NCBI GenBank assembly: GCA_023475165.1
Contig: JAMCWA010000034.1
Span: 31,081-95,080 of the forward strand
Direction of reading: 5' to 3'
Length of the DNA: 64,000 nucleotides
Origin: Bacillota bacterium
GTDB taxonomy: Bacteria; Bacillota; Sulfobacillia; JAMCWA01
In this document: piece after piece, positions 1 to 64,000 of the stretch
Position numbering within the stretch: position 1 is the stretch's first letter
How the letters are laid out: each line of letters begins with the position of its first letter
Notes under the pieces: generated by a model
What the model saw: only the letters and a program-made list of their open reading frames with translations
What the model was told of the DNA's origin: nothing
Databases searched by the model: none
Position numbers and translations under genes: made by a program

Positions 1-376
1 AGCGGTTGGCCAGGGAAAAGGCATCCAGTCCCAGACCGGCAAAGGTTTGGGGTGAGGTCGTCCCTTCTATAACCGTCAGGTCAGCCCCCTTGGAGACCCT
101 TTCGAAGCTGTGGAGGACCCTTTCTAGGCTTTCTTCCGGATTACGGTAGCGGGTGAGATAGTAGGCGCTGGTGGTGACCGGTACCAAAACCTCAAGAGGC
201 TCCTTCATCTTAAGGACATGATGCATGAGGATGGCGTCTTCGTCCTCCGGTCGACCGGCCCCAACAGGCTTAAAATAGGCTACCTTCAAGCCCTGTTCCT
301 GGAGCTTCAGGGCTAGCCCCAGGCAGACGGCAGTCTTGCCACTGCCCGCATTTCCCATGACATAAAGGCTCTTCAT
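1..376 (-). CDS. BioD-like/phosphotransacetylase-N-terminal-like domain protein (partial; continues beyond the window start)
   Basis: Minus-strand ORF starting at ATG 376-374, translated as MKSLYVMGNAGSGKTAVCLGLALKLQEQGLKVAYFKPVG... This P-loop/BioD-like fold resembles the N-terminal domain of Pta. The upstream region has a GAGGGGTGAGGG-type SD. The gene sits immediately upstream of acd. Confidence 0.5.
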   Translation of the reverse strand, partial: MKSLYVMGNAGSGKTAVCLGLALKLQEQGLKVAYFKPVGAGRPEDEDAILMHHVLKMKEPLEVLVPVTTSAYYLTRYRNPEESLERVLHSFERVSKGADLTVIEGTTSPQTFAGLGLDAFSLANR

Positions 377-403
377 ATCCCTCACCCCTCATTTTTTGTT
401 AGA

Positions 404-2515
404 CTAAGAGGCAATGGTGATCTTGACATCCAGGGCGGATACCCCTTTCTCATAAGCCAGGAGCGGGTTTATATCCAGTTCTGTAATCTCAGGGAAGTCC
501 CGAACCAGTTGCGCCACTTGGCCGATGGTCTCCACCACACTCTTGACATCGGCGGGGGCATCACCTCGGAAACCCTTGAGCAGGGTAAAGGCCTTGGTTT
601 CCCGGATCATCCGCTCGATCTCCCGTTGTGTCAATCCCTGCGCCAGTCGGAAGGAGACATCCTTAAGCAGGTTGACGTAGATCCCGCCTAAGCCGAACAT
701 AAGCAGCGGCCCGAACTGAACATCACGCTTCATGCCGATGATAAGTTCCCGCCCCCGCGGGACCATCTTCTGAACCTCTATGCCGCAAATCTGGACGTTT
801 CCCAAGTAGTGATGGACATTGTCCAGAATATCCACAAAGGCCCTCTCCACCTCACCAGATGAGTTCAAATTGAGCTTGACACCGCCGACGTCGGTCTTGT
901 GCAGGATCTTCGGCGAGGCCACCTTCAAGACCACAGGATACCCCACCTCTTCGGCGAAGGTGGCCGCCTGTTCCGGGGTAACCGCCAGAGAAGTGGGGGC
1001 AACGGTGATCCCGTAATGAGCCAGGACCTCCGCTCCTTCACTCCCTAGCAAAACCACTCGGTCCAGATCACGGACTTCCCTAAAGATGTCGGCTACGCGT
1101 CTCTTCTCCCCAAGGAAGGAGTATTCCCTTTCCTCTTTGGCCTCAAGCCGGTGCTGGTTGTAACGAACCAAACCGGCCAGGGAACCGATGGCCGGCTCGG
1201 GAAAGGGGAAGCAGGGAATGTTACTGCGAGAAAGCCTCTCGGCGGCCTCCACCACCTTGGTGCCACCCATGAAGGCAGTGACAACGGGTTTATCCGGGAA
1301 ATTCTTTCTAATGTCGATGATGACCCCGGCCACCTTCAAGGGATCCAGGGTGGCGGTCGGCGTCAGGAGCACCAGGACACTGTCGACGCCGGGGTCAGCC
1401 AGGACAGTGTTGAGGGCGAAGGCGTAGCGGCGCTCATCGGCGTCCCCGATAACATCTACCGGGTTATAGACATTGGCCTCAAGGGGGAGGTTTTTCCGAA
1501 GGTTATCCACCGTCTCTTTCGTAAAACGGGCCATCTTCAGATCCTGGTGTTCCACGTTATCGGTAGCGATAATGCCAGGGCCGCCGGAATTGGTAACGAT
1601 GGCTACCCGGTCCCCCTTGGGAATAGGCTGAGTGGCAAAGGCTATGGCCAGGTTGAAAAGCTCTTCCATGCTTCTGGCCCGCAGGATTCCGCTCTGCTTG
1701 AAGGCCGTTTCATAGGCCTGATCGCTGCCGGCTAAGGCCCCGGTATGAGAAGAGGCGGCCTGGGCTCCCGCCTTGCTGGTTCCAGACTTGATGAGGATGA
1801 TCGGTTTTTTCAGGCTGGCTTTTCGGGCCACCTGTACAAACCTCTCCCCTTCCACCACGCTCTCGATGTAGCCCACGATCACCCGGGAGTAGGGATCCTC
1901 AGCCGCATCGGCGATGAAGTCGGCTTCATTCAGGTCGGCCTTATTCCCCAGGCTGACAAACTTACTGAAACCCAATCCCTTTTGCAGGCTCCAATCCAGA
2001 ATAGAGGCGCAAAGGGCGCCGCTCTGCGACAAGAAGGCAATCTCGCCTTTAAGCGGGGAGTTGGCGGAGAAGGAAGCATTGATTGGGGTATAGGTATCCA
2101 TCAGGCCGAGACAATTAGGCCCCAGCATCCGCATCTTGTATTCTTTTACGATCTGGTTCAGCTCTTCTTCCAGTGCGGCACCTTCCTTGCCCACTTCCTT
2201 GAACCCGGCGGTAATGACCACCAGATTCCTTATTCCGGTCCGACCACACTCTTTGGCCACCTCCAGGACCAGGGACACTGGCACAGAAAGGACGGCCAGA
2301 TCCACCACCTCGGGCACCTCGGAGACCTTCTTATAGCAGCGCTTTCCCAGAATTTCCTCTTCCCGGGGGTTGATGGGATACAGATTCCCATGATAACCGC
2401 TGGAGATAATATTATTGACGATGGCGTAACCGATCTTTCCGGGGGTGCGAGAAGCCCCAATGACTGCCACCGAAGTAGGATTAAACAGCTTTTCCAGGTA
2501 GGCCAAGGACGTCAC
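404..2515 (-). CDS. acd: Acetate--CoA ligase (ADP-forming), fused alpha/beta subunits (NDP-forming acetyl-CoA synthetase)
   Basis: Contains a CoA-binding motif (LFNPTSVAVIGAS), succinyl-CoA-synthetase-like and ATP-grasp regions, about 700 aa. The ORF track begins at ATG 2683, but the conserved N-terminus suggests the GTG at 2515, which has a GGATAGAGAG SD. Confidence 0.8.
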   Translation of the reverse strand: MTSLAYLEKLFNPTSVAVIGASRTPGKIGYAIVNNIISSGYHGNLYPINPREEEILGKRCYKKVSEVPEVVDLAVLSVPVSLVLEVAKECGRTGIRNLVVITAGFKEVGKEGAALEEELNQIVKEYKMRMLGPNCLGLMDTYTPINASFSANSPLKGEIAFLSQSGALCASILDWSLQKGLGFSKFVSLGNKADLNEADFIADAAEDPYSRVIVGYIESVVEGERFVQVARKASLKKPIILIKSGTSKAGAQAASSHTGALAGSDQAYETAFKQSGILRARSMEELFNLAIAFATQPIPKGDRVAIVTNSGGPGIIATDNVEHQDLKMARFTKETVDNLRKNLPLEANVYNPVDVIGDADERRYAFALNTVLADPGVDSVLVLLTPTATLDPLKVAGVIIDIRKNFPDKPVVTAFMGGTKVVEAAERLSRSNIPCFPFPEPAIGSLAGLVRYNQHRLEAKEEREYSFLGEKRRVADIFREVRDLDRVVLLGSEGAEVLAHYGITVAPTSLAVTPEQAATFAEEVGYPVVLKVASPKILHKTDVGGVKLNLNSSGEVERAFVDILDNVHHYLGNVQICGIEVQKMVPRGRELIIGMKRDVQFGPLLMFGLGGIYVNLLKDVSFRLAQGLTQREIERMIRETKAFTLLKGFRGDAPADVKSVVETIGQVAQLVRDFPEITELDINPLLAYEKGVSALDVKITIAS

Positions 2516-2703
2516 CTCTCTATCCTGTTTACGAAGGGCCTGGGCGGGTGAGGAAGATGGGGTTTGTACCAAGAAGTATTTTCTAGGTACCAGTCTACCA
2601 CAAGGTCTGCCAGTAGTAAACGGAGCAGGAGAAATTCCTAATATGGCGAGAAGGCGGAACTTTGACAAAGCTCTATGTAACATGATGGGGGCAGGTTAGA
2701 CAC

Positions 2704-3036
2704 CTACCCCATCTGTCCGCGGTTCTGCCCCAACCGCTGCTCGGCCAGGGCGATCATCTTTCGGACCATGTGTCCCCCGATGGCCCCACCCGTTCGGCCG
2801 CCGATTCGTCCCAGTTCCCGGGAGGGCATCTGGGCCCATCCAAGGCGCCGTATTTCATCATCCAGTCCCAGCTCTTGAGCCACCTGCAGCTTGGCTCTGT
2901 CCAGGAATTCCTGGTAAGAAGTCTGATTCAGATCCGGCGCTGCAGGCACCGGCAAAGCAATCTCCCTGACGGTTTCCAGTTTTAAGTTGTGTAATCCCCG
3001 TTCGGCCCCGGATAATAAGGGACGACGCCTGGCCAA
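2704..3036 (-). CDS. Small acid-soluble spore protein, alpha/beta type (N-terminally extended)
   Basis: Motifs KLQVAQELGL... and GRIGGRTGGAIGGHMVRKMIALAEQ match the SASP alpha/beta signature. The strong SD GGGAGGTG (3043-3050) with 6-nt spacing favours the TTG start at 3036 over the ORF-track ATG at 3096. Confidence 0.6.
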   Translation of the reverse strand: MARRRPLLSGAERGLHNLKLETVREIALPVPAAPDLNQTSYQEFLDRAKLQVAQELGLDDEIRRLGWAQMPSRELGRIGGRTGGAIGGHMVRKMIALAEQRLGQNRGQMG

Positions 3037-3183
3037 AGACTTCACCTCCCTTTTCCCTGTTTCCCTTTCTATTTTTTGCATTAGGGGGCATCTCATGCGA
3101 GGTTCTTTCTGGGGAACTGGGCAGGAAAAGTCTTTTTGACGTCGAAATCAATAACGGATTTGTTTCTATCGGGAGGTGCTGGA

Positions 3184-3639
3184 ATGGCCGAAAGACACTC
3201 ATATCAGGAGGCCATTGATATTTTGGGGGTCGCACCTTATACCTTCCGTCAACTTCTAGATGACTACTGCGATCTGGTCTTCTCGGAAGAGGAAAGGGCC
3301 AGTGGGGAGCTAACTGCAGAGCAGCTGGAGACCCTGAAAAAGATAATTCAGCTCCGAGGGGAAGGTAAGGCTAAGGACAAGATCCGCGAATTCCTGTCAG
3401 AATCCCGGACGGATGAACCCCAGGAGGGAAAGGAATCCTTCCTCGTAGAAAAGATGGAACAGCTCGCCCGTGAGCTAAGACGGAGTGAAGACCGCCGGGT
3501 TGAGGACCGGGACAAGCTCTTGACAGCCCTGATGAGAACGCAACAGGAGATCCAACACCTTCGCTATGAATTGTCCCGGCAGACCTCGCGCAAGGAGAGA
3601 AAGAAAAAAGGCTTGTTCTCGCGCCTCTTTGGCCCCTAG
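3184..3639 (+). CDS. Hypothetical coiled-coil protein with possible N-terminal MerR-like HTH
   Basis: ATG 3184 is preceded by GGGAGGTG. The N-terminus (HSYQEAIDILGVAPYTFRQLL) resembles a MerR-type HTH, and the remainder is charged and coiled-coil-like. The TAG stop lies inside repeat copy 1. Confidence 0.4.
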   Translation: MAERHSYQEAIDILGVAPYTFRQLLDDYCDLVFSEEERASGELTAEQLETLKKIIQLRGEGKAKDKIREFLSESRTDEPQEGKESFLVEKMEQLARELRRSEDRRVEDRDKLLTALMRTQQEIQHLRYELSRQTSRKERKKKGLFSRLFGP

Positions 3640-4003
3640 GAGACTGCTGACGAACTGCGTTTTGAGTGGTTAACCCGCCCGGGAAAAGCCGCCATAGTCT
3701 GTGACATTTCTATGGCGGCCGCACTCCTGGCGGCTTTAGCCAAAAGCCGCCATAGTCTGTACTGCGCTTGATCGCGATCGTACTTCTGGCGGCTTTAGCC
3801 CAATCGTAAGGGCGAGACCTCAAATCAGCCCAGATGCTAGGAGCGACCAGGCTCCGAGGCGAGGCATACTAGGTGGTACGTTGAGCGAGGAGCCGCCGGA
3901 GCGACAATCGGCAATAATAACGCCCCTTTAATAAACAGGTTCTTTCTGGCAGATTGCGCCACACCGCAGATGGGTGTTTTTCAGCGGTCTCCTAGGAGAC
4001 TGC
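3636..4003 (+). repeat. Modular intergenic repeat, full-length copy 1 (boxB ... boxA)
   Basis: Starts CTAGGAGACTGCTGACGAACTGCGTTTTGAGTGGTTAACCCGCCCG (boxB) and ends CCGCAGATGGGTGTTTTTCAGCGGTCTCCTAGG (boxA). The termini are imperfect inverted repeats (GGAGACyGCTGA). Internal tandem hairpin subunits (GCCGCCATAG...CTATGGCGGC and CTGGCGGCTTTAGCC, twice). Confidence 0.85.
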
Positions 4004-4030
4004 GATCTACGAAGGGATGAGGAAAGCGGT

Positions 4031-4300
4031 ATGTGTCCACTCTTGACGCCACAACTTCTCTGGGGCCTTGTCCTGGCCCTGTTGTTAATTTTCTTTTCTG
4101 GTTATTTCTTTGACCAGTTGAACAGGAAAGGCTTTCTTTCCGGCCGCCTGGCCACGTGGCTGGATCTACTGGTGGAGGGGAGCGTTTTTTTTGCCCTAAC
4201 TCGGGTTATTCTTAACTTGGATTGGCCAAAAGTATTCGTCGTCCTGGGAATCTATGCCCTGTATGGAGCTTATGTCCTGTATTCGGAAGCAAGAAAATAG
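4031..4300 (+). CDS. Small membrane protein (2 predicted TM helices)
   Basis: The internal ATG at 4031 has a GAGGAAAG SD. The product is hydrophobic (LLWGLVLALLLIFFSGYFF...). The upstream part of the longer ORF lies inside repeat copy 1. Confidence 0.35.
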   Translation: MCPLLTPQLLWGLVLALLLIFFSGYFFDQLNRKGFLSGRLATWLDLLVEGSVFFALTRVILNLDWPKVFVVLGIYALYGAYVLYSEARK

Positions 4301-4318
4301 GGATAAGGACGTGACTTA

Positions 4319-5635
4319 TTGAAGTACCATATTGTTAATTTTGGCTGCCAGATGAACCTGCGGGACGCAGAGGTAATGGCGGGAATACTGGAAAAAGCCG
4401 GCTACGAAAGGGCAGAAGACATGGATGCCGCCGACGTCATCCTCGTCAATACCTGTGCCGTTCGGGATAGTGCTGAGAGGAAGATATATGGACAAATTGG
4501 CACCCTGGCCGAACTGAAGAAGAAAAGGCCGGGTCTGAAGATCGCTGTCACGGGTTGCCTGGCGCAACGCCCGGAGACCCCGGAGAAAATGCTTAATGTG
4601 GCTCCTCATGTCGATCTCCTTTTCGGAACCCATAACCAGCACGAGGTGGCCAATTTATTAGAACGGGTCAACGACAGCCGGGAGATGACGATAGATGTTT
4701 GGGACCAGGAGGGGGCAGTTCTGGAACATCTCCCCAGTCGGCGGGAAGACGGGTTGAAGGCTTGGGTTACCATCATGTACGGTTGTAATAATTTTTGTAC
4801 CTATTGCGTAGTTCCACAGGTCAGAGGACGTGAAAGGAGCCGCAATCCGGAGGGCATCCTGAGGGAAGTTAGAGAACTGGGCGAAAAAGGCTACAAGGAG
4901 ATCACCCTGCTGGGCCAGAATGTCAACTCCTACGGGAAGGATCTGGGCGGGACTTATACCTTCTCGGACTTGTTGCTGGATCTGGACAAGGTCCCCGGGA
5001 TTGAGAGAATCAGGTACATGACCTCCCATCCCCGGGACTTTTCCGACCGGCTGATTGAGGTCATCGCTGCCAGTCGCAAGGTCTGTGAACACTTCCATCT
5101 GCCCATCCAGTCTGGTAGTGACGAGATCCTCCGGCGCATGAACCGCGGTTACTCTCGCGAAAAATATCTGGAACTGACGAAGAAGATCCGGCGCGCCCTT
5201 CCGCAAGCCAGCCTGAGTACGGACATCATCGTTGGTTTCCCAGGAGAGAGGGAGGAGCACTTCCAAGAGACCCTGGAACTGATTCAGGAGGCCAGGTTTG
5301 ACGCTGCCTTTACCTTTATCTTCTCGCCTCGCTCCGGGACCCCCGCCGCCGGCATGCCCGAACAGATCCCCTACGAGGTGAAAAAGGAGCGCCTGGCTCA
5401 ATTGATGGAGGTGCAAAACCAGATCAGCTTGGAGAAAAACAAGGCTATGGTCGGGAAGATTTATGAGGTCCTTTTGGAAGGCCTTTCGCCAAAGAATCCG
5501 GACCGGCTGACGGGCCGAACCCGTACCAACAAGATCGTCCTCTTGTCAGGACCGGGGGAGAAGGTGGGGCAATTGGCTTCCGTCAAGATCCAACGGGCCA
5601 AGACCTGGACCCTGGACGGGGAACTAGAAGGGTAG
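4319..5635 (+). CDS. miaB: tRNA-2-methylthio-N6-dimethylallyladenosine synthase (radical SAM methylthiotransferase)
   Basis: N-terminal MTTase domain (MKYHIVNFGCQMN), a CNNFCTYC radical SAM motif and a C-terminal TRAM domain. TTG start with an AAGGA SD. Confidence 0.9.
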   Translation: MKYHIVNFGCQMNLRDAEVMAGILEKAGYERAEDMDAADVILVNTCAVRDSAERKIYGQIGTLAELKKKRPGLKIAVTGCLAQRPETPEKMLNVAPHVDLLFGTHNQHEVANLLERVNDSREMTIDVWDQEGAVLEHLPSRREDGLKAWVTIMYGCNNFCTYCVVPQVRGRERSRNPEGILREVRELGEKGYKEITLLGQNVNSYGKDLGGTYTFSDLLLDLDKVPGIERIRYMTSHPRDFSDRLIEVIAASRKVCEHFHLPIQSGSDEILRRMNRGYSREKYLELTKKIRRALPQASLSTDIIVGFPGEREEHFQETLELIQEARFDAAFTFIFSPRSGTPAAGMPEQIPYEVKKERLAQLMEVQNQISLEKNKAMVGKIYEVLLEGLSPKNPDRLTGRTRTNKIVLLSGPGEKVGQLASVKIQRAKTWTLDGELEG

Positions 5636-5700
5636 CTGCGGTATAACGCGGGCAACTGGGGGTAAACTCTCCTTGAGAACTTGCCAAAGGAGGGTCCTGC

Positions 5701-6000
5701 ATGGCCTTGATTGAAGTGAAGGTGCTACCGGTGGGAACGCCAACCCCCAGTATTTCCAGCTACATCACCGCCTCCTACCAGGCTCTGGACGAATTCCCCG
5801 ACCTTCGTTACCAGGTTACTCCCACCTCCACTGTCTTAGAGGGAAACCTCGACCAGGCCCTAAGAGCCATCCGACGGATGCACGAGGCCACTTTTCAGGG
5901 GGGAGTGAAAAGGGTCGTGACCACCATCTCCATTGATGACCGGTTGGATAAGGAGTTAGACATGGATGAGGCCGTGGAGGCTGTGGTGGACGAGGTCTGA
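5701..6000 (+). CDS. MTH1187/YkoF-family protein (DUF77, thiamine-binding-like)
   Basis: Family pattern IEVKVLPVG...YQVTPTSTVLEG...GGVKRVVTTISID, with a good SD (AAAGGAGGG). Confidence 0.75.
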   Translation: MALIEVKVLPVGTPTPSISSYITASYQALDEFPDLRYQVTPTSTVLEGNLDQALRAIRRMHEATFQGGVKRVVTTISIDDRLDKELDMDEAVEAVVDEV

Positions 6001-6168
6001 GCCTCTTTGCAGATCCCCAGGCCGCCTTTTGCCGGCGCCCTTTGAACTAGCTGCTTTGTTTCAGGGTAGCATGAAAAGTAAGGTCTTTTCCGATCCAATC
6101 CACTGGGCAGGGTAGCTCTTTGACCCGGTGGATTTTGTTTTTTCGTGGAGAGCCTGGCCTTCCGGCTA

Positions 6169-6177
6169 TGGTATAAT
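6169..6177 (+). promoter_or_regulatory. Extended -10 promoter element (TGgTATAAT) upstream of mutS
   Basis: TATGGTATAATT in the 175-bp miaB/ykoF–mutS gap. Confidence 0.4.
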
Positions 6178-6230
6178 TGGGGACGAGGATTGCCAAAGGC
6201 GACCATGTTTTTGAGGAGGATTTCAATCGC

Positions 6231-9026
6231 TTGGACTCCGCCACCCCCATGCAATCACAATACCTGGCCATAAAGAGGGAACACCAGGACAAGATCCTCT
6301 TTTTCCGGTTGGGCGACTTCTACGAGATGTTTTACGAAGATGCTGAAGTAGCCGCCAGGGAGCTGGAGATCACCTTGACCTCGCGGGAGGGCGGACGAAA
6401 TCAGCGCGTCCCCATGGCGGGTATCCCCTACCATGCCGCCGATTCCTACATTTCCCGACTAATCGAAAAGGGATACAAGATCGCCATTTGTGAGCAGATG
6501 GAGGACCCGCGCTTGGCTAAAGGCCTGGTCCGGCGGGAGGTGGTTCGGATCATCACTCCGGGGACCGCGGTGGATACCCGCCTGCTCGACGATAAAAGCA
6601 GCAACTATCTGGTCAGTCTTGCGGGCTCCAGCCAACTCGTCCCCCGGGAGGGAGCCGTAACCTCGCCAGCCGATGCCGGGCGAACAGGAGCGCCCTCTCT
6701 CGTTGACCGTCCGGGTAGCTTTTCCCCTGACCCCTCGCCGGTTACCAAACCAGTCGTGCCAAGGGATAGTGAGGCTTTCGGCCTGGCCCTGGTGGAAGCC
6801 TCCACCGGGGAATTTGCGGTAACGGAGTTTTCTGGACCGGACGCCCTGAACCGTCTTCTGGAGGAGCTAGGCCGTCTGGAGCCCCGGGAGTGCCTTCTCG
6901 CGCCGACCCTGCAGGGCCACACGCGGCTAAACTCCTTTCTCAAGGAGCAACTGCGCGCCACTGTCACCCCTTACCGCCCGGAGTTTTACGATCCGGCTTT
7001 GGCCCGGCGCAAGCTTCTTGATCAGTTGCAGGTAGTTTCCTTGCGCGGCTTCGGCTGTGATGACCTGCTCTTGGCCATTGCGGCGGCGGGGGCCTTGCTT
7101 CATTACCTGGAGGAAACCCAAAAGACAACCCTGACCCATATCAACCGCCTGCGCACCTATCATCCCGAAGAATACATGGTCTTGGATGCCGCCACCAGGC
7201 GCCATCTGGAGCTAGTGCGTCGTTTTCCCGATGGAGCCAGAAAAGGGAGCCTGCTTTGGGCCCTGGACGAAACGGTGACGGCCATGGGGGGACGCCTTCT
7301 CCGAGAGTGGATCGAGAGGCCCCTGAAGGATCTGGTCAACATCCAGGCCAGACTGCAGAGTGTTCGCCAGTTGGTAGAGGACGCCTTTCTCCGAACGGAT
7401 TTGCGGGACCTCTTCCGTTCGGTGCTCGACCTGGAACGCCTCCTGGGGAAGGTCATTTACGGGACGGCCACACCCCGTGATCTCTTAGCCCTCCGGCAAT
7501 CCTTGTCCGTCTTGCCCAAGATCAAAGGTTTGCTGACTGCTCGGGCAGCAGAAGCTGGAGCCGAAGGGGGACAACCCGATCCTTACTTCCCGGAGCTTTT
7601 GTCCAGGCTGGCCCGGGAAATCGAGCCCCTAACTGACCTGGAGGACTTGATTCAGAGGGCCCTTCGTGAGGATGCCCCTCTGTCCGCGCGGGAAGGAGGG
7701 ATCATTCGGGAAGGCTTTCATTCTGAGGTAGACCGGCTGCGAGAAGCTCAAAGGGAAGGTAAGAATTGGATTGCTGCCCTGGAAGGGCAGGAACGCGAAA
7801 AAACGGGGATCAAGTCTCTCAAGGTGGGGTTTAATAAGGTCTTCGGCTATTATTTGGAGGTGACCAATCCCAACTTGCCCCTGGTGCCCGCTTACTATCT
7901 CCGTAAGCAGACTTTGGCCAACGCCGAGCGCTACATCACTCCGGAATTAAGGGAGAAGGAAGACTTAATCCTCGGGGCGGAGGAGCGCTTGAGCAAATTA
8001 GAATACGAGATCTTTTCCCAGCTGCGCGAACAGGTAGCCGGTCGGGCCGCCCCGATTCAAGCCAGCGCCCGGGCCATCGCTCAATTGGATGCACTGGCTT
8101 CCCTGGCTGAGGTGAGCCGACGTCATGATTACCAGGAACCCAGTCTGACTCAGGATAGTGTTATTCTTCTGAAGGAAGCTCGCCATCCTGTCCTAGAGAG
8201 GATCTTGCCGACGGGAACCTTTGTTCCCAATGATGTATTCATTGACGGGGAGGAAGACCGTGTCCTGATCATCACCGGACCCAATATGGGCGGCAAGTCC
8301 ACCTACATGCGTCAGACCGCTCTGAACGTCCTTCTGGCCCAGATGGGTTGCTTCGTTCCGGCGCGGGAGGCGCGCATCGGTTTGGTGGATCGGCTCTTCA
8401 CCCGGATCGGGGCCTGGGATGACCTGTCCTCCGGGCAGAGCACCTTCATGGTGGAAATGGCGGAGGTGGCCAACATCCTTAACCATGCCACCTCTCGCAG
8501 TCTGGTGTTGCTGGACGAGATCGGGCGGGGCACCAGTACCTTTGACGGGTTGGCCATCGCCTGGGCGGTGGTGGAATACCTGCAAAACAAGGAGCGCCTC
8601 GGAGCCAGGACCCTCCTGGCCACCCACTACCGTGAACTCATCGAGCTGGAGGATCTCCTGGAGGGGGTAAAAAACTACTCGGTGGCGGTCCGAGAAAAAG
8701 GGGAGGAGATGGTATTCCTGCGTCGCGTGGTACGGGGCGGAGCCGACGGCAGTTATGGGATACAGGTGGCCCGCTTGGCTGGTATTCCGGCTCACGTCAT
8801 TGCCCGGGCCAAAGAAATCCTACACACCCTGGAGAACCGGGAGCAGGTCAAGAGAGGTAACCGGCGCCGGTCTGCCCGCAACCAGGCTGGCTACGTCCAA
8901 CTGACCTTCTTTGAACCCCTTTTGGAGCCCGTTCTGGAGGAAATCAGGAGCCTGGATGTGATGAACCTCACCCCGCTGGAGGCCCTGCAAAAGATTCATG
9001 CCTGGCAGGAAAGGTTGAAGAAGTGA
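6231..9026 (+). CDS. mutS: DNA mismatch repair protein MutS
   Basis: TPMQSQYLAIKREH...LFFRLGDFYEMF and a Walker A motif (GPNMGGKST). The ORF-track start at 6177 overlaps an extended -10 (TGgTATAAT, 6169-6177). TTG 6231 sits 10 nt from a GAGGAGGA SD, and ATG 6252 is an alternative. The connector region carries a roughly 50-aa P/S-rich insertion at about 6627-6780. Confidence 0.88.
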   Translation: MDSATPMQSQYLAIKREHQDKILFFRLGDFYEMFYEDAEVAARELEITLTSREGGRNQRVPMAGIPYHAADSYISRLIEKGYKIAICEQMEDPRLAKGLVRREVVRIITPGTAVDTRLLDDKSSNYLVSLAGSSQLVPREGAVTSPADAGRTGAPSLVDRPGSFSPDPSPVTKPVVPRDSEAFGLALVEASTGEFAVTEFSGPDALNRLLEELGRLEPRECLLAPTLQGHTRLNSFLKEQLRATVTPYRPEFYDPALARRKLLDQLQVVSLRGFGCDDLLLAIAAAGALLHYLEETQKTTLTHINRLRTYHPEEYMVLDAATRRHLELVRRFPDGARKGSLLWALDETVTAMGGRLLREWIERPLKDLVNIQARLQSVRQLVEDAFLRTDLRDLFRSVLDLERLLGKVIYGTATPRDLLALRQSLSVLPKIKGLLTARAAEAGAEGGQPDPYFPELLSRLAREIEPLTDLEDLIQRALREDAPLSAREGGIIREGFHSEVDRLREAQREGKNWIAALEGQEREKTGIKSLKVGFNKVFGYYLEVTNPNLPLVPAYYLRKQTLANAERYITPELREKEDLILGAEERLSKLEYEIFSQLREQVAGRAAPIQASARAIAQLDALASLAEVSRRHDYQEPSLTQDSVILLKEARHPVLERILPTGTFVPNDVFIDGEEDRVLIITGPNMGGKSTYMRQTALNVLLAQMGCFVPAREARIGLVDRLFTRIGAWDDLSSGQSTFMVEMAEVANILNHATSRSLVLLDEIGRGTSTFDGLAIAWAVVEYLQNKERLGARTLLATHYRELIELEDLLEGVKNYSVAVREKGEEMVFLRRVVRGGADGSYGIQVARLAGIPAHVIARAKEILHTLENREQVKRGNRRRSARNQAGYVQLTFFEPLLEPVLEEIRSLDVMNLTPLEALQKIHAWQERLKK

Positions 9027-11119
9027 TGGCAAGAATCCGGGTGCTGTCCGAGGACACCATTCGTAAGATCGCCGCCGGTGAAGTGGTGGAACGGCCGGCT
9101 TCGGTCGTCAAGGAACTGGTAGAAAACTCCCTGGATGCCGGAGCCAAAAGGGTCTACATCGAGATTGAGGGCGGCGGCAGTGAACTGATCCGGGTAGTGG
9201 ACGACGGGGAGGGGATTCCGGAAGAGCAACTTCCCCTGGCCTTGGAACGTCATGCTACCAGCAAGATTCGCCAGGCGGAGGATCTCTACTGCATCACCAG
9301 CCTGGGTTTCCGAGGAGAAGCGTTGCCCAGCATTGCCGCCGTTTCCTTTCTCGAGATTCTATCGCGTCCCCCTGGTCAGACGGCGGGCACCCGCCTGGCT
9401 TTGGAGGGGGGTAAGCAGATCGCCCTGGAAGAGAGCCCTTCTCCCCAGGGAACCACCATAACCGTCCGTCAGCTTTTCTTCAATACCCCAGCCCGCAAGA
9501 AGTTCCTCAAGACGTCCGCAGCCGAGGCGGCTCAGGTGGCCGATACGGTCTTGAAGCTGGCTGTGGCCCGTCCCGAGGTAGCCTTCCGTTTGGTGCGGGA
9601 TGGCCGACCGGTACTGGCCACAGGCGGGGAAGGGAATCTCCTGGTCACGGTAGCCGATCTTTTCGGGAGCGAACTGGCGCGGGGGCTCATCGCCATCAGG
9701 GGGGAAGAGTCTGATCGTGACCAGGACGTCCGGATGAGGAGAGGCTCGCCTCCTGCCACCAGTCACCCCGGAGCTACGCCGGACCCATCCGAGTCCACCC
9801 CGAGCGAGAGGAGCGGTACTGCTCAAACCAGGCCCGCCAGGACGCCAGCTTCCAATGGAGAACCCTGGTCGCGTCCGCGCCTAAGCGGTCTTCTGGGCCG
9901 ACCCGAGCTGGCCAGAGGTAAGCGGAGCCACCAGTACCTCTTCTTAAATGGGCGGGTCATAAAGAACCCTGGTTTGCGGGCGGTGGTGGAAGAAGCCTAC
10001 GGACGGCTGTTGACTCCGGGGCGCTACCCGATTTTCTTTGTTTACCTGGAAATGGATCCGACCGGTTTCGACGTCAACGTCCATCCGGGCAAGCACGAGG
10101 TCAGGTTTTACCGGGAAAAGGAGATCCGCTCCCTCCTGTATCAGGCTGTGCGGAGTTCTCTGGCCAGGGGCCAGTTGATCCCGGAGATAGGTCTGGCCGA
10201 AGGATACGGACAGCGCCGACCAGGGGACAGCCGGTTGGCCCTGGCGGAGGCGGGTATGGTCTGGCCCGACCGGCTTTTCGAGGCCGCGAGCGCCGGCAAG
10301 TCGTCAGATGCGGGGAAGGATGCATGCACGGGGGAAGTGATCGAATCTAACCCCTCTCTTCGGACCGACAAGAGCGGGAACCCTGGCGCGACCGGAACAG
10401 AGGAGCTCGGGCGTCCCTCGCCAGAGTCGGCCGAGGTCGCCGCGAACGGGGGAGGGAATCAATCTGCCGCTAACGCTTGGTGGTGGCACGATGGCTTTGC
10501 CCAGCTTCGTCTATCTCTGCAGACCGCACCCAGCGAGAGCGGTCTGCCTGAGCTCCGCATCCTGGGACAACTGGGTGCCAGCTATATCCTGGCGGAAGGG
10601 GGGGACGGTCTCTACTTCCTGGACCAACATGCCGTCCACGAACGCATTTTTTACGACTACTTTTTGCGACAAAAGGGCAAAATGGATAACGGGAACCAGG
10701 AATACCTATTTCCCCCTGTTTTTGAGCTGTCCCCCCTGGAGTATTCTTGGTGGGAAGAAGCCCGCGAACAACTAAGGGAGTTGGGGATGGTCACCCGCGA
10801 ATTCGGTGGTACCAGCGTCCTGGTTCAGGCGGCTCCCGCGGAGCTGGAGCAACATCTGGATCGAACCCTTTTTCTGGATCTCTTGACTCGACTCCATGAG
10901 GAGTCGTCTGCGAGCCTTGATCACTGGGGTAGGGCGGTCACGGCCCTGGCCGCCTGCCAGGCCGCCGTCAAGGCCAGGGACAGGCTCTCCCACCCCGAGA
11001 TGGAGCGTCTCGTCTCGGACCTGGCCCAATGTCAGGATCCCTTTCATTGCCCACATGGACGCCCGACTTTTTTAAAGATAACTTATCAAAAACTGGAGCA
11101 GTACTTCCGGCGAAAATAG
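9026..11119 (+). CDS. mutL: DNA mismatch repair protein MutL
   Basis: Classic GHKL N-terminus (IRVLSEDTIRKIAAGEVVERPASVVKELVENSLDAGA) and a C-terminal dimerisation/endonuclease region. The start overlaps the mutS stop. The linker is long and low-complexity. Confidence 0.9.
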   Translation: MARIRVLSEDTIRKIAAGEVVERPASVVKELVENSLDAGAKRVYIEIEGGGSELIRVVDDGEGIPEEQLPLALERHATSKIRQAEDLYCITSLGFRGEALPSIAAVSFLEILSRPPGQTAGTRLALEGGKQIALEESPSPQGTTITVRQLFFNTPARKKFLKTSAAEAAQVADTVLKLAVARPEVAFRLVRDGRPVLATGGEGNLLVTVADLFGSELARGLIAIRGEESDRDQDVRMRRGSPPATSHPGATPDPSESTPSERSGTAQTRPARTPASNGEPWSRPRLSGLLGRPELARGKRSHQYLFLNGRVIKNPGLRAVVEEAYGRLLTPGRYPIFFVYLEMDPTGFDVNVHPGKHEVRFYREKEIRSLLYQAVRSSLARGQLIPEIGLAEGYGQRRPGDSRLALAEAGMVWPDRLFEAASAGKSSDAGKDACTGEVIESNPSLRTDKSGNPGATGTEELGRPSPESAEVAANGGGNQSAANAWWWHDGFAQLRLSLQTAPSESGLPELRILGQLGASYILAEGGDGLYFLDQHAVHERIFYDYFLRQKGKMDNGNQEYLFPPVFELSPLEYSWWEEAREQLRELGMVTREFGGTSVLVQAAPAELEQHLDRTLFLDLLTRLHEESSASLDHWGRAVTALAACQAAVKARDRLSHPEMERLVSDLAQCQDPFHCPHGRPTFLKITYQKLEQYFRRK

Positions 11120-12282
11120 AGGACAACAATTGCGCCCAAGCAGATGGTGTCATTCAGCGGTCTCAAGGGGGTGGTTTTCTGCCCGAGTCAAGTATCGAAG
11201 GTAAGGAGAAAGGCCAAGGCGCCGCCCGCCACCGCCACCGAGGGCCCGAGCAAAGACGCGAGGAAGACCACGCCAGGGGCGGGCCGCTCCTGGTTCTGGC
11301 GGGTCCGACCGCTGTGGGAAAGACTGAACTGAGCATCCGCCTGGCCAAAGAGGTGGGAGGAGAGATCATTAACGCCGACTCCACCCTGGTATACCGCTTC
11401 CTCGATGTCGGTACGGCCAAACCAACCGTGGCGGAAAGGCAGGGTGTTCCGCACCACCTCATTGACATCCTTGACCCCAACCAACCCTTTAGCGTGGCCG
11501 AGTTCTGCGTCCTGGCGAGGCAAGTTATCGTCCAGGTACAAAGCCGGCGCCACTTGCCTATCCTCGTTGGTGGAACAGGGCTTTACTTAAAGGCGCTGGT
11601 AGAAGGGTATGAATTCGCCGAAACGCAGGCCGATATGGGTTTCCGGGACTACCTCCGCCGGTTAGCCCAGGCCCAAGGTCCGGTGGCACTCCACAGCCGC
11701 CTAACCCAGGTGGACCCGGGGAGAGCCGCCAGAATCCATCCCCACGACGTCAAACGGGTCATCCGGGCCCTCGAGATTCATCAGCAATTGCACAGCCCCA
11801 TGAGTCAAGTGGAGGCTGCGCGGGCACCAGGATACGAGGTTCTTTTCCTTGTCCTGACCAGGCCCCGGGAGACCCTCTACCGGCGCATCGATCAGCGGGT
11901 CCTGGGGCAGATTAGGGCGGGACTGGTAGAGGAAGTGGCTCTTCTCTTGTCGCGTGGTTACGACCCACAGCTCTTCCCCTTGCGGAGTCTGGGTTACAAG
12001 GAGATCATTGCCTATCTCAAGGGGCTCTGTAGCCTGGAAGAAGCCATTCGGCTCATCCAGCGCAATACCCGGCGATTGGCCAAACGGCAATTGACCTGGT
12101 TTAAGGGACAGAAGGGAATAACCTGGATTGAGGTCGGAGAAAATACTGAAGAAACTCTAGCAGCGATTACCAGACAGGTGGAAGAAAAGTGGGGCCCTCT
12201 GGAAAGAGGCCTAGCTCACCCCTCAAGCGATCAATTGCTCAGAAAAAAGACTGGCGAGGAAGAGGGATGTCTGGTAAAATAA
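11029..12282 (+). CDS. miaA: tRNA dimethylallyltransferase
   Basis: P-loop (GPTAVGKTELSIRLAKE) and conserved core. The only canonical in-frame starts (ATG 11029, TTG 11047) lie inside mutL and would add a roughly 85-aa low-complexity extension, and a repeat fragment sits at 11124-11167. The true start is probably downstream and non-canonical. Confidence 0.75.
   Translation: MSGSLSLPTWTPDFFKDNLSKTGAVLPAKIEDNNCAQADGVIQRSQGGGFLPESSIEGKEKGQGAARHRHRGPEQRREEDHARGGPLLVLAGPTAVGKTELSIRLAKEVGGEIINADSTLVYRFLDVGTAKPTVAERQGVPHHLIDILDPNQPFSVAEFCVLARQVIVQVQSRRHLPILVGGTGLYLKALVEGYEFAETQADMGFRDYLRRLAQAQGPVALHSRLTQVDPGRAARIHPHDVKRVIRALEIHQQLHSPMSQVEAARAPGYEVLFLVLTRPRETLYRRIDQRVLGQIRAGLVEEVALLLSRGYDPQLFPLRSLGYKEIIAYLKGLCSLEEAIRLIQRNTRRLAKRQLTWFKGQKGITWIEVGENTEETLAAITRQVEEKWGPLERGLAHPSSDQLLRKKTGEEEGCLVK
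11124..11167 (+). repeat. Repeat family, terminal fragment (copy 2)
   Basis: ACAATTGCGCCCAAGCAGATGGTGTCATTCAGCGGTCTC aligns to the boxA end. It lies inside the mutL 3' end and the miaA 5' region. Confidence 0.6.
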
Positions 12283-12333
12283 TCACGCGAGAAATAGTGG
12301 ATATCGGGAAAGTAGCTGGGGGGGCAAAGAAGA

Positions 12334-12579
12334 ATGGTCAAGAATCAGCTTAATCTGCAAGACGGCTTCTTGAATCAGGTCCGCAAGGACAACATGCCTG
12401 TTACCATTTACCTGGTAAATGGATTCCAACTGAAGGGCATTGTCCGGGGATTCGATAGCTTCACCGTTGTTCTGGAAAATGAGGGCAAGCAACTCCTGGT
12501 TTATAAGCATGCCATTTCCACCGTAACCCCCATGCGGCCCATATCCACCAATTTTATGGAGCCAAAGAAAGAAGAATAA
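12334..12579 (+). CDS. hfq: RNA chaperone Hfq
   Basis: Sm-like motifs ([40 protein letters not shown]...YKHAIST). Confidence 0.9.
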
Positions 12580-12813
12580 ATGACAAGCGGTCTTGCCTAT
12601 TACCCAGGCCAGGGAAGGCAGTTTTGCCTCTCATCAATTGATTTAGCTTTAGGAAGCGTAGCCAAGGGATGAGCCTGAGCCTGGTTTTCTATGGATTCTT
12701 GGTCTGGAAAGAGGGCCAAGATTTTTTCTTTTTCCGGCAGGATTTTTGTTGGCAGAGAACGAATACTTAGTTAAGAAACTTAATGAAGCCCAAACAGGCC
12801 CGCAAACTACTGG

Positions 12814-12916
12814 GGGACTGCTCGCAAACTGCGGTTTGCGCGGTCATCCCGCCCGGGATACCGTCAGGGCCAGAGCGCTCCAGAATGCCCAGAGGCTATG
12901 GAGGGCCGGTCTCCCG
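12814..12916 (+). repeat. Repeat family, copy 3
   Basis: GGGACTGCTCGCAAACTGCGGTTTGCGCGGTCATCCCGCCCGGGATACCG...GGCCGGTCTCCC, colinear with copy 12. Confidence 0.7.
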
Positions 12917-12950
12917 ACAAAGCCGTTTGGACTTGAGAGGAGGATAGTTC

Positions 12951-15503
12951 TTGGGAGAGGAGAGCAAGGCTTCTTTCCATAACCTGGCTTGGACCGTAAC
13001 CGAGGGAGCCATTTGGGCGGTTGGGCTTCTCTTTTCCCAACCCGGGGAGCAGGTGGTTCTTGCCCAATGTAACCGCTCCGGGGCTCTAGCAGGGCCACCG
13101 AACACTGTTAGACGGGGGGACATGTCACAAGGGGAAGGATCTCTCCAGAACAGCCCAGGCTCCCTGGACGAAGCTCGATTGGCCTGTGGAGGTTGGATCA
13201 ACGTTACCGAAAAACCGGGGGAATATTTCTCGCCGTCCGTCGTCAAAACGGCGGAGAGACTCCACGTCTTTTGGATCGGTCAAGAAGGCGAGGAATACCT
13301 GGTTTATGTTCGTGGGTATGCCACCCGCGAGGAGGCCGGAAGCGAAAGCGGCAGGCCCGTGTCCCTGGGGGCGGTTCACCAAGAAGAGGCTTATCCCTTG
13401 GACGAAGGCATCCCCATCTCTAAGACCAAAGAGAGGGCCTATAACCTGGCAACTTGCCCTGATCAGGGGGGAGGGGTCTGGGCCTTCTGGGAAGCCTGGT
13501 CAGGAGAAGGGGTATCGCTAAAGGGACGCCACTGGGAAAGGGAGACCGGGTGGTCCGAGACTTTCACCATTCCCACGGGTACGGCCCGGGCCTACTGGCC
13601 AACCCTGGTGGCTGCTGACGATCGCCTTTGGGTAGCCTGGATGTCACCCAACGATTCCGCCGACGGCTACGACATCATGCTAGCCTCTTACCAGGATGGG
13701 ACCTGGACCGCGCCCGTACGGGTCAATGAAACCCGAGGTTTTCACCTCTACCCATCCCTGGGACTGGATCAGGCCGGACGAGTCTGGGTTGCCTGGAGCC
13801 ACGACTCCCCAGAGGACTACTACGCTGACCTGACCAGCTCCGTTCCTTACCTGCAAACCCCCTGGGCTCGCCGCAAGCGCAACCTTTGGTTTAAGAAGTT
13901 TCGTGTCGCCCTGCGGGGGACTGATGGTTTCCGCTGGTGGGCCCTTGATTCCGCAGGAGCCGGAGAAGTTCCTGTTTTCGACCACGCCTTTTGGCCTGTT
14001 ATCAGTTTTGACCCCTGGGGTCGAGCAGTGTTGCTGGTCAGAGACTATGAAGCCAAAAGCCAACTCTTCCGCGTCCAGTTGGCCGTCGCAACAGCTAATG
14101 GTTGGCAGGTCGTACCAGTGGGCGGTGGCGGTTCTATCGTCCTCGCACCGGCGCGGGCCGCTTTTATGGGGGATCTTCTCCGTCTGGCCTGGGCCTCCAA
14201 TCCGGACGGCCTTGGGGAGGAGAGCCAGCCTGAATTTCAGGTCCTGCGGATTAGCGACTGGCCAGGTTCGGCCATGCGGCCTGAGGTTATCAGCGGGCAA
14301 CCCGCCAGGCCCAATAGCCAGCCGGTGCAAGAGCGCGCCAGAGAGCCAGAACGGTCAGACGATGAGGCCAACGATCCTCCCTTCTCGCGGGAAGGGGAAG
14401 GTTCAGGAGCGGGCGCCCCTTCTAGCCCGCTCTGGGGTCTTCCGGCCACTTCAAAACCGGGGGAAAGCTCGGCAGTCGCCTCTCGTACCCAGGTGGGTCC
14501 CTGGCGCGTCCTTTTCGGGAACATCCATATTCACACCGAGATTTCCAAGTGCCGGCGGCCCACGAGCCACTCCCTTGACCTGAATTACCGTTGGTGCATG
14601 GACTGTATGGGGCAGGAATTCGCCTCCCTAACAGACCATGCCGAGACCAAGACCGCCTACCAGTGGTGGCTTAACCGCAAAACTGCCCGCTTTTACAATA
14701 CCGACACCTTTGTTACCCTTTTGGGTTACGAATGGACCTTCAATCTGAGGGACCGCCAGGTGCGCCATCACGGGCATGTCAACGTCTATCTCCGTGGCGA
14801 AAGCGAGCAATACTGGGGAGCTAGGGCGGAAGGAAGCAACTCCCTGGAAAAGCTCTGGTCCCTCCTCCCAGCCGGCGAGGCCCTGGCGATTCCCCACCAC
14901 CCGGCGGCCTACCCTTTCCAACGCAATTGGGACTGGCACGATCCGGAACGGGAACCGGTGGTAGAGATCCACCAGGACCGGCGCGGCTCCTTCGAATACC
15001 GGGGTTGCCCCGGCGGGACGGTCCTTTCGGCAGAACAGCTCCTCGATGGCTGTTTCGTTCAGGATGCGCTGGCCAGAGGCCACCGCTTGGGCTTTGTCTC
15101 GGGGGGCGACCATCAAGGGCTTTCCCTAACGGCTGTTCTGGCGGCCGGTTGCAGCCGCGAGGACATCTTTGCGGCCCTGAAGCTACGGCGGTGCTATGCC
15201 ACCACTGGGGGGAGGATCCTTCTTTTCTTTGCGATTGAGGGTGCCCCCATGGGCGCTGAGGTACACTTGGGAGATCATGGCATTGAAGGTCTGGTTCAGG
15301 TGAGGGGGACGGATGTCTTGGAATCCGTGATCATTATCAAGAATAATCAGGACTGGCTGGTTAAGGATTTGAGGAATTTGAGCACATGGGAGGCCAGGGT
15401 ATCTTTTGCTGACGTCGAGGCCCGGCGAGGGGATTTCTATTACGTCCGAGTGGTACAAAGAGACGGAGAGCTGGCCTGGGGGAGTCCCATTTGGATTAAA
15501 TGA
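12951..15503 (+). CDS. Two-domain protein: N-terminal BNR/Asp-box beta-propeller plus C-terminal PHP-domain metal-dependent phosphoesterase (DUF3604-like), paralog 1
   Basis: TTG start with a GAGAGGAGGA SD. Asp-box (SYQDGTWTAP) and repeated W-rich blades, then a P/S-rich linker. The C-terminus has an HxH PHP motif (FGNIHIHTEIS), LTDHAE, HHP and a conserved tail (YYVRVVQRDGELAWGSPIWI). Confidence 0.6.
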   Translation: MGEESKASFHNLAWTVTEGAIWAVGLLFSQPGEQVVLAQCNRSGALAGPPNTVRRGDMSQGEGSLQNSPGSLDEARLACGGWINVTEKPGEYFSPSVVKTAERLHVFWIGQEGEEYLVYVRGYATREEAGSESGRPVSLGAVHQEEAYPLDEGIPISKTKERAYNLATCPDQGGGVWAFWEAWSGEGVSLKGRHWERETGWSETFTIPTGTARAYWPTLVAADDRLWVAWMSPNDSADGYDIMLASYQDGTWTAPVRVNETRGFHLYPSLGLDQAGRVWVAWSHDSPEDYYADLTSSVPYLQTPWARRKRNLWFKKFRVALRGTDGFRWWALDSAGAGEVPVFDHAFWPVISFDPWGRAVLLVRDYEAKSQLFRVQLAVATANGWQVVPVGGGGSIVLAPARAAFMGDLLRLAWASNPDGLGEESQPEFQVLRISDWPGSAMRPEVISGQPARPNSQPVQERAREPERSDDEANDPPFSREGEGSGAGAPSSPLWGLPATSKPGESSAVASRTQVGPWRVLFGNIHIHTEISKCRRPTSHSLDLNYRWCMDCMGQEFASLTDHAETKTAYQWWLNRKTARFYNTDTFVTLLGYEWTFNLRDRQVRHHGHVNVYLRGESEQYWGARAEGSNSLEKLWSLLPAGEALAIPHHPAAYPFQRNWDWHDPEREPVVEIHQDRRGSFEYRGCPGGTVLSAEQLLDGCFVQDALARGHRLGFVSGGDHQGLSLTAVLAAGCSREDIFAALKLRRCYATTGGRILLFFAIEGAPMGAEVHLGDHGIEGLVQVRGTDVLESVIIIKNNQDWLVKDLRNLSTWEARVSFADVEARRGDFYYVRVVQRDGELAWGSPIWIK

Positions 15504-15549
15504 CAGTTGGCATGAGACAGTCCAGCTTCTGCCAGCAGGAGGAGGAGAA

Positions 15550-17430
15550 AAAATGCGGGGAGAAGTAGCCGGGCGGGGTAACGGTACGGCCACCATTCAT
15601 CCTGATGTTCCGGTGCGTGTAAAGGCACGGGGTAGTTGGGTGATTACCTATACGGCTGGGGAAAGGGGGATCGAGGTTGGAGGAAGCGTCCGTTTGGAGA
15701 TCCCCAACGGTTTCAGTATGCCCCAACTCCACTATCCAGAACTGCCGGGTCACACCAGTGCCACCTGTTCTAACCCCAGGGTCAAGCTCCAACTGACCCT
15801 GGACTGGCCAGCGGGGCGTCGGGCGTATGTAACCCGTTGGGGGCGACACGTTTACATCAAGGTCCTGGATGAACGACTGGCCCCGGGCGAGACCATTACC
15901 ATTACTTATGGTAACGTCCACCGCTTTGCCTTTGTCGGGGCCGAAGCGCCGATCCTGGCCGATCTCGTGGAGTTCACCGTGGCGACGGACACCGATGGGC
16001 AGCGCCGGGCCCCCTTTAGCGGCTACTACCTGCTGCCGGAGTCACCTAGGCTTAGGATCATCAATGGATCGGCCAGGACCTTGCGCGTCCTGGTGCCTTC
16101 CCAGGCCGAGGTGGGTAAGCCGGTGGAGGTTTCCGTGGTGGCGGAAGATGAATCCGGCAATGTGGCCACTGACTTTCAGGGCGAGATCAGTTGGTCTTCC
16201 CCCGATGAGACGGCCATCCTCCCGCCAATGACCTCCTTCGTGGGGAACCAGCAGGGCATCCACCGGCCCGAAAAAGGTATCACCTTCCTTACCCCCGGGG
16301 AGAAACGGATTCGGGTGGAGGGGCCCAATGGACTGGTAGGCGAAAGTCCTCCGCTAGAGGTCGGGGATACGGCGCGAGAACTCAAGATCTACTGGGGCGA
16401 CCTGCACGGACATACCGCTCTTTCCGACGGCTTTGGGACTCCAGAAGATTACTACCAGTATGCGCGGGAAGTGGCCGGCCTTGACTTTGCGGCCATTTCC
16501 GATCATGCCCAGTATATGTCTGATGAGGACTGGGAGCACATCAAGGACGTCGGAAGGCGGTTTTACCAGCCCGGCCGCTTCGTCACCATCCTGGGTTACG
16601 AGTTCTCGCACAACCCGGTCAAGCCGCCTTACTACGGCGACAAGTGCGTCTACTACCCGGAGCTGGAGGGACCCCTTCTCCGCGAAACGGATATGTGGCA
16701 CGAAGAGTACGTCGACCTGCCCTCCCTCGGAGAGCAATTTAAGGCCCACGGGGCCTTAATGGTGATTCATGCCCACGCCCATGGGGTTACCAGCTACTAT
16801 GACCCGCACTTGACGCGGCTTTACGAGATTCACTCCATCTGGGGTTCTTCCGAATACCCCGGCAACCCGCGACCGGTACTTTCCTTTCACCGGCAGGACG
16901 CTTCCCAGGACTGTGCTCAAGCCGCTCTGGCCAAGGGTTTTCGGGTGGGTTTTACCGGCTCTTCCGACTGTCACATGGGGCGACCGGGCTACACCCGCTG
17001 GTTGGCAAGGGTCCCGGCCTATAGAAATGGTCTGGTGGCGGTGCTGGCTTCCGCCCTGACTAGAAAGGAGGTCTTCGGTGCGCTGTGGGATCGCCGGTGC
17101 TACGCAACCACAGGCGAGAAGATCCTCCTGGATTTCACCCTCGAGGGACATCAGATGGGCGAGGAGTTGACACTACCGCCGGGTCAGAAGAAGATCAGGG
17201 CACGGGTCAAGGTAACGGGAACGGGTGACCTGGGTCCCCTCACCATCGTCAAAAACGGCCGGGACTTCTACACTTACCAGGGTCTGGGGCCAACGGCGTC
17301 CTTTGAATGGGTGGATCAAGAGATTGGCGGACCATCTTACTATTACTTGCGGGTAACCCAAAAGGATGGTGCTACAGCCTGGTCCAGCCCGATCTGGGTT
17401 GATCAGTCTAGCTTTTCGCAAGATTGCTGA
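15550..17430 (+). CDS. PHP-domain metal-dependent phosphoesterase, DUF3604-like, paralog 2
   Basis: Internal ATG 15550 with a GGAGGAGGAG SD. PHP motif (WGDLHGHTALSDG) and C-terminal tail (YYYLRVTQKDGATAWSSPIWV). The N-terminus is a beta-sandwich-like domain. Confidence 0.6.
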   Translation, partial: KMRGEVAGRGNGTATIHPDVPVRVKARGSWVITYTAGERGIEVGGSVRLEIPNGFSMPQLHYPELPGHTSATCSNPRVKLQLTLDWPAGRRAYVTRWGRHVYIKVLDERLAPGETITITYGNVHRFAFVGAEAPILADLVEFTVATDTDGQRRAPFSGYYLLPESPRLRIINGSARTLRVLVPSQAEVGKPVEVSVVAEDESGNVATDFQGEISWSSPDETAILPPMTSFVGNQQGIHRPEKGITFLTPGEKRIRVEGPNGLVGESPPLEVGDTARELKIYWGDLHGHTALSDGFGTPEDYYQYAREVAGLDFAAISDHAQYMSDEDWEHIKDVGRRFYQPGRFVTILGYEFSHNPVKPPYYGDKCVYYPELEGPLLRETDMWHEEYVDLPSLGEQFKAHGALMVIHAHAHGVTSYYDPHLTRLYEIHSIWGSSEYPGNPRPVLSFHRQDASQDCAQAALAKGFRVGFTGSSDCHMGRPGYTRWLARVPAYRNGLVAVLASALTRKEVFGALWDRRCYATTGEKILLDFTLEGHQMGEELTLPPGQKKIRARVKVTGTGDLGPLTIVKNGRDFYTYQGLGPTASFEWVDQEIGGPSYYYLRVTQKDGATAWSSPIWVDQSSFSQDC

Positions 17431-17506
17431 TCGACTGCGGAAGGAGAGCTCTTGAGTAAGGCTTACCCTCAAGCAGACGATGAAACTAATTCCGACGGAG
17501 GCATCA

Positions 17507-18499
17507 ATGATGAAAGCAATGGAAACGTATCAAAGAAGGTACAGTCAGATCCCCCTCTTTGACCCCACGGCTGGTAAGGTGGTGGTGGGGCCGCCAGGGG
17601 AAGGGTCGGGCAACTGGGCCGGGGCACCCAGCGTGCTCTACGATCAGGGCGCAGGCAAGTTCTACCTTTATTACCGCCTGCGGCGTCCCCGTGGTCAGGG
17701 ACGCGGCTTTGCCTGCCGGGTGGCGGAGTCCACGGACGGCCTACACTTTCAGGACATCTGGGAGGCGCGCAAGGAAGAGCTGAACACCTCCTCCCTGGAA
17801 AGGGGCTGCCTTTATCAGGAGACGGATGGGTCCTGGCGCCTGTATTTGAGCTACGTGGATCCGGCCGACCAACGCTGGCGAGTGGACCTCCTGGAGGCGG
17901 CCTCTCCCAAGGAATTTGACCTTTCACAACGCCATCAGGTCCTCACCGCCGCCGCGTCTGGAGTCGAAGGGGTGAAAGATCCCTATGTCATCAAATTAGG
18001 CGGGCTCTACTATATGTTCTTGAGCTATGCTCCCTCTCCCCGCGAGGCGGATGAAAAGACCAGGAACGATATGCACGCTACCTCCGACGTCTTCAATACT
18101 GGAATAACCACCTCGGAAACCGGTCTGGCCCTCAGTGCCGACGGGAGAAACTTCCGCTGGGTAGGCGGGGTCCTGGCACCCGGTAAGGGCTGGGACCGTT
18201 TCACCGCCCGCATCACCTCGGTTCTCTATCAGCCTCCCATCTTTCACGTTTTTTACGACGGTTCAGCCTCGGTTCAGGATAACTATGAGGAGCAGGTGGG
18301 ACTGGCCATCAGCTTCGACCTGCAAAGCTTCCGCCGCGTGAGCGAGGATGCCCCCTTAGTAGTCTCACCCCATGCCTCGGGGTCCGTCAGGTACCTGGAC
18401 GTCATCGAAGTCAGTGGCCGGCTTTATTACTACTATGAATTTGCCCGTCCCGACGGCAGCCACGACCTGAGAGTCGAGGTGGTTAGACGTGAATCCTGA
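17507..18499 (+). CDS. Glycoside-hydrolase-like five-bladed beta-propeller protein (GH130/GH43-superfamily-like)
   Basis: ATG 17507 with a GGAGG SD. DP/W-rich blades (VKDPYVIKLGGLYYMF; FYDGSA). Family assignment is tentative. Confidence 0.45.
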   Translation: MMKAMETYQRRYSQIPLFDPTAGKVVVGPPGEGSGNWAGAPSVLYDQGAGKFYLYYRLRRPRGQGRGFACRVAESTDGLHFQDIWEARKEELNTSSLERGCLYQETDGSWRLYLSYVDPADQRWRVDLLEAASPKEFDLSQRHQVLTAAASGVEGVKDPYVIKLGGLYYMFLSYAPSPREADEKTRNDMHATSDVFNTGITTSETGLALSADGRNFRWVGGVLAPGKGWDRFTARITSVLYQPPIFHVFYDGSASVQDNYEEQVGLAISFDLQSFRRVSEDAPLVVSPHASGSVRYLDVIEVSGRLYYYYEFARPDGSHDLRVEVVRRES

Positions 18500-20186
18500 C
18501 TTATATAACCTCCGAGAAAAAACAGCCGTCGCCAGGCAGGAATGGGTTGAATCCACCCTGGCCAGACTCTCCTTGGAGGAAAAGATAGGGCAGCTTTTCA
18601 TGGTCACCTTTGCCGGGACCGAGATTTCTCCGGAACTGGTAAACTTCCTTCTTGGTCATCATATTGGTGGGGTGACCATTGGCGGCCGGAATATTACCAG
18701 TCCCGCTCAGATTGCCGCCCTGAACCTGGGACTGCAGTCAGCCTTCAAAAATGCCGGTGCCCCCCCGCTCCTCGTTTCTTTGACCCAGGAAGGGGGGATT
18801 GTCACCCGGTGGCACTATCCGGCCACCATCGTCCCTTCGGCCATGGCCATCGGGGCCACCGGCTCTTTGGAACTGGCCAAGGAGTGTGCCCGGGTGACCG
18901 CTCGGGAGTTGCGGGCGGCCGGTTTTAACCTCAACTTTGCCCCTACGGTAGACGTAAACAACAACCCGCTAAACCCCGTCATCGGTACCCGGTCTTACGG
19001 TGAAGTGCCGGAGCAAGTGGCCAGGTTCGCTGTAGCCGCCATCCTGGGACAGAGAGAGGTCGGCCTCGCCTCTTGTGCCAAGCACTTCCCCGGTCATGGG
19101 GATACCAGCGTCGATTCTCATCTTGGGCTGCCGGTGATACCCCATGGACTGGAACGGCTGGAAGAGGTGGAACTGGTCCCCTTCCGGGCGGCCATTGCCG
19201 CCGGGGTGGAGACGGTGATGACGGCCCACATCCTCTTCCCGGCTCTGGACGGCCAAAGGCCAGCCACCTTGTCCCGGGCTGTTCTGACGGGTCTGCTGCG
19301 CGAACGACTGGGTTTTGCCGGCCTGATCATCACCGATTCCATGACCATGGAGGCCATCGCCGCCAATTACGACCTGGGCGAGGCCGCTGTCCTGGCCCTG
19401 GAGGCCGGGGCGGACATCCTGCTCACCGGTGGAGACAGGAAAACCCAAGAAGAGATGTATCAGGCGGTCCTAAAAGGAGTGGAAAATGGCCGTTTGGGGA
19501 TCGATCAAATCGAAAAATCCCTGCGACGCATCCTGGGCTTGAAGTGGGACCTGGAAGTGGGGAAAGATCTGGGGCTTTATGCTGAGCAGTCCCAGCAATC
19601 TTCCGTGGGACACTCCGCCGCGCCGGTTGTTTCCTGGCCAGTGCCGGGGCATCTGGATGTGGCCCGAACAACGGCTCGCCGCTCCCTGACCCTGGTCCGC
19701 GATCGGGACGGCCTCGTACCTTTGCGGCTCACCCCCGGCCAGAAACTGGCTCTCATCGAGTTTCGCCTGGTTCGCTTTTCGTTGGTGGAAGAGTCCCGGC
19801 GAACCTCCCGTTATCTGAGCCAACTTTTCCAGAGCCGCTATCATGGCGTGACATCCCTTACTTTGGACCCTTCCCCTTCCCAAGGAGAGAAGAAAGCCGC
19901 CCGAGACCTGGCGGCGGCGGCCGACCTGGTGGTGGTGGCTACCCGTAACACCAATGCTTATGAGGAGCAGGCTCGTCTGGTCAGGGAACTTCTGGCTTTG
20001 GACAAGCCCGTGGTGGTGTTGGCTATCCGCAATCCCTATGATCTGGCCGCCATCCCGGAGGTGGGGAGTTACCTGATAACCTACGGCGACGCCCCTGTCT
20101 CTTTGGAGGCGGCGGTGGCTTGTCTTTTCGGCGATTTCGCACCTGTGGGGAGGTTACCGGTGACCTTGCCCGTCGGAATCGGCTAG
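18489..20186 (+). CDS. Glycoside hydrolase family 3 protein (NagZ-like beta-N-acetylhexosaminidase) with C-terminal domain
   Basis: Motifs EKIGQLFMV, AKHFPGHGDTSVDSHLGLPVIPH and TDSMTMEAI. GTG start overlaps the previous gene. The TAG stop is donated by repeat copy 4. Confidence 0.78.
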   Translation: MNPDLYNLREKTAVARQEWVESTLARLSLEEKIGQLFMVTFAGTEISPELVNFLLGHHIGGVTIGGRNITSPAQIAALNLGLQSAFKNAGAPPLLVSLTQEGGIVTRWHYPATIVPSAMAIGATGSLELAKECARVTARELRAAGFNLNFAPTVDVNNNPLNPVIGTRSYGEVPEQVARFAVAAILGQREVGLASCAKHFPGHGDTSVDSHLGLPVIPHGLERLEEVELVPFRAAIAAGVETVMTAHILFPALDGQRPATLSRAVLTGLLRERLGFAGLIITDSMTMEAIAANYDLGEAAVLALEAGADILLTGGDRKTQEEMYQAVLKGVENGRLGIDQIEKSLRRILGLKWDLEVGKDLGLYAEQSQQSSVGHSAAPVVSWPVPGHLDVARTTARRSLTLVRDRDGLVPLRLTPGQKLALIEFRLVRFSLVEESRRTSRYLSQLFQSRYHGVTSLTLDPSPSQGEKKAARDLAAAADLVVVATRNTNAYEEQARLVRELLALDKPVVVLAIRNPYDLAAIPEVGSYLITYGDAPVSLEAAVACLFGDFAPVGRLPVTLPVGIG

Positions 20187-20345
20187 GAGAGTGCCGACGA
20201 ACTGCGTTTTGAGTGGTGAACCCGGCCGAGCAAAGACGGCACAATCTATGAAAGGCTTGATAATGAACGCTCTTCTGGCGGCTTTAGCCCAATCGTTAGG
20301 GCGAGACCGCGGAAAAAGCCCCATCTTTGTGGCACAATCGCCAGG
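20184..20345 (+). repeat. Repeat family, copy 4
   Basis: CTAGGAGAGTGCCGACGAACTGCGTTTTGAGTGGTGAACCCGGCCGAG...CTGGCGGCTTTAGCCCAATCGTTAGGGCGAGACCGCGGAAAAAGCCCCATC. Its TAG is the GH3 stop codon. Confidence 0.8.
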
Positions 20346-20425
20346 AGAAGTTCTTCGAGGATCTGTCGCAAATTCTAACGATTATGGCGCAATAAGAGTA
20401 GCTTTTTGCGTGGGAGGGAAAAGCG

Positions 20426-22078
20426 GTGGGTGACTACGTCCTGGTGGAGGGATTTAACGAGATTTATGATGCCTCGACGGCTGTGGAGTTGAGCTCTCCT
20501 CTCAGTTCCTACACCTTAACCCTTAAGGCCTGGTTGATAAAACAAAAGAAAGGGCAAGCGGTGGCCTGGAACACGGCCAAAATCCCCGAAGAGGCCTTGG
20601 GGAAGCGAGTGATCCTGGTCTGGCCGATGGCCCTGGGAATGGGCTCACGGGTGCCCCAGCCCTCAGGGCAGTTTGATCTTTATTTGAACTCCGAGAAACT
20701 TCTTTCCTTTCGGCTGACCAAGAACCCGGAATTATGGGGCGGCAAAGAGGTCTCTTTCCTCTTCCAGGTCAAACGAGTGGCGCTGGAAGAGGAGCTGGCC
20801 AGCTACGGACTGGCCTTTCTCTCCTTGCCCTGGTCTAAGGTAGAGATCGGCACCAGGGCCACCATCACGGTACGACCCGCAGGTCCCGAGTCGGAACGCT
20901 GGTTCCGGATCGATAAACCCTTCGGTGGAGAGGCGACAAAGAGCAATTTCCTGGAGGACGGCCTGGCCCGCATCCTGGTGGGTAAAAGGGAGAGACACCG
21001 CCTGGGGCCATATCACCTCTTTTGGGGCGATCTTCACACCCATTCTGGCGGCCACACCGGTGCTGACGGCTGCGGCGATGGGAGCATCGACGAGAACTAC
21101 CTTTACGCCCGCGACGTTTCTAACCTGGACATTTACGCCCTGACGGATCACGACTGGCAGCTGACCTCGCCGGCCATGTGGCGGCAGCGACAGGAAAAGG
21201 CCTTCTCCTATTACGAGCGGGGAAACTTTGTCACTTTCAGCGCCTACGAGTGGAGTTGCCGCGGCGCTACCCGTCACTATGGCCACCGGAACATCTACTT
21301 TCTGGACGACGGCCAACCGTTCTTCTCGTACAAGGACGAGAACTCCGATACACCGGCCAAACTGTGGGCAGCCCTGGAGAAGACGGGAGCCGAGGCCCTT
21401 TCCATCGTCCACCATCCGTCCCTGGCCAGGATCGCTTATAACCAGAACTGGGAATACCACAACCCCAAGTTCGAACCTGTCGCCGAGATCTTCTCCGTCT
21501 GGGGAAGCTCAGAAAGCTTTGATAGCCCCGATCGTTCCACTTTCTCCGACCATGTCCCGGGAACCTTCTTGCTGGATGCCCTGCGGAGGGGATACCGTCT
21601 GGGGTTCATTGCCTCCAGCGATGGCCATGACGGCCACCCAGGGGGGGCCGAAGCTTGGACCGGCCTGGCTCTCCGCCCCAAACCGTACGGGAGCGGCTTG
21701 GTGGCGGTCTATGCGGAAGAACTAACCCGGGAGGCCGTTTTCGAAGCCCTGCGCCGGCGTCGCGTCTACGCCGTTACGGGGGCCAGGATCCAACTAGGTT
21801 TTTGGGTAGCTGGTCATTTCATGGGGGAAGAGACGCATATGAAAGCGGGAGTCAGGCCGGAAATCCGGATTTCGGTCGAAGGGATCTTTCCCCTCGAACT
21901 GATCGAGGTCGTCCGGGACGGTCACGTTATCGGGCGCTGGGGCTGGGGAGAAAAGAGGGCGGAAATCTTGCACGTCGACGAGACACCTCCACCCGGTCTG
22001 CATTTTTACTACCTCCGGGTTCGCCAAGGAGATGGGGAAATGGCCTGGTCCAGCCCGGTCTGGGTGGTGGTTTCATGA
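20426..22078 (+). CDS. PHP-domain metal-dependent phosphoesterase, DUF3604-like, paralog 3
   Basis: GTG start with a GGGAGGG SD. PHP motif (WGDLHTHSGGHTGADGCGDG) and tail (FYYLRVRQGDGEMAWSSPVWVV). Confidence 0.6.
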   Translation: MGDYVLVEGFNEIYDASTAVELSSPLSSYTLTLKAWLIKQKKGQAVAWNTAKIPEEALGKRVILVWPMALGMGSRVPQPSGQFDLYLNSEKLLSFRLTKNPELWGGKEVSFLFQVKRVALEEELASYGLAFLSLPWSKVEIGTRATITVRPAGPESERWFRIDKPFGGEATKSNFLEDGLARILVGKRERHRLGPYHLFWGDLHTHSGGHTGADGCGDGSIDENYLYARDVSNLDIYALTDHDWQLTSPAMWRQRQEKAFSYYERGNFVTFSAYEWSCRGATRHYGHRNIYFLDDGQPFFSYKDENSDTPAKLWAALEKTGAEALSIVHHPSLARIAYNQNWEYHNPKFEPVAEIFSVWGSSESFDSPDRSTFSDHVPGTFLLDALRRGYRLGFIASSDGHDGHPGGAEAWTGLALRPKPYGSGLVAVYAEELTREAVFEALRRRRVYAVTGARIQLGFWVAGHFMGEETHMKAGVRPEIRISVEGIFPLELIEVVRDGHVIGRWGWGEKRAEILHVDETPPPGLHFYYLRVRQGDGEMAWSSPVWVVVS

Positions 22079-22278
22079 TGTTTTTCCTGTCAGGCAGGAA
22101 CCTGATTGCCCACCGCGAAATATACTTTTGTCAGAAGTTGAATGACGCTGCCGTTTTTCAAGGAAACACCCTTGCCCCGCTCGGTACGCTGAGGCATAAG
22201 AAGGTCACAGACGACGGTTGATCGGCGGGGACTCCAGCGCCCACTTATGAAGTAAACCTACGGAAGGTAAGGAAAAGG

Positions 22279-23505
22279 ATGAAGAAACGACGTCTCCTGG
22301 CTACCGGAAAACCAGAGCTCTTGAAAAATATCAACGTCGGGCTGATCCTGGACATCATCAAGGGGCAAGGACCCATCTCGCGGGCGGAAATCGCCCGGGT
22401 TTCGGGGATTAGTCCTCCCACCGTCTCCCACCTGGTCAACCGCCTGGCGCAAGAGGGGGTGGTGGAAGAAATCGGCTTTGGCACTTCCATCGGCGGGCGG
22501 CGGCCAGTTCTGGTTCGCTTTAATCCAGCCGCCGCCTTTGTACTGGGTGTCGACGTCGGTGGCAGCCGCTGCTCCGCCGGCCTCACCGACCTGGCCGGTC
22601 GTATCCTGGCTAAAGAGGAGGTCCATTATCCACCCCGTGGCGGCGAGAGGTCGCTGATGATCATCGAGGACTTGATCCGCCACCTCCTGGAACAAGCCCC
22701 GGGTGGGAGGAAGAAGGTCAGGGGAATCGGCTTGGGGGTACCGGGTTTTGTCGATAGCCGACAGGGTCGGGTTTTGCTGGCGGCGGGCCTGCGATGGGAG
22801 AATATGGCACTGAAGGAACATTTGCAGAATTCCTTCGACCTGCCCGTCTTTCTCGACAACAATGTCCGGACCCTGCTCCGGGGGGAGAAGTGGTTTGGTC
22901 AGGCCCGGGGTAAGGAGAATGCCCTGTATATTCTCATTGGTCTGGGTATCGGGGCCGGAGTCATGATCGGAGGCGAGATTTACCCCGGGACGGATCAGGC
23001 GGCCGGCGAAATCCGCTATACCCTGCTGGATCGCCGTGCCCTACAATTGGCGCCGGAACCCGGCGGCTTTTTGGAGGGGAGGGTGGCGGCGGGCGGTGTG
23101 ACTGCCCGGGCGCGGGAAGGCTGGATGAGCACCGGGTCCTGGCCACCGTCACCAGTCCAAACGGCGGGAGAGCTCAAAGTCTCCGAGGTTTTCGCGGCGG
23201 CGGGGCAGGGGGATCCCTTAGCTAACAAGGTGACCCAGGAGATGGTGGACTACCTGGGAATGACGGTGGTGAACCTGGCCTGCCTGCTTAATCCGGAAGT
23301 GGTTATCTTTGGAGGTGAAGTACCGGAAGCGTACCCCGAACTGTTGGAAAGAGTAAGGGGTATAGTGTCTCGCTTTTGCCCATATCCACCGGCGCTGGTC
23401 GGTACGGAGTTACGGGAAGATGCCGGCATCCTGGGCTCAGTGGCCGGGATCCTGGCGCAGGAAAGAAGGACCTTGTCTTTCTTGGGCTATGATCTCCTGG
23501 CCTGA
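22279..23505 (+). CDS. ROK-family transcriptional regulator (NagC/XylR-like)
   Basis: N-terminal HTH (ISRAEIARVSGISPPTVSHLVNRL) followed by a ROK sugar-kinase-like fold. SD is AAGGAAAAGG. A rho-independent terminator lies downstream. Confidence 0.8.
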   Translation: MKKRRLLATGKPELLKNINVGLILDIIKGQGPISRAEIARVSGISPPTVSHLVNRLAQEGVVEEIGFGTSIGGRRPVLVRFNPAAAFVLGVDVGGSRCSAGLTDLAGRILAKEEVHYPPRGGERSLMIIEDLIRHLLEQAPGGRKKVRGIGLGVPGFVDSRQGRVLLAAGLRWENMALKEHLQNSFDLPVFLDNNVRTLLRGEKWFGQARGKENALYILIGLGIGAGVMIGGEIYPGTDQAAGEIRYTLLDRRALQLAPEPGGFLEGRVAAGGVTARAREGWMSTGSWPPSPVQTAGELKVSEVFAAAGQGDPLANKVTQEMVDYLGMTVVNLACLLNPEVVIFGGEVPEAYPELLERVRGIVSRFCPYPPALVGTELREDAGILGSVAGILAQERRTLSFLGYDLLA

Positions 23506-23546
23506 AAACACAGGGGAATTCCCGGGACACTTGTAACTGCCCTTTT

Positions 23547-23576
23547 GGCCGCCATTTTGGCGGCCTTTTTTCGTTT
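23547..23576 (+). terminator. Rho-independent terminator after the ROK regulator gene
   Basis: GGCCGCCattttGGCGGCC followed by TTTTTTCGTTTT. Confidence 0.6.
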
Positions 23577-23657
23577 TCTCAAGGAGTCTTCGCGCCCTTT
23601 GCGTCCACCAGACGTATAATATCTCGGAGTTTGCAGCTGCTCTGGAGGGTAATGGGC

Positions 23658-24626
23658 ATGGAGAAAAAGGAAGACGAGATGGGACGCCCGACCTCACTCG
23701 AGGAAGTATTTGATTGGCTGGGAGCTGGGAAGATCAGCTCCAGCGAGGCCTTTGGGCTTTTTCAGGAGGTGGAGAAAGGGGCTTTGGCAGAACCGGACAG
23801 AACCAATCAGAAGGGTTTGGAAGAGGCCATGAAGGAACTGGACAGCCTGATCGGTTTGACGGAGGTAAAGGAGCTGGTCAAGGAAATCCAGGCTTTTGTA
23901 GAGATTCAGAGGCGGCGGGCCAAAGAAAACCTGGTCAGTGAGCCCCTGGTCCTGCATATGATCTTTAAGGGAAATCCGGGTACAGGTAAGACCACCGTGG
24001 CCCGCATCCTCGGAAAGATCTTTCGGGAGATGGGGGTCCTGCAACGCGGCCACCTAGTGGAGGTGGAGCGGGCCGATCTGGTTGGGGAATACATAGGACA
24101 TACCGCCCAGAAAACCCGCGAGCAGATCAAGCGCGCTCTGGGGGGAATTCTCTTCATTGACGAGGCCTATGCCCTGGCCAGGGGCGGCGAAAAGGATTTC
24201 GGCAAGGAGGCCATTGATACCCTGGTCAAGTCCATGGAGGACCACCGTGACAATCTCATCTTGATCCTGGCCGGCTACCTGCAGGAGATGGAGACTTTTG
24301 TCCGCACCAACCCCGGGTTGCGTTCGCGCTTCCCGATTCATATCGATTTCCCGGACTATGATGTGCAGGAACTGCTGGAAATCGCCGAACTGCTGCTAAA
24401 GAAGCGCCAATACCGCTTCAGTCCAGAGGCCAGAGAGGTTTTGACCGCCAGTCTACTGCAAAAGACGGCATCTAAGGAGAGCCACTTCGGCAACGCCCGC
24501 CTGGTAAGAAACATCATTGAGAAGTCTCTTCGGCAGCAGGCGGTCCGCTTGGTCGGTCGTGACCGGCTCACCCGAGACGACCTCATGCTGATCACCCGTT
24601 CCGATATTTTGGGCGCCTTGGACTAG
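23658..24626 (+). CDS. spoVK: Stage V sporulation protein K-like AAA+ ATPase
   Basis: CbbX/SpoVK-type AAA with Walker A (GNPGTGKTTVARILGKIF) and Walker B (ILFIDEAY) motifs. ATG 23658 sits 8 nt from a GGAGGG SD. The TAG stop lies within repeat copy 5. Confidence 0.8.
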   Translation: MEKKEDEMGRPTSLEEVFDWLGAGKISSSEAFGLFQEVEKGALAEPDRTNQKGLEEAMKELDSLIGLTEVKELVKEIQAFVEIQRRRAKENLVSEPLVLHMIFKGNPGTGKTTVARILGKIFREMGVLQRGHLVEVERADLVGEYIGHTAQKTREQIKRALGGILFIDEAYALARGGEKDFGKEAIDTLVKSMEDHRDNLILILAGYLQEMETFVRTNPGLRSRFPIHIDFPDYDVQELLEIAELLLKKRQYRFSPEAREVLTASLLQKTASKESHFGNARLVRNIIEKSLRQQAVRLVGRDRLTRDDLMLITRSDILGALD

Positions 24627-24672
24627 GAGACTCCTCGGAAACCGCGGTTTGACTGGTTAACCGTAACCGGCC
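24624..24672 (+). repeat. Repeat family, degenerate boxB (copy 5)
   Basis: TAGGAGACTCCTCGGAAACCGCGGTTTGACTGGTTAACCG. Its TAG is the spoVK stop. Confidence 0.6.
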
Positions 24673-24691
24673 AGGGAGGAGGGGCAAAGAG

Positions 24692-25294
24692 GTGAATGAC
24701 TGCCTCATGGTGGGCAAACCAAATGTCGGTAAAACCCTCTTCCTTCTCAACTTCGCCGAGTTCCTGGGGGTGAAAATAGGCGAGATCACCAAGGAAAATC
24801 CGGACGGTAGTCTGGAGAGCAAGATTTACCGCCTAGAACAGGCCAAGGCGACCCTGGTCGGCAGTGAACCTCATACTACCAGAGGGCTCCTTTCTTTAAC
24901 CGTAGGACTCCCCATGGGGAAGGGCAAGACCAGACTGACCCTGGTGGATTCTACCGGCCTCACCGATTCCATCCACACGGTGGCGGAAGTCCGGCGGGCC
25001 ATGGTTCAGACCCTGCGGCGCTTGCGAAAGGCGGATCTGATCCTCCACCTGTTGGATGCGGCGGAGATCGGGGAGTCTCCTGCGGCCCTGGCTGAGATTG
25101 ACCGGCAAATCGCCCGCTACGCCTCCAGCCGCTGTCCCTATGCCATCCTGCCCAACAAAATGGACCTCCCGGCGGCCATGGCCGGCCTGCGGTCAATCAA
25201 GGAGGCCTTCCCAAATCAGAACATCCTGCCAGTCTCAGCTCTGCAACGGACGGGTTTTCGGGAGGTGAAGGCGTTTGTCAGTAAGAATCTCTGA
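24692..25294 (+). CDS. Small GTP-binding protein (HSR1/MMR-type GTPase domain)
   Basis: G1 GKPNVGKT, G3 DSTG and G4 NKMD motifs. GTG start with a GGGAGGAGGGG SD. Confidence 0.55.
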   Translation: MNDCLMVGKPNVGKTLFLLNFAEFLGVKIGEITKENPDGSLESKIYRLEQAKATLVGSEPHTTRGLLSLTVGLPMGKGKTRLTLVDSTGLTDSIHTVAEVRRAMVQTLRRLRKADLILHLLDAAEIGESPAALAEIDRQIARYASSRCPYAILPNKMDLPAAMAGLRSIKEAFPNQNILPVSALQRTGFREVKAFVSKNL

Positions 25295-25910
25295 GGTCCT
25301 GGTCGACCTTCTAGCCATTGCCTTGGTGGGACTGGCGATCAAGTTCATGGACGACTGCCTTGACCAGGAACTGGACAGCGCCGCGGGGGCGCGAAATTGG
25401 GCCTGCTGGCTGGGCCGCGGCCTCGTCCCGTACGCCATGCTCTGCCTGGGTCTGGCGGCCGGAATGCGTCCGGCCTTGAGCGTTCCGCTTTTCCTGGCCG
25501 CCTATGCCCTGGGGATGGTCAACGCCCCCCTGACCCTGAATCCCTCTGGATTTCTGGCTGCCTGGGAATCACTGACGGTACTTCTCCTCGGGCTGGTCCT
25601 TTTTGGCTGGCGAGCCATTCTTTGGGCTTCATGTCTAATTCTGGCCATACAAATGGGTGACGACTTCTTGGACAGCCGGTCCAGCGAACCAGCGGAGTAC
25701 AAGGCGCAACGGGGCTGCTCAGAATCCGGGCCGGTAGGAGCATCCTTACCCTCAAGAGGGACCTCGCGTTGGCCTTCCTTGGATCAGGTGGAAAGGGCCC
25801 TGATCTTTCTGATTCTTCTCCTGGTGTCCTTACGACTTCACTTTCTCCCAAGCCTTTACGCCTTGTTGGCCGCGGCCTTCATTATGTTCCTGACGAGCAG
25901 GCTACCCTAG
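25275..25910 (+). CDS. Integral membrane protein (hypothetical)
   Basis: Multiple hydrophobic helices. TTG start with a GGAGGTG SD, overlapping the previous gene. The TAG stop is donated by repeat copy 6. Confidence 0.4.
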   Translation: MSVRISEVLVDLLAIALVGLAIKFMDDCLDQELDSAAGARNWACWLGRGLVPYAMLCLGLAAGMRPALSVPLFLAAYALGMVNAPLTLNPSGFLAAWESLTVLLLGLVLFGWRAILWASCLILAIQMGDDFLDSRSSEPAEYKAQRGCSESGPVGASLPSRGTSRWPSLDQVERALIFLILLLVSLRLHFLPSLYALLAAAFIMFLTSRLP

Positions 25911-25975
25911 GAGACTGCTGACGAACTGCGGTTTGAGTGGTCAACCCGCCCGAGAAAGTGGGTCGGCCGTGCGGA
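25906..25975 (+). repeat. Repeat family, boxB (copy 6)
   Basis: CCTAGGAGACTGCTGACGAACTGCGGTTTGAGTGGTCAACCCGCCCGAG. Its TAG is the stop of the membrane-protein gene. Confidence 0.8.
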
Positions 25976-25989
25976 GGGAGGAGTATGTG

Positions 25990-26214
25990 ATGGATTGGTT
26001 TACTGTGGTCATAATCAACCTCCTGTTCCTTCTGCTAGGCTATGCCCTGGGGCGGCGACGCGGTCTGCTTCAGGGGGAGAAGCATGGGATGGTCGTCACA
26101 CCCCTCCTCCTGAAAGAGGAGGTCCTTTCCCGCGGCATCTGCCCCCTCTGTGGAACAGCGTTTTTCACCATGGAGGAGCAGGTCCATCCTCGGCCGGACA
26201 GGCTAACAGAATAG
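25990..26214 (+). CDS. Small membrane-anchored protein with CxxC pair (hypothetical)
   Basis: ATG 25990 with a GGAGGGAGGAG SD. One TM helix and a C...CPLC motif. Confidence 0.3.
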   Translation: MDWFTVVIINLLFLLLGYALGRRRGLLQGEKHGMVVTPLLLKEEVLSRGICPLCGTAFFTMEEQVHPRPDRLTE

Positions 26215-26227
26215 CCATTCCGCTGCA

Positions 26228-27184
26228 GTGAATAATACTCCTGTGACCGGAAAATTCCCAAACGGGGGTGTTCCCTTGCCTTTTCCGACGCGACGTCAGA
26301 GAAAGGGGTATGACCGGCCCGAAAGGGGCGCATCGACTTGGGCCATCAGCCTCCTAACCGGGGTTCTGGTGTTAGGCGCCGTCAGTGAGAGGAACCTCGG
26401 GGGACTGGTGGCCGCTCTAACCCTCTGGCTGAGCCTGGTCCTTTTTTTTGACCTTTATCCTTGGACAAGCATTCCGGCCAGGAATAGGCCCGGGGGGCGG
26501 CACCGGCGGGTTGGTCTGACCATCCTCCTCTTGACCCTGGCAATCCTAGGCTTCAGCCTGGTGGAAGGTTACTTTGACTTGATGCAAGCTCGGCGCCAAG
26601 TAGAGGAAGCCCTGCACCGGGGTCTAGCTCATCTTATGGGGCAGGTGCCCGGGGCCCCTTCGCTCTTGGGTAATCCCGAGTTTGGGAGGCAGGGCGACCA
26701 GAGAAAAACGGGCGCGGAGAAAGCCCCGAGAGCGGAGGAGCCCCAGCCCTCTATTACACGAGCTGGAACGGAGAAGGCTCTAGCTTTCCCCATTGGCCTG
26801 GAACCAGGTCAACCTATCCCGGCCCTGGTAACGCGAGTAGTCGATCCGGGCACCCTAATCCTGGACGGAAAGGTGAAAGCAAAGCTGGCCGGACTGGCCC
26901 CACCGCCTCGGGAATCTCCCGCCTATGAAGAGGCCCTCCTCTACCTGAAAGTGCTGGTTGGTCAGGAACAAGTTGAAGTCTCCTTCTGCCCCTATAACCA
27001 AGACTCGGAGGAACTGTATGCCGTGGTCTCTTTTCGAGGCCAGTCTTTGAACCTGGAACTTCTGGAGAGGGGCCTGGCCCTGGTCAATAAGACCGCCGGT
27101 AGTGACTTTGACCTGTTGACCTGGGAACTCAAGGAAAGGACCGCCCAGAAGAACCGCCGCGGCTTCTGGACCGCCGTCAGGTAA
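26228..27184 (+). CDS. Membrane-anchored thermonuclease (SNase)-like domain protein
   Basis: The C-terminal 130 aa (ALVTRVVDPGTLILDG...GQEQVEV...LLERGLALV...RRGFW) is SNase-like. The catalytic D and E positions look altered, so it may be non-catalytic. The N-terminal half has TM segments. Confidence 0.5.
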   Translation: MNNTPVTGKFPNGGVPLPFPTRRQRKGYDRPERGASTWAISLLTGVLVLGAVSERNLGGLVAALTLWLSLVLFFDLYPWTSIPARNRPGGRHRRVGLTILLLTLAILGFSLVEGYFDLMQARRQVEEALHRGLAHLMGQVPGAPSLLGNPEFGRQGDQRKTGAEKAPRAEEPQPSITRAGTEKALAFPIGLEPGQPIPALVTRVVDPGTLILDGKVKAKLAGLAPPPRESPAYEEALLYLKVLVGQEQVEVSFCPYNQDSEELYAVVSFRGQSLNLELLERGLALVNKTAGSDFDLLTWELKERTAQKNRRGFWTAVR

Positions 27185-27216
27185 ATGACATCAACATGAC
27201 CTGAACTTGACTTTCC

Positions 27217-27247
27217 CTTGATAAGCAGAACCGACGGATGGTATAAT
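27217..27247 (+). promoter_or_regulatory. Sigma-A-type promoter (TTGATA, 19 nt, TGgTATAAT) for the ynbB-like–glnA unit
   Basis: A -35 TTGATA at 27217-27222 and an extended -10 at 27239-27247. A 170-nt leader follows. Confidence 0.4.
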
Positions 27248-27265
27248 CAAGCCCAGGGAGGAGGT

Positions 27266-27318
27266 CTAAGGAGACCGCCGAAAAACCCCCATCGGTGTGG
27301 CGCAATCCGCCGAGGAAT
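27266..27318 (-). repeat. Repeat family, boxA-type end in the ynbB leader (copy 7)
   Basis: GGAGACCGCCGAAAAACCCCCATCGGTGTGGCGCAATCCGCC is the reverse complement of the boxA end plus the GTGTGGCGCAATC module. Confidence 0.65.
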
Positions 27319-27420
27319 TTTCCCTTTTAATATCCTGCCGAAAGCGCCAAGGATTTAACCGGTGCCCCCGCAGGGCACCTGGGAAAAAGTCAATTCTCTG
27401 ACAAGAGAGGCCAACCCCTG

Positions 27421-28839
27421 ATGCTGGAAACCTTCAAGCTCCTGCCCCAAGGCTACCACCTGGACGATGGGCTGCTAAGTCTGGCCGCGGAGGTCCTTTC
27501 CGAGGTGAAAGGGGAGTGGGAGAAGAGGGATGAGATTACCGTCCAGAATCAAATGCGGGTTTTACGAAGCTTCCACCAAGTGGGAGTGTCAGCCACCCAC
27601 TTCTCGCCCGGCAACGGGTATGGTTATGGGGATCTCGGACGGGAGGGGATCGAGAGGGTTTTTGCCCGGGTCTTTGCCGCCGAGGCCGCCCTGGTACGCT
27701 GGCAAATGGTGTCCGGGTCCCACGCCCTGGCCACGGCCCTCTTTGGCCTGCTCCGGCCGGGGGATGAACTCCTCTCCGTTACTGGTACGCCCTATGATAC
27801 CCTGAGGGAGATTATCGGCTTTGGGCAGGCGGAGTCGACTCAGGAGAAGGTCTCACCCCCGCCGGAAGGGGAACCGAGTGCCGGGGAATGGCGGACTCAG
27901 CCGGACTTGACCGGGCAAGACCCCTCCCCACGGTCGGTCTCTCGCCCGGGGCCCCAAGACGGAGGACGCAGGCTTAATCCTGGTTCGCTGGCGGATTTCG
28001 GGGTGACCTACCGGCAAATCGCCCCGCGGATGGACGGGACCCTGGACGAGGCCGCCCTGCGGGAAGCTGTCAACCAGCGAACCCGGGTTGTCTTCCTTCA
28101 GCGGTCACGAGGCTACACCTGGACAGCCGCGAGGAATCTGGAGCAGATCAAGGACTACATCCAGAGAGTCAAGGCCATTAACCCAGGGGTTCTCTGTCTG
28201 GTAGATAATTGCTACGGGGAATTCGTGGAGACCCGTGAACCGACCCAGGTGGGAGCCGATCTGGTGGTGGGTTCCCTGATTAAGAACCCCGGAGGGGGCC
28301 TGGCCCCGACCGGCGGCTACCTGGCCGGGAGAGCCGATCTGGTTGAAGCAGCGGCAGCCCGACTCTACGCCCCGGGGTTGGGTAGCCACGTGGGTCCATC
28401 GCTGGGGGACAACCGGCTCTTCTTTCAGGGCCTTTTTCTGGCTCCCCATCTGGTAGGGGAGGCCATCAAAGGTGCCATTTTCACCGCTCGCCTCTTTGAG
28501 CGGCTCGGCTACGAGGTTTCCCCGCACTGGCAAGAGCAGCGGACCGATCTGATTCAGGCCTTGCGGCTGGGAAAGCGGGAGAGGTTGCTCTCCTTTTGCC
28601 AGGCCGTCCAGTCGGCCTCGCCCGTTGATGCCCATGTCCGGCCTGAGCCCTGGGCCATGCCGGGATACAGCGACGAGGTGATCATGGCGGCGGGAACCTT
28701 TGTTCAGGGAGCTTCCCTGGAGCTTTCTGCCGACGGTCCCCTGCGCGAGCCCTATATAGCTTACTTGCAGGGTGGACTGGTCAAGGAACAGGTAATACTG
28801 GCCGCTCTGCTGGCGGCCCAACGGTTGGGAGACCGCTGA
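27421..28839 (+). CDS. Methionine gamma-lyase-family PLP protein (YnbB / aluminium-resistance-like)
   Basis: Conserved with the YnbB-like family encoded upstream of glnA in Bacillus. It carries a roughly 50-aa P/S-rich insertion at about 27829-27985. The stop TGA lies within repeat copy 8. Confidence 0.72.
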
Positions 28840-28883
28840 AAAAACCCATCTGCTGTGTCGTAATTTCGGCGCAATCCGTCAGG
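28827..28883 (-). repeat. Repeat family, boxA-type end in the glnA leader (copy 8)
   Basis: GGGAGACCGCTGAAAAAACCCATCTGCTGTGTCGTAATTTCGGCGCAATCCG. It contains the ynbB-like stop TGA. Confidence 0.65.
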
Positions 28884-28909
28884 AAGAAGTTAACAATGGA
28901 GGTGTTGTC

Positions 28910-30244
28910 ATGGGTCAGCCACTAGGCAAAGAAGACGTCCTGAAACTCTGTCAGGAGAAGCGTGTGGAGTTTTTGCACCTGCAATTCACCGACATCCTGG
29001 GTGTACTGAAGAACGTGGCCATCCCCGTCAACCAACTGGAGAAGGCCCTGGATGGCCAGCTCATGTTTGATGGGTCCTCCATCGAGGGGTTTGTCCGGAT
29101 TGAGGAGTCGGACATGTTCTTACGACCCGACCCCAACACCTTTGCCATCTTCCCGTGGAGTGATCCCCAGCATCCTGTAGGCAGGATGATTTGCGATATC
29201 TATAACCCGGATGGCACGCCCTTTGAGGGGTGTCCACGTGGTACTTTGAAAAGGGCCATAGCGGAAGCAGGCGAGATGGGGTATGCCATGTATGCCGGGC
29301 TGGAGGCCGAATTCTTTCTCTTTGAGCTGGATCAGGAGGGACGGGCGACCACCAAGAGTAACGATCAAGGCAGCTACTTTGACCTCTCCCCCTTAGACCG
29401 TGGTGAGGAAGCCCGGAAGGACATGGTCCTGGCCTTACAAAACATGGGCTTTGAAATCGAGGCGTCGCACCACGAGACGGCCCCGGCCCAGCATGAGATC
29501 GATTTCCGCTATGCCGACGCCGTTGCTGCCGCTGACAACGTGGCCACTCTCCGCTTTGTCGTCCGGTTGATCGCCAAGAACCACGGTCTGCACGCCACTT
29601 TCATGCCCAAGCCTCTGTTTGGGGTGAACGGTTCCGGCATGCACACCCACCAATCCCTTTTCCGGTACGGAGAAAACGCCTTCTACGATCCCAAGGCACC
29701 CTTGGAACTTAGCAGTACCGCCCTCTATTACATCGGGGGGCTGATGCGTCACGCCCAGGGTTTTACCGCCATCACCAACCCGCTGGTCAACTCATACAAA
29801 CGGTTGGTCCCAGGATTTGAGGCCCCCGTCTACGTGGCCTGGTCGGAACGCAACCGTAGCCCCCTCATCCGGATCCCTGTTCGCCGTGGCGTGGGGACTA
29901 GAATTGAACTGCGCAGTCCCGATTCCGCCGGGAACCCTTACCTGGGCCTGGCCGTAATGTTAAAGGCCGGCCTGGATGGAATAAGAAATCGAATCATGCC
30001 TCCGCCACCGGTCAACCGCAATATCTACCGCATGACGGCGGCGGAAAGACAGGAGTTGGGGATCGGCAACCTGCCAGCCAACCTGGGAGAGGCCCTGGAG
30101 GAATTGAAAAAAGATGCCATCATCCGGGAAGCCTTGGGGGACCACATCTTTGAGCACTTTGTTGAGGCCAAGGAAATCGAGTGGGACATCTACCGGACCC
30201 AAATCCACCAGTGGGAGATTGACCAGTATCTCTGGTTATTCTAA
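28910..30244 (+). CDS. glnA: Glutamine synthetase type I
   Basis: N-terminal beta-grasp ([21 protein letters not shown]) and the full catalytic domain. SD is GGAGGTG. Confidence 0.92.
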
Positions 30245-30330
30245 GAATCTGCCAGGCGGCGCGCCTGACGCCGTCTGAAAGAGTCAGGCTGGCGCAAAGT
30301 TGATCAGATCCTTCCAGCCCACCAGGCCCA

Positions 30331-30628
30331 GGAGACCGTTGAAAAACTTCCATCCGCGGTGTGGCGCAATCTGTAAAAAAGAACCTCTTTATTAAAGGGG
30401 CGTCACTATGGCAGATTGTCGCTCCGGCGGCTCCTCGCTCAACGTACCCCCAGTACGCCTCGCTTCGGAGCCTTGTCGCTCCTAGTATCTGGACTGGATT
30501 TGAGGTCTTGGCCTAACGATTGGGCTAAAGCCGCCTGAAGAACGTTTATTGTCAAGCCTTTTATAGATTATGCCGGCTTTGCTCGGGCGGGTCAACCACT
30601 CAAAACGCAGTTCGTCAGCTCTCTCCTG
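30331..30628 (-). repeat. Repeat family, full-length copy in inverted orientation (copy 9)
   Basis: Reverse complement is colinear with copy 1 across all modules (boxA ... module C GGAGCGACAAGGCTCCG... boxB ending CGCAGTTCGTCAGCTCTCTCC). Confidence 0.85.
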
Positions 30629-30799
30629 GGTCGGTGTCTTCTCCGCGACCGGCGCCCAGCGCACCGCGGCTCAGCTTCAGCCCGCCGGACGGCACCGCGC
30701 GGACTCTCCATCCCTGGAGAGCCTCGCTTCCCCGGGGGGCGGTGCCGGGCTCGATCGAAATCGGCTCATACGACATCGACCCAGGCCGGGCTGAAGTTT

Positions 30800-31408
30800 T
30801 CAATGGATGACGCGGTATAGTCCAATAACCTTGCCCAGAATTCGTACAAACTCCGCCAGAATGGGTTCCATATGGGGATTTTCAGGCTGTAATCGGATGT
30901 GGTCCTTTTCCTTGAAAAAACGTTTTACCGTGGCTTCATCTTCCAGGAGGGCCACGACGATCTCCCCGTTAAGGGCGGTGGGTTGTTGCTGGACCAAAAC
31001 GTAATCGCCGTTCAGGATCCCCGCTCCGATCATGCTCTCACCCTGAACCCTAAGCAGAAAGACCTCGCCCTCTCCGGTGAGTTCCTGGGGGAGGGGTAGA
31101 TAGTCCTCCACGTTTTGCTCCGCCAAAATGGGCTGACCCGCCGTCACCCGTCCCACCAGTGGTACGCTTCTGACGTTTTTGTCCGCCTTTGGGGCACCAT
31201 CCAGGACTTCAATGGCCCTGGGCTTACTAGGGTCGCGCCGGATCAACCCCCTGGCCTCCAGGCGCCTCAGGTGACCATGGACGGTGGAACTTGAGTTAAG
31301 ACCCATAGCGGCACCAATCTCCCGGACCGACGGGGGATAGCCTTTCTTTCTGACTTCCTCCTTAATGAAATGAAGAATCTGCTTTTGCCGGAGGGAAAGC
31401 TCTCTCAT
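30800..31408 (-). CDS. lexA: LexA repressor
   Basis: N-terminal wHTH ([29 protein letters not shown]), the Ala-Gly cleavage region, and S24 peptidase Ser/Lys (GESMIGAGI...KRF). Confidence 0.9.
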
Positions 31409-31467
31409 TGCGTTATTCCTCCTCGTGGCCCCATTCCGTTGTCGAAAGTGTTCGATTCACCTTCGCT

Positions 31468-31496
31468 ATTGTACCATCTTTTGGCACCTTTGTCAA
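31468..31496 (-). promoter_or_regulatory. lexA promoter (TTGACA, 17 nt, TACAAT on the minus strand)
   Basis: Minus-strand reading is TTGACAaaggtgccaaaagatggTACAAT. The downstream CGAACACTTTCG is only a partial Cheo-box. Confidence 0.55.
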
Positions 31497-31642
31497 ACTG
31501 GCGTTCGAACAAGAATTAACGGCAGATTTTAATACCTAGGGGGTATGACGAGAAGCAAGAGTGAGCTTCACCGAGGAATATCGGGGAAACGGCCACTTTT
31601 CCCCATTTTTCCTGCGATTATCTTTGCACCGAAGAAAAAACC

Positions 31643-31670
31643 TTGACAGGGGGAAAGAATCTGTTACAAT
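31643..31670 (+). promoter_or_regulatory. speH promoter (TTGACA, 16 nt, TACAAT), divergent from lexA
   Basis: ccTTGACAgggggaaagaatctgtTACAATtgg. Confidence 0.55.
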
Positions 31671-31751
31671 TGGATGTGATTGAAATTCGGGCCGCTTCCT
31701 GCGGGTTTGCCACGCGGCCTGATTTACAGCAAAAAGGGGGTTGATAATGAG

Positions 31752-32126
31752 ATGAATGCTTTGGGGCGGCATTTACTATCTGAGGTCTACGGCTGCACCG
31801 CCGGCGTCCTCAACGATCCAGAAAGGATCGAAAAGATCATGGTTAATGCGGCTCTGAAAGCCGGAGCAGAAATCCGCGAAGTGAGCTTCCACCAGTTCAG
31901 CCCTCAAGGTGTCAGTGGTGTGGTGATCATTTCCGAATCCCATCTGGCCGTTCACACCTGGCCAGAGCTGGGATATGCTGCCGTCGACGTTTTTACCTGT
32001 GGTGATGATGTGGATCCCTGGATTGCCTTAAACCAGATCGTCAAGGAATTTGGCGCCAGGAACATGACGGCTACAGAAACCAAGCGGGGCATTTTTGAAA
32101 CGGAGTCACAAGCCGCGGGTTCTTAA
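31752..32126 (+). CDS. speH: S-adenosylmethionine decarboxylase proenzyme (class 1B)
   Basis: MNALGRHLLSEVYGC...ESHLAVHTWPE...VDVFTCG. A consensus sigma-A promoter lies upstream and a terminator downstream. Confidence 0.85.
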   Translation: MNALGRHLLSEVYGCTAGVLNDPERIEKIMVNAALKAGAEIREVSFHQFSPQGVSGVVIISESHLAVHTWPELGYAAVDVFTCGDDVDPWIALNQIVKEFGARNMTATETKRGIFETESQAAGS

Positions 32127-32237
32127 TCCAGGGCAGTACGAGCCGCTCGTAAACTGCTACCTTAATGGGAGGTGCTGTGTTTATTTTACGGCGAAAGATT
32201 CTAGCCAAGAGAAAGAGGAAAAAGACCAAAACTGGTG

Positions 32238-32290
32238 GCCCTACGGTAATTAGTGGATAGAGATCCATACCGTAGGGCAAATCTTTTTTA
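32238..32290 (+). terminator. Rho-independent terminator after speH
   Basis: GCCCTACGGTA-loop-TACCGTAGGGC followed by aaaTCTTTTTT. A second small hairpin (CCTGCCgacacaGGCAGG then ATTTTGG) follows. Confidence 0.6.
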
Positions 32291-32373
32291 GGATTCCTGC
32301 CGACACAGGCAGGATTTTGGCGCGCCCTTGCTGAATGGAAAAATGACTCGAATAGTGCGAGGGTAGGAGGTTG

Positions 32374-33450
32374 ATGGTAGTGGATGAGACTTTGCGGTTG
32401 TTGCAGGACCTGACGGACGCCGCGGGGGTCCCAGGGTTTGAGGATGAGGTCCGTGGTGTCATCAGGCGGTATCTAGAGCCCTTGGCCGAGGTAGAGGTGG
32501 ATCGTCTCGGCAGCATCATTGGCCGCAAGAAGGGGAGTGCCGAAAGCCCGCGTATCATGCTCTCTGGTCACATGGACGAGATCGGTTTCATGGTCACCTA
32601 TATTACTAAAGAAGGCTACATAAAATTTCAAACCCTGGGCGGCTGGTGGGAACAGGTGATGCTGGCTCAACGGGTGATCATCAAGACCCGCCAGGGTGAC
32701 GTCCCGGGACTCATCGGCTCTAAACCCCCCCACATCCTGGGTCCGGAAGAGCGGAAAAAGATGGTGGAAAAGAAAGACATGTTCATCGATGTCGGGGCCT
32801 CCAGCGACGAAGAGGTTAAGGCCTTCGGGATTCGCCCCGGTGATCCGGTGATCCCGGACAGTCCCTTTGCCACCATGAAGAATGGAAAACTGATCATGGC
32901 CAAGGCCTGGGATGATCGCTTGGGTTGCGCCATCTTCCTGGAGGTGTTGAAGCGACTGCAAGGAGTGGACCATCCCAACACGGTCTACGGGGTGGGAAGC
33001 GTGCAAGAAGAGGTGGGTCTGCGGGGAGCCACCACCAGCTCAGAAGTGGTCGATCCCGATGTGGGCTTTGCCCTGGAGGTGGGGATCGCTGGTGATATGC
33101 CCGGCGTCAGGCCCGAAGAATCCCAGGAGAAACTGGGGAAGGGACCGACGATTCTGCTTTACGATGCCAGCATGGTCCCTCACCGTCGCCTGCGGGACCT
33201 GGTGATAGAGACGGCGGAAAGCAACGGCATCCCCTATCAGTTTAATGCCATGGCCGGGGGTGGAACCGATGCCGGGCGCATTCACGTCCATGGGCGTGGC
33301 GTCCCCAGCCTGGTAATCGGTGTACCCACCAGGTACATCCATAGCCACACCGGCGTTATCAACCGCGATGATTACGAGGGGGCCGTACGCCTGATGGTGG
33401 AGGTCATCAAGCGTCTGGACCAGGCCACGGTGCGGGGCCTGGTGGGGTAA
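32374..33450 (+). CDS. M42-family aminopeptidase (YsdC/FrvX-like)
   Basis: Near end-to-end colinearity with the M42 family ([34 protein letters not shown]). TTG 32371 and ATG 32374 are alternative starts. Confidence 0.8.
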
Positions 33451-33481
33451 GAAAGGCTGGAAGCGGGAGGGTTTGTTGCAG

Positions 33482-33934
33482 ATGGAAAGAAGTTTTGTCA
33501 TGGTCAAACCCGATGGTGTCCAACGCGGGTTGGTAAACGAAGTGATCGGGCGTTTGGAGCGTAAAGGTCTCAAGCTGGTAGCCTTGAAGCTGATGCGGAT
33601 TTCTCCAGAACTGGCTGAGCGCCACTATGAAGCCCACAGGGGTAAACCCTTCTTCCCCGGTCTGGTAGATTTCATTACCTCCGGACCGGTGGTAGCCATG
33701 GTCTGGGAAGGAAAGAAGGCTGTGGGCATTGTCCGCTCCCTGATGGGTGCCACTGACCCCAGCGTCGCCGCTCCAGGAACCATACGCGGAGACCTGGCCA
33801 GCGACATCGGTAACAACGTGGTGCATGGGTCCGACTCGCCCGAGTCGGCCGAACGAGAGATTGGCCTCTTTTTTGCCCCCGAGGAGGTCCTGTCCTACGA
33901 ATTGAGCAATAACCCCTGGGTCTACGGGGGATAG
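33482..33934 (+). CDS. ndk: Nucleoside diphosphate kinase
   Basis: [18 protein letters not shown]...NVVHGSDS; catalytic His present. Confidence 0.9.
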
Positions 33935-34071
33935 AGGCAGAACTGCTGAAGAGCGGCCTTTCCCGCTAAGAAAATGGCGGCGTTTGCCGGATACCCTCCT
34001 GGTCCCGGTCATTCGATAAATGGCGGAGGGCCTCCGATTCTTGCCTGATCTGCGACAGCGAAGGAAGGAAA

Positions 34072-35124
34072 ATGAGCCTACTGCCCGTCGACAGACTAGT
34101 CTTGATTCTCCTTTCCCTGGGACTGGTCCTGGGACTCTACGGCTTCCTGGTAGAGCCCGGGCGGATTCGGATCAAGAGGAAAGACTATCGGCTGGAACAA
34201 CTTCCTCCGGGGAAAAGCCTGAAAATCATTCACCTTTCTGATCTCCACGGTCGTCTGACCTTTGGGCCAATCCGGGATTTGACAAAGTGGATTAATGCAG
34301 AACAGACAGACCTGATTGCTGTTACCGGCGACCTCGTCAGCCGAAAACGGGATATCGGCCCGATGGTGACGTTATTGAGCACCTTTCGCGCCCGCTACGG
34401 GGTCTTCTTTGTCGCGGGCAACCATGACCACGCCGCTCGCGGGACGGGACCAGGCGCGCGCTGGTTAAAAGCGGATCTGGAAAAGGTCGGGGTTACGGTC
34501 CTCGACAATACCGGGAGAAGGCTTGACCTCGGCCAGCTGGATCAGCCTGCCCCTGACGCCCCCAACGGCGCCAGGACGGCTGCTCAGGAAGACCTTGAAG
34601 ACAGGCCGCCCCCCTTTGCCTGCGCCGGCGGTTCCCGCCCAAGTCTTGACCCCGGTTCAGATCCGGCCATAAGCCCGACCTTGAGTCCTGGCTCTGGTTC
34701 ATGGTCTTTTCCGCCGCAGGTGTCGGCTCCCCGTGGGAGGCAAAGCCTATATCTTCTGGGGGTCGATGACCCCGTCAGCGGCCGTGCCGAATTGGGCCAG
34801 GCTGTAGCCGGTTGTCCACCGGGAAGCTTAAAGATTCTTCTCGCCCACAGTCCAGACGTGGTTGATGACGCTTCGACAAATGGTATCAGCGTCGTCCTGG
34901 CCGGTCACACGCACGGCGGGCAGGTGTGTTGTCCCTTTTTAGGGGCCATCGTCACGGGCTCTCGCTTCGGACGGCGCTTTGCCCGGGGCGAGTACCAGGT
35001 CCGTCAGACCCTTTTGTTGATTAATCGCGGACTCGGGACCACCCTTCTCCCGCTCCGGCTTTTCTGCCCGCCGGAGATTGGGGTCTATTGTTTTCGGGGG
35101 GAGGAAGCTGGGAGAGGCATCTGA
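34072..35124 (+). CDS. Membrane-anchored calcineurin-like metallophosphoesterase (YkuE-like)
   Basis: Motifs HLSDLHG, GDLV and GNHDH...GHTHGGQ. It contains a roughly 65-aa P/S/G-rich insertion at about 34534-34738. Confidence 0.7.
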   Translation: MSLLPVDRLVLILLSLGLVLGLYGFLVEPGRIRIKRKDYRLEQLPPGKSLKIIHLSDLHGRLTFGPIRDLTKWINAEQTDLIAVTGDLVSRKRDIGPMVTLLSTFRARYGVFFVAGNHDHAARGTGPGARWLKADLEKVGVTVLDNTGRRLDLGQLDQPAPDAPNGARTAAQEDLEDRPPPFACAGGSRPSLDPGSDPAISPTLSPGSGSWSFPPQVSAPRGRQSLYLLGVDDPVSGRAELGQAVAGCPPGSLKILLAHSPDVVDDASTNGISVVLAGHTHGGQVCCPFLGAIVTGSRFGRRFARGEYQVRQTLLLINRGLGTTLLPLRLFCPPEIGVYCFRGEEAGRGI

Positions 35125-35198
35125 TCCAAGAGGCTGCGGACGAACCTCTCTTTTCCTATTTTGCGGCGGATAAATCTGAGCGGAGGCTTGGTTAAGCT

Positions 35199-36155
35199 AT
35201 GAGTACACTTTACCGTTACTATCAGGCAACGGACGAGGGGGCCCTGGTCCGACTTTGGAATCTCTGTCTGCCGCAGGACCCCGTCAACCAGGAGAACTTC
35301 CGGCACAAGGTCCTCTTTGATCCCAATTTGAACCGGGAGGGGTTTTGGGTGGCGGAAGAGGGTGGACATCTGGTTGGGGCCGGGCTGGGTTTGGTGCGCC
35401 GGGCACCCCTGGGTGACCTGGGGCTGGAGCCGGAGCGAGGCTGGATATCCTTCCTCTTTGTCCATCCCGAGTTCCGCCGGCTGGGGATCGGCAGGACCCT
35501 GCTCCAGCGGCTGATGGACTTCTTCCGGGCCCGCCAACGCCGACTGGTTCAGGTGGTGGGTTATGCCCCTTATTACTTTTTCCCTGGGGTCGATCCCCAG
35601 GCCTACCCGGCGGGCCTGTCCTTTTTCAAGGCAAGCGGTTTCGCCAAGGCTTTTGAAGCCGTGGCCATGGCCAGGAGCCTGGAGGGGTTTTTGGTACCGG
35701 AGGAAGTCCGGGAGCGCACTCGCCAGCTTCGCCAGGAGGGCTTTGAGGTCGGTTTCTGGCGACCGGAAGATACCTTGCCACTCTTGGAGTTTGCCCGCCG
35801 GGAGTTTCCCGGGTGGTATCCCTCGGTCCTGGACGGCTTGCAGCGGGGTTTGGGCCACAAGATCGTGGTGGCCAGGCAGGGCCAGGAGATTGTGGGTTTC
35901 ACCCAGTGGGAGAACTCCTACAACGACCCGCCGCAGGGGGCAGCGGGTCGCTTTGGGCCCTTTGGGGTCAGCCCGGCCCTCCGGAGCCGGGGCCTGGGTG
36001 CTGTCATCTTTTACCACCTGGTGGAGGCGGTACGTCAACAGGGGGCCCGGTACCTGTGGTTGGGTTGGGCGGGGGGCCGCAATGTCAACTTCTACCTCCG
36101 CGCCGGTCTGCAGGTAACGCGACGCTACGAGATACTGAAGCGGGAGCTGACCTGA
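35199..36155 (+). CDS. GNAT-family N-acetyltransferase (tandem GNAT domains)
   Basis: Two acetyl-CoA-binding motifs (RRLGIGRTLL and RSRGLGAVIF). A terminator follows. Confidence 0.7.
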   Translation: MSTLYRYYQATDEGALVRLWNLCLPQDPVNQENFRHKVLFDPNLNREGFWVAEEGGHLVGAGLGLVRRAPLGDLGLEPERGWISFLFVHPEFRRLGIGRTLLQRLMDFFRARQRRLVQVVGYAPYYFFPGVDPQAYPAGLSFFKASGFAKAFEAVAMARSLEGFLVPEEVRERTRQLRQEGFEVGFWRPEDTLPLLEFARREFPGWYPSVLDGLQRGLGHKIVVARQGQEIVGFTQWENSYNDPPQGAAGRFGPFGVSPALRSRGLGAVIFYHLVEAVRQQGARYLWLGWAGGRNVNFYLRAGLQVTRRYEILKRELT

Positions 36156-36213
36156 GGGAAGTGCAAGGAGTTTCTGGCGTTTAGCCGTCACCCCCCACCG
36201 ATTGCGGGGAAAA

Positions 36214-36256
36214 AGGAGCCTGTAGACCATCGACAGGCTCCTTTCCGCTTTTTGTC
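36214..36256 (+). terminator. Rho-independent terminator after the GNAT gene
   Basis: AGGAGCCTGT-agaccatcg-ACAGGCTCCT followed by TTCCGCTTTTTGT. Confidence 0.65.
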
Positions 36257-36529
36257 TCCTCGTATAAATGTTAGAGACCTCTTTCCGGGCTTGCGGAGCA
36301 ACCGTAAGTAATGAGCCGGGCCCAAAGAGGCAACTCACTGGTTCGGGCCTCCACTTCCAATTTAGACAACTCCCCTGCGGGTATGCCGGCCTCCCGTGGC
36401 GCCTGTCGGGGTCTTGTTTTATATTTGGTCTGATGAAAACAGATTGCCTAAACCACCTATGAGAAGTTATACTGAGGATATGGGATTCCCTGCAGGAATT
36501 CCCAGCTGGAAACAAAGGGGGATGGACAG

Positions 36530-37234
36530 TTGGACAGACAACAACATATCGTGGCCATCGGAGCCCACACCGGCGACATGGAGCTCACCGCCGGAGCTGT
36601 GCTGGCTAAGTACAGCCAGGCCGGCCACCGGGTAACCGTGGTCTCCCTTACACCGGGAGAAAAGGGGCACCCCCGTCTGGAGCCCGAGGAGTACGCCCTG
36701 CAGAAAACCAGGGAGGGGCAGGCGGCCGCCGCCATCCTGGGGGCTGAGGCCGTCTTTTTGCCCTTTCGGGACGCCGAGCTTCCGGTGAACGAAGGAAGCG
36801 TTTCCCAGGTGGCCAACCTGATTCGCCAGCTCAAACCGGACATCCTCATTACCCATTGGCAAGAGAGCATTCACCGCGATCATATCGCCACCCACCAGAT
36901 TGTCCGGGAGGCCCGCTTTTACGCCGGACTGAAGACGATAAAGGGCGACTGGCCCGCCCATTGGGTTAGACAGCTCTATTACGCCGATAACTGGGAGGAC
37001 GCCCGGGGCTTCTCTCCTGAGGTCTTTATCGATATCGCTTCCGTTCGCGACCGGTGGATCCGGGCCATGGAGGAATTCGCTTTCGCCCGTGGCGAGACAT
37101 CACGTTTTCCCTATATTGAGTATTACAAGGCGCTGACGGTGGTGCGGGGCGCTCCCGCCGGCTTTACCTATGCCCAGGCCTTCGCCGTTCCGCCCGGCTC
37201 GCTGACCCAACGGTTGGCGTTTTTCCCGGCGTGA
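36530..37234 (+). CDS. PIG-L/LmbE-family N-acetylglucosaminyl deacetylase
   Basis: IVAIGAHTGDMELTAGAVL...HRDH motif. TTG start with an AAGGGGGA SD. Probably operonic with the downstream MFS gene. Confidence 0.7.
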   Translation: MDRQQHIVAIGAHTGDMELTAGAVLAKYSQAGHRVTVVSLTPGEKGHPRLEPEEYALQKTREGQAAAAILGAEAVFLPFRDAELPVNEGSVSQVANLIRQLKPDILITHWQESIHRDHIATHQIVREARFYAGLKTIKGDWPAHWVRQLYYADNWEDARGFSPEVFIDIASVRDRWIRAMEEFAFARGETSRFPYIEYYKALTVVRGAPAGFTYAQAFAVPPGSLTQRLAFFPA

Positions 37235-37308
37235 CTGGACTAGCATCCCCGCGGCTGGCACGTCGTAAAAGCCTGTTTTCCCAATCTTTCTGTCCGGGAG
37301 TAGATTTG

Positions 37309-38586
37309 ATGAAAGCCTTCGGTGAATACGCCAGAGCCGTCACAAATCTCGGCCCTCACGCCTGGAGGTTTCTCCTTTTCTCCACATTTAGCAGCGTGGG
37401 CTGGAGCATGTTTAATCTCAATTTCAACCTTTATCTCTATGCCCTGGGGTACAAGCAGGACTTCATCGGTATTCTGAACGGATTACCTTCCCTGGCTATT
37501 TTGGCTCTGGGACTACCCATTGGGATGATGGCCGACCGAAAAGGTTATGTGAAGTTTCTGGTCGCCGGCGCCGTGCTGACGACGTTGTCTTCCCTCGGTC
37601 TGGCCCTGAGCGTCACCCGGTCCGCCCTCCTGCTTTACTCCTTCTTAAGTGGTCTGGCCGGGGCCGCCTCCTGGGTCGTTGGGGCACCGTTCCTGATGTC
37701 CATCAGCAAACCCGAAGAACGTGTCTACCTGTTCTCGGTACAGTCCGCCATCATGATGGGTACAGGCTTTTTTGGGAGTCTTCTGGCCGGTGCGGTGCCG
37801 GATTATTTAGCTGGTCGTTGGGGTGTTTCCAGTACGGCCGTTATGCCTTTGCGGGTGGCGCTCCTAATCAATGTACTCTTCGCTCTCCTTGGCACGTTGA
37901 CACTATTAGGTATGAAGGAGAGCAAGCCGGGCGCATCCGCCGCCCCTGGCCAGAGGACGACCCACCCATTGCCCCGTACTGGGAAGGAAATGGTTCTTTT
38001 TATCAAGCTCCTTGGGCCCCAAGCCATGGTCGCTTTGGGAGCCGGGGCTATGGTGACCTTTTTTCAACTGTTCTTCAACCTGAGGTTTGGCATGGAACCA
38101 GGTAAAATCGGGACTGTCTTCGCCTTTTCCTCCGTCACGACCATGTTAGCTACTTTAGTGGCGCCCCTGCTGTCCGGGCGGCTGGGAAGGGTGCGTACCG
38201 TAGTCGTGACAGAGCTGCTGTCAATACCCTTTCTGCTGACCCTGGCCTACTCGGCCAATGTCGGAATGGTTGTTTCCTCTTACTACCTTCGCACTGCCCT
38301 CATGAATATGGCCGGCCCCATCCAGCAAACCTTCGTCCTGGAGCAGGTGGACGAGAGGCAAAGGGCCACCCTGACCAGCCTGGGCGCCATGTTGGGAAGC
38401 CTCGGCCGCGGTGGCATCGGTCCCATCATCAGCGGTTACCTGCAGGTGGTCTCTGGCTTCAGCCTGGCCTTCACCTTCACTACCATCTGCTATGTCATTG
38501 GGGCCCTGCTCTTCTGGTTCTTCTTCCGGAGGGCTGATGGGGCACCGCCGGCTTCCCTCAGGCTTGCCAGCAAAACCTTGGTTTAA
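37309..38586 (+). CDS. MFS transporter
   Basis: Twelve-TM MFS topology with a GLPIGMMADRKG loop. ATG 37309 has a GGGAG SD. Confidence 0.7.
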   Translation: MKAFGEYARAVTNLGPHAWRFLLFSTFSSVGWSMFNLNFNLYLYALGYKQDFIGILNGLPSLAILALGLPIGMMADRKGYVKFLVAGAVLTTLSSLGLALSVTRSALLLYSFLSGLAGAASWVVGAPFLMSISKPEERVYLFSVQSAIMMGTGFFGSLLAGAVPDYLAGRWGVSSTAVMPLRVALLINVLFALLGTLTLLGMKESKPGASAAPGQRTTHPLPRTGKEMVLFIKLLGPQAMVALGAGAMVTFFQLFFNLRFGMEPGKIGTVFAFSSVTTMLATLVAPLLSGRLGRVRTVVVTELLSIPFLLTLAYSANVGMVVSSYYLRTALMNMAGPIQQTFVLEQVDERQRATLTSLGAMLGSLGRGGIGPIISGYLQVVSGFSLAFTFTTICYVIGALLFWFFFRRADGAPPASLRLASKTLV

Positions 38587-38881
38587 GATGCCGCGACCGT
38601 TCAACGCTACTGTACCAGCTTCCGCCGGCGTAATCCCTACCAGCAAAACCTTGGTATAAGACGCCGCGACCTTCAACCTTGGTCCCCGGGCTGGCCCAGG
38701 TGCTTCAACATCTCCTGTGCTGTCAATCGCCGCCATTGGCCCGAGCTGCCGATAGACGGATGGTTAGGCTTCATCTCCCGGTCCCTTTGGGCCCGGGATT
38801 TGTTTTTGGCCACCTGACTGGGCAGGGTCACAAAATTTTTTTGGATCATTTTTAGAGCAGCAGGAATAATAATAAAGGCGT

Positions 38882-38911
38882 CGAACATATGTTTAATAGA
38901 ACAAATTTTCG
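38882..38911 (+). promoter_or_regulatory. Tandem LexA (Cheo/SOS) boxes upstream of the yolD-like–dinB pair
   Basis: CGAACATATGTTTA matches 12 of 14 positions of CGAACATATGTTCG. AGAACAAATTTTCG follows 2 nt later. Both lie in an AT-rich promoter region 30-60 nt before ATG 38940. Confidence 0.5.
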
Positions 38912-38939
38912 TCTCTAGCATATCAGGAGGGCTCAAAAG

Positions 38940-39194
38940 ATGGTGGCAGAAATAGCCGAACCGGTGGATGTTGTGGCCATCTTTAACCAGGGCCGCCTGG
39001 AGCCAGCCGTCTTTTTGTGGAACAAAAGAAGATATCGCGTTCGCCGTGTCACCAACACCTGGCGGGATACGGAAGGCCAGTACCGGCGTCACTTCTTTGC
39101 CGTCCTGGTTGAAACCGGCAGTGACCTCTATGAGCTGTGTTTTCGGACCAGGGACCTCTCCTGGCAGCTGCTGAAGGTCTATTCCGACGGATAA
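38940..39194 (+). CDS. Hypothetical small protein encoded upstream of dinB (possible YolD-like polymerase accessory factor)
   Basis: Strong SD (CAGGAGGG), 84 aa, sited between two SOS-box-like sequences and dinB. The family call is tentative. Confidence 0.4.
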   Translation: MVAEIAEPVDVVAIFNQGRLEPAVFLWNKRRYRVRRVTNTWRDTEGQYRRHFFAVLVETGSDLYELCFRTRDLSWQLLKVYSDG

Positions 39195-39218
39195 TGAACC
39201 CGGCGGGAGCCCGCCTGA

Positions 39219-39250
39219 CGCCCAGATCGGTGTTTTTCAGCGGTCTCCGA
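39219..39250 (+). repeat. Repeat family, boxA fragment (copy 10)
   Basis: CGCCCAGATCGGTGTTTTTCAGCGGTCTCCGAGG, preceded by a GC hairpin (CCCGGCGGGAGCCCGCC). Confidence 0.7.
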
Positions 39251-39260
39251 GGAATCGATT

Positions 39261-40466
39261 ATGTCATCAGAACGAACTATCTTCCACATCGATATGAACG
39301 CCTTCTTCGCCGCGGTGGAACAAGTAACTAATCCGGCCTACCGGGGCCGTCCCCTCATCGTCGGGGGCGATCCGGACCGCCGCGGCGTGGTTTCTACTGC
39401 CTCCTATGAGGCGCGTAGGTTCGGCATTAAAGCCGGTATGTCCCTCTGGGAGGCCCGGCGGCTTTGTCCAAACGGCATCTTCGTCCAGGGCAATCCCGCC
39501 CGGTATCTTGATATCTCCCTGCGTCTGCTTAATCTGTATCAAAGCTTTACCCCTTTGGTGGAGCCATTTTCCATTGATGAGGCCTTTTTGGATGTCACCG
39601 GCAGCGCACATCTCTTTGGTGGGTCCGAGGCCATGGCCCGCGAGATAAAAAGGAGGATGCGACAACAATTCGATCTGACCGCCTCCATTGGACTTGCCCC
39701 TAATAAACTCTTGGCCAAAATGGCCTCCGATTTACAAAAACCCGATGGATTAGTTATACTGAGAAGGGAAGACGTACCCAGAAGGCTATGGACCCTTCCC
39801 GTAGGGGAGCTTTACGGGGTCGGGGAGAAGATGGGAAGACACCTGGTGGACCTGGGGTTGACCACCATTGGGGCCCTGGCACAGGCTCCGGTACAGCTCC
39901 TGCGCCATTATTTCGGGGTGGTGGGGGAGACCCTACATCAGATGGCCAACGGTCTGGACGATTCCCCAGTAGATCCTTACGCCGGTCTCCTGGTCAAATC
40001 TATGGGGCACGAGCTGACCTTACCGGCGGATACCGATGACCGGGAGGTAATTGGGCGAACCTTGCTTCAACTCTCGGATCAAGTGGGTCGGCGCCTGCGC
40101 CGGGACGGCTATCAGGGGAGGAAGGTCACCGTTAAGATCCGGCAGAGCGACTTTGTCACCATCACGCGCGATCAGACCATGGACGAATACACCGATCTGG
40201 AAGAGGTAATCTACGAGACCGCTCACGGGCTTTTTGTGAAAAACTGGCCTGGCTGGCCCAAAATACGCCTCCTTGGCGTCAGTGTATCTGGCCTGGTCAA
40301 CGCCCGGCGACTCCAGCAGTTATCCTTTTGGGATGACCGGGACAGGCTGAGCCGCGTCACCCGGGCCGTGGACGCCATCCGGGATAAATACGGGGAAGGG
40401 GCGGTGCTGAAGGCCAGATTGCTGGTTCCAGCCAGGCTGGGAAAGGCAGCTCGGCCAGCGCCCTGA
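39261..40466 (+). CDS. dinB: DNA polymerase IV (Y-family)
   Basis: IFHIDMNAFFAAVE...SIDEAFLDVTG plus little-finger domain. Confidence 0.9.
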   Translation: MSSERTIFHIDMNAFFAAVEQVTNPAYRGRPLIVGGDPDRRGVVSTASYEARRFGIKAGMSLWEARRLCPNGIFVQGNPARYLDISLRLLNLYQSFTPLVEPFSIDEAFLDVTGSAHLFGGSEAMAREIKRRMRQQFDLTASIGLAPNKLLAKMASDLQKPDGLVILRREDVPRRLWTLPVGELYGVGEKMGRHLVDLGLTTIGALAQAPVQLLRHYFGVVGETLHQMANGLDDSPVDPYAGLLVKSMGHELTLPADTDDREVIGRTLLQLSDQVGRRLRRDGYQGRKVTVKIRQSDFVTITRDQTMDEYTDLEEVIYETAHGLFVKNWPGWPKIRLLGVSVSGLVNARRLQQLSFWDDRDRLSRVTRAVDAIRDKYGEGAVLKARLLVPARLGKAARPAP

Positions 40467-40473
40467 TACAGGC

Positions 40474-40620
40474 CTAGGAGACCGCTGACGAACTGCGGTT
40501 TTAGTGGTTAACCCGCCCGAGAAAAGCCGCCATAGTCTGTGCCGCGCTTGATGGCAATCTTTCTTCTGGCGGCTTTAGCCAAATGGTTGGAGCAAGACCG
40601 CTGAAAAACACCCATCTGCG
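40474..40620 (+). repeat. Repeat family, copy 11 (boxB ... reverse boxA)
   Basis: CTAGGAGACCGCTGACGAACTGCGGTTTTAGTGGTTAACCCGCCCGAG ... CTGGCGGCTTTAGCC ... GAGCAAGACCGCTGAAAAACACCCATCTGCG. Confidence 0.85.
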
Positions 40621-40721
40621 TGCTCCCTGGTTTGGGAGAGGGGCTTCAGACGTACGAGGAAGGAGGGGAAGGTGGCGCTCCTCCCGGGGAGAAACGAGAG
40701 GTGGCCGCACCGCCAACCAAT

Positions 40722-41504
40722 ATGATCTATATCGGTACATCGGGCTATAAATACCCCGACTGGCGCGGAGCCTTCTATCCGGCTGAAGTAAAGGACCAGG
40801 ACATGCTCTCCTACTACGTGACACAGTTCCCCGTAGTAGAACTGGACTTTACGTATTATCAAATGCCGGGTATCCGAACCATGGCCGGAATCGAAAAGAA
40901 GTCGCCGGAGGGCTTCATTTTTTGCGTCAAGGCCAATCGCGCCATGACCCATGAAGTTCCCGGGGAAGGAGAGGTCCAAGACGTCTTTCAGCGCTTCCTC
41001 TTGGCCTTATCTCCCATGATTCAGGCCGGGAAACTGGGGTGTCTGCTGGCTCAGTTCCCCTGGAGCTTTCAACCGACGGCGCCGAACCGTGATTATATAA
41101 AGAAATTTCGCGACTGGACGGGGGATATACCCCTGGTGGTGGAGTTCCGCCACATCGGGTGGCTGACCCAGGAGACTTATCAATTCCTTAAAGAACAAGA
41201 GCTGGCCTACTGTGCCGTAGATGAACCGCCCCTCAAGGGTTTGCTGCCGCCCCTGGCGGTGGTGACGGCGCCCATAGCCTACGTCCGGTTTCACGGGCGG
41301 AATAAGGAGAAGTGGTGGAAGCACAAAGAAGCCTGGGAGCGCTACAACTACCTCTATTCCCGAGAGGAACTGGCCCAGTGGCTGCCCCGGATTATGAAGA
41401 TGGCCAGCCAGGCCACCAAGACCTACGTCCTTTTCAATAATTGCCATGCCGGCCATGCCGCCGCCAACGCCCGGCTGCTGAAGGCCATGCTGGAAGAGGT
41501 ATAA
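40722..41504 (+). CDS. DUF72-family protein (UPF0759)
   Basis: MIYIGTSGYKYPDW... family pattern. The upstream part of the longer ORF overlaps repeat copy 11, so I take the internal ATG. Confidence 0.7.
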   Translation: MIYIGTSGYKYPDWRGAFYPAEVKDQDMLSYYVTQFPVVELDFTYYQMPGIRTMAGIEKKSPEGFIFCVKANRAMTHEVPGEGEVQDVFQRFLLALSPMIQAGKLGCLLAQFPWSFQPTAPNRDYIKKFRDWTGDIPLVVEFRHIGWLTQETYQFLKEQELAYCAVDEPPLKGLLPPLAVVTAPIAYVRFHGRNKEKWWKHKEAWERYNYLYSREELAQWLPRIMKMASQATKTYVLFNNCHAGHAAANARLLKAMLEEV

Positions 41505-41562
41505 ACCCAAACCCGGTAAGCTGGCACAAAACTGGACTTCTTGATACCAGGGGGTAGAAAAC

Positions 41563-42345
41563 ATGCGTATTGCTATCATCGGGGGAACCGGGGTTTATGA
41601 CCCCCGGATCTTATCGGATATTCGCGAAGAGCGGGTGGCTACGCCCTATGGCGAGGTTTCCTGCAAGATCGGTAGATACAAGGGGGAGGAGGTGCTCTTC
41701 CTGGCTCGCCACGGGGAGAAGCACTCCGTTCCACCTCATCTGGTCAATTACCAGGCCAACATCTGGGCTCTCAAGAAGGTGGGTATCACCAGAATAATCG
41801 CCACGGCGGCGGTCGGCTCTTTGAACCCGGACCTGCGACCGGGGGACTTTGTGTTCACCGACCAGTTCATCGACTTTACCCACGCCCGTCCTTTTACCTT
41901 TTTTGAAGGCGGTGAAAGGGGAGTGGTGCACACCGATTTTACCGAGCCCTACTGCCCGGAGATCCGGGGCGCCATGGAACAAAGGGCCAGTACGCTGGGT
42001 ATCAGATACCATAATAGGGGTACCTACCTATGCACCGAAGGGCCCCGCTACGAAACCCCGGCCGAGATCAAGGCCTTTGCCCGACTGGGAGCCGACCTGG
42101 TGGGAATGACCAACGTTCCCGAGGTGGTCCTGGCCCACGAAGCCGGGATTTGTTACGGCCTGGTGGCCATGGTTACCAATTTTGCCTCCGGAATCTCGCC
42201 GACCCCCTTGACCCATGAGGAGGTCCTGGAAGTCATGGCCGAAAATGGGGAGAAACTAAAGGCCCTGGCCATGGGGATCATTGAGAGTTTGCCGGTGACC
42301 AGAACCTGTCACTGCGGCGATCCCTGGGAACACCTCTTGGTCTGA
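41563..42345 (+). CDS. mtnP: S-methyl-5'-thioadenosine phosphorylase (PNP/MTAP family)
   Basis: IAIIGGTG...LARHG and CTEGPRYETPAE motifs. Good SD. Confidence 0.85.
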   Translation: MRIAIIGGTGVYDPRILSDIREERVATPYGEVSCKIGRYKGEEVLFLARHGEKHSVPPHLVNYQANIWALKKVGITRIIATAAVGSLNPDLRPGDFVFTDQFIDFTHARPFTFFEGGERGVVHTDFTEPYCPEIRGAMEQRASTLGIRYHNRGTYLCTEGPRYETPAEIKAFARLGADLVGMTNVPEVVLAHEAGICYGLVAMVTNFASGISPTPLTHEEVLEVMAENGEKLKALAMGIIESLPVTRTCHCGDPWEHLLV

Positions 42346-42460
42346 TTTCCAGAGAAGGGGTCAGGAGTTATTCCCGGCCCCCTCTTTCGGTTTAAGCCGT
42401 CTCGCCCCAGGTTTTACTCAGACGGGTTTACTTCTAGCGACGTCGTTTGTCAGCAGTCCC

Positions 42461-42655
42461 CTAAGTCTGCCTCCCCGGGTTCTGCGTGGTCAAAGAACGC
42501 TCAGCTCGTTCGATCGCCAGTTTCACCAACCGCCCACAGTCTTGCGAACTTACCGCCCCCCAGCCCCGGTCTTGGACGGTTCCTAAGACCCCCAGTTCTG
42601 AGGCCAGTTGGTATTTCAGGTTTTCCGACATCACCTGTCTTCCTTTGCCCGGCAT
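42461..42655 (-). CDS. Small acid-soluble spore protein, alpha/beta type
   Basis: ENLKYQLASELGV...GRLVKLAIERAE. SD GGGAGGTG with 6-nt spacing. It lies in an otherwise ORF-poor 650-bp gap. Confidence 0.65.
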   Translation of the reverse strand: MPGKGRQVMSENLKYQLASELGVLGTVQDRGWGAVSSQDCGRLVKLAIERAERSLTTQNPGRQT

Positions 42656-42997
42656 AAGTTACACCTCCCTGGCAGCGGACAGCATCCTTTTTCACTGCCA
42701 TTGTTAGTTTACCTACGCCAGAGAAAGGGCTATGCCTGAGAAGATTTGTAGTTAACAGAAAAAGCAACCACAGTTGTAAGACAGTTGCTGACTTTCGCTG
42801 CGCTGCCTTTGGCGTGATAAGTAGTTCGCTCCCGTCATGGCGGCTGGCTCCGCAGATCTTCACCGGCCGCACTACCGCTCAACTTCGGTCCTAAAGGCCA
42901 GCGCGGTCATTCACCCGACCCACAGGACTGGTCTTCCATCTTTTGGTGGTGCCGCCGCCGGCAGCCTGGACGGCTACCTCAAAAAGCGCGCCCCATT

Positions 42998-44110
42998 TCA
43001 TGACCACGGGAACCTGGCCTGAAGATCGGCAGCCAGAGCCTGCGTCAATTCATAGATGCGCTGAGCCAGTTCCGGCGGTAGAAGCCCGGTGCCACAACTG
43101 GGAGTGATCATGGACCGGGAGAGTAGAAGCTCTCGTGGTACTCCTTGGCGCTCCAAGGAATCCAGATACCCCAGGTATCTTCCCCGCAAGGAAGCGACGT
43201 TTTCCTCCTTCGCTCTGGGTGAGGTCGGAACTATTCCCCAGGCGACGACCCCACCCCTCTGCAGGAAGGCCGTCAGCTTTTCCGCGTAGGGCAGAAGAGA
43301 GGAGAAATAGTTATAGGCGTCCAGATTGAGGATCTCCAGCGAGGAATCCAGCAGCAGGGACCAGTCGGTCTGGGAGCAGATGTGGGCACCGGGTAGGCCG
43401 CCCTGTTCACGAATGGCGCCAAAGATGGCTTCCAGAGAAGTGGTAATGTCCTCCCTCGTTAGAGCCAGAAAATTGGCCGTGCCGTAAACGTAAAGGAAAG
43501 AGTCATCGACGAAGATGATCACCGGATGACCGAAAGCCGCCAAGCGCTGTACCTGCCAGGCAGCATCGAGTTCCAGGCTCTTAACCAGGAGTTCTCGCAG
43601 TTCCTGGTCGTAGAAAGAGGCCCGGCGGCTATTATCCAGAAGTTGAAACCCCGCTGTCACCGGCCCGATGATTTGCCCTTTCAGGTAGCGTAGCGGCAAC
43701 GTTTCCTGGCCCTTCTCATGGCCAGGAGGGCGCGTGAATCTTTCCCTTGAAGCCAGGGCCTTTTGGAAGGAGGAAAAACCCCGGGCTGCCTCCTCTGTCA
43801 GCGCGAAGAACTCCAGGTTTCCCGTTTCCCGGGCCTGTAAGTACTCCTCGTAGAAGCGCAGGACCTGTCGGTAGAAGACCTCATCCCTGGGAACATAGGA
43901 AGGGTTGTGTCCTTCCTCGACCTTCACCAAGCCCAATCTGACCAAAGGGGTCAGGAATTGATAGACAAAGTTCTCGCGAAAAGAAGCCTGGGGCAATTGG
44001 GGCCAGTGGGGAGCAGAGGGGAAATGCCGAAAGATCAAGTCCAAGGCCGGGCCTGCCTCCAGGAGGGGTAAACTCCCGATGCCGGTGGCTAGAAAGTGCG
44101 GTTCTTGCAT
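42998..44110 (-). CDS. Cobalamin-independent methionine-synthase-like (MetE C-terminal/URO-D-like family) protein
   Basis: N-terminal FLATGIGSLP and C-terminal ITPSCGTG resemble the MetE catalytic-domain family. ATG 44110 with a GGTGAGAGGG SD (GTG 44119 is an alternative start). Confidence 0.55.
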   Translation of the reverse strand: MQEPHFLATGIGSLPLLEAGPALDLIFRHFPSAPHWPQLPQASFRENFVYQFLTPLVRLGLVKVEEGHNPSYVPRDEVFYRQVLRFYEEYLQARETGNLEFFALTEEAARGFSSFQKALASRERFTRPPGHEKGQETLPLRYLKGQIIGPVTAGFQLLDNSRRASFYDQELRELLVKSLELDAAWQVQRLAAFGHPVIIFVDDSFLYVYGTANFLALTREDITTSLEAIFGAIREQGGLPGAHICSQTDWSLLLDSSLEILNLDAYNYFSSLLPYAEKLTAFLQRGGVVAWGIVPTSPRAKEENVASLRGRYLGYLDSLERQGVPRELLLSRSMITPSCGTGLLPPELAQRIYELTQALAADLQARFPWS

Positions 44111-44226
44111 CCCTCTCACCTTCTAAAATTTCTTGACAGGGGGGGCAGGAAAAAGTCTCCCTTCTGTCGAAATTCTACCATTACACAGCGAAAAATGGCA
44201 AGTAAATTGAATCGGGTGTTCCCTTA

Positions 44227-45840
44227 TTGAAGGCAGCGCCGAGTGACTCAAAGAGCCTTATTCGGAAAGGCGGTATCCTTTTTGACCGCAGGCTATATCC
44301 GGCCGCCCGTGAGGCCTGGCAAGAGGCCTTGGTTCTGGCAGAAGGGGAAGAAAGTCCGCCGGATAAAGCCCGCGCCCTGAACGCCCTCGGGGTACTTTTT
44401 CTCGCCCAGAGGGACCTGGAACAAGCCCTGGATCTTTTGTCCAAGGCTCTGGCTATCCTTTTGGAATCTCCTGCTCCGGACCAGCGTCTCATGGGACAGG
44501 TCTATTTTAATCTGGGTTCTGTTCACTGGTATGCCGAAAGCAACAGAGCAGGCCTGGATGCCCTAAGAAGCGCCCTGGCCATCTTTGAGGCCCAGGGCAA
44601 CCGGCTATCTATCGCCCGTGCTCGTCTGAGCCTGGGGGCCTTGGCTATCCTGGATGAGGACTTTGAGGAAGCCGCCAAACAGACGGCGGCCGCCTTGGAG
44701 ATTTTCCAAGAAGAGGACCAACCCTACTTTTCCGGCATCGCCGCCAAGAATCTTGGGGCCATCCGAACGGCCCAAGGTGACTACCTGACAGCGGATCAGC
44801 ACCTTCGTCAGGCCTGGCAGTTAATGAAGGAAGCCGGTGATCTGAATCAGATCGCCTACACCCTCACCGAGCTTTCCCGCCTCCAGTTGAGGCAAGGTCG
44901 GCTGGCAGAAGCGGTCCGCTCCGGCCACCGAGCCCTGGTTACCCTCCTTTCCGACGTCGGGACAATGGACAAGGCGGAGGCGGCTCGCATCCATTATCTC
45001 TTCGCCGAGATATTCTCGGTCCGGGGAGACTACGACAAATCCCTGGGCTATCTGCAGAGGGCCATGGCCTACTACCAGAGCCTGGGGATGAGGCGAGAAC
45101 TGGAAACGGCCACAAACTCCTTCGCCACCATGCAGGCAGCCCGGTCTAAGGCAGCGCCCGCTGTCAGTCGGGATCAGGAGACTACTGGAGGCCGAAAGGG
45201 GATCATCGGGCCGCTGGACAGTTCCTCTCCGGGCGGCGCCTCCGCCAAGTCCAGAAGGGCACTGGTCAAAGAGGAGCTACATCTCAAGTACCTGGACACC
45301 TTTTTCTCCCTGGTCGACCTCCTGGAGGAAAAGGAGCCCTACACCCGTGGGCACTCAGAAAGGGTTACCGCTTATACCCTGATTATGGCCAATGAGCTGG
45401 GATTGGGTGAGAAGGATAAAGAGACCCTGGCCGTTTCCGGGCGGTTGCACGACGTGGGGAAGTTGACCATTGACGCCACCATCTTGAATAAACCGGGACC
45501 CCTGGATGAAAGAGAACGGCTCTTGGTGCAACGCCATCCCGTTGCCGGGGCGGAAATGCTCCGCTCCACCATTAGTTCCTATGAGGCCCTGGCCGTGATC
45601 CGGCATCATCACGAACGCTTCGACGGTGGCGGCTATCCGGAAGGTCGCCAGGGCCAGGAGATTCCCCTTTTGACCCGCATCTTAACGGTAGCCGACGCTT
45701 ATGACGCCATGACCAGCGATCGGCCCTACCGGCCCGCCTTGAGCCATAGCCAAGCCCTGGCCGAGTTGGAGGATAAGGCTGGGACCCAGTTTGACCTGAA
45801 TATGGTTGACGCCTTCATTAGGTGTCATTCCATAGGGTGA
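44227..45840 (+). CDS. TPR-repeat protein with C-terminal HD-GYP domain (c-di-GMP phosphodiesterase-type)
   Basis: TPR-like repeats across the N-terminal 300 aa, then HD-GYP motifs (HSERV...HDVGK...HHERFDGGGYP). Confidence 0.75.
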   Translation: MKAAPSDSKSLIRKGGILFDRRLYPAAREAWQEALVLAEGEESPPDKARALNALGVLFLAQRDLEQALDLLSKALAILLESPAPDQRLMGQVYFNLGSVHWYAESNRAGLDALRSALAIFEAQGNRLSIARARLSLGALAILDEDFEEAAKQTAAALEIFQEEDQPYFSGIAAKNLGAIRTAQGDYLTADQHLRQAWQLMKEAGDLNQIAYTLTELSRLQLRQGRLAEAVRSGHRALVTLLSDVGTMDKAEAARIHYLFAEIFSVRGDYDKSLGYLQRAMAYYQSLGMRRELETATNSFATMQAARSKAAPAVSRDQETTGGRKGIIGPLDSSSPGGASAKSRRALVKEELHLKYLDTFFSLVDLLEEKEPYTRGHSERVTAYTLIMANELGLGEKDKETLAVSGRLHDVGKLTIDATILNKPGPLDERERLLVQRHPVAGAEMLRSTISSYEALAVIRHHHERFDGGGYPEGRQGQEIPLLTRILTVADAYDAMTSDRPYRPALSHSQALAELEDKAGTQFDLNMVDAFIRCHSIG

Positions 45841-45879
45841 GCGGAAGGTAAGACTTTACAGTGAGGAGGTGACAAAACA

Positions 45880-46125
45880 ATGAAAAGGGTTTTAAGAAGA
45901 GGCCTGTTGCTCCTGCTGGCTCTGATCCTGATAACCACCTTCGCTTCCACGGTTCTGGCCGCCAGCAGTAACAGCACGGCGGATAACCCCGTGGCGGAAG
46001 CGCACCGGAGCGAGGTGGGAGAAATGCATGAGCGGGCTCACGATGCTGTCATCAGCGGTGGCGTAAGTACCATGGGTATCAGTATCGGACCACCCATGTG
46101 GGGCAAGGAAGAATGGGACGAGTGA
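45880..46125 (+). CDS. Small secreted protein (signal peptide)
   Basis: Strong SD (GAGGAGGTGA). N-terminus is KR-rich followed by a hydrophobic stretch and an AxA site. Confidence 0.45.
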   Translation: MKRVLRRGLLLLLALILITTFASTVLAASSNSTADNPVAEAHRSEVGEMHERAHDAVISGGVSTMGISIGPPMWGKEEWDE

Positions 46126-46342
46126 ACCTCTCCCGCCCGAAGAGGCGGGATAAGGATGGCTGATCCTTGACCAGGCCGGCGGGCAAAACCTGCCGGCCTC
46201 TAGCTTGGTCCTGCCGCCGGCGACGCATCGTCCCTAAGCAACCCCGACGCTCTTCAAACTACCCTGCAAAAACTTCTCCCCAGGTAGGATTTTTCCTTTC
46301 GCTTGGAGAAGTAATTTTAAAACCAGTAGGGAGGAATAGAGA

Positions 46343-47395
46343 TTGGAAAAGAGGATTTTGGGACGAACGGGGTTGAGCGTGACCGTGATAGGCTTTGGGG
46401 GCATCCCCATCATCGATAAGCCCAATGAAGAAGCCATCGCCGTCGTCCAACGAGCCCTGGATGTAGGGATCAACTTCATCGATACTGCCCGCGCCTACGA
46501 GAGGAAGAACGGGCCTTTTCTCTCCAGCGAAGAGAAGATTGGAGAGATCATGCGTCAGAGGCGGGGGGAAGTGGTACTGGCAACCAAGACTCATACTCGC
46601 AGCCGCGAAGGCGCCGCCGCCGACATCGAAAAGAGTCTGGCTAACCTCAAGACGGGCTATGTCGATCTCCTACAGCTCCACGCCGTGGATAGCCTGGAGG
46701 CGCTAAACCAGGTACTGTCACCCGAGGGGGCGCTGGCCGCGGTCCAGGCAGCTCAGAAGGCCGGCCAGGTGCGTTTTATCGGCATCACCGGACACCGACC
46801 CGACGTCCTCTTGGAGGCCTTGAAGACCGGGCTCTTTGACACCGTTATGGTCCCGGTGAACATTGTCGACCGTTTCATTTACAATCCGGAAGCCTCCCTG
46901 CTGCCCTATGCCCAGGAACACAATATCGGCGTTATCGTCATGAAACCCCTGGCCGGCGGCGCTCTCAAGGAGAATGTCCCAGAAGCCCTACGCTATTCCA
47001 TGGCCCAAAAGGTCACCACCGTTATCCCAGGGATGGGCAGTCTGAGAGAGGTTGAGGAGGACGTGGCCATTGGCGAGTCCTTCCAACCGCTAACCCAGGA
47101 AGAGGAGAACCTTTTAGCTAAACAGGCCAGGGCCCTCGGTAGCGACTTTTGCCGGCAGTGTGGCTACTGTAAACCATGCAGTGTGGGGATTGACATCCCC
47201 TTCGTCTTCCGCCTGGAGGGGTATTTCACCCGTTATGGTCAGAAGGAATGGGCCAAAGCCCAATACGCCGAGGTGGACATCAAGGCCAGTGAGTGTATTG
47301 AATGCGGGAATTGCGAACCGCGCTGTCCTTATAGCCTGCCCATCATTAACAAGCTGAAGACGGCTCACGCCCGGCTCATGGGACTGGCCGTTTAA
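46343..47395 (+). CDS. Aldo/keto reductase fused to a C-terminal 4Fe-4S dicluster domain
   Basis: AKR fold (ILGRTGLSVTVIGFG, IDTARAYE) plus two CxxCxxC-type cysteine clusters (CRQCGYCKPC; CIECGNCEPRCP). Confidence 0.8.
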   Translation: MEKRILGRTGLSVTVIGFGGIPIIDKPNEEAIAVVQRALDVGINFIDTARAYERKNGPFLSSEEKIGEIMRQRRGEVVLATKTHTRSREGAAADIEKSLANLKTGYVDLLQLHAVDSLEALNQVLSPEGALAAVQAAQKAGQVRFIGITGHRPDVLLEALKTGLFDTVMVPVNIVDRFIYNPEASLLPYAQEHNIGVIVMKPLAGGALKENVPEALRYSMAQKVTTVIPGMGSLREVEEDVAIGESFQPLTQEEENLLAKQARALGSDFCRQCGYCKPCSVGIDIPFVFRLEGYFTRYGQKEWAKAQYAEVDIKASECIECGNCEPRCPYSLPIINKLKTAHARLMGLAV

Positions 47396-47404
47396 GAGGG
47401 GCGG

Positions 47405-47617
47405 CGGATGGGTATTTTTCAGCGGTCTCCCAGGAGAGTGCTGACGAACTGCGGTTTGAGTGGTTAACCCGCCCGAGATACCGTTGGGGCGAGACCGCTC
47501 AAAAATGCCCAGATGCTAGGAGCGACAAGGCTCCGAGGCGAGGCGTACTAAGTGGTACGTTGAGCGAGGAGCCGCCGGAGCGACACCGCAGATGGGTGTT
47601 TTTCAGCGGTCTCCTAG
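47405..47617 (+). repeat. Repeat family, copy 12 (boxA-boxB ... module C ... boxA)
   Basis: GATGGGTATTTTTCAGCGGTCTCCCAGGAGAGTGCTGACGAACTGCGGTTTGAGTGGTTAACCCGCCCGAG ... GGAGCGACAAGGCTCCGAGGCGAGGCG ... CCGCAGATGGGTGTTTTTCAGCGGTCTCCTAGG. Confidence 0.85.
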
Positions 47618-47631
47618 GGAGGTGAACCCCG

Positions 47632-48246
47632 CTGACAACTCAGTGCTTCCTGGTCCGCCACGGCGCCACACTCTGGAACGATCAGCAAAAACTCATGGGA
47701 CAGACCGACATCCCCCTTTCGCCGCTGGGGGAGAGACAGGCCAAGCAAGTGGCTGCCCGTCTCGCTACTGCCGGTCTATTTGCCGTCTACTCCAGTGATC
47801 TTTCCCGGGCCCGGGAGACGGGCCTGGCTGTGGCCCAGGCGGCGGGAGTCCCTCTTCATCTGGAGCCGCGCCTGCGGGAAGTGGCGGGCGGAACCTGGAC
47901 CGGTCTCAGCCTGGGCGAGGTCCAGGCCAAGGATGCCGCCCTCTTCGCTCACTGGAGGAAGGACCCCATGGGCATCCCTCTTGCCGGGGGAGAAAGCTAT
48001 CGGCAGGTCATGGAACGGGCTTGGGCCGCCTTCGACGAGATTGTCGCCCGCCACCGTGGGGGAAAGGTGGCCCTGATAGGGCATGGCGGTAGCCTCAGGA
48101 CCATCCTCCTCAAGGTCTTGGGACTGGACCACTTTCCCTCCGGCTACTTTGAGTTGAGCAACGCCGGGGTCAGCCTGGTGGAGGTCAGGGAGACAGGACC
48201 GGTGCTAGTCTATATGAACAGCACCTGCCACCTCGAGCTGGCTTGA
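47632..48246 (+). CDS. Histidine phosphatase (phosphoglycerate-mutase-like) family protein
   Basis: The catalytic RHG motif (FLVRHGATLWN) lies upstream of the first ATG (47695). No in-frame ATG/GTG/TTG exists after the stop at 47623. A CTG at 47632 sits 7 nt after a GGGAGGTG, immediately after repeat copy 12. Confidence 0.65.
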   Translation: MTTQCFLVRHGATLWNDQQKLMGQTDIPLSPLGERQAKQVAARLATAGLFAVYSSDLSRARETGLAVAQAAGVPLHLEPRLREVAGGTWTGLSLGEVQAKDAALFAHWRKDPMGIPLAGGESYRQVMERAWAAFDEIVARHRGGKVALIGHGGSLRTILLKVLGLDHFPSGYFELSNAGVSLVEVRETGPVLVYMNSTCHLELA

Positions 48247-48285
48247 CAGCACCAGGTGGAACGAGGTACCTCAAGGGACTAATCT

Positions 48286-48397
48286 CAAGGGACTGCTGAC
48301 GAACTGCGGTTTGAAGGGTTGACCCGCCCGAGAAAAGACGCCATCGTTTATGAAAAGCTTCGGCGAGACCGTTCAAAAAGCTCCAGATGCGGGGAGC
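48286..48397 (+). repeat. Repeat family, copy 13
   Basis: GGGACTGCTGACGAACTGCGGTTTGAAGGGTTGACCCGCCCGAG ... GGCGAGACCGTTCAAAAAGCTCCAGATGCGGGGAGC. Confidence 0.8.
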
Positions 48398-48545
48398 AAT
48401 TAGGCTTTGGGCGGAAGCATATATGGAAATACGGCGGGGACAACGAGGCTGCTGACCGGGGAACGGCTGTCGGTCCCACCGACATTCGTTGAACACCTGC
48501 TCCCGCTTGGCCGTGCGGGTGACCTATCACACTTCTATTCTTAGG

Positions 48546-51500
48546 ATGTGCTCAACCTTGCCTATAGGGGAATTTGTCGCCTTCGACTTTGAAACGACCG
48601 GCATTGACCAGGAAAGAGACGTTATCATCCAAATGGGCGCAGTGCGATTTCGGGACGGTGCGGTGGAGGATGAATTTGAGAGCCTGATCAACCCCCACCG
48701 TCCCCTGTCGGCCAAGGTGAGACGGCTCACAGGGATCAGCGACGAGAGTCTGGCCGGAGCCCCGGACATCAGTAATCGTTTGCCTGACCTCCTCCGTTTT
48801 ATCGGTGATACACCGCTCCTGGCCCATAACGCCGCCTTTGACCTGGCATTCTTAAAGAAAGCCCTGGTCCAGCGCGGCCTTCCCCCGGTGACCAATACGG
48901 TCTACGACACATACGAATTGGCTAGAATCCTCTATCCTACCGCCAAGTCCTTCTCCCTGGGATCCCTGTGCCAAACCGTTGGGGTAGCCCTGGAGCGTCC
49001 CCACAATGCCCTGGAAGACGCCCGTTCCGCTGGATGGCTGGCCATCAGGCTTTTGGCCAGACTGGAGGAATTTGATCACGACCTCCTGGTCAGGGCTGAC
49101 CGCTGGCTTGGGCCGTCGAACTGGGCGTGGAAGGAAGACTTTCGCGCCGCCGAAAAAGCGGCGTGGAGCAGGTTCGCTGCCAGCCCCCGCCGAGGTCCTT
49201 TCGGAGTGAAGTGGCAAGAGCCTGCCGGCGGCCTCTTTGCCAAGGAAGAGAGGGGAGAGCCGGAAGAGGGTAAGGAATTCCAGCCCCTGGACAGTTGGGA
49301 ACTCTCCCTTCTCTTGAAAGAAGGCGGCAGGGTGGCGGCTAAGCTAGCCCCTTACGAATACCGGGACGAACAGGTTCAAGCGCTACAGGTGGTGACTGCT
49401 GCCTTCACGGAGGGAAAATTCCTCTTGGTGGAGGCTGGCACCGGAACAGGGAAATCCCTGGCCTACCTCATTCCGGCCCTTCATTGGGCTCATCTTAATC
49501 AAGAACGGGTAATCGTCTCCACCCATACCATCACCCTCCAGGAACAGCTTTGGAACAAGGACCTTCCTCTGCTCCAGGGGGCCCTGCCCTTCCCTTTCCA
49601 GGCCGCCCTGCTCAAAGGGCGCTCCAACTATCTCTGCTTGGCCCGGCTGGAGGAACTGGGGGAAATGGAGAAAAACCTGGTGATGGCGCCCGGTGACCCC
49701 TCCAGCCAATCTGCCGGACGCGGCTTCGCGGGGAGCTACCGCGAAGGTGCGCCGCAAGGCCAGGCTTCTTTAGCCCGGGACGATTTAAGAGAACGCTTAT
49801 TCCTGGCCCGGCTAGAGGTTTGGTTGAGCGGTACCGATTCCGGCGATCGAAGTGAACTCCGGTTGGGCCGTGAAGAAGAGGACCTCTGGCGATTGGTCGG
49901 CGCCGATAACACCTGTCCGGGTACGGATTGTCCTCATTTCGACTGGTGCTTTGTCAGCCGGGTCCGCGCGGAGGCTTCTCAGGCCGACCTGATCCTGGTT
50001 AACCACGCCCTTTTGCTCTCCGATACCAGAATAAAGAACCGTCTTCTACCCCGGCACCGTCATCTGATCTTGGACGAGGCCCATCACCTGGAGGAGGTAG
50101 CCACCAACCACCTGGGGGTGGACCTCTATCAGAGCGAAGTGGAGCGGCTCCTCCGTGGACTGGATTCCGGGGGAGTCAGGAACGGCTTTCGTCCCGGTTT
50201 GATCAATAGTCTGGAGACCCTCTTGAAGCGCCTGGCCGAGCCGGAGCGGCGACAGGGCTTGTTGGATAGGCTCATGGCTTTAAAGACGGCCATCTTTGAC
50301 CTGGGGGCAGCTAATGAGAATTTCTTCATCCGACTGGGCCAGTGGGCTGGTCGAACCAAAAAGCCATCGGAAGAGGATTTCGACCTGATCACCTACACCA
50401 TCCCCGAGGACGACCGGGATCTCGTTCAGGCGCTCCTGGAAGAGGGGGAGGGCCTCCTGGGTTTGGCCGAGGCCCTTCGCCAGGGTTTGCTGGAGGTGAG
50501 GGAAGGCCTGAAGGAAGCCTTTCCAGACCACGCGATCCTATTGGCCCGGGTGGATCGGTACCTTTCCTACCTGCAAGACTACGCGGAAAGGGTAAGAAAT
50601 CTGACGACGGGAATCGCCGGCTTCGTCCGCTGGATCGAGTGGCATCCAGCGGAGAGAAATCCTGTCGGGACCGGCCGTTACCGCCGCGGTGGTGCCCTGC
50701 GGGCCGCCCCGGTGGAGGTCGGCAGTCTCTTGAGCGAACAATTCTTCCCCAGACTGCGTAGCGCCGTTTTGACCTCCGCCACTCTCACCGCCGCCTCCTC
50801 GCGCGACGGGGACCCCTTTGCCCATATCCGGCACCGGATCGGCTTTGACCGGCTCGATCCCAAGCGAGTCCTTTCCCAAAAGATCCTTTCCCCCTTCAAC
50901 TATGCCCAGCAATCTCTCATCCTCATCAATCGCGACCTACCGGTCCCCAACAAAGTCCGGGAACAAGAATACCTGGACGCTGCGGCCGATATGATTCGGA
51001 TGGTGCTGGGTATCACCGGTGGTCGGACCCTGGTTCTTTTCACCTCCCACCGTAGCCTTCGCTATGTCCACCAGCGCCTGGCCCTCGAGCTGGAACGGAT
51101 GGGCATCACCCTGCTTGGTCATTTCATCGATGGGTCGCGGGAGAAGGTTCTGGAGGAATACAAGGAAAACCAATCCAGTGTCCTCCTTGGGGCCAATAGT
51201 TTCTGGGAGGGGGTGGACCTGCCCGGTGAGCTTTTGACCTGCGTCATCATGGTCAGGTTGCCTTTCAGCCCACCTGGCAACCCGGTGCAACAGGCCAGGC
51301 AAAGGAGCCTGGAAGAGCAGGGCCTTTCCTCCTTCAGCCACCTCTCCCTACCGGAAGCCATCCTCCGCTTCAAGCAAGGCTTTGGCCGCCTGATCCGCCG
51401 CAAGACCGATCGCGGGGTGGTCTTGGTCCTGGATCCCCGCCTTGATCCCGCCCGAGGCGGCTATGGTCAGAGTTTCCTGGATTCCGTCCCGCACCCCGCG

Positions 51501-51572
51501 ATCTATGCCGGACATCGCCAGGAGATCCTGGCCAGGATAGCCGAATGGTTTGGAAAAAGAGGCGACTTGTAA
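48546..51572 (+). CDS. dinG: DinG-family ATP-dependent helicase with N-terminal DnaQ-like 3'-5' exonuclease domain
   Basis: Exonuclease motif FVAFDFETTG, then a DEAD_2 helicase with DEAHHL and an Fe-S Cys region. The start is ambiguous (TTG 48489 or ATG 48546). Confidence 0.85.
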   Translation: MCSTLPIGEFVAFDFETTGIDQERDVIIQMGAVRFRDGAVEDEFESLINPHRPLSAKVRRLTGISDESLAGAPDISNRLPDLLRFIGDTPLLAHNAAFDLAFLKKALVQRGLPPVTNTVYDTYELARILYPTAKSFSLGSLCQTVGVALERPHNALEDARSAGWLAIRLLARLEEFDHDLLVRADRWLGPSNWAWKEDFRAAEKAAWSRFAASPRRGPFGVKWQEPAGGLFAKEERGEPEEGKEFQPLDSWELSLLLKEGGRVAAKLAPYEYRDEQVQALQVVTAAFTEGKFLLVEAGTGTGKSLAYLIPALHWAHLNQERVIVSTHTITLQEQLWNKDLPLLQGALPFPFQAALLKGRSNYLCLARLEELGEMEKNLVMAPGDPSSQSAGRGFAGSYREGAPQGQASLARDDLRERLFLARLEVWLSGTDSGDRSELRLGREEEDLWRLVGADNTCPGTDCPHFDWCFVSRVRAEASQADLILVNHALLLSDTRIKNRLLPRHRHLILDEAHHLEEVATNHLGVDLYQSEVERLLRGLDSGGVRNGFRPGLINSLETLLKRLAEPERRQGLLDRLMALKTAIFDLGAANENFFIRLGQWAGRTKKPSEEDFDLITYTIPEDDRDLVQALLEEGEGLLGLAEALRQGLLEVREGLKEAFPDHAILLARVDRYLSYLQDYAERVRNLTTGIAGFVRWIEWHPAERNPVGTGRYRRGGALRAAPVEVGSLLSEQFFPRLRSAVLTSATLTAASSRDGDPFAHIRHRIGFDRLDPKRVLSQKILSPFNYAQQSLILINRDLPVPNKVREQEYLDAAADMIRMVLGITGGRTLVLFTSHRSLRYVHQRLALELERMGITLLGHFIDGSREKVLEEYKENQSSVLLGANSFWEGVDLPGELLTCVIMVRLPFSPPGNPVQQARQRSLEEQGLSSFSHLSLPEAILRFKQGFGRLIRRKTDRGVVLVLDPRLDPARGGYGQSFLDSVPHPAIYAGHRQEILARIAEWFGKRGDL

Positions 51573-51624
51573 AGAGGAGACGGTTTATATAGAATGTGGT
51601 CAGAGACACCGCCCAACGTACCAC

Positions 51625-51679
51625 CTAGGAGACTGCTGACGAACTGCGTTTTGCGTGGTTAGCGCGCCCTAACGGTATC
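51625..51679 (+). repeat. Repeat family, boxB (copy 14)
   Basis: CTAGGAGACTGCTGACGAACTGCGTTTTGCGTGGTTAGCGCGCCC. Confidence 0.8.
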
Positions 51680-51740
51680 TTGGACGGATTGAGCACTCGA
51701 AATGCAGTTCTTCAGCAGTCCCCTGGCGAAAGGAGTCCAT

Positions 51741-52550
51741 ATGCGCCTGCTTCTGACCAACGATGACGGTATCCACGCCGAGGGTCTTCAGTCCTTACGG
51801 CAAGTCTTGTCCGCATCCCCCATGATGGAGGTCTTCACCGTGGCACCGGATCGCGAACGGAGCGCCAGCGGTCATGCTATTACCATGCACCGGCCCCTCC
51901 TGGTGGATGAGATTAAGACTAACGGCCGGAGGGAAAGAGCCTGGGCAGTGGGAGGTACTCCGGCCGATTGCACCAAACTGGCGGTGGAGGCCATCCTCGA
52001 GGAGAGGCCCGATGTGGTGATTTCCGGTATCAATCGCGGGCCCAACCTCGGCACGGATGTCTTTTATTCGGGAACCGTCTCCGCTGCTATTGAGGGGGCT
52101 ATGTACGGCCTTCCCGCTCTGGCTGTCTCCCTGACCGCCTTCGAAGGTTTGGATTATACCTTTGCCGCCCATTTTGTTCGCCATCTCCTCGGGTATTTAC
52201 CCCAGTTGTCCCTCAAACCCCGCATCCTGCTCAATGTGAACATCCCGGCCGTTGAACCCTCCCAGATCAACGGAGTGCGCTTCACCCGGTTGGGTGTGCG
52301 GCAATACCGGAACGTCTTTGATCGTCGCCTCGATCCCCGCGGCCGGGTCTATTACTGGCTGGCGGGTGAGCTTTTAGACCCAGACAACGACCCAGACAGC
52401 GACGTCATTGCCATCAAGAACAACTTCATCTCCATAACCCCCATCCATCTCGATCTGACCAGTCATCAGACCCTGTACGATTTGCAGCAAGTGGAGATAG
52501 ATCTGGGGGAGATAGTGGACAGGTCAGGAATCCTCCACCGGACGCAGTAG
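51741..52550 (+). CDS. surE: 5'/3'-nucleotidase SurE
   Basis: MRLLLTNDDGIHAEGL... SD is AAAGGAG. Confidence 0.9.
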   Translation: MRLLLTNDDGIHAEGLQSLRQVLSASPMMEVFTVAPDRERSASGHAITMHRPLLVDEIKTNGRRERAWAVGGTPADCTKLAVEAILEERPDVVISGINRGPNLGTDVFYSGTVSAAIEGAMYGLPALAVSLTAFEGLDYTFAAHFVRHLLGYLPQLSLKPRILLNVNIPAVEPSQINGVRFTRLGVRQYRNVFDRRLDPRGRVYYWLAGELLDPDNDPDSDVIAIKNNFISITPIHLDLTSHQTLYDLQQVEIDLGEIVDRSGILHRTQ

Positions 52551-52569
52551 GGAAGAGGGGGAGGTCAGC

Positions 52570-53616
52570 TTGAAGCAGGTTGGTCTGGTTTACCATCCCG
52601 ACTATCTCTATCATGATCCAGGGGAGCATCCCGAAAACGCCGCCCGGCTGCAGCGGGTCCTGGACCTATTAGAGGAGATGGGAACCAAACAGAGACTGGT
52701 GCAAGTGAAGCCCCGCCAGGCCACAGTTACCGAGATCGCCTACGTCCATCGGTTGGCTTACATTGAAGAGGTGAAGCGCTTTGCCGAAGGGGGCGGTGGT
52801 CATTTTTCCATTGATACCAGTGGCTCGCCCCAGACCTACGATGTAGCCCGCCTGGCGGTCGGCGGAGCCCTCTCGGGCCTGGATGCCATTATGATGGGTC
52901 TTGACAGCGCTTTTGCCCTGGTCCGCCCCCCGGGTCATCACGCCTTTCCGGGAGAGGGAATGGGGTTCTGTTTCTTCAACAATGTGGCAGTGGCGGCCCG
53001 GTACGCCCAACGCCGGTATAGTTTTGAGCGAATCCTCATCGTGGATTGGGACGTCCACCATGGCAACGGGACCGAGACCATCTTTTATGGAGACCCCAAT
53101 GTCCTCTACTTCTCGGTCCATCAAAGCCCCTTCTATCCCGGAACGGGCCACATCGATGACGTGGGCTGGGGAGAGGGGCAGGGGTTCAACGTCAACGTCC
53201 CTCTACCTGCCGGACAGGGTGACGCCGCCTACCGCCATGTCTTCCAAGAAATCCTTCTGCCGGTGGGGCGTGAGTTTCAACCGGACCTGGTTTTGATCTC
53301 CGCGGGGCAGGATAGTCATTTTGCCGACTACCTGGGCGGCATGCAGGTGACGGCGGCGGGTTTCGGGGAATTGGCCGGAATGGTTCGCCAGGTCGCGGAT
53401 GAGTTCGCCGGCGGGCGAGTCCTGGCGGTTTTGGAAGGAGGGTACAGCCCCCCGGCCATGGCGGCCAGTGTCCTCTCCATCCTCAGCCGGCTGGGAGATT
53501 TGGATCTAAAGATCCCCGAAGATACTTCTGGCCTGCAGGAATCGCCTGATGAGCTGGCTAGGCGACGCGTGGCAGAGGTCAAAGCCGTTCAGCGGCATTT
53601 TTGGAAAAATCTCTGA
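52570..53616 (+). CDS. Histone-deacetylase-family amidohydrolase (AcuC/Aph-like)
   Basis: PGHHA and DWDVHHGNGTE motifs. TTG start with a GGGGGAGG SD. Confidence 0.8.
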   Translation: MKQVGLVYHPDYLYHDPGEHPENAARLQRVLDLLEEMGTKQRLVQVKPRQATVTEIAYVHRLAYIEEVKRFAEGGGGHFSIDTSGSPQTYDVARLAVGGALSGLDAIMMGLDSAFALVRPPGHHAFPGEGMGFCFFNNVAVAARYAQRRYSFERILIVDWDVHHGNGTETIFYGDPNVLYFSVHQSPFYPGTGHIDDVGWGEGQGFNVNVPLPAGQGDAAYRHVFQEILLPVGREFQPDLVLISAGQDSHFADYLGGMQVTAAGFGELAGMVRQVADEFAGGRVLAVLEGGYSPPAMAASVLSILSRLGDLDLKIPEDTSGLQESPDELARRRVAEVKAVQRHFWKNL

Positions 53617-53794
53617 CTTTGCCAGCGGGCCTTTTGCCGTCCTGATCGGCACGGCCTTTCTGACGAAACCTTCACCGGCGGGATAGGATGCCAGCGGCAA
53701 CCTGTCCCGTTTTGACGTTTGTTCACCGACATGGCGATTTTTGATAACATAATGGGGCGGCGCGGGGAAAAAATAAATCTGGGGGTGTTTAATC

Positions 53795-54025
53795 ATGCCG
53801 CGTCGTAATCGCAAGCTGGTACCAAAGGCAGAGCGCAAGCTTGACCAGTTGAAGTACGAGGTGGCCGATGAACTAGGGCTAGACGACGATATCGAAAACC
53901 GTGGCTGGGAGAATATGACTACCCGTGAAGTCGGCAAGATCGGCGGCAATATGGTGCGACGCATGGTTCGTTTCGCCGAGAAAGAAATGCCGATGGAGCA
54001 AAACGAAAATGGCAAGAGCAGCTAG
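53795..54025 (+). CDS. Small acid-soluble spore protein, alpha/beta type
   Basis: LVPKAERKLDQLKYEVADELGL...GKIGGNMVRRMVRFAEKE. SD is GGGGGTG. Confidence 0.7.
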   Translation: MPRRNRKLVPKAERKLDQLKYEVADELGLDDDIENRGWENMTTREVGKIGGNMVRRMVRFAEKEMPMEQNENGKSS

Positions 54026-54218
54026 CCTGAAGAAGTCCAGCTTCTCTCAGCTCACTGGGTTTGGGTCGATGTAATTGATGCTCCTCGCTGACCTGGAGCA
54101 CTACGGCCTTCCGGCCGGTACCGTCGTAAACTCCCGTCCCTGGGGGGCGAGCATCTTGCCAAATGGCTTAGGCGCAAGTCATAAAAGTCATAAAAGGTAA
54201 GGCGCTCGCTCCCCCGTT

Positions 54219-54262
54219 TAGGAGACGCTGAAAAACATGAAAAACAAACACCCTAGTGTGGC
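54219..54262 (-). repeat. Repeat family, degenerate boxA-type fragment (copy 15)
   Basis: TAGGAGACGCTGAAAAACATGAAAAACAAACACCCTAGTGTGGC. Confidence 0.4.
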
Positions 54263-54336
54263 CTTTAAGGAGGTGTTATTCCTTCTTGCACTTAGTACGT
54301 CCGGATAAGAAGTGGCCGTATTGGCCGGCCCTCTCA

Positions 54337-54568
54337 TTCGGAGCCTTGTCGCTTGTAGCATCTCTGAGGGTCTTGGCCTTATAATTGGGCTAAAGCCGCC
54401 AGGAACAACCGCTATTCAGCGCGGCAGAGACTATGGCAGCTTTATTTGTTTTCGCGCGCGAACCAGGTCGCAGGCGGCTAGACATCGAGCGCGGCAGCCA
54501 CTGGCAGAGACTATGGCAGTTTTGCTCGGGCGACAACTCAAAACGCAGTTCATCAGCACTCTCCTAGG
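54337..54568 (-). repeat. Repeat family, near-full copy in inverted orientation (copy 16)
   Basis: CGGAGCCTTGTCGCT ... GGGCTAAAGCCGCCAG ... two copies of GGCAGAGACTATGGCAG ... CTCGGGCGACAACTCAAAACGCAGTTCATCAGCACTCTCCTAGG. Confidence 0.8.
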
Positions 54569-54912
54569 GGGTTTCACCCGTCTAACAACTTGGAGAACTC
54601 TTTACCCACGAAGATCACCGCTCATCGTTAGAATCTGGAGCCAGTTTCATAGGATGGCACTACGTTCATGCTATCCTTTTTTGTTTATCGGGCGGGCTGT
54701 TTTAGAGACTACTGAGTAACTCGGTGGTCTCCCAGCCTCGGTTTTTTGAGCCTCATTTGGTTCGCTCATCGGATTGACTGTCCTGACAGTCCTAGGTTTT
54801 CTCATATCGTTCGGCCCGAGCCGAACGGGTACTTTATAGAATGAACCGCTTGTGAATTAACGAACCATCCTGAATAGCGTCGCGATTCCGCATCGCGAAA
54901 ACTTTTTCTCAC

Positions 54913-56490
54913 ATGCAGGAATTTTGCCAGGTTCCACGAAATATGATAAAGAACCTGCTGGCCATCGTGCTGAAGGCGGCAGGAAAACGACTTAAGGAGG
55001 TTGAAAAACAGGTGTCGGACAAGTCACTACCAGTCGAAAAGGTCCCCGCTGGTTACGGACCCCCCTGGGAACGGGGCGAGGAGATGCCGGCCACGCTTCC
55101 CTTTAACTGGTCTAACGCGTGGAAGGTTATCGGCCCCGGCTTTATTCTCCTTTCTCTCTCCATTGGCAGCGGCGAGTGGCTCATGGGCCCTGCCAGCGTC
55201 CTGAAGTACGGCACCTTCGTCCTATGGATCGTTTCCATCGGCATCATCACGCAAGCTGCTTTTAACCTGGTCATGACCAAGTATACCCTTTACACCGGTG
55301 AGCCGATCATGGTTGGGCTTACCCGCCTGGCACCGGGACCGTCCCTTTGGGTACCAATATGGGTGTTGATTTCGGTCGTCTCCATTGGGCCTGGCTGGGC
55401 CGCTGGTTCCGCTACCGCCATGGCGGCCATGTTCATGGGACGCATGCCCGGCAATGCTGACAAGGCCGTGGTTCTTGGGTCGGGCGTCGTCCTCTTTCTT
55501 ACCACTGTTTTCATCCTCATGTTCGGCGGTAAAGTCGAAGCCTGGCTGGAAAAGGTCAATAAGTGGATCGTCTATTTCATCTTTGGCAGCCTCTTCATCC
55601 TGGTTATCCTTTTTGCCCCCTTTGATAAATGGATCGAAGTGGCCGGTGGCTTCTTCAAGTTCGGCCAGTTGCCCAAAGGCAAGGTGGATTGGTTCCTCCT
55701 GGCCGGACTGGCCGGCTATGCCGGGGCCGGCGGCATCTTGAACATGGGTGTCACCAACTGGTATCGCGACAAGGGCTACGGCATGGGTGCGGTTGTCGGC
55801 TATATTCCCTCCCTCGTTGGTGGCAAGGAAATCCGCGTGGCCAAAAGCGGCAGGGTTCCACCCCAGAATCAAACCACCTTGGAAAGGTTCAAGGATTGGT
55901 GGAGATACGTGGTCCTCGACCAGATCGGCGTCTGGACCGTTGGAGCCTTCGTAGGTATGTTCCTAACGGTTCTTCTCTCCTATTCCATGGTCCCCACGGG
56001 CACCAACATGGACGGTTGGGCGGCCGCTGCCCACCAGGCCGAAGGTGTTGGTAAGGTGATGGGCTCCCTCGGCTGGTACTGGGTTTTGATGATCGGTTTC
56101 TGGGTCCTGTACGGTACCCAGCTTTCCAACAGCGATAGTTTCGTACGACAGATGTCTGACCTCCTCTGGGTAGCCAGCCCGTGGGTGCGGGAAAAGCTTT
56201 CCAAAGAGGACATTCGCCGCCTCTACTACGGCTTGCTCATCCTCTTCACCATCTGGTCCATTTATCTGGCCTTCCAGGGGACGCCTATGTTCCTGGTGGC
56301 CTTCATGGCCAACGCCGCCAACCTGGCCTTCACCGTGGGAGGTTTGCAGCTCCTTTTCCTGGAAAAATTCTATCCGAAGGAATTGAAGACCCCCCTCTGG
56401 GCCAAGGCGTTGATCGTCCTCCTGGTCCTCTTCTATGGTGCCTTCACGTTCATTGGTTTCGGGACCAAGTTCTTTGGCCTGAAGCTCTAA
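54913..56490 (+). CDS. Nramp-like (MntH-related, divergent) polytopic membrane transporter
   Basis: GPGFILLSLSIGSGEWLMGPA resembles the Nramp GPGFL...DPGN region. About 11 TM helices. Confidence 0.5.
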   Translation: MQEFCQVPRNMIKNLLAIVLKAAGKRLKEVEKQVSDKSLPVEKVPAGYGPPWERGEEMPATLPFNWSNAWKVIGPGFILLSLSIGSGEWLMGPASVLKYGTFVLWIVSIGIITQAAFNLVMTKYTLYTGEPIMVGLTRLAPGPSLWVPIWVLISVVSIGPGWAAGSATAMAAMFMGRMPGNADKAVVLGSGVVLFLTTVFILMFGGKVEAWLEKVNKWIVYFIFGSLFILVILFAPFDKWIEVAGGFFKFGQLPKGKVDWFLLAGLAGYAGAGGILNMGVTNWYRDKGYGMGAVVGYIPSLVGGKEIRVAKSGRVPPQNQTTLERFKDWWRYVVLDQIGVWTVGAFVGMFLTVLLSYSMVPTGTNMDGWAAAAHQAEGVGKVMGSLGWYWVLMIGFWVLYGTQLSNSDSFVRQMSDLLWVASPWVREKLSKEDIRRLYYGLLILFTIWSIYLAFQGTPMFLVAFMANAANLAFTVGGLQLLFLEKFYPKELKTPLWAKALIVLLVLFYGAFTFIGFGTKFFGLKL

Positions 56491-56504
56491 AAACTGGATA
56501 ATTT

Positions 56505-56595
56505 CCTGGCGGTTGCGCCGTAATCTCCATTTTAGGGGAAGTTAATCGGCGGCTTGCGCCAACGCAGATGGGGGTTTTTCAGCGGTTTCCTAGTT
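56505..56595 (+). repeat. Repeat family, copy 17
   Basis: CCTGGCGGTTGCGCC ... GGCGGCTTGCGCCAACGCAGATGGGGGTTTTTCAGCGGTTTCCTAG. Confidence 0.65.
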
Positions 56596-56604
56596 GGGAA
56601 CGCA

Positions 56605-56643
56605 GGGCCCTACCTTCTCACAAGGTAGGGCCTCTTTTTTGTT
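56605..56643 (+). terminator. Rho-independent terminator between the Nramp-like gene and sigK
   Basis: GGGCCCTACCTT-ctcaca-AAGGTAGGGCC followed by TCTTTTTTGTT. Confidence 0.65.
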
Positions 56644-56744
56644 GGTTAGGGCTCGACAATTCGGCTGGAAAAAAGGAGAGTTCTTAATCGTTGTTTTTTA
56701 CCTGGCGCCGACCGCTGTACTGGCACCGACCGTCCCTTCCCGGC

Positions 56745-56753
56745 ATACTATAG
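56745..56753 (+). promoter_or_regulatory. Mother-cell-type (sigE/sigK) -10 element CATACTATA upstream of sigK
   Basis: Matches CATAnnnTA, with AC about 17 nt upstream. Confidence 0.4.
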
Positions 56754-56790
56754 AAAGGTGACCGGAATCTCCATCAGCGGGGGTGAAAGT

Positions 56791-57150
56791 TTGGAAGGCG
56801 CACTGATCTGGCTGCTGGTGGCTTTCCTCAAAAGTCTGCGACTGCTGCATGGCTATCTCAGTAGTAACACCTTTCCCCAACCCCTGAGTGAAGAGGAGGA
56901 AACCCGCTACCTTAAGTTGCATGAAAAGGGCGATCTGAAGGCTAAAGGTGTACTGGTGGAAAGGAACCTGCGCCTGGTGGCCCACGTGGTGAAAAAATTC
57001 GGCAACATCCCGGATTCGGAGGATCTCATTTCAATAGGCACCGTAGGGCTGATCAAGGCCATTGACACCTTCGACCGTAAGAAGGGCACCAAGTTGGCCA
57101 CCTATGCGGCGCGCTGTATTGAAAACGAAATCTCAAAGACAGCACCTTAG
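56791..57150 (+). CDS. sigK: RNA polymerase sigma-K factor, 5' portion only (pro-sequence plus region 2); gene interrupted by an intervening element
   Basis: [23 protein letters not shown]...[13 protein letters not shown]...[17 protein letters not shown]...[17 protein letters not shown] is colinear with SigK. It then diverges (SKTAP*) into AT-rich DNA at about 57135. TTG 56791 has a GGGGGTG SD (the ORF-track GTG at 56758 is an alternative). A CATACTATA sigE/sigK-type -10 lies upstream. Confidence 0.8.
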
Positions 57151-57580
57151 CTATATTTTGGGGCTGTTTTGGGTGATTTTTAGCTAAAAGAAGATGATAG
57201 GGACAGAAATTAAACCATAATAAAATATTGAAATTTTTTTGAAAACTAGCAGGAAATTTCGAGTTTGTAGCTAATAAAATTAGTAGCTGCCAAAAGTGAA
57301 TATTATAGGGAATGATGGGGGTGGAAGAGACCCTTGCGGGCGCCGTAGGAGTAATTTATCGCGAGGTGGCGCGATAAAGAACCTCTCAGGCAAAAGGACT
57401 ACTCCCGAACCCAACTCTGGAGAGTTTCCTTAAAGTATGTTTTAAGGAGCGCCAAAGGGGAAAGCAGAGGATTGCTAATCTCTCAGGCAAGAGGTGATTG
57501 GCAGGAATCGTACGTAGGTGTGAGGTGCTCCGTGTTGCCGCAAGGCGGGGGGAGAATTGTGTGAAGGGAGGTGAGGTAAC

Positions 57581-57796
57581 ATGCCCGTGCTGGTTCATGA
57601 GGGGATTTACCAGATCCATTGGTGCATCCACAGCGGATCTGCAGCACTGCCCCTTTCCCTGACCAACCGAGCATCGGCGGAGGAGGCTTCGAAGATCGTC
57701 GAGAAGGGACTAATGGGGATGCGCGGACAGCGGATCCTGGAGCAGTTGTTTGCGAACAAGATGGCACTGTCGGAGGCGTTGTCGTGGGAGAAATGA
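57581..57796 (+). CDS. Small ORF (71 aa), candidate precursor peptide of the downstream radical-SAM operon
   Basis: Strongest SD in the region (GGGAGGTGAGG, 5-nt spacing). An aromatic/His-rich N-terminus (HEGIYQIHWCIHS) and a C-terminal ...LSWEK. A 10-bp-stem hairpin follows before the rhodanese gene. Confidence 0.35.
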   Translation: MPVLVHEGIYQIHWCIHSGSAALPLSLTNRASAEEASKIVEKGLMGMRGQRILEQLFANKMALSEALSWEK

Positions 57797-57823
57797 GTTG
57801 CGTCAGTGCACCGCGCGGTGGCC

Positions 57824-57855
57824 AGGGGGTCCGCCGCCTTCGTGACGGACCCCCT
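57824..57855 (+). promoter_or_regulatory. Stable hairpin between the small ORF and the rhodanese gene (putative attenuator / mRNA-processing structure)
   Basis: AGGGGGTCCG-12 nt-CGGACCCCCT, a 10-bp GC stem with no U-tract. Preceded by the palindrome CACCGCGCGGTG. Confidence 0.4.
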
Positions 57856-57894
57856 ACTGTGCGAAGAACGGAGTCAGAGAGGAGAGGATCACAT

Positions 57895-58233
57895 ATGCAA
57901 ATTGACGCCATAACAAAAGAGGAGTTGCTGTCCATGTATGGTAATCCAGACGTCATTGTACTCAATGTCCTTCCCCGCGACTGGTTTGAGCGTGCCCATA
58001 TCCTGGGGTCGATCTCAATCCCCGTGGAAGAGTTGGCGGGTCGCTTGGACTGTTTACCTAGCGACAAGCTCATCGTTACGTACTGCGCAAGCTACGGGTG
58101 TACCTCCTGTGTCGAGGCGGCGCAGTTCTTGGCCAGCCACGGCTTTAACGTCAAGGTTTACAGAGGTGGGACCAAGGAGTGGATGGAAGCCGGTCTTCCG
58201 TGGGAGGGCAGCGAAAGAGACCATGAGCCCTGA
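57895..58233 (+). CDS. Rhodanese-domain protein (single-domain sulfurtransferase)
   Basis: ATG 57895 with a GGAGAGGA SD. Rhodanese fold with a Cys loop (TYCASYGCTSC). The long upstream extension in the ORF track is low-complexity and rejected. Confidence 0.7.
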   Translation: MQIDAITKEELLSMYGNPDVIVLNVLPRDWFERAHILGSISIPVEELAGRLDCLPSDKLIVTYCASYGCTSCVEAAQFLASHGFNVKVYRGGTKEWMEAGLPWEGSERDHEP

Positions 58234-59434
58234 TCATCCTCTCGCGATCCTACGCGATTCCCCGCTGTACGCTTCGGACCCACGTTTCCGACGCAGAGCG
58301 GATATGCGACTGGCTCGGGAGCAGAAGTTTGCCACCCTGCGCCTGTTCAACCTCGACATAGAGGTTACCACGGTTTGCAACCTAGCTTGTAGGACCTGCT
58401 ACAATCTACCGGCCCAGACACAGATTATGAGAGTGGAGGAGTTCAGCCATATCCTGGCGGACGCACGGCAGCTTGTCGGTCGTCTGGGCATGGATGGGCT
58501 CTGGCTGACGATTTCCGGTGGAGAGCCGTTAATGAATGAACACCTTTGGGACATGCTTCGGCTGGCCCAAGCCCAAGGCGTTGAAGGTATTGCCATCATC
58601 ACTAATGGCACCCTCGTCAACGAAGAAACGGCAAAGCGGATTCGATCTCTGGGGATCTCAGAAGTCATGATATCGCTCGATGGGGCTAGCGAGCGGATAC
58701 ACGATGCCATCCGGGGCCTCGGGTCGTTTGCAAGGACCATCGGCGGCGTTAAGGCTATGATGGAGCACTGTTCCGGTACATTCCTTGGCTGCACACTGAC
58801 CCTTACCAAGCTAAACATGGACGAGATCAAAGCTTACGTCGATTTCGCCTTCGACCTGGGGTTCAACTATGCGTGGATCAATCCCCCGCTTTACTGCGGG
58901 CGTATGGTGCAATCACAGCTTAGCATCTCGTACGAGGAACACATAAGAGTGATGAATCTCGTTAGAGAACTCGACACCAGGTACTTCAGGCAGGGTTTCG
59001 CGGTGTACTATAATGTCCCGTACTACCCGCTTACTGATCCGATCTCTCCCTATTTGGATCTGAGCACGGCCTGCCCCTGGGGTCGCAACAACCTAACTGT
59101 CACCACCGACGGCTCAGTCCTCCCTTGCTTGTACAGTCGCGACTTACGTTTGGGGAATGCCTTCGAACAGCCCCTAGTCGCCCTCTACCAATCATCTGTG
59201 CTGAAGGGGTTCCGTGACGGATCGCTGCTCGCTGAGCCGTGCCGTTCCTGCTCCTACCGGGGATTCTGCGGGGGCTGCCGTGCTAGAACGTACTATCTCA
59301 CCGGGGACTGGTTCGCTGCCGACCCTTGGTGCCCGCTTGTCCGGGGCTCCACTGAGGAGCAACTCAGGGTGTTTCCCTCGGGTTTGCCAAAAGAAAACGT
59401 GGGAGGGATGCAGCATAACAGAACGGTCGACTAA
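58223..59434 (+). CDS. Radical SAM enzyme with C-terminal SPASM domain (peptide/cofactor-modifying type)
   Basis: CNLACRTCY (CxxxCxxC) and the SPASM cysteine array (CPWG...C...CRSCSYRGFCGGCRARTY...CP). No N-terminal RRE is present. Confidence 0.85.
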   Translation: MSPDHPLAILRDSPLYASDPRFRRRADMRLAREQKFATLRLFNLDIEVTTVCNLACRTCYNLPAQTQIMRVEEFSHILADARQLVGRLGMDGLWLTISGGEPLMNEHLWDMLRLAQAQGVEGIAIITNGTLVNEETAKRIRSLGISEVMISLDGASERIHDAIRGLGSFARTIGGVKAMMEHCSGTFLGCTLTLTKLNMDEIKAYVDFAFDLGFNYAWINPPLYCGRMVQSQLSISYEEHIRVMNLVRELDTRYFRQGFAVYYNVPYYPLTDPISPYLDLSTACPWGRNNLTVTTDGSVLPCLYSRDLRLGNAFEQPLVALYQSSVLKGFRDGSLLAEPCRSCSYRGFCGGCRARTYYLTGDWFAADPWCPLVRGSTEEQLRVFPSGLPKENVGGMQHNRTVD

Positions 59435-59447
59435 CGGGGGCCTACCC

Positions 59448-60611
59448 GTGTCCTACTACATCAGGCGTTATGTCGTCGCCCTTTGCCTTCTGGAGTTCTT
59501 TGCCTTTAAGATCCTCGATCCGTACTATATCCAGTTCATGACCACGGAGCGGGGACTTGGTCTCACCCCTACCCAATTTGGCTTATTTGTGTCCCTGGCC
59601 TCGGCGGTCACCTCCGCTATCGACTACTTGTCCGGAGCCTTTGCAGACCGGCTGGGCCGGCGACTCTCTTGGGGGCTGGCAATGTTTTCTTACGGGCTAG
59701 GCATGCTATGGCTGAGTTCGGTTTCTGCCTTTGGACCTGCGCTGGTCACTGCTGTGTTCATGGGGACTTCCTACGCCTTCGCGAGCGGCGCACGCGAAGC
59801 TTGGCTCTACGATAATGTCGGCCAAGAGGGCACGCGGCAGGCCTTCGGTAAGGTCTACCTTTACTCGGTCCCGTTTACCATGCTAGGCATGGGGGCGGCG
59901 TTCGGTTTGGGCGGCCTGGGCAGCCTGCGCCTCCCGATCGCCTTGACCGGCCTTATCGTCCTGGCCGACGGCTTGTTTATCATGACCTTCCCAGAGAACT
60001 ATGGCAGTTACCGCCGCCGCGGATGGCTGGAGGTCCTCAAGGTCGGGTTCCGCCAGTTTCTGGAGAGCCGTGTTCTGTGGCTGACGGCAGCCCAGAGCTT
60101 CTTCTTCACCCTCCCTATCTGGATTACCACCGCCTGGTGGATAACCTACCTGGTGCAGCAGTTCGGCGTAGACTTGAGGGACACAGCCCTTGCCTTCGGC
60201 GTTACTTCGCTGGCTGCAGCAATGACCGGGTTTTGCATCTGCAAGATGAAGGCCACCGACTACCGCAAGCTTATCCTTTGGCCGACACTGTTATCGTCGT
60301 TGGCTTTCCTGCTGATGCCCTTGGCTCCTACGCCGTGGGCTTTCGTGGCCCTGGTCATCGCGGCGGTTGCCTCCGGCTACTTCAGGGGGAGCGGCATCAC
60401 TCTCTTGGAGAACGAGCAGATCAGTGAGGAGCGGGCGACGGCACTCTCGTTCTTGAACACCCTGCGTAGCGCATTCTGGGCGGTGGCTCCTCTCTTGTGG
60501 GGTGCCCTTATCTCCGCCTTTGGACTTGAGGTCGCATTCTTTCTCGCAGGAGCAGCTTCGCTGATCTCTCTGCTCCTGCTGATACTTGCGTTAGCGCTAA
60601 GGGGTGGCTAG
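59448..60611 (+). CDS. MFS transporter (putative exporter)
   Basis: GTG 59448 with a GGGGG SD. About 12 TM helices and a DRLGRR loop. Confidence 0.7.
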   Translation: MSYYIRRYVVALCLLEFFAFKILDPYYIQFMTTERGLGLTPTQFGLFVSLASAVTSAIDYLSGAFADRLGRRLSWGLAMFSYGLGMLWLSSVSAFGPALVTAVFMGTSYAFASGAREAWLYDNVGQEGTRQAFGKVYLYSVPFTMLGMGAAFGLGGLGSLRLPIALTGLIVLADGLFIMTFPENYGSYRRRGWLEVLKVGFRQFLESRVLWLTAAQSFFFTLPIWITTAWWITYLVQQFGVDLRDTALAFGVTSLAAAMTGFCICKMKATDYRKLILWPTLLSSLAFLLMPLAPTPWAFVALVIAAVASGYFRGSGITLLENEQISEERATALSFLNTLRSAFWAVAPLLWGALISAFGLEVAFFLAGAASLISLLLLILALALRGG

Positions 60612-60613
60612 CC

Positions 60614-61984
60614 ATGAAAGGGATTGTTGTGCCCGAGCGACCCTACCACCTATCTTGGGACCTCACTACGGCGTGCCGACTTCACTGTAGCTTCTGCTAC
60701 AGCGCTGGAGGAAGGCCCCACCCGGCCGAAACTACCGAGCTAATTGAAACGATCCTCGACAATGTGGTGGAACTGAAACCACTACACCTAGGCATCGGCG
60801 GGGGAGATCCCCTGTTAAGCCCGTACATTGCCGAACTATTGCAGCGGCTAGTGGAACGAATGAGGGACGAGACACCAATCATCACCGTGGACACTATGAT
60901 GGTGAACCGACGAGAGGATCTGGTCCGGCAGGTCCGGCGACTCAACGAGGATTTCGGAGAACACCGGATACAGTTCTACCTGAGCATCCACGGGGCCCCC
61001 GAGGTTCATGACCGAATCGTTGGACTCAAGGGGCACTTCGAGGAACAGGTGGAGGGCATCAAGCTCCTAAAGCAGTACGGGGTCAACTTCAACTTGGGTA
61101 TCGTACCGACGAGGGAAAACCTTGACCAACTCGACGCAATGCTTGCCTTGGCCCTGCGTCTGGGCGCTGGTCTCCTCAACATCTCCCAATTCGTCCCTAT
61201 CGGGAGGGGTGACCGGGCATACGATCACAACCTGAGCCCCGAGCAGTACCGTCGGCTCCTGGACTGGATCGTGACGCGTAATGCTCAACTCCGCCGGCGC
61301 TACATAGTGACCCACGAGCACTGGATGGCGGCTGTTGATCAGGCGCTTTTTACGAGCAGCCTTTTTGTTGGTTGCAGCGCTGGGATTTACTACTTCGGCG
61401 TACGCAGCAATGGCGATGTCGTTCCTTGTCAGCTTAACCCGTATGTGCTCGGCAATGTCCGGGAGGCAAGACTGACCGAGATCTGGCGGTGGCACCCCTT
61501 GCTGCAACGATGGAGGGAGCGGCGCGTTGACGGCCGATGTGGCGATTGCCCCCTGCTCTTCAAGTGCGGAGGCTGCCGGTGCAACGCTGTGGCGTACTCC
61601 GGCGACTTTTTCGGTGAAGATTCACTTTGTCCCTTTGCAGCAGAAGAGTTAATCAGCCTGAATCAAACGGGCCAAGAGGTTAACGCCACAGCAGTCAATG
61701 GCAGCTTGTCGGAAACAGCCATTAGGAATGACATGTGGATTGTAAAGCTGGTTACGCTTGCCACCCCGCAAGGCGATTCTTTGGTCATCCGCAACGAGCC
61801 CCGAAACACTTTCGTTGAGCTTAACGGTGACGCGACCATCATCTACGGCCTGGTTCCGCCACAATATGGGATCACGTTAGGTGACCTCAGGGCTGTCTTT
61901 AAGGAGCGCACAGGCAAGGAACTGCCCGTGGAGGAATTGGGGGCACTAGTCCGTTCGGGGGTCCTAGGATGCGTAGCCGGATAA
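60614..61984 (+). CDS. Radical SAM/SPASM enzyme with C-terminal PqqD-like RiPP-recognition element
   Basis: CRLHCSFCY; SPASM array (CSAG...C...GRCGDCPLLFKCGGCRC...CP). The C-terminal 100 aa (LVIRNEPRNTFVELNGDATIIYGL...LGDLRAVFKERTG) resemble PqqD/RRE. Confidence 0.85.
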   Translation: MKGIVVPERPYHLSWDLTTACRLHCSFCYSAGGRPHPAETTELIETILDNVVELKPLHLGIGGGDPLLSPYIAELLQRLVERMRDETPIITVDTMMVNRREDLVRQVRRLNEDFGEHRIQFYLSIHGAPEVHDRIVGLKGHFEEQVEGIKLLKQYGVNFNLGIVPTRENLDQLDAMLALALRLGAGLLNISQFVPIGRGDRAYDHNLSPEQYRRLLDWIVTRNAQLRRRYIVTHEHWMAAVDQALFTSSLFVGCSAGIYYFGVRSNGDVVPCQLNPYVLGNVREARLTEIWRWHPLLQRWRERRVDGRCGDCPLLFKCGGCRCNAVAYSGDFFGEDSLCPFAAEELISLNQTGQEVNATAVNGSLSETAIRNDMWIVKLVTLATPQGDSLVIRNEPRNTFVELNGDATIIYGLVPPQYGITLGDLRAVFKERTGKELPVEELGALVRSGVLGCVAG

Positions 61985-63144
61985 CATACTCCGTGCAGGC
62001 GCGGCACGTTGAGATACGCCGGGGGCGCGTTTGCGGAGTCAGAACTTACGAGGACTCCCAGGCTCATTTCGTGACGTACTTCGGGCGAACCGTCGTTGTG
62101 GACGGTGCTTGCGGACCGAGAGTGTTCACGCTTCCTCGGGCTGCTGAATGGGAACCAGACCCTGTGCATTTGGACGTCGACCGAGGTCTTCTCGAGAAAG
62201 AACGCTTGCTTGTTGCTGTTGATGTAGTGGCGAGCTATCCCGTCGATGCCGCGCTTTCGTTTTATCGGGAGGAACGGGTGGTAGAGACCGATGGCTTTGT
62301 CAAGCGCCAGTGCATAGGCTTCTATGCCTTACGGCTTCGAGAACAGTCCAGATCCTATGTGTACGCTGACGTTGCTCCCGAGAAGTTGGGTGAGCTGTGT
62401 GCTCTGCACACGCTGCCCCAGGGCGCACCCGTTCCAGACGGGCTACCGATTGTCCTAAGCCCCAACGCTGTTGGCCATATCTTTCACGAGTGGGCCCATC
62501 TACTAGAACTTGACTTTTTAGGGCATGAGGCTGCGTCGCGTATCGAGGGCAGCCCGGTCTTTGACGACTGTGCGGATCTCCAGGTCTTCGAAGATCCTGG
62601 GACAGAGACCGTGGGATTCAATGCTTTCAGCGACGACGCCCGAATCGCTAGGCGGATGCCTCTTGTAGAGCGAGGCAGGATAGCGGGGTTCATAGACAGC
62701 GCCGCATTCCCACACCGCTACTTCGGGTGCGGATATCTCGGATACAACAATAGCGGCCATCCTGTTCCTCGCACGACCAACCTCATGGTTCAGGCTAGGC
62801 CAACGGCATACGAGGTCGAGCGAGCACTAGTGGTCACTGGACTTGACCTGGAACTCTTGACCGCAGATCCCCTCCATGCTCGGATCGGCCTCAAGAGTAG
62901 CGAGGGTGTTTACGTGGAGCACGGGATGCCGGTACACCGAGTAACTTGGACGGGTGGGGGCGAAACGACGGTCCAGAGGCTAGTATCGAGCATGATGTTT
63001 CTTAACCCCTCGCATATCCGCGTCCCCGTAGTTGGTGGAATTTGTGTCAAAAATGGCATCGCGGTTCGCTCCGCTCAGAGCGCGCCAGCAGCGCTGCTTG
63101 AGGCTTGTACGGCGCGCTTACCGTGGAAGAACTTGTCGGCATGA
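61969..63144 (+). CDS. TldD/PmbA-family metallopeptidase-like protein
   Basis: HEWAH motif and a C-terminal G-rich PmbA_TldD-like segment (GYNNSGHPVPRTTNLMV). The start overlaps the previous gene. Confidence 0.55.
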   Translation: MRSRITYSVQARHVEIRRGRVCGVRTYEDSQAHFVTYFGRTVVVDGACGPRVFTLPRAAEWEPDPVHLDVDRGLLEKERLLVAVDVVASYPVDAALSFYREERVVETDGFVKRQCIGFYALRLREQSRSYVYADVAPEKLGELCALHTLPQGAPVPDGLPIVLSPNAVGHIFHEWAHLLELDFLGHEAASRIEGSPVFDDCADLQVFEDPGTETVGFNAFSDDARIARRMPLVERGRIAGFIDSAAFPHRYFGCGYLGYNNSGHPVPRTTNLMVQARPTAYEVERALVVTGLDLELLTADPLHARIGLKSSEGVYVEHGMPVHRVTWTGGGETTVQRLVSSMMFLNPSHIRVPVVGGICVKNGIAVRSAQSAPAALLEACTARLPWKNLSA

Positions 63145-63477
63145 TGAAACGCAAGCCTGCGAATCAAGTGGCAGGGCGGTTGAAGGGACGGTCCGGACGG
63201 GGCAACCGGCCCGGACCATGGGACACGGAGAGCCCGCGAGCTTGTTTGGTTGCCCCAGACGACCCGCCCAGGTGGGCCAGGAGGCCGCATACGTGAGTGT
63301 TGGGTTTGGCACGGGCAACGTGTACCGGTGTGGTCATCGGATGTTGCCGAGCTCGGTTGACAGTGGCGACGTACTGAACGGAGGTTGCCGGCCTCCTGAG
63401 CTCTCATGCGGCCAACATACCATCTTGAACACCACCACGGGGTCGACTGACGGTGCACCGGTGTGGGTGCATTAGGG

Positions 63478-63606
63478 TCTCACCATGTCGTATGCGAAAC
63501 TGAAGTCAACCACCTCGGCCAGCCTGCGCAGGAAGTGGTCCCGGGTGACACGTTTCTTCAAGAGAGAAGTCGTAGAACAGCTTGCGTGATGGCAGTTTCT
63601 TTCGCA
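63478..63606 (-). pseudogene. Frameshifted N-terminal remnant of an IS5/IS1182-type transposase
   Basis: On the minus strand, AAAGGAGGAG SD then MRKKLPSRKLFYDF, frame-shifting into ...RDHFLRRLAEVVDFSFAYDMV (DUF772-like transposase N-terminus), followed by a stop. Confidence 0.3.
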
Positions 63607-63642
63607 TAATGGCTGCAGCTCCTCCTTTGGATCTCCCCGCAC

Positions 63643-64000
63643 CTATATTTCCTTCATTTCACTAAGGGGCAAGGCCCGGCAACGCGAAATTTGGCAACAG
63701 CCCCATGACCGCACTGGTACACATTTTTCCTTGCCAAACCCACCGCGGGCGTACTGGAAGATCTCTTCGATGGCCTCTGGTGTGAAGAGGGGGGAGGTGC
63801 GCCCCGCCACCTTCAGGTGGTGGGCGATGTACTCCCTGGTTTCCGGGGCGGTGAGTCCGCGCATGTGGTACCGCACCGTGAGCCGCTGCGTGATGTGGTC
63901 GTAGCAGGAGAGCCGGAGCATGTCCCGCAGGGGGGGCTGGTCCACGAGGATGAGCGCCATGGGGCAGGTGCTCTCCATGGCGATGTTGGTGAGCAGCCTG
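63643..64000 (-). CDS. ExeA/TniB-like AAA+ ATPase (transposition helper), C-terminal part; continues past the window end
   Basis: QRLTVRYHMRGLTAPETREYIAHHLKVAGRTSPLFTPEAIEEIFQYARG matches the ExeA/TniB C-terminal signature. The ORF stays open to position 64000. Confidence 0.5.
   Translation of the reverse strand, partial: RLLTNIAMESTCPMALILVDQPPLRDMLRLSCYDHITQRLTVRYHMRGLTAPETREYIAHHLKVAGRTSPLFTPEAIEEIFQYARGGFGKEKCVPVRSWGCCQISRCRALPLSEMKEI

Follow-up and report, generated by a model that had tools for sequence, protein, structure and literature searches.

A split sigK gene that is rebuilt by excision is the textbook case of regulated gene integrity. In Bacillus subtilis, a 48-kb defective prophage, skin, separates spoIVCB from spoIIIC and is excised by SpoIVCA; it splits the pro-sequence-bearing sigK inside region 2, and we take the break to lie exactly at ENEI. 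This 'Bacillus-type' insertion site disrupts a Pfam domain (PMC7192596). Fifteen skin elements of 2.6-48 kb have no gene in common except spoIVCA, which lies at the element edge, usually just upstream of spoIIIC (Galperin et al., bioRxiv 10.1101/2022.02.25.481979). The skinCd element of C. difficile and the phage PhiS63 of C. perfringens are serine-recombinase elements that likewise split sigK, and skinCd has its recombinase gene immediately before the 3' sigK moiety (PMC5025042). The insertion site in C. difficile, C. tetani, and C. perfringens PhiS63 is nucleotide 427 (PMC3442830, PMC5025042), and the skinCd/PhiS63 core, GTAATGAAAT, lies between Pfam domains (PMC3442830, PMC7192596). Another element, gin, interrupts gerE in B. 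cereus ATCC 10987; it is not a prophage and is excised by a serine recombinase at the time of sporulation (PMC5595907).

Within the limits of the data, a skin-type element splits sigK at ENEI, a commonly used insertion site, in a stretch of DNA from an uncultured, GC-rich Bacillota lineage (the window, meaning all 64,000 nucleotides that were analyzed). An integrative element of the skin-like, sigK-intervening type probably has its left junction (attL) in the window, and for this element we infer a recombinase, a 3' half of sigK, and excision. Like the B. subtilis skin, this element divides a pro-sequence-bearing sigK inside region 2, and the predicted mechanism is the same, namely mother-cell excision that would rebuild sigK. 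The element is open-ended, its readable part past the junction amounting to 12.3 kb (the window plus 5.4 kb of the Logan contig L001). Whereas skin is a prophage, these 12.3 kb contain no phage genes and carry a riboswitch-led radical-SAM cassette. The element of the window and gin are both non-prophage elements in a sporulation gene; gin, however, targets gerE and is small, giving a 2.1-kb excised band. The sigK of C. difficile has no pro-sequence and needs the directionality factor CD1234, whereas the sigK of the window has a pro-sequence. The initial annotation had placed the break at the Clostridioides skin site as well as that of Bacillus, an equation that fails because Clostridioides uses nucleotide 427 (PMC3442830, PMC5025042), not ENEI.

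The sigK fragment and its junction

An intrinsic terminator with a 12-bp stem and a T-run (56605..56643, plus strand), found by terminator search, ends the upstream Nramp-family gene and marks the beginning of the sigK transcription unit. Reading of the sequence then gave a candidate mother-cell promoter, AC-N17-CATACTATA, at 56725..56752 on the plus strand, which resembles what we take to be the -10 consensus for sigma-K/sigma-E (CATA---TA / CATACA-T). The 5' fragment of sigK, the equivalent of spoIVCB, was identified at 56791..57150 (plus strand) by Pfam, by alignment with SigK, and by the database protein P0001. It encodes 119 amino acids from TTG at 56791 or 130 amino acids from GTG at 56758; the TTG is most likely the start, as in P0001, an identical protein called in an NCBI MAG. 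The fragment keeps the candidate promoter and RBS, and it contains the pro-sequence and regions 1.2-2.4 with every conserved block and no frameshift. Its sole detected Pfam domain was Sigma70_r2 (E 1.9e-14 for the ORF 56758/56791-57150). Identity to residues 13-115 of B. subtilis SigK was 63%.

Colinearity with SigK stops exactly after ARCIENEI (57132), and the frame continues with SKTAP and a stop, five element-encoded codons in all. The initial annotation had described an ORF colinear with pro-sigma-K through region 2 and cut at ARCIENEI, the 5' half of a split sigK being present alone, and this description held: the alignment ended at residue 115, position 57132, and the fragment lacks regions 3-4. 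A tblastn search with full-length SigK found no 3' half (regions 3-4) on either strand of the 64-kb window, and none was found in L001 either.

The junction, at 57121..57151 on the plus strand, was delimited by comparison with six other split-sigK loci (L027, L083, L085, L087, L092, and L093) and with intact sigK genes. It consists of a sigK arm, GAAAACGA, a shared core, AATC (57129-57132), and an element arm of 19 bases, TCAAAGACAGCACCTTAGC (57133-57151), so that the window reads GAAAACGAAATC|TCAAAGACAGCACCTTAGC. The break codon is identical in all six loci, and intact genes go on with CTNATGCAY at this point. The bases after the break are TCAAAGACAATATCGTAGC in L093, TCAAAGTCCATATCC in L092, TCAAAGTCTATTCC in L027, TAAAAGTC in L087, and TCACTGACAAAGCC in L083. 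The arm of L093 equals that of the window at 14 of the 19 bases, for which a binomial estimate gives a chance of about 1e-4 at fixed register, and the motif TCAAAG of the window's arm also occurs in L027, L092, and L093. A second copy of the element arm was sought in L001, where matches were at chance level and inside coding regions. Because the break codon is shared and the element arm is homologous, we conclude that this junction is an attL produced by a large serine recombinase of the SpoIVCA type.

We propose that such a recombinase inserted the element at the ENEI codons, where sigma region 2.4 ends, and that this event left a promoter-bearing 5' fragment for pro-sigma-K residues 1-114 plus the five codons of the element. 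During sporulation, if characterized elements are a guide, the recombinase would be made in the mother cell and would join attL with the attR beside the 3' fragment; the element would leave as a circle, and CIENEI|LMHLR would be rejoined in frame. The recombinase gene and the 3' fragment would lie more than 12.3 kb downstream, beyond the available sequence, as in the usual layout. The 3' fragment is expected to carry a P arm resembling GGTGCTGTCTTTGA, followed by AATC|CTNATGCAYYTNCG, and to be oriented like the 5' half. Next to attL, the element carries the 176-bp AT-rich spacer, the glycine riboswitch, the six-gene radical-SAM/SPASM cassette, and decayed IS21 copies.

Insertion sites and recombinases of related split-sigK loci

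The database survey of split sigK is a more useful result than the single locus, which adds one example from its lineage with a junction like the others. The best 120 matches of a search with the N-terminal half were classified by break site according to our own classification. In about 70 of them, distinct cut halves, colinearity ends immediately after ENEI, whereas about 19 are interrupted at a second site, which follows GNE(I) near residue 145, and 15 are full length. The ENEI codon is thus a very heavily used integration hot-spot. Tails after ENEI have the consensus E-I-[L/S]-[M/I/K]-[T/S]-[I/K], which the EISKTAP of the window fits. The skinCd/PhiS63 site corresponds to the second hot-spot, whereas the element of the window uses ENEI. 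Across the proteins P0001-P0120 and the loci L009, L022, L045, L056, and L063, both hot-spots, ENEI (about aa 115) and GNEI (about aa 145), were seen to carry N-E-I and a common DNA core, AAYGAAAT; the published PhiS63 core fits the second of them.

The ENEI site comes with a recognizable element-side arm and a dedicated recombinase clade, and with elements down to about 2 kb. Two elements from uncultured Bacillota, those of L092 and L085, are complete and have the identical break codon, and the arm of L092 has the TCAAAG motif of the window. The element of L092 (about 3.3 kb) consists, after the 5' half, of one cargo gene adjoining attL and a 489-aa Resolvase/Recombinase/Zn_ribbon protein immediately upstream of the 3' half, a 118-aa Sigma70_r4 fragment; TGAAATA is common to its attL and attR. 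In L085, the recombinase alone lies between the sigK halves (element of about 2.0 kb), the attR reads AACGAAATC|CTGATG, and the attL/attR core is AACGA-ATC. The element of the window, by comparison, is open-ended and at least 12.3 kb long, and its cargo is unrelated to theirs. The minimal element of L085 (10348-12318) is below the 2.6-kb minimum cited in the literature, and its recombinase ORF overruns attR by about 79 nt into the 3' half of sigK.

In L027 and L087 the recombinase adjoins the 5' half, in L083 the two are 2.4 kb apart, and L093 has cargo and no recombinase within 10 kb of attL. The recombinases beside split sigK form one family with 37-62% mutual identity and have the Resolvase + Recombinase + Zn_ribbon_recom architecture of B. 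subtilis SpoIVCA. A profile built from two of these sequences retrieved 343 relatives, 120 of which were listed. Pairing by equal contig size gave 10 pairs of a recombinase with a split-sigK half, one of which, in L092, was directly confirmed. The gene content shared by the window and the compared sigK elements was one TniB-like fragment (40% identical, in L087, in opposite orientation), and no other was found.

Several loci contain additional sigK copies. In a Bacillaceae MAG (L012; 3365-3535 and 14903-15232), an intact sigK has additional sigK fragments on either side, one from the 5' and one from the 3' part, the latter beginning at residue 114. In a Gorillibacterium contig (L035; 5313-5975 and 9998-10660), two full-length sigK copies lie 4.7 kb apart, and several Paenibacillus loci have extra N-terminally truncated sigK-like copies.

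The far end of the element and alternative readings

After the cassette, the window runs into IS debris. A domain search identified a TniB-like AAA_22 remnant at 63643..64000 on the minus strand, which runs off the window, and L001 contains, past the window end (7833-12300 of L001), two nested, frameshifted IS21 copies, so the IS/TniB remnants first reported are indeed present. The second istB in L001 is cut at codon ~80 by repeated TGACCCAC motifs that resemble an IS terminus, and L001 ends there. That the readable part ends in these decayed IS21 copies counts against a skin-like element; a rearrangement could have separated or destroyed its far end. Searched by tblastn with four sigK-associated recombinases, the window and L001 contained neither a recombinase nor a remnant of one. 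Recombinase-free attL sides also occur in L093, with its 10 kb of cargo, and in L092, with the recombinase next to the 3' half. Since known elements usually keep the recombinase at the far edge, its absence near the 5' half is the normal layout. With no recombinase and no 3' half in the 12.3 kb, the competence of the element for excision is unproven.

The element may instead be a dead remnant, in which integration by a serine recombinase was followed by the loss of the 3' half, of the recombinase, or of both through IS21 activity or deletion. In that case the fragment of sigK is no more than a pseudogene, and its lineage would be non-sporulating or rely on another copy of sigK. We consider this unlikely. 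It accords with the lack of a recombinase within 12.3 kb and with the two nested, frameshifted IS21 copies and the TniB remnant after the cassette. Moreover, none of the 120 listed members of the recombinase family (343 in total) was assigned to the 97,218-nt contig of this locus, in a comparison that would miss distant recombinases. A database of 5.8 billion protein clusters likewise contained no full-length SigK of this species (>70% identical), which means that no rejoined allele has been sampled.

On the other hand, the 5' fragment retains the candidate promoter, the RBS, the pro-sequence, and every conserved block, free of frameshifts. The sequence is also identical across runs; runs SRR22746137 and SRR10278331 contain the same organism, as does a second, fragmented MAG (GCA_023379645.1; L095). 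The absence of a recombinase near attL is, as stated, normal (L092, L093; bioRxiv 10.1101/2022.02.25.481979). The left flank of the fragment is ordinary chromosome with genes for a DinG-like helicase, SurE, a deacetylase, an alpha/beta SASP, and an Nramp transporter. The SASP gene, 2.7 kb upstream of the sigK fragment, is intact, so the organism appears to be a spore former. The roughly 900 nt between the SASP and Nramp genes (54026-54912) contained no called gene, and Rfam gave no match there even with the threshold at E = 0.1.

It is very improbable that the join is an assembly chimera or that sigK was truncated by chance, for instance through a deletion or an IS-mediated break. Logan contigs are short here, with ends at 56583, 57090, and 58131, and IS elements lie nearby. 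However, the Logan contig L002 (run SRR10252151) spans 56557-58131, across the junction, at 100% identity. L001 (run SRR22746115), which covers 57090-64000 at 100% identity and 5.4 kb more, starts 43 nt upstream of the junction and reads through it. The junction is therefore reproduced in independent assemblies, and the assembly error at 57135 that the initial annotation had named as a refutation is excluded. Furthermore, dozens of recombinase-borne elements interrupt sigK at exactly this codon, the arm that follows here is homologous to theirs, and the IS21 ends do not lie at the junction. The start of L001 was also considered as a branch from excised alleles; this was rejected, because a branch at k=31 would begin near 57103, not 57090.

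The glycine riboswitch and the radical-SAM cassette

The sole unusual feature of the locus is a tandem glycine riboswitch placed before a rare, apparently mobile radical-SAM cassette. Between the sigK fragment and the riboswitch, GC computation and terminator search delimited an AT-rich spacer of 176 bp with a GC content of 0.31 (57136..57311, plus strand), which probably provides the riboswitch transcript with its promoter and leader; a search of this interval for intrinsic terminators found none. The AT-rich stretch had been given as about 430 bp and shrinks to these 176 bp, the riboswitch having a GC content of 0.51. The riboswitch (Rfam RF00504) occupies 57312..57506 on the plus strand. 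Aptamer 1 (57312-57411) scored 53.2 bits and aptamer 2 (57407-57506) 39.4 bits, both above the gathering score (32), and the tandem-variant model also aligned over both. As in other tandem riboswitches of RF00504, there are two adjacent aptamers above the gathering score, a 5' leader, and genes on the same strand; the difference is that a radical-SAM cassette lies downstream here, not genes for glycine cleavage or transport.

The direct repeats described in the initial annotation, AACCTCTCAGGCAAAAGG and AATCTCTCAGGCAAGAGG, do exist, as the CUCUCAGGCAARAGG cores at the same model positions in both aptamers, but the att role suggested for them does not stand. Two near-identical 18-nt copies about 95 nt apart and close to the junction (57330-57480) could resemble att-type or terminal repeats of the element, a reading whose likelihood is negligible: it is refuted by the RF00504 covariance-model matches, each copy sitting at the same positions of an above-threshold aptamer, comparison of the junction with the repeats gave nothing in common with the core AATC or the arm TCAAAG, and the att arm of related loci immediately adjoins the break, with attL and attR of L085 and L092 sharing a short core alone.

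The riboswitch lies 74 nt upstream of the cassette. No terminator was found between it and the first cassette gene (57506-57581), the fold of 57300-57600 was uninformative (z = -0.55), and no expression platform in the form of a clear terminator or an anti-RBS was found. If the riboswitch works, it would add to the kinds of gene known to be controlled by glycine.

All six genes of the cassette lie on the plus strand. The first is a conserved ORF of 71 amino acids (57581..57796; 68-70% identical in the metagenomic contigs L089 and L090), which could be a precursor peptide. It is followed by genes for a rhodanese-domain protein (57895..58233), radical SAM/SPASM enzyme 1 (58223..59434; PF04055 + PF13186), an MFS transporter (59448..60611), radical SAM/SPASM enzyme 2, which is extended by about 100 amino acids at its C terminus (60614..61984; PF04055 + PF13186), and a TldD/PmbA-like protein (61969..63144), which is the last; the rhodanese, MFS, and TldD/PmbA-like proteins were assigned by domain search, and DNA homology with L089 ends near 63101. 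Neither radical-SAM enzyme reached an NCBIfam cut-off (best score 150.7 bits against 395), and Pfam detected no PqqD/RRE domain in the cassette. A RiPP-like nature of the cassette is plausible but unproven.

The initial annotation had called these genes foreign cargo of a kind that known skin elements do not carry. The cargo genes are there, but their composition is not foreign: their GC content is 0.575, and that of the 56 kb upstream is 0.578. Known skin elements share spoIVCA alone (bioRxiv 10.1101/2022.02.25.481979), so the cargo is no departure from them. We also considered that the attL-proximal cargo might be a peptide-modification cassette that is gated by glycine and is also transcribed by read-through from the mother-cell promoter of sigK, given the lack of a terminator after the cut ORF. 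This is improbable. Were it true, a sporulating cell would, before excision, make a radical-SAM-modified product in response to glycine, and a skin-like element would have wired a riboswitch-controlled RiPP-like cluster into the sporulation program.

The whole cassette recurs in L089 (801-6311) and L090 (1371-6911) with 73-75% nucleotide identity. Neither contig contained a glycine riboswitch or sigK, and homology with their cassettes starts near 57567, which makes the riboswitch and the AT-rich spacer specific to the present locus. The family of enzyme 2 is rare, with 22 other clusters (46-76% identity) among 5.8 billion protein clusters, and some of its members come from Theionarchaea MAGs. 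The cassette (57581-63144 of the window) looks like a mobile module that occurs in unrelated genomic contexts: in L090 it follows an rRNA operon and a Crp-type regulator, and in L089 it lies beside an intact IS21.

Follow-up and report, generated by a model that had tools for sequence, protein, structure and literature searches.

The 64,000-nt stretch of Bacillota DNA analyzed here (the window) raises the question of what is made by a compact set of six co-directional, abutting genes (57581-63144, + strand) that lies downstream of a broken sigK gene. In order, these encode a 71-aa peptide, a rhodanese, a radical-SAM enzyme (rSAM1), an MFS transporter, a second radical-SAM enzyme (rSAM2), and a TldD/PmbA-like metallopeptidase. 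Gene starts were taken from an independent gene call on an identical contig (L001), and the junctions from the rhodanese through the peptidase measure -11, +13, +2, and -16 nt. All six genes are present, with the domains first assigned to them. Judged from its sequence, the operon probably makes a ribosomally made, post-translationally modified peptide (RiPP) of an uncharacterized family, and the product is most likely a cross-linked, exported peptide derived from the small conserved precursor.

The operon is real, intact, and very rare. Seven bacterial lineages share its five-gene core (small ORF, rSAM1, MFS, rSAM2, and peptidase) in synteny, with rSAM2 identities of 47-77% and genomes ranging from 41 to 62% GC, and this recurrence of gene order is far beyond chance. 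The RiPP-type architecture described in the original prediction, i.e., a conserved small ORF, two rSAM/SPASM enzymes (one RRE-fused), a TldD-like peptidase, and an MFS protein, is found together in every bacterial homologous locus, and the anticipated co-conservation of the 71-aa ORF with both rSAM genes is seen in all seven lineages. The neighbors of these other loci include an rRNA operon and a CRP regulator, a relaxase and a group II intron, or IS21 elements. Decay is evident in several of the homologous copies: in the Caldanaerobacter-type loci, rSAM1 is interrupted by a TAG nonsense codon, and L012 contains a frameshift. The operon's product is therefore dispensable. Finally, four archaeal-type loci, in which rSAM1 was not found, retain only rSAM2 and a 23-aa ORF, missing from the annotation, that is homologous to the peptide's N-terminal motif; thus, the peptide and rSAM2 constitute the basic unit.

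The candidate precursor (71 aa; 57581-57796, + strand) has the Shine-Dalgarno sequence GGGAGGTGAGG 5 nt upstream, and the small ORF of the bacterial loci is preceded by a strong Shine-Dalgarno every time. Because substitutions in this ORF fall mostly at third codon positions (40, vs. 16 and 8 at the others), it is, on the pattern of codon change, coding and under purifying selection. Residues 8-17, GIYQIHWCIH, are invariant or nearly so among bacterial homologues and are followed by LPLSLT and a C-terminal LSxxLSWEK. The family comprises only about 8 clusters among 1.84 billion representatives; no family match was found in Pfam or NCBIfam, and no paper containing the motif was found in a literature search. 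The archaeal-type peptide, MPVKVHKSMYQVAWHIRGSKKKK and three relatives, is merely 23 aa and can therefore only be a substrate. Gln11, Trp14, and Ile16 are kept universally.

The two rSAM enzymes are 25% identical to one another. The first, rSAM1 (403 aa; 58223-59434, + strand), is a radical-SAM/SPASM protein without a recognition domain (Pfam Radical_SAM, 75 bits; SPASM, 40 bits), and its cysteines are arranged as CNLACRTC, then CX2CX5CX2C, then one more C. Its nearest solved relatives by sequence are PqqE (the top PDB match), CteB, and SkfB. In rSAM2 (456 aa; 60614-61984, + strand; Radical_SAM, 64.6 bits; SPASM, 44 bits), eight cysteines of the SPASM region are invariant in 23 homologues, the top Foldseek matches of the AF2 model (pLDDT 79, pTM 0.83) are SkfB, SuiB, and anSME, and profile matches in the PDB are SkfB, PqqE, and SuiB. 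Its C-terminus (residues 368-456; 61715-61981, + strand) is, by its predicted winged-helix, PqqD-like fold, a RiPP recognition element (RRE); Pfam does not recognize the PqqD-like domain proposed earlier, even at E<=10. That the nearest solved relatives of both enzymes are the peptide maturases SkfB, SuiB, PqqE, and CteB supports the RiPP reading. None of the curated RiPP-maturase models in NCBIfam reaches its cut-off for either enzyme, in keeping with the earlier view that no characterized RiPP class is matched. A sulfatase-maturase identity finds little to recommend it, as no sulfatase adjoins the operon and there is only a weak resemblance to anSME, with 49.5 bits for TIGR03942 vs. a cut-off of 349.

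The closest neighbors in structure and sequence are SuiB/StrB (streptide, with its Lys-Trp cross-link), SkfB, CteB, and TigE. Like those systems, the present one combines CxxxCxxC and a full SPASM cysteine set with an RRE for docking the precursor (here predicted from fold), an adjacent precursor gene, and exporter and protease genes in the cluster. Unlike them, it misses the curated model cut-offs, its precursor is unrelated, has a single Cys, and is most strongly conserved in an N-terminal motif, and it includes a second, RRE-less enzyme and a TldD-like peptidase. The RRE also differs in position, being N-terminal in the published structures of SuiB, CteB, and SkfB and C-terminal in rSAM2.

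The metallopeptidase (391 aa; 61969-63144, + strand) is a single gene product whose PmbA_TldD_3rd domain (PF19289) scores 29.6 bits vs. a cut-off of 22. Its HEWAH sequence is an HExxH motif and differs from the HExxxH of TldD. F-H-E-x-x-H-x-L-E-x-D and GGxCxK are invariant across six orthologues, and retention of the HExxH..E and GGxC motifs supports the RiPP reading. With TldD/TldE (MEROPS M103) of microcin B17, klebsazolicin, and McC(Yps), the enzyme shares a PmbA_TldD domain at the C-terminus, a His motif for metal binding, a Cys motif conserved near the C-terminal end, and, as proposed here, a role in clearing unmodified peptide from a RiPP (PMC10885120); TldD/E-like genes also occur in pearlin clusters. 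It differs from them in having no TldE partner, in lacking a detectable sequence match to any solved structure in the PDB, and in being encoded inside the cluster, whereas the protease of MccB17, klebsazolicin, and McC(Yps) is chromosomal and outside the BGC (PMC10885120).

The MFS transporter (387 aa; 59448-60611, + strand; MFS_1 PF07690, 74 bits), a presumed exporter, is weakly similar to the Tet(40) and TetA(P) efflux pumps and is the most conserved gene, with 82-85% identity to the three closest lineages vs. 72-76% for rSAM2. The single-domain rhodanese (112 aa; 57895-58233, + strand; PF00581, 53.9 bits) has the active-site loop YCASYGC and scores 50.6 against NF041203, under the cut-off of 115. 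It is present in just four of the seven bacterial lineages and missing from the closest relative (L018); therefore, it is accessory, and not a fixed component required as a dedicated sulfur donor.

For the pathway as a whole, we infer a substrate, an order of steps, their chemistry, export, and a response to glycine. The 71-aa product of 57581-57796 would serve as substrate, and the C-terminal recognition element of rSAM2 may dock its strand-like N-terminal motif, V-x-V-H-x-G-I-Y-Q-I-H-W-C-I-H, with rSAM2 then carrying out a radical-mediated modification within or beside that motif. A second modification, such as a thioether involving Cys15 or a cross-link within the C-terminal extension, would fall to rSAM1, which is limited to loci whose peptide has Cys15, His13, His17, and a C-terminal extension of roughly 45 aa. 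The TldD-like peptidase would remove the unmodified part of the peptide, the MFS protein would export the product, and the rhodanese may be a dispensable helper. In the present genome, the tandem glycine riboswitch described below would gate transcription or translation of the whole operon. Several points argue against the RiPP proposal: the 71-aa peptide departs from the usual layout of variable core and conserved leader, and the “pencil-sharpener” action of TldD/E starts from the N-terminus (PMC10885120), which would suit a leader at that end better than a core. The missing Pfam PqqD match, the decaying copies, and the restriction of the riboswitch to this lineage also count against it.

Other kinds of product were weighed. 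An intracellular redox cofactor derived from a peptide, as in the PQQ (PqqA/D/E) or mycofactocin (MftA/B/C/E) pathways, is an improbable product of the operon, even though there are resemblances: both toolkits pair an rSAM/SPASM enzyme and a PqqD-type RRE with a peptidase step, and both start from a short peptide whose modified motif is very conserved, just as the motif here (its modification being presumed) barely varies across loci whose enzymes have diverged to 47% identity. PqqE is also the closest solved sequence relative of rSAM1, and most bacterial peptides have an E-x3-W/F/Y spacing near the C-terminus, although L007, L011, and P0032 have lost it. Against a cofactor, every bacterial locus has an MFS transporter as its best-conserved gene, the RRE is fused rather than free-standing, the distribution is patchy and mobile-element-associated with pseudogenized copies, and no cofactor-dependent dehydrogenase, PqqB/PqqC, or MftD/MftF-like gene is linked. 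The cut-offs of TIGR02109 and TIGR03962 are likewise missed, with scores of 113 or 89 vs. 381 for the PqqE model and 82 or 122 vs. 265 for the MftC model. It is very improbable that both enzymes act on a small molecule such as a tetrapyrrole, in the way of AhbD and NirJ, with the small ORF an accessory protein or upstream leader. Their top NCBIfam matches are indeed AhbD, NirJ2, and TIGR04053, but these scores of 143-151 bits are far under cut-offs of 395-500, rSAM2 has an RRE, the operon has no linked genes for haem or sirohaem, the small ORF accompanies the enzymes in every lineage, riboswitch or not, and the archaeal 23-aa versions are too short for folded proteins.

A tandem glycine riboswitch (57312-57506), overlooked in the original prediction, is the one regulatory input visible at the operon. 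Aptamer 1 (57312-57411, + strand) is a full-length match to Rfam RF00504 (53.2 bits vs. a gathering threshold of 32, E 4e-8), and aptamer 2 (57407-57506, + strand), searched alone, scores 39.4 bits vs. 32; the pair scores 80 bits against the two-aptamer model RF03166, below its cut-off of 110. As in tandem RF00504 riboswitches of gcvT-type operons, two adjacent aptamers above gathering are followed by one expression platform, yet several conserved positions deviate, e.g., CGCCGUAGG and GCAAGAGG, and nothing known connects the genes downstream with glycine catabolism or transport. The riboswitch could be a captured or orphan element, and it is unlikely, but far from negligible, that rearrangement left it behind from another gene with the operon outside its control. 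Consistent with this, no riboswitch was found at any other homologous locus, where regulators differ (CRP/FNR in L016, PAS-LuxR in L007), and glycine riboswitches normally govern glycine cleavage or transport genes (PMC12452182). The platform (57507-57580, + strand), which spans a hairpin at 57528-57554 and the Shine-Dalgarno, yielded no clear terminator or anti-terminator on folding, and the hairpin (-13.4 kcal/mol) is not better than shuffles and has no T-run. In favor of operon control, both aptamers are intact, they lie on the operon's strand 75 nt upstream of the first start codon with no ORF between, and a CUCC segment of the hairpin could offer an alternative pairing partner to the GGAGG Shine-Dalgarno. 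The operon promoter is probably within the AT-rich stretch between the sigK break and the riboswitch (57133-57311, + strand), where the sole match, a weak sigma-70-like site (57194-57221, 9/12), is no better than in shuffled sequence.

Finally, the operon had been taken as cargo of an excised sigK intervening (skin) element, and its product as possibly sporulation-linked. The truncation itself, the one feature behind this putative link, was confirmed, while any remainder of such an element would lie outside the window: in the spoIVCB-like 5' half (56827-57132, + strand), homology to SigK ends after ...ARCIENEI at 57132 and the reading frame continues to a stop at 57150, B. subtilis SigK matching over aa 12-114 at 63% identity and not over aa 115-242 (tblastn), and NCBIfam SigK models scoring 158-162 bits over the N-terminal half only. 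There is a sizeable, if lesser, chance that the DNA past 57132 is instead a permanent insertion, IS-mediated or otherwise, that inactivated sigK and has no link to sporulation. No SpoIVCA-type recombinase or sigK 3' half was found in the window or 6.2 kb beyond, nor within 12.3 kb of the junction; just downstream, where cargo of a skin element would continue, lie transposase genes of the IS21 family and of Mu type, including an IS bounded by inverted repeats (L001 7764-11173); a full-length, near-identical SigK is absent from a 5.8-billion-cluster protein collection; and no other homologous locus showed a sigK fragment. However, the recombinase of the 15 known skin elements is usually found at the far, spoIIIC edge, so its absence at the sigK edge seen here is expected, and cargo is normally unrelated to sporulation and otherwise unrelated among elements (bioRxiv 10.1101/2022.02.25.481979). 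As in Bacillus and Clostridia skin elements, the break is clean and mid-gene, after the codons that correspond to residue 114 of B. subtilis SigK. The truncated junction also occurs in more than one assembly or sample, nearby sporulation genes are intact (e.g., a SASP gene at 53795-54025), and operon GC3 matches that of host genes.

Six genes on the + strand at 57581-63144, intact in the window, were recovered by ORF listing, by Pfam and NCBIfam searches, and by an independent gene call on the Logan contig L001 (identical to the window), in agreement with the architecture put forward in the original prediction. The operon opens with a small ORF of 71 aa (57581-57796), which has a GGGAGGTGAGG Shine-Dalgarno sequence 5 nt upstream, followed by a rhodanese of 112 aa (57895-58233; PF00581, 53.9 bits), a first radical-SAM/SPASM enzyme, rSAM1, of 403 aa (58223-59434; Pfam Radical_SAM and SPASM), an MFS transporter of 387 aa (59448-60611; MFS_1, 74 bits), a second such enzyme, rSAM2, of 456 aa (60614-61984; Pfam Radical_SAM and SPASM), and a TldD/PmbA-like protein of 391 aa with a HEWAH motif (61969-63144; PmbA_TldD_3rd, 29.6 bits against a cut-off of 22). 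From the rhodanese onward, each gene overlaps its neighbour or nearly touches it (junctions -11, +13, +2, and -16 nt). GC3 gave no sign of foreign composition, the operon genes (0.61-0.74) matching those of the host (0.685 +/- 0.02).

Several lines of evidence mark the small ORF as a candidate precursor gene. Compared with its counterparts in L002, L016, or L018, three contigs carrying homologues of the operon, it differs mainly at third codon positions (e.g., 40 versus 16 and 8), with 20-29 synonymous codon changes, a pattern indicating that it is a real, coding gene. A strong Shine-Dalgarno sequence precedes it in every case, and it lies upstream of the enzymes in all seven bacterial lineages in which the system was found, so that its proposed conservation with the two radical-SAM enzymes was upheld. 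No Pfam or NCBIfam family matched it, a literature search returned no paper with its motif, and a profile search of 1.84 billion representatives yielded only about eight clusters. The bacterial versions are 54-71 aa long and have in common G-I-[YF]-Q-I-H-[WC]-C-I-H at residues 8-17, followed by LP[LF]S[LM]T, a linker that varies in length, and a C-terminal L-S-x-x-[LF]-x-[WFY]-[ED]-[KR]; the window peptide terminates in SWEK. The even residues of the N-terminal motif (Tyr10, Ile12, Trp14, and Ile16) are hydrophobic and the odd ones (Gln11, His13, Cys15, and His17) polar, the alternation of a beta-strand, the hydrophobic face of which may dock on a recognition element.

A much shorter peptide, homologous to the N-terminal motif, is encoded in four archaeal-type loci, one of them from a Theionarchaea MAG (L005) and the others designated L006, L023, and L024. 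Here, the gene order is two SAM-dependent methyltransferase genes, an unannotated ORF of 23 aa, and an rSAM2 homologue, and rSAM1, the MFS transporter, and the peptidase are absent from all four. The 23-aa ORFs (L005 ~9757-9826, L006 9754-9825, L023 2629-2700, and L024 ~2338-2409), each with a good Shine-Dalgarno sequence, were found in 4/4 of these loci; they encode MPVKIHRGINQVLWHIRDSPKSK, MAVKVHKGLNQVCWHIRDSPKSK, MAVKVHKGLNQIMWHIRDSPKSK, and MPVKVHKSMYQVAWHIRGSKKKK, with the consensus M[PA]VK[VI]H[KR][GS]x[NY]Q[VI]xWHIR[DG]S..K. Three have no cysteine, and the fourth has a single one at a variable position. The 23-mers align to the first 20 residues of the bacterial protein, and in the full set of 16 peptides Gln11 and Ile16 never vary and Gly8 and Trp14 are almost constant; the N-terminal motif and rSAM2 therefore constitute the basic pair of the system. 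His13, Cys15, His17, and an extension of roughly 45 aa are specific to the bacteria and occur where rSAM1, the peptidase, and the transporter do. A product of only 23 residues can be nothing but a substrate peptide, as opposed to a folded partner protein, and we strongly infer that the small peptide is the substrate. With their methyltransferase genes, the archaeal-type loci look like a pared-down, methylating form of the system.

Both enzymes possess CxxxCxxC and a full set of SPASM cysteines (the rSAM1 motifs having been read from the sequence), and eight SPASM-region cysteines of rSAM2 are invariant among 23 homologues; rSAM1 and rSAM2 are only 25% identical to each other. By sequence, rSAM1 is nearest to PqqE, CteB, and SkfB, and rSAM2 to SkfB, PqqE, and SuiB, while the structures nearest to a model of whole rSAM2 (pLDDT 79) are SkfB, SuiB, anSME, and CteB. 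The PqqD-like C-terminal domain originally assigned to rSAM2 is present in substance: judged by fold, it is a recognition element (RRE) of the PqqD-like winged-helix type. The Pfam family itself gave no support, as a PqqD search of the rSAM2 C-terminus was negative with E<=10 allowed, and a profile search against PDB sequences gave only an insignificant winged-helix match. PADLOC reported generic viperin-like radical-SAM similarity alone, without a defence system.

Cysteine motifs, an RRE, and a co-conserved adjacent peptide gene are all present, as is typical of radical-SAM/SPASM RiPP maturase systems. Every curated NCBIfam maturase model scores far under its cut-off. For rSAM1 and rSAM2, respectively, the values were 143 and 145 bits for AhbD (TIGR04545; cut-off 500), 119 and 151 for TIGR04053 (395), 113 and 89 for PqqE (TIGR02109; 381), 82 and 122 for MftC (TIGR03962; 265), 65 and 49 for AlbA (NF012164; 850), 97 and 74 for StsB (NF045574; 625), and 91 and 58 for DynA (450); further scores were 123 and 139 bits for TIGR04055 (500), 49 for NF047865 (340), and 65 for TIGR04403 (300). 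A sactipeptide or ranthipeptide pathway is not supported, because neither enzyme was assigned to the AlbA, StsB, SkfB, PapB, or SCIFF type and several donor cysteines are wanting; the bacterial peptides have one cysteine each, with two in one variant. PqqA is a peptide with an E-x3-Y motif, and PQQ loci have linked pqqB and pqqC genes. A similar E-x3-aromatic spacing at the C-terminus of the peptides was considered and dropped, as it is not universal, and neither this, nor the TIGR02109 scores, nor the lack of pqqB and pqqC in any locus fits PQQ biosynthesis.

In mycofactocin loci, the MftA peptide ends in GVY and mftD, mftE, and mftF are linked; with a peptide ending in SWEK, no linked mft genes, and TIGR03962 under its cut-off, this pathway likewise does not fit. 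Nor do the AhbD/NirJ enzymes of the haem pathway, for which equivalog cut-offs were not reached and no haem genes (sirohaem or haem d1) were linked. An anaerobic sulfatase-maturating enzyme, a grouping that would have spoken against the original prediction, is not supported by TIGR03942, which scored 49.5 bits for rSAM2 against a cut-off of 349 and was not in the top list for rSAM1, and no locus has a sulfatase. The early impression that no characterised RiPP class matches holds, and the system is an uncharacterised family, without a curated model, that follows the well-known logic of rSAM/SPASM-RRE RiPPs.

The assignment of the last gene as TldD/PmbA-like with an HExxH motif was also confirmed. 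Its PF19289 match (29.6 against 22 bits) spans the C-terminal domain only, and the F-H-E-x-x-H-x-L-E-x-D and GGxCxK motifs are invariant in six orthologues; NCBIfam gave no match, and a PDB sequence search with the peptidase detected no solved structure. TldD itself has an HExxxH motif and acts as a heterodimer with TldE, peptides being threaded in N-terminus first, as far as a modification that stops them (PMC10885120). Like members of the TldD/PmbA family (M103), the protein has a PmbA_TldD domain, but its HExxH is one residue shorter than the HExxxH of TldD. No second TldD/TldE-like gene was found in any examined locus, and the protein is TldD-like rather than a TldD orthologue.

The system is rare. 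A collection of 5.8 billion protein clusters yielded no more than 22 close homologues of rSAM2, at 45-77% identity; a search of genome contigs with the rSAM2 alignment gave 51 pattern matches and no confirmed loci, a degenerate DNA scan for IYQIHWCIH found the motif in 4 GTDB species and 4 JGI contigs but in no viral contig, and plasmid and phage collections held no close rSAM2 homologue. Homologue contigs were inspected, motif scans were run, and all loci were compared to the window proteins by tblastn. The order small ORF, rSAM1, MFS, rSAM2, TldD-like is common to seven bacterial lineages, namely the window with L001; L018; L016/L017/L019/L020; a Caldanaerobacter-type group (L002-4, L012, L013, L015, and L021); L007; L011 with L022; and L008-10 with L014. 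The expected co-occurrence of the remaining genes with the two radical-SAM genes was thus seen for the MFS and TldD-like genes (7/7) and failed for the rhodanese, which is present in 4/7 lineages and absent from L018 (the closest relative), L011/L022, and the L008-type loci. Because it is missing from three lineages, the rhodanese is an accessory gene and not a defining one, and its supposed role as dedicated sulfur donor does not stand. In L016, the rhodanese region (1611-1994) is called as a fragment of 57 aa, and tblastn aligns 105 residues at 48% identity; the gene is either mis-called or degraded. The best-conserved gene is that of the MFS transporter, at 82-85% in the three closest lineages versus 72-76% for rSAM2.

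Genomic settings vary considerably. For example, the L016 copy follows a 23S-5S rRNA operon and has a CRP/FNR regulator, the L007 copy lies behind a PAS-LuxR regulator, and the L002 copy adjoins IS21-type transposases. In L008, which represents the bacterial lineage farthest from the others, a NikA-like/relaxase pair and part of a group II intron (L008 6714-7016 and 4616-6294) immediately precede the operon, a setting that suggests a conjugative or mobilisable element as its carrier. It follows from these differences among lineages that the cassette has moved horizontally. The small ORFs of L012, L013, and L015 match the Caldanaerobacter-type sequence exactly or almost exactly, and their GTDB MAGs are labelled Bacillota, Tissierellaceae, and Clostridia; such near-identity across families reflects either very recent horizontal transfer or binning contamination. 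The small protein of this group is named by a source from C. subterraneus subsp. tengcongensis MB4. Within the group, rSAM1 has TAG in place of a conserved Trp TGG (GLW to GL*; L002 1669-1671, and the same codon in L003), and L012 has a frameshift at ~1950 and a truncated rSAM2. Recoding of the stop, as in a selenoprotein, was rejected because the codon is TAG, replaces a conserved Trp, and is accompanied by a frameshift in another copy, all of which indicate decay; as these copies are decaying, the cultured C. subterraneus strain may lack the product.

Directly upstream of the operon, on the same strand, lies a tandem glycine riboswitch that had gone unnoticed in the original prediction. Aptamer 1 (57312-57411, +) scored 53.2 bits against RF00504 (gathering score 32) and aptamer 2 (57407-57506, +), searched alone, 39.4 bits against 32; the pair scored 80 bits with the two-aptamer variant model RF03166, below the cut-off of 110. 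The start codon lies 75 nt downstream, with no ORF in between. In the expression platform, the only structure found was a weak hairpin at 57528-57554 without a T-run, and the leader gave no informative MFE fold (z = -0.55). By-eye inspection of 57133-57311 found nothing convincing as a sigma-E or sigma-K promoter consensus. Glycine riboswitches normally control genes for glycine cleavage or transport (PMC12452182), and the association with this operon is therefore atypical. No other homologous locus has a glycine riboswitch.

Further upstream, 56827-57132 encodes the equivalents of residues 12-114 of B. subtilis SigK at 63% identity, with homology ending after ...CIENEI and the sequence at the break reading ...TGTATTGAAAACGAAATC. 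The 3' half (residues 115-242) had no match in the window, nor in L001, whose end corresponds to window position 69,390. A search for a rejoined, near-identical SigK of full length returned just the truncated product of 119 aa, which is recorded in NCBI and Logan assemblies. No serine recombinase was found downstream of the operon within the extent of the window and L001. In 15 described skin elements, the recombinase is usually at the far, spoIIIC edge and the cargo is not common between elements, so that an edge without a recombinase, as seen here, is the usual arrangement (bioRxiv 10.1101/2022.02.25.481979). The context is thus compatible with a skin-type element but does not demonstrate one. 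As no other copy of the operon was accompanied by a sigK fragment, any link to sporulation would be an accident of this genome and not a property of the system, and the sporulation role once proposed for the operon does not stand.

The following pathway is judged the most likely. The peptide would be made from the small ORF and bound through its N-terminal strand motif by the RRE of rSAM2, which would modify the Q-x-x-W-x-I residues, or positions close to them, by radical chemistry. A second modification would then be made by rSAM1; a Cys15 thioether and a cross-link within the extension are the candidates. The TldD-like enzyme would trim unmodified residues and the MFS protein would export the product; the rhodanese would be optional, and in this genome, expression would be gated by glycine. 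Domain content, synteny, the coding status of the small ORF, the RRE fold, the catalytic motifs, and the riboswitch match are established by the analysis, whereas the chemistry, the location of the core, export, and the response to glycine belong to the proposal. The RiPP-type reading of the original prediction is retained, without the roles it gave to the rhodanese and to sporulation. It is improbable, in our estimation, that every element of the fullest reading will prove correct: a new RiPP class, common to Bacillota and Theionarchaea-type archaea, in which a C-terminal-RRE rSAM/SPASM unit acts on an N-terminal Q-x-x-W-x-I strand, elaborated in bacteria by a second rSAM, an MFS exporter, and a TldD-like peptidase of one subunit with HExxH, and here switched on by glycine through the riboswitch and lost from the mother-cell chromosome on excision of a sigK element. 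Were that so, the product would be a metabolite-gated, development-linked, secreted peptide.

Radical-SAM RiPPs have been a productive source of new peptide chemistry and antibiotics, including darobactin, streptide, and the sactibiotics. The present layout is unusual in placing the most conserved motif at the peptide N-terminus, the RRE at the enzyme C-terminus, and a one-gene TldD-like peptidase in the cluster. It would be unusual for a RiPP operon to be controlled by a riboswitch for a primary metabolite, and the operon would exemplify biosynthetic cargo on a skin-type element if the sigK insertion is excisable. While no general principle is changed by it, the operon provides a well-defined lead for experiment, and the minimal version, with a 23-aa peptide and one enzyme, should be tractable and easy to reconstitute.

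Other features of the surrounding DNA may be mentioned. Three independent metagenome contigs, L001, L002, and L003, all start within 0.5-0.8 kb of the small ORF on its upstream side, position 1 of L001 being window position 57090, which precedes the sigK break by 43 nt. Branching of the assembly graph at a variable junction may be the cause, or chance. A search for repeats bounding the operon found an IS21-type element downstream and none around the operon itself. An AAA_22/ExeA-like ORF (63643-64000, -) is cut by the window end and continues in L001, where it is followed by IS21/Mu-type transposase genes (L001 6554-12300); one IS is bounded by 21-nt inverted repeats with tandem 23-nt sub-repeats (L001 7764-7788 and 11070-11173). 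Directly upstream of sigK, 54913-56490 (+) encodes a polytopic membrane protein of 525 aa with no Pfam family at E<=0.01. Finally, an ORF of 76 aa at 53795-54025 (+) looks, by eye, like an alpha/beta-type small acid-soluble spore protein (…REVGKIGGNMVRRMV…), which fits a spore-forming host.

Follow-up and report, generated by a model that had tools for sequence, protein, structure and literature searches.

The window, i.e. the whole 64,000-nucleotide stretch of DNA analysed, contains a small gene for a 71-aa peptide, located downstream of a glycine riboswitch and at the head of a cassette of enzyme and transporter genes. The features of this locus are as follows:

57308–57471, + strand: glycine-class riboswitch, tandem, from a match to RF03166, with aptamer 1 at 57312–57411
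57566–57576, + strand: Shine-Dalgarno (SD) sequence GGGAGGTGAGG, read from the sequence, 7 nt 5' of the ATG
57581–57796 including the stop codon, + strand: gene of the 71-aa candidate precursor peptide, from the ORF list, the codon pattern of the orthologues and its first place in the cassette
57581–57649, + strand: conserved N-terminal module (codons 1–23), from an 11-sequence alignment and the 23-aa archaeal-type ORFs
57602–57631, + strand: invariant motif G8–H17 (GIYQIHWCIH), from the invariant columns of the 11-sequence alignment
57650–57793, + strand: extension confined to the bacterial-type cassette (codons 24–71), from indels, a variable C-terminal tripeptide and predicted helices
57812–57863, + strand: GC-rich hairpin without a U-tract, from folding
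57895–58233, + strand: single-domain rhodanese, accessory (PF00581, E 5.8e-15)
58223–59434 (start uncertain), + strand: rSAM/SPASM enzyme 1 without a recognition domain, from its Radical_SAM and SPASM domains
59448–60611, + strand: MFS transporter, presumed exporter (PF07690, E 1.4e-20)
60614–61984, + strand: rSAM/SPASM enzyme 2 with a flexibly tethered C-terminal domain
61969–63144, + strand: TldD/PmbA-like metallopeptidase (PF19289, E 4.7e-07)

The peptide ORF runs from the ATG at 57581 to the TGA at 57794–57796, and its 71-aa product is identical to the sequence given in an earlier note on this DNA, which had also credited the small ORF with the best SD of its cluster; both the ORF and the strong SD GGGAGGTGAGG are present. 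Since an in-frame stop codon lies two codons 5' of the ATG, the start is unambiguous. A strong SD precedes every orthologous copy of the ORF, and direct reading gave AGGAGGTGA at the equivalent position in the orthologues. A word-indexed search retrieved four 71-aa proteins with 68–100% identity to the window peptide. Among four orthologues, the differences at codon positions 1/2/3 (e.g. 16/7/40 and 15/8/27) are in excess at the third position, a clear sign of purifying selection on a protein and not on an RNA element; judged from this pattern, the peptide ORF is a real protein-coding gene.

Scanned against Pfam and NCBIfam up to E 10, the 71-aa protein matched nothing, and in particular no regulator or DNA-binding family. 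AlphaFold modelling of the peptide alone, for which only four input sequences were available, returned a mean pLDDT of 53, with residues 1–31 below 50 and two helices at residues 33–46 and 50–70 (pLDDT 59–72). The N-terminus (residues 1–31) is predicted, at low confidence, to have no stable fold. As is usual for RiPP precursors, the peptide is thus encoded by a genuine gene and has neither a known domain nor an independent globular fold.

Conserved and variable parts of the peptide

In the alignment of 11 sequences, residues G8, I9, Q11, I12, H13, C15, I16, H17, P24, S26 and A31 are invariant, and W14 is nearly so, being replaced by Cys in one homologue (P0011). The family consensus of the N-terminal motif is G-I-[YF]-Q-I-H-[WC]-C-I-H, and the description of this segment as His/aromatic-rich in the earlier note is accurate (GIYQIHWCIH at G8–H17). 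Codons 24–71 contain a PLSLT[DN]xA motif followed by the two predicted helices and the terminal L-[SN]-[WYFL]-[EDN]-[KRV], with indels of 9–14 residues in the middle of the peptide among homologues. The C-terminal tripeptide appears as WEK, WER, WEV(EG), YER, YEK, LNR (P0006) or FDR. Because of this variation, W69 (replaced by L, F or Y) and K71 (replaced by R or V) are not conserved, although the N-terminal motif of the same homologues is unchanged; K60 is likewise non-invariant in the alignment.

These observations bear on the residues previously singled out as candidates for modification. H13 and C15 turned out to be invariant and W14 nearly so, whereas W69 and K71 vary; the C-terminal W-x-K is present in the window peptide but is not a property of the family, and a conserved C-terminal W-x-K cross-link is disfavoured by the replacement of both residues where the N-terminal motif is intact. 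The alignment supports the view that the conserved functional part of the peptide is probably its first ~23 residues and not the C-terminal Trp-x-Lys.

A second form of the peptide was found beside lone rSAM-2 homologues. Five archaeal-type loci contain an rSAM-2 homologue without rSAM-1, MFS or peptidase genes and with two SAM methyltransferase genes upstream; the divergent rSAM-2 homologues include those of Theionarchaea MAGs. In all five loci, the gap 5' of the rSAM gene contains a 23-codon ORF preceded by the SD AGGAGGTG. The five ORFs, one from each locus, are MAVKVHKGLNQIMWHIRDSPKSK, MPVKVHKSMYQVAWHIRGSKKKK, MAVKVHKGLNQVCWHIRDSPKSK, MAVKVHKGLNQIIWFIRDSPKSK and MPVKIHRGINQVLWHIRDSPKSK. 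They match residues 1–23 of the window peptide (MPVLVHEGIYQIHWCIHSGSAAL) position by position and nothing beyond. In an ungapped comparison, DNA identity among these ORFs is 64–92% inside the reading frame and about 25%, i.e. at the random level, in the flanks. Taken alone, they are weak matches to the family profile (E 0.014–0.24, in small searches), and the case for them is made by their position, length, SD and conservation.

Residues Q11, [IV]12 and I16 are constant in the long and the 23-aa forms, as are G8 and W14 with one exception each. H13, C15 and H17 characterise the long form, C15 being absent from most 23-aa forms, and a tail RDSPKSK is common to four of the five 23-aa peptides. 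These comparisons link the rSAM-2 clade to the N-terminal module and rSAM-1 to the traits peculiar to the long form. We propose codons 1–23 as the putative site of both recognition and modification, and codons 24–71 as a putative follower or handle. The suggestion made earlier, that the unusual position of the aromatic patch reflects a functional N-terminal segment with a follower peptide behind it, finds comparative support in two ways: the invariant residues lie at G8–H17, and the 23-aa peptides consist of that segment alone.

The cassette and its surroundings

The genes of the cassette are arranged in the order small ORF, optional rhodanese, rSAM/SPASM-1, MFS exporter, rSAM/SPASM-2 and TldD-like peptidase. 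This order is kept in three genomes of Caldanaerobacter subterraneus (the copy of strain MB4 being interrupted by IS elements) and is also found in the metagenomic contigs L005–L008, in L009/L010, L013, L015/L016 and L025; the hosts comprise Caldanaerobacter, several Clostridia MAGs and archaeal contigs. Wherever the context is visible, the small ORF is the first cassette gene, with enzyme identity down to 47–52%, and in the four closest lineages the cassette proteins are 54–84% and the peptide 68–77% identical. The search for homologues beside rSAM/SPASM genes, which the earlier note had put forward as a check, therefore found the small ORF conserved and syntenic with both genes in every lineage with visible context; because of this synteny across lineages, the ORF is not absent or unconserved in syntenic clusters, the outcome named there as contradicting a precursor. 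Like RiPP precursors in general, it lies on the same strand as and adjacent to a maturase gene and is conserved together with it across taxa. No other conserved small ORF was found in or adjoining the cassette in the loci compared.

Next to the cassette lie transposases, a relaxase or a group II intron, and L013 bears an archaeal 23S rRNA fragment, namely its 3' end, which indicates that the cassette is mobile and crosses the domain boundary. One orphan copy of the peptide gene adjoins an IS630-type transposase. The family is rare: among 1.84 billion representative proteins, a profile search recognised only eight true peptide relatives (clusters), and a degenerate DNA pattern for the motif matched in 4 of 185,579 species genomes. 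A 1163-aa repeat protein (P0012) that also came up in the profile search was discarded as a low-complexity false positive. No paper was found for the motif QIHWCIH, and searches on Caldanaerobacter, rSAM, SPASM, TldD and follower peptides yielded nothing beyond general reviews and a SCIFF peptide, Tte1186a, that is unrelated; no paper on the cassette system was found in the literature searched, and none of the sources searched gives a functional name for the cassette proteins. We regard the peptide as representing a new precursor family, very rare and unusually laid out, in a kind of system that is itself well known. Further families of rSAM RiPPs turn up regularly.

Both rSAM enzymes score far below every NCBIfam equivalog cut-off. 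Their nearest solved relatives by sequence are SkfB, PqqE, SuiB and CteB (PqqE in the case of rSAM-1), and the nearest in sequence and fold are the peptide-modifying SPASM/twitch enzymes SuiB, SkfB, PqqE, CteB and ChlB. The rSAM-1 clade consists of about 16 clusters at identities of at least 50%, followed by a drop to about 30–33%, and the rSAM-2 clade of 23 clusters at identities of at least 46%, followed by a drop to about 30%. Residues ~370–456 of rSAM-2 are predicted to form four strands and three helices on a disordered tether. This C-terminal domain is a likely candidate for an RRE/PqqD-like peptide-docking domain. The assignment is not firm, since the sequence support is weak: matches to PqqD (E 0.017) and to QhpD (E 0.0015) were each obtained with 2 of 21 rSAM-2 members, and hhalign against four PqqD-annotated domains placed the expected segments in register but with an E of 0.062 and negligible probability. 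A profile search of PDB sequences with the domain gave nothing relevant.

The remaining cassette proteins differ in how regularly they occur. A TldD-like peptidase and an MFS gene are both present in every complete cassette. The former retains FHE[WYF][AV]HxLE (HExxH-type) in six orthologues, which is consistent with an active metallopeptidase as far as the sequence goes; it has no relative among PDB sequences, and only its C-terminal Pfam domain matches. The MFS transporter, the start codon of which is uncertain (GTG 59448 or ATA 59415), is 82–84% identical to its orthologues. Three in-frame stops make the rhodanese gene of L005 a pseudogene, and the gene is missing from L008, L015 and L025, indicating that it is optional and dispensable.

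Downstream of the peptide gene, a 10-bp GC hairpin lacking a U-tract had been reported, and it is present: the inner stem pairs 57824–57833 with 57846–57855 (10 bp, 8 of them G-C), with an outer helix reaching 57812–57863, and there is no U-tract because the sequence 3' of the hairpin is UACUGUGCGAAG. Judged by folding energy, the 100-nt intergenic region is unremarkable for a GC-rich sequence (z = -1.3 to -1.5, with 15–19 of 200 shuffles folding equally well). In L008, the closest relative, the stem arms GGGGGUCC/GGACCCCC are identical, with a different loop and then GUUUUCG, and L005 has a different structure after the peptide gene. No equivalent occurs in L003, L009, L013, L015 and L025; in these loci the gap to the next gene is 0–54 nt or lacks a comparable stem. 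The hairpin, being common only to the window and L008, was rejected as a trait of the family, and the idea that it is a characteristic device for controlling the stoichiometry of precursor and maturase finds no support, given its absence from those five loci. In this lineage it may stabilise the transcript or terminate it in part.

The riboswitch lies directly 5' of the peptide ORF and shares its strand; the ~70–110 nt that separate the aptamers from the ORF contain no gene. The match to RF03166 (glycine-GGAnGA) scores 80.1 bits (E 8e-16), below the gathering score of 110, whereas aptamer 1 (57312–57411) passes the threshold of RF00504 (Glycine; 53.2 bits, gathering score 32). Inspection by eye suggests that another aptamer, CUCUGGAGAG...CUCUCAGGCAAGAGG, follows and extends to about 57510. 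Minimum free energy folding of the riboswitch and leader region revealed no clear expression platform (z = -0.55), and a scan for promoters and terminators yielded nothing informative. In the literature searched, the name glycine-GGAnGA appears in a single paper, in the methods alone. No riboswitch is present upstream of the cassette at any other locus, and it was therefore rejected as a cassette component; in other hosts its place is taken by a regulator gene (Crp/Fnr, PAS-LuxR or HTH-TPR). Just 5' of the riboswitch, a sigK gene ends at about half its length (profile positions 5–115 of 235), and its C-terminal half was not found within the window. The truncation suggests that the riboswitch and the cassette may lie in a sigK-intervening, skin-like element.

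Possible roles of the peptide

We consider it probable, at about 0.6, that the 71-aa ORF is a translated gene encoding the substrate peptide of a horizontally mobile RiPP-type cassette. The interpretation as a precursor is well supported by the sequence comparisons. We infer which positions are modified, how the two rSAMs share the work, how the peptide is trimmed and that the product is exported, as follows: i) the unstructured N-terminal ~23 residues would constitute a self-sufficient module for recognition plus modification, ii) the C-terminal domain of rSAM/SPASM-2 would dock the N-terminal strand (M-x-V-x-V...G), iii) the radical-SAM core of the same enzyme would modify Q11-[IV]12-x-[W/C]14-x-I16, most plausibly by a side-chain cross-link, iv) rSAM/SPASM-1, which occurs only with long peptides, may act on H13, C15, H17 and/or the helical C-terminal extension, v) this extension would be a follower or a handle for rSAM-1, vi) the TldD-like peptidase would trim the unmodified remainder, and vii) the MFS protein would export the product. 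In the genome of the window, the operon would stand behind the glycine riboswitch, and the GC hairpin may stabilise or partly terminate a short transcript. Among the points counted against this reading are the Cys in place of W14 in P0011, the statistically weak homology of the rSAM-2 C-terminal domain to RRE/PqqD domains, the weak profile matches of the 23-aa ORFs, the four-sequence input of the AlphaFold model and the threading of substrates from the N-terminus by TldD/E, which fits an N-terminal leader better than an N-terminal core.

The main rival to a modified N-terminal module is a classical leader-core layout, which we regard as possible but doubtful. In such a layout the N-terminal segment would serve for recognition only, the core would be C-terminal (...KLALSEALSWEK in the window peptide and RDSPKSK in the 23-aa peptides) and the TldD-like peptidase would remove the leader from the N-terminus. 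This would agree with the behaviour of TldD/E, an N-terminal 'pencil sharpener' halting at modifications (PMC10885120). Most ORFs also end exactly after the semi-conserved L-[SN]-[WYFL]-[EDN]-[KRV]; however, within this ending W changes to L, F or Y and K to R or V, with indels before it, while the enzymes stay conserved. The RDSPKSK tail is kept in four of the five short peptides, but it would leave them a core of only 7 residues. Finally, a shared leader with differing cores between cassette types would be normal for RiPPs, whereas a strand that serves for docking alone would not usually keep His13, Cys15 and His17 absolutely invariant.

It is distinctly unlikely that the small protein is an accessory, such as a metal or sulfur carrier (His13-x-Cys15-x-His17) working with the rhodanese, an immunity protein, a chaperone or a small regulator, and that the real substrate is a small molecule or else a peptide whose gene lies elsewhere. 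The H-x-C-x-H alternation would bring three ligands for a metal or persulfide to the same side of a strand, but the 23-aa versions lack both His residues and, in most of them, the Cys, and yet keep the association with the rSAM-2 clade. A rhodanese gene is next in several lineages, but several cassettes whose peptide gene is intact have lost it or carry it in decayed form. These two observations, i.e. short forms without the Cys/His residues and a dispensable rhodanese, make an accessory role less likely. Helices are predicted for the C-terminal half, yet Pfam and NCBIfam revealed no signature of a DNA-binding or other family. rSAM/SPASM enzymes also use non-peptide substrates, and AhbD and NirJ are among the closest NCBIfam models, though below their cut-offs; in contrast, the nearest structural relatives of the two rSAMs are all peptide maturases, and a dedicated peptidase and exporter are conserved along with them.

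The view that the ORF is untranslated and its conservation that of an RNA element, e.g. an expression platform of the riboswitch, the aptamers of which lie ~70–110 nt before the ORF, is effectively refuted by the excess of substitutions at third codon positions and the conservation of length and frame at loci without a riboswitch, with a strong SD in all copies.

Returning to the peptide as a precursor, one may go further and suppose that the precursor is of the follower type and that its invariant Q-I-H-W-C-I-H is cut down by extensive processing to a small product, which is not antibiotic-like but a cofactor, a redox molecule or a metal-binding compound derived from a peptide, as PQQ and mycofactocin are, that the 23-aa peptide is the minimal ancestral form in Archaea, that rSAM chemistry involving Gln11 with Trp/Cys14 is of a new type, and that production is tied to glycine via the riboswitch. 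We consider this extended proposal speculative and rather unlikely.

If the precursor reading is true, the peptide would define a new family of precursors on which radical-SAM enzymes carry out peptide chemistry and in which recognition and modification are packed into the first ~23 residues, with this module being followed, depending on the lineage, by nothing or by a 48-residue follower. The pair formed by the long bacterial-type peptide and the 23-aa archaeal-type peptide would offer a ready minimal substrate and a route to assigning the target of each rSAM. The family, rare and mobile, spans both prokaryotic domains, and the cultured thermophiles Caldanaerobacter subterraneus and Thermoclostridium stercorarium are among its hosts, making it experimentally accessible. 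A glycine riboswitch before a RiPP operon would be an unusual regulatory link.

Comparison with known systems

Several known families were rejected as a home for the window peptide. It does not belong to mycofactocin, as its C-terminus is SWEK and not G-V-Y and the two enzymes score 121.9 and 83.3 bits against the TIGR03962 cut-off of 265. The streptide system consists of the peptide StrA/SuiA, the rSAM/SPASM enzyme StrB/SuiB, which makes a Lys-Trp cross-link, and StrC. The window peptide has no KxxxW, its K60, W69 and K71 vary within the family, and KxxxW/StrB models are not among the NCBIfam matches; moreover, the RRE of SuiB is N-terminal whereas the extra domain of rSAM-2 is C-terminal, and sequence identity is only 18%. 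Sactipeptides and ranthipeptides (SCIFF, AlbA, SkfB and PapB types) were rejected because the peptide has a single Cys, C15, and the NCBIfam scores are far below the cut-offs.

The conserved W14-x-I16 and the terminal [WYF]-[ED]-[KR] are aromatic-X-X triplets, the type that rSAM/SPASM enzymes cross-link in three-residue cyclophane RiPPs (triceptides). Triceptide precursors are usually leader-first with repeated motifs. In contrast to that group, no curated maturase family is matched above its cut-off here, the terminal triplet is lost in P0006 (LNR) and W14 is Cys in one member.

In having a conserved and probably modified N-terminal segment with a long C-terminal extension behind it, the window peptide is similar to the follower-type precursors of bottromycin and darobactin (DarA). 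The bottromycin precursor has an N-terminal core and a follower of about 35 aa; its maturation is not known to use SPASM cross-linking enzymes. DarA provides a precedent for a follower in an rSAM/SPASM system and consists of a 48-aa leader, the core and a follower of few residues (PMC9055067), whereas the window peptide leaves room for a leader of at most about 7–10 residues. Microcin B17 shares with the present cassette a peptidase of the TldD family tied to the maturation of a ribosomal peptide, and TldD/E threads its substrates from the N-terminus (PMC10885120); unlike TldD-TldE, the cassette has a single divergent TldD-like gene in the cluster, with HExxH rather than HExxxH.

The nearest functional analogy is the PQQ pathway, with the peptide PqqA (23–29 aa), the rSAM/SPASM enzyme PqqE, the RRE PqqD and the peptidase PqqF/G. 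Membership in this pathway was rejected, the enzymes scoring 113.7 and 89.1 bits against the TIGR02109 cut-off of 381 and E-x-x-x-Y being absent from the peptide; the cassette also lacks PqqB and PqqC and differs in having two rSAMs, an MFS exporter and a 48-aa C-terminal extension on the bacterial-type peptide. The likeness to PqqA, PqqE and PqqD lies in the combination of a ~23-aa peptide, an invariant internal motif, a docking domain (a candidate in the present case) and a peptidase.

Mobile DNA and the truncated sigK

The cassette, which encodes a small ORF, two rSAM/SPASM proteins, an MFS exporter, a TldD-like peptidase and optionally a rhodanese, was found repeatedly within mobile DNA, at loci L001/L002, L015 and L016 and, as judged by eye, at the 3' end of the window:

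L001/L002 13560-16397: IS110 and IS66-type transposases of strain MB4, between the MFS and rSAM-2 genes
L015 1783-2085; L016 2616-4294: group II intron and relaxase, just 5' of the cassette
Window 63643-63978 (-): gene fragment at the 3' end

The last of these had no Pfam match, and its assignment as transposon-related was made by eye only. Two further genes lie upstream in the window:

Window 54913-56490 (+): Nramp-family divalent-metal transporter gene, 5' of the sigK fragment
Window 56758-57150 (+): gene for the sporulation sigma factor SigK, N-terminal half only (positions 5-115 of the 235 in the NCBIfam profile)

The sigK reading frame stops after the N-terminal half, and the C-terminal half is absent throughout the 64-kb window, suggesting that a sigK-intervening (skin-like) element starts near 57150, with a glycine-class riboswitch and the cassette aboard, or alternatively that sigK is a pseudogene. 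The Nramp-family gene, not a cassette member in other genomes, is of note solely given the His-x-Cys-x-His motif of the peptide.

Variant, orphan and probably rearranged copies

Other loci depart from the usual arrangement:

L005 1611-1990: rhodanese pseudogene of the cassette, with three in-frame TAG codons
L011 218-403 and L012 876-1061: orphan peptide gene (P0009, a 61-aa homologue)
L018 4717-4894 (-): cobalamin riboswitch (110 bits)

The TAG codons of L005 occupy the His, His and Trp positions of the intact orthologue, and the peptide gene and both rSAM genes remain intact despite decay of the rhodanese gene. The P0009 gene, on an archaeal-looking contig, has an IS630-type transposase immediately 5' and no cassette genes 3'. 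In L018 (a Bacillota MAG), the cobalamin riboswitch lies about 4 kb 3' of the peptide gene on the opposite strand; thus, this cassette is probably truncated or rearranged.

Short ORFs of Theionarchaea-type contigs

Five uncalled 23-codon ORFs were located on Theionarchaea-type contigs:

L014 7755-7826
L017 7754-7825
L028 2338-2409
L029 1611-1682
L030 2629-2700

All five are preceded by strong SDs, with two methyltransferase genes 5' and an rSAM/SPASM gene 3', and share the consensus M[AP]VKVHKGLNQ[IV]xWHIRDSPKSK. Gene callers overlook these ORFs, which appear to form a minimal precursor family.

The glycine-class riboswitch

Directly 5' of the window peptide gene is the following element, missing at all other cassette copies:

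Window 57308-57510 (+): tandem glycine-class riboswitch (RF00504 and RF03166 matches)

Aptamer 1 scored 53.2 bits with RF00504 and contains GGAAGAG where GGAGAG is expected; the variant model RF03166 gave 80 bits, under its threshold. For the riboswitch, neither a terminator nor an SD-sequestering platform could be clearly made out. A glycine-class riboswitch is an unusual companion of a RiPP-type operon.
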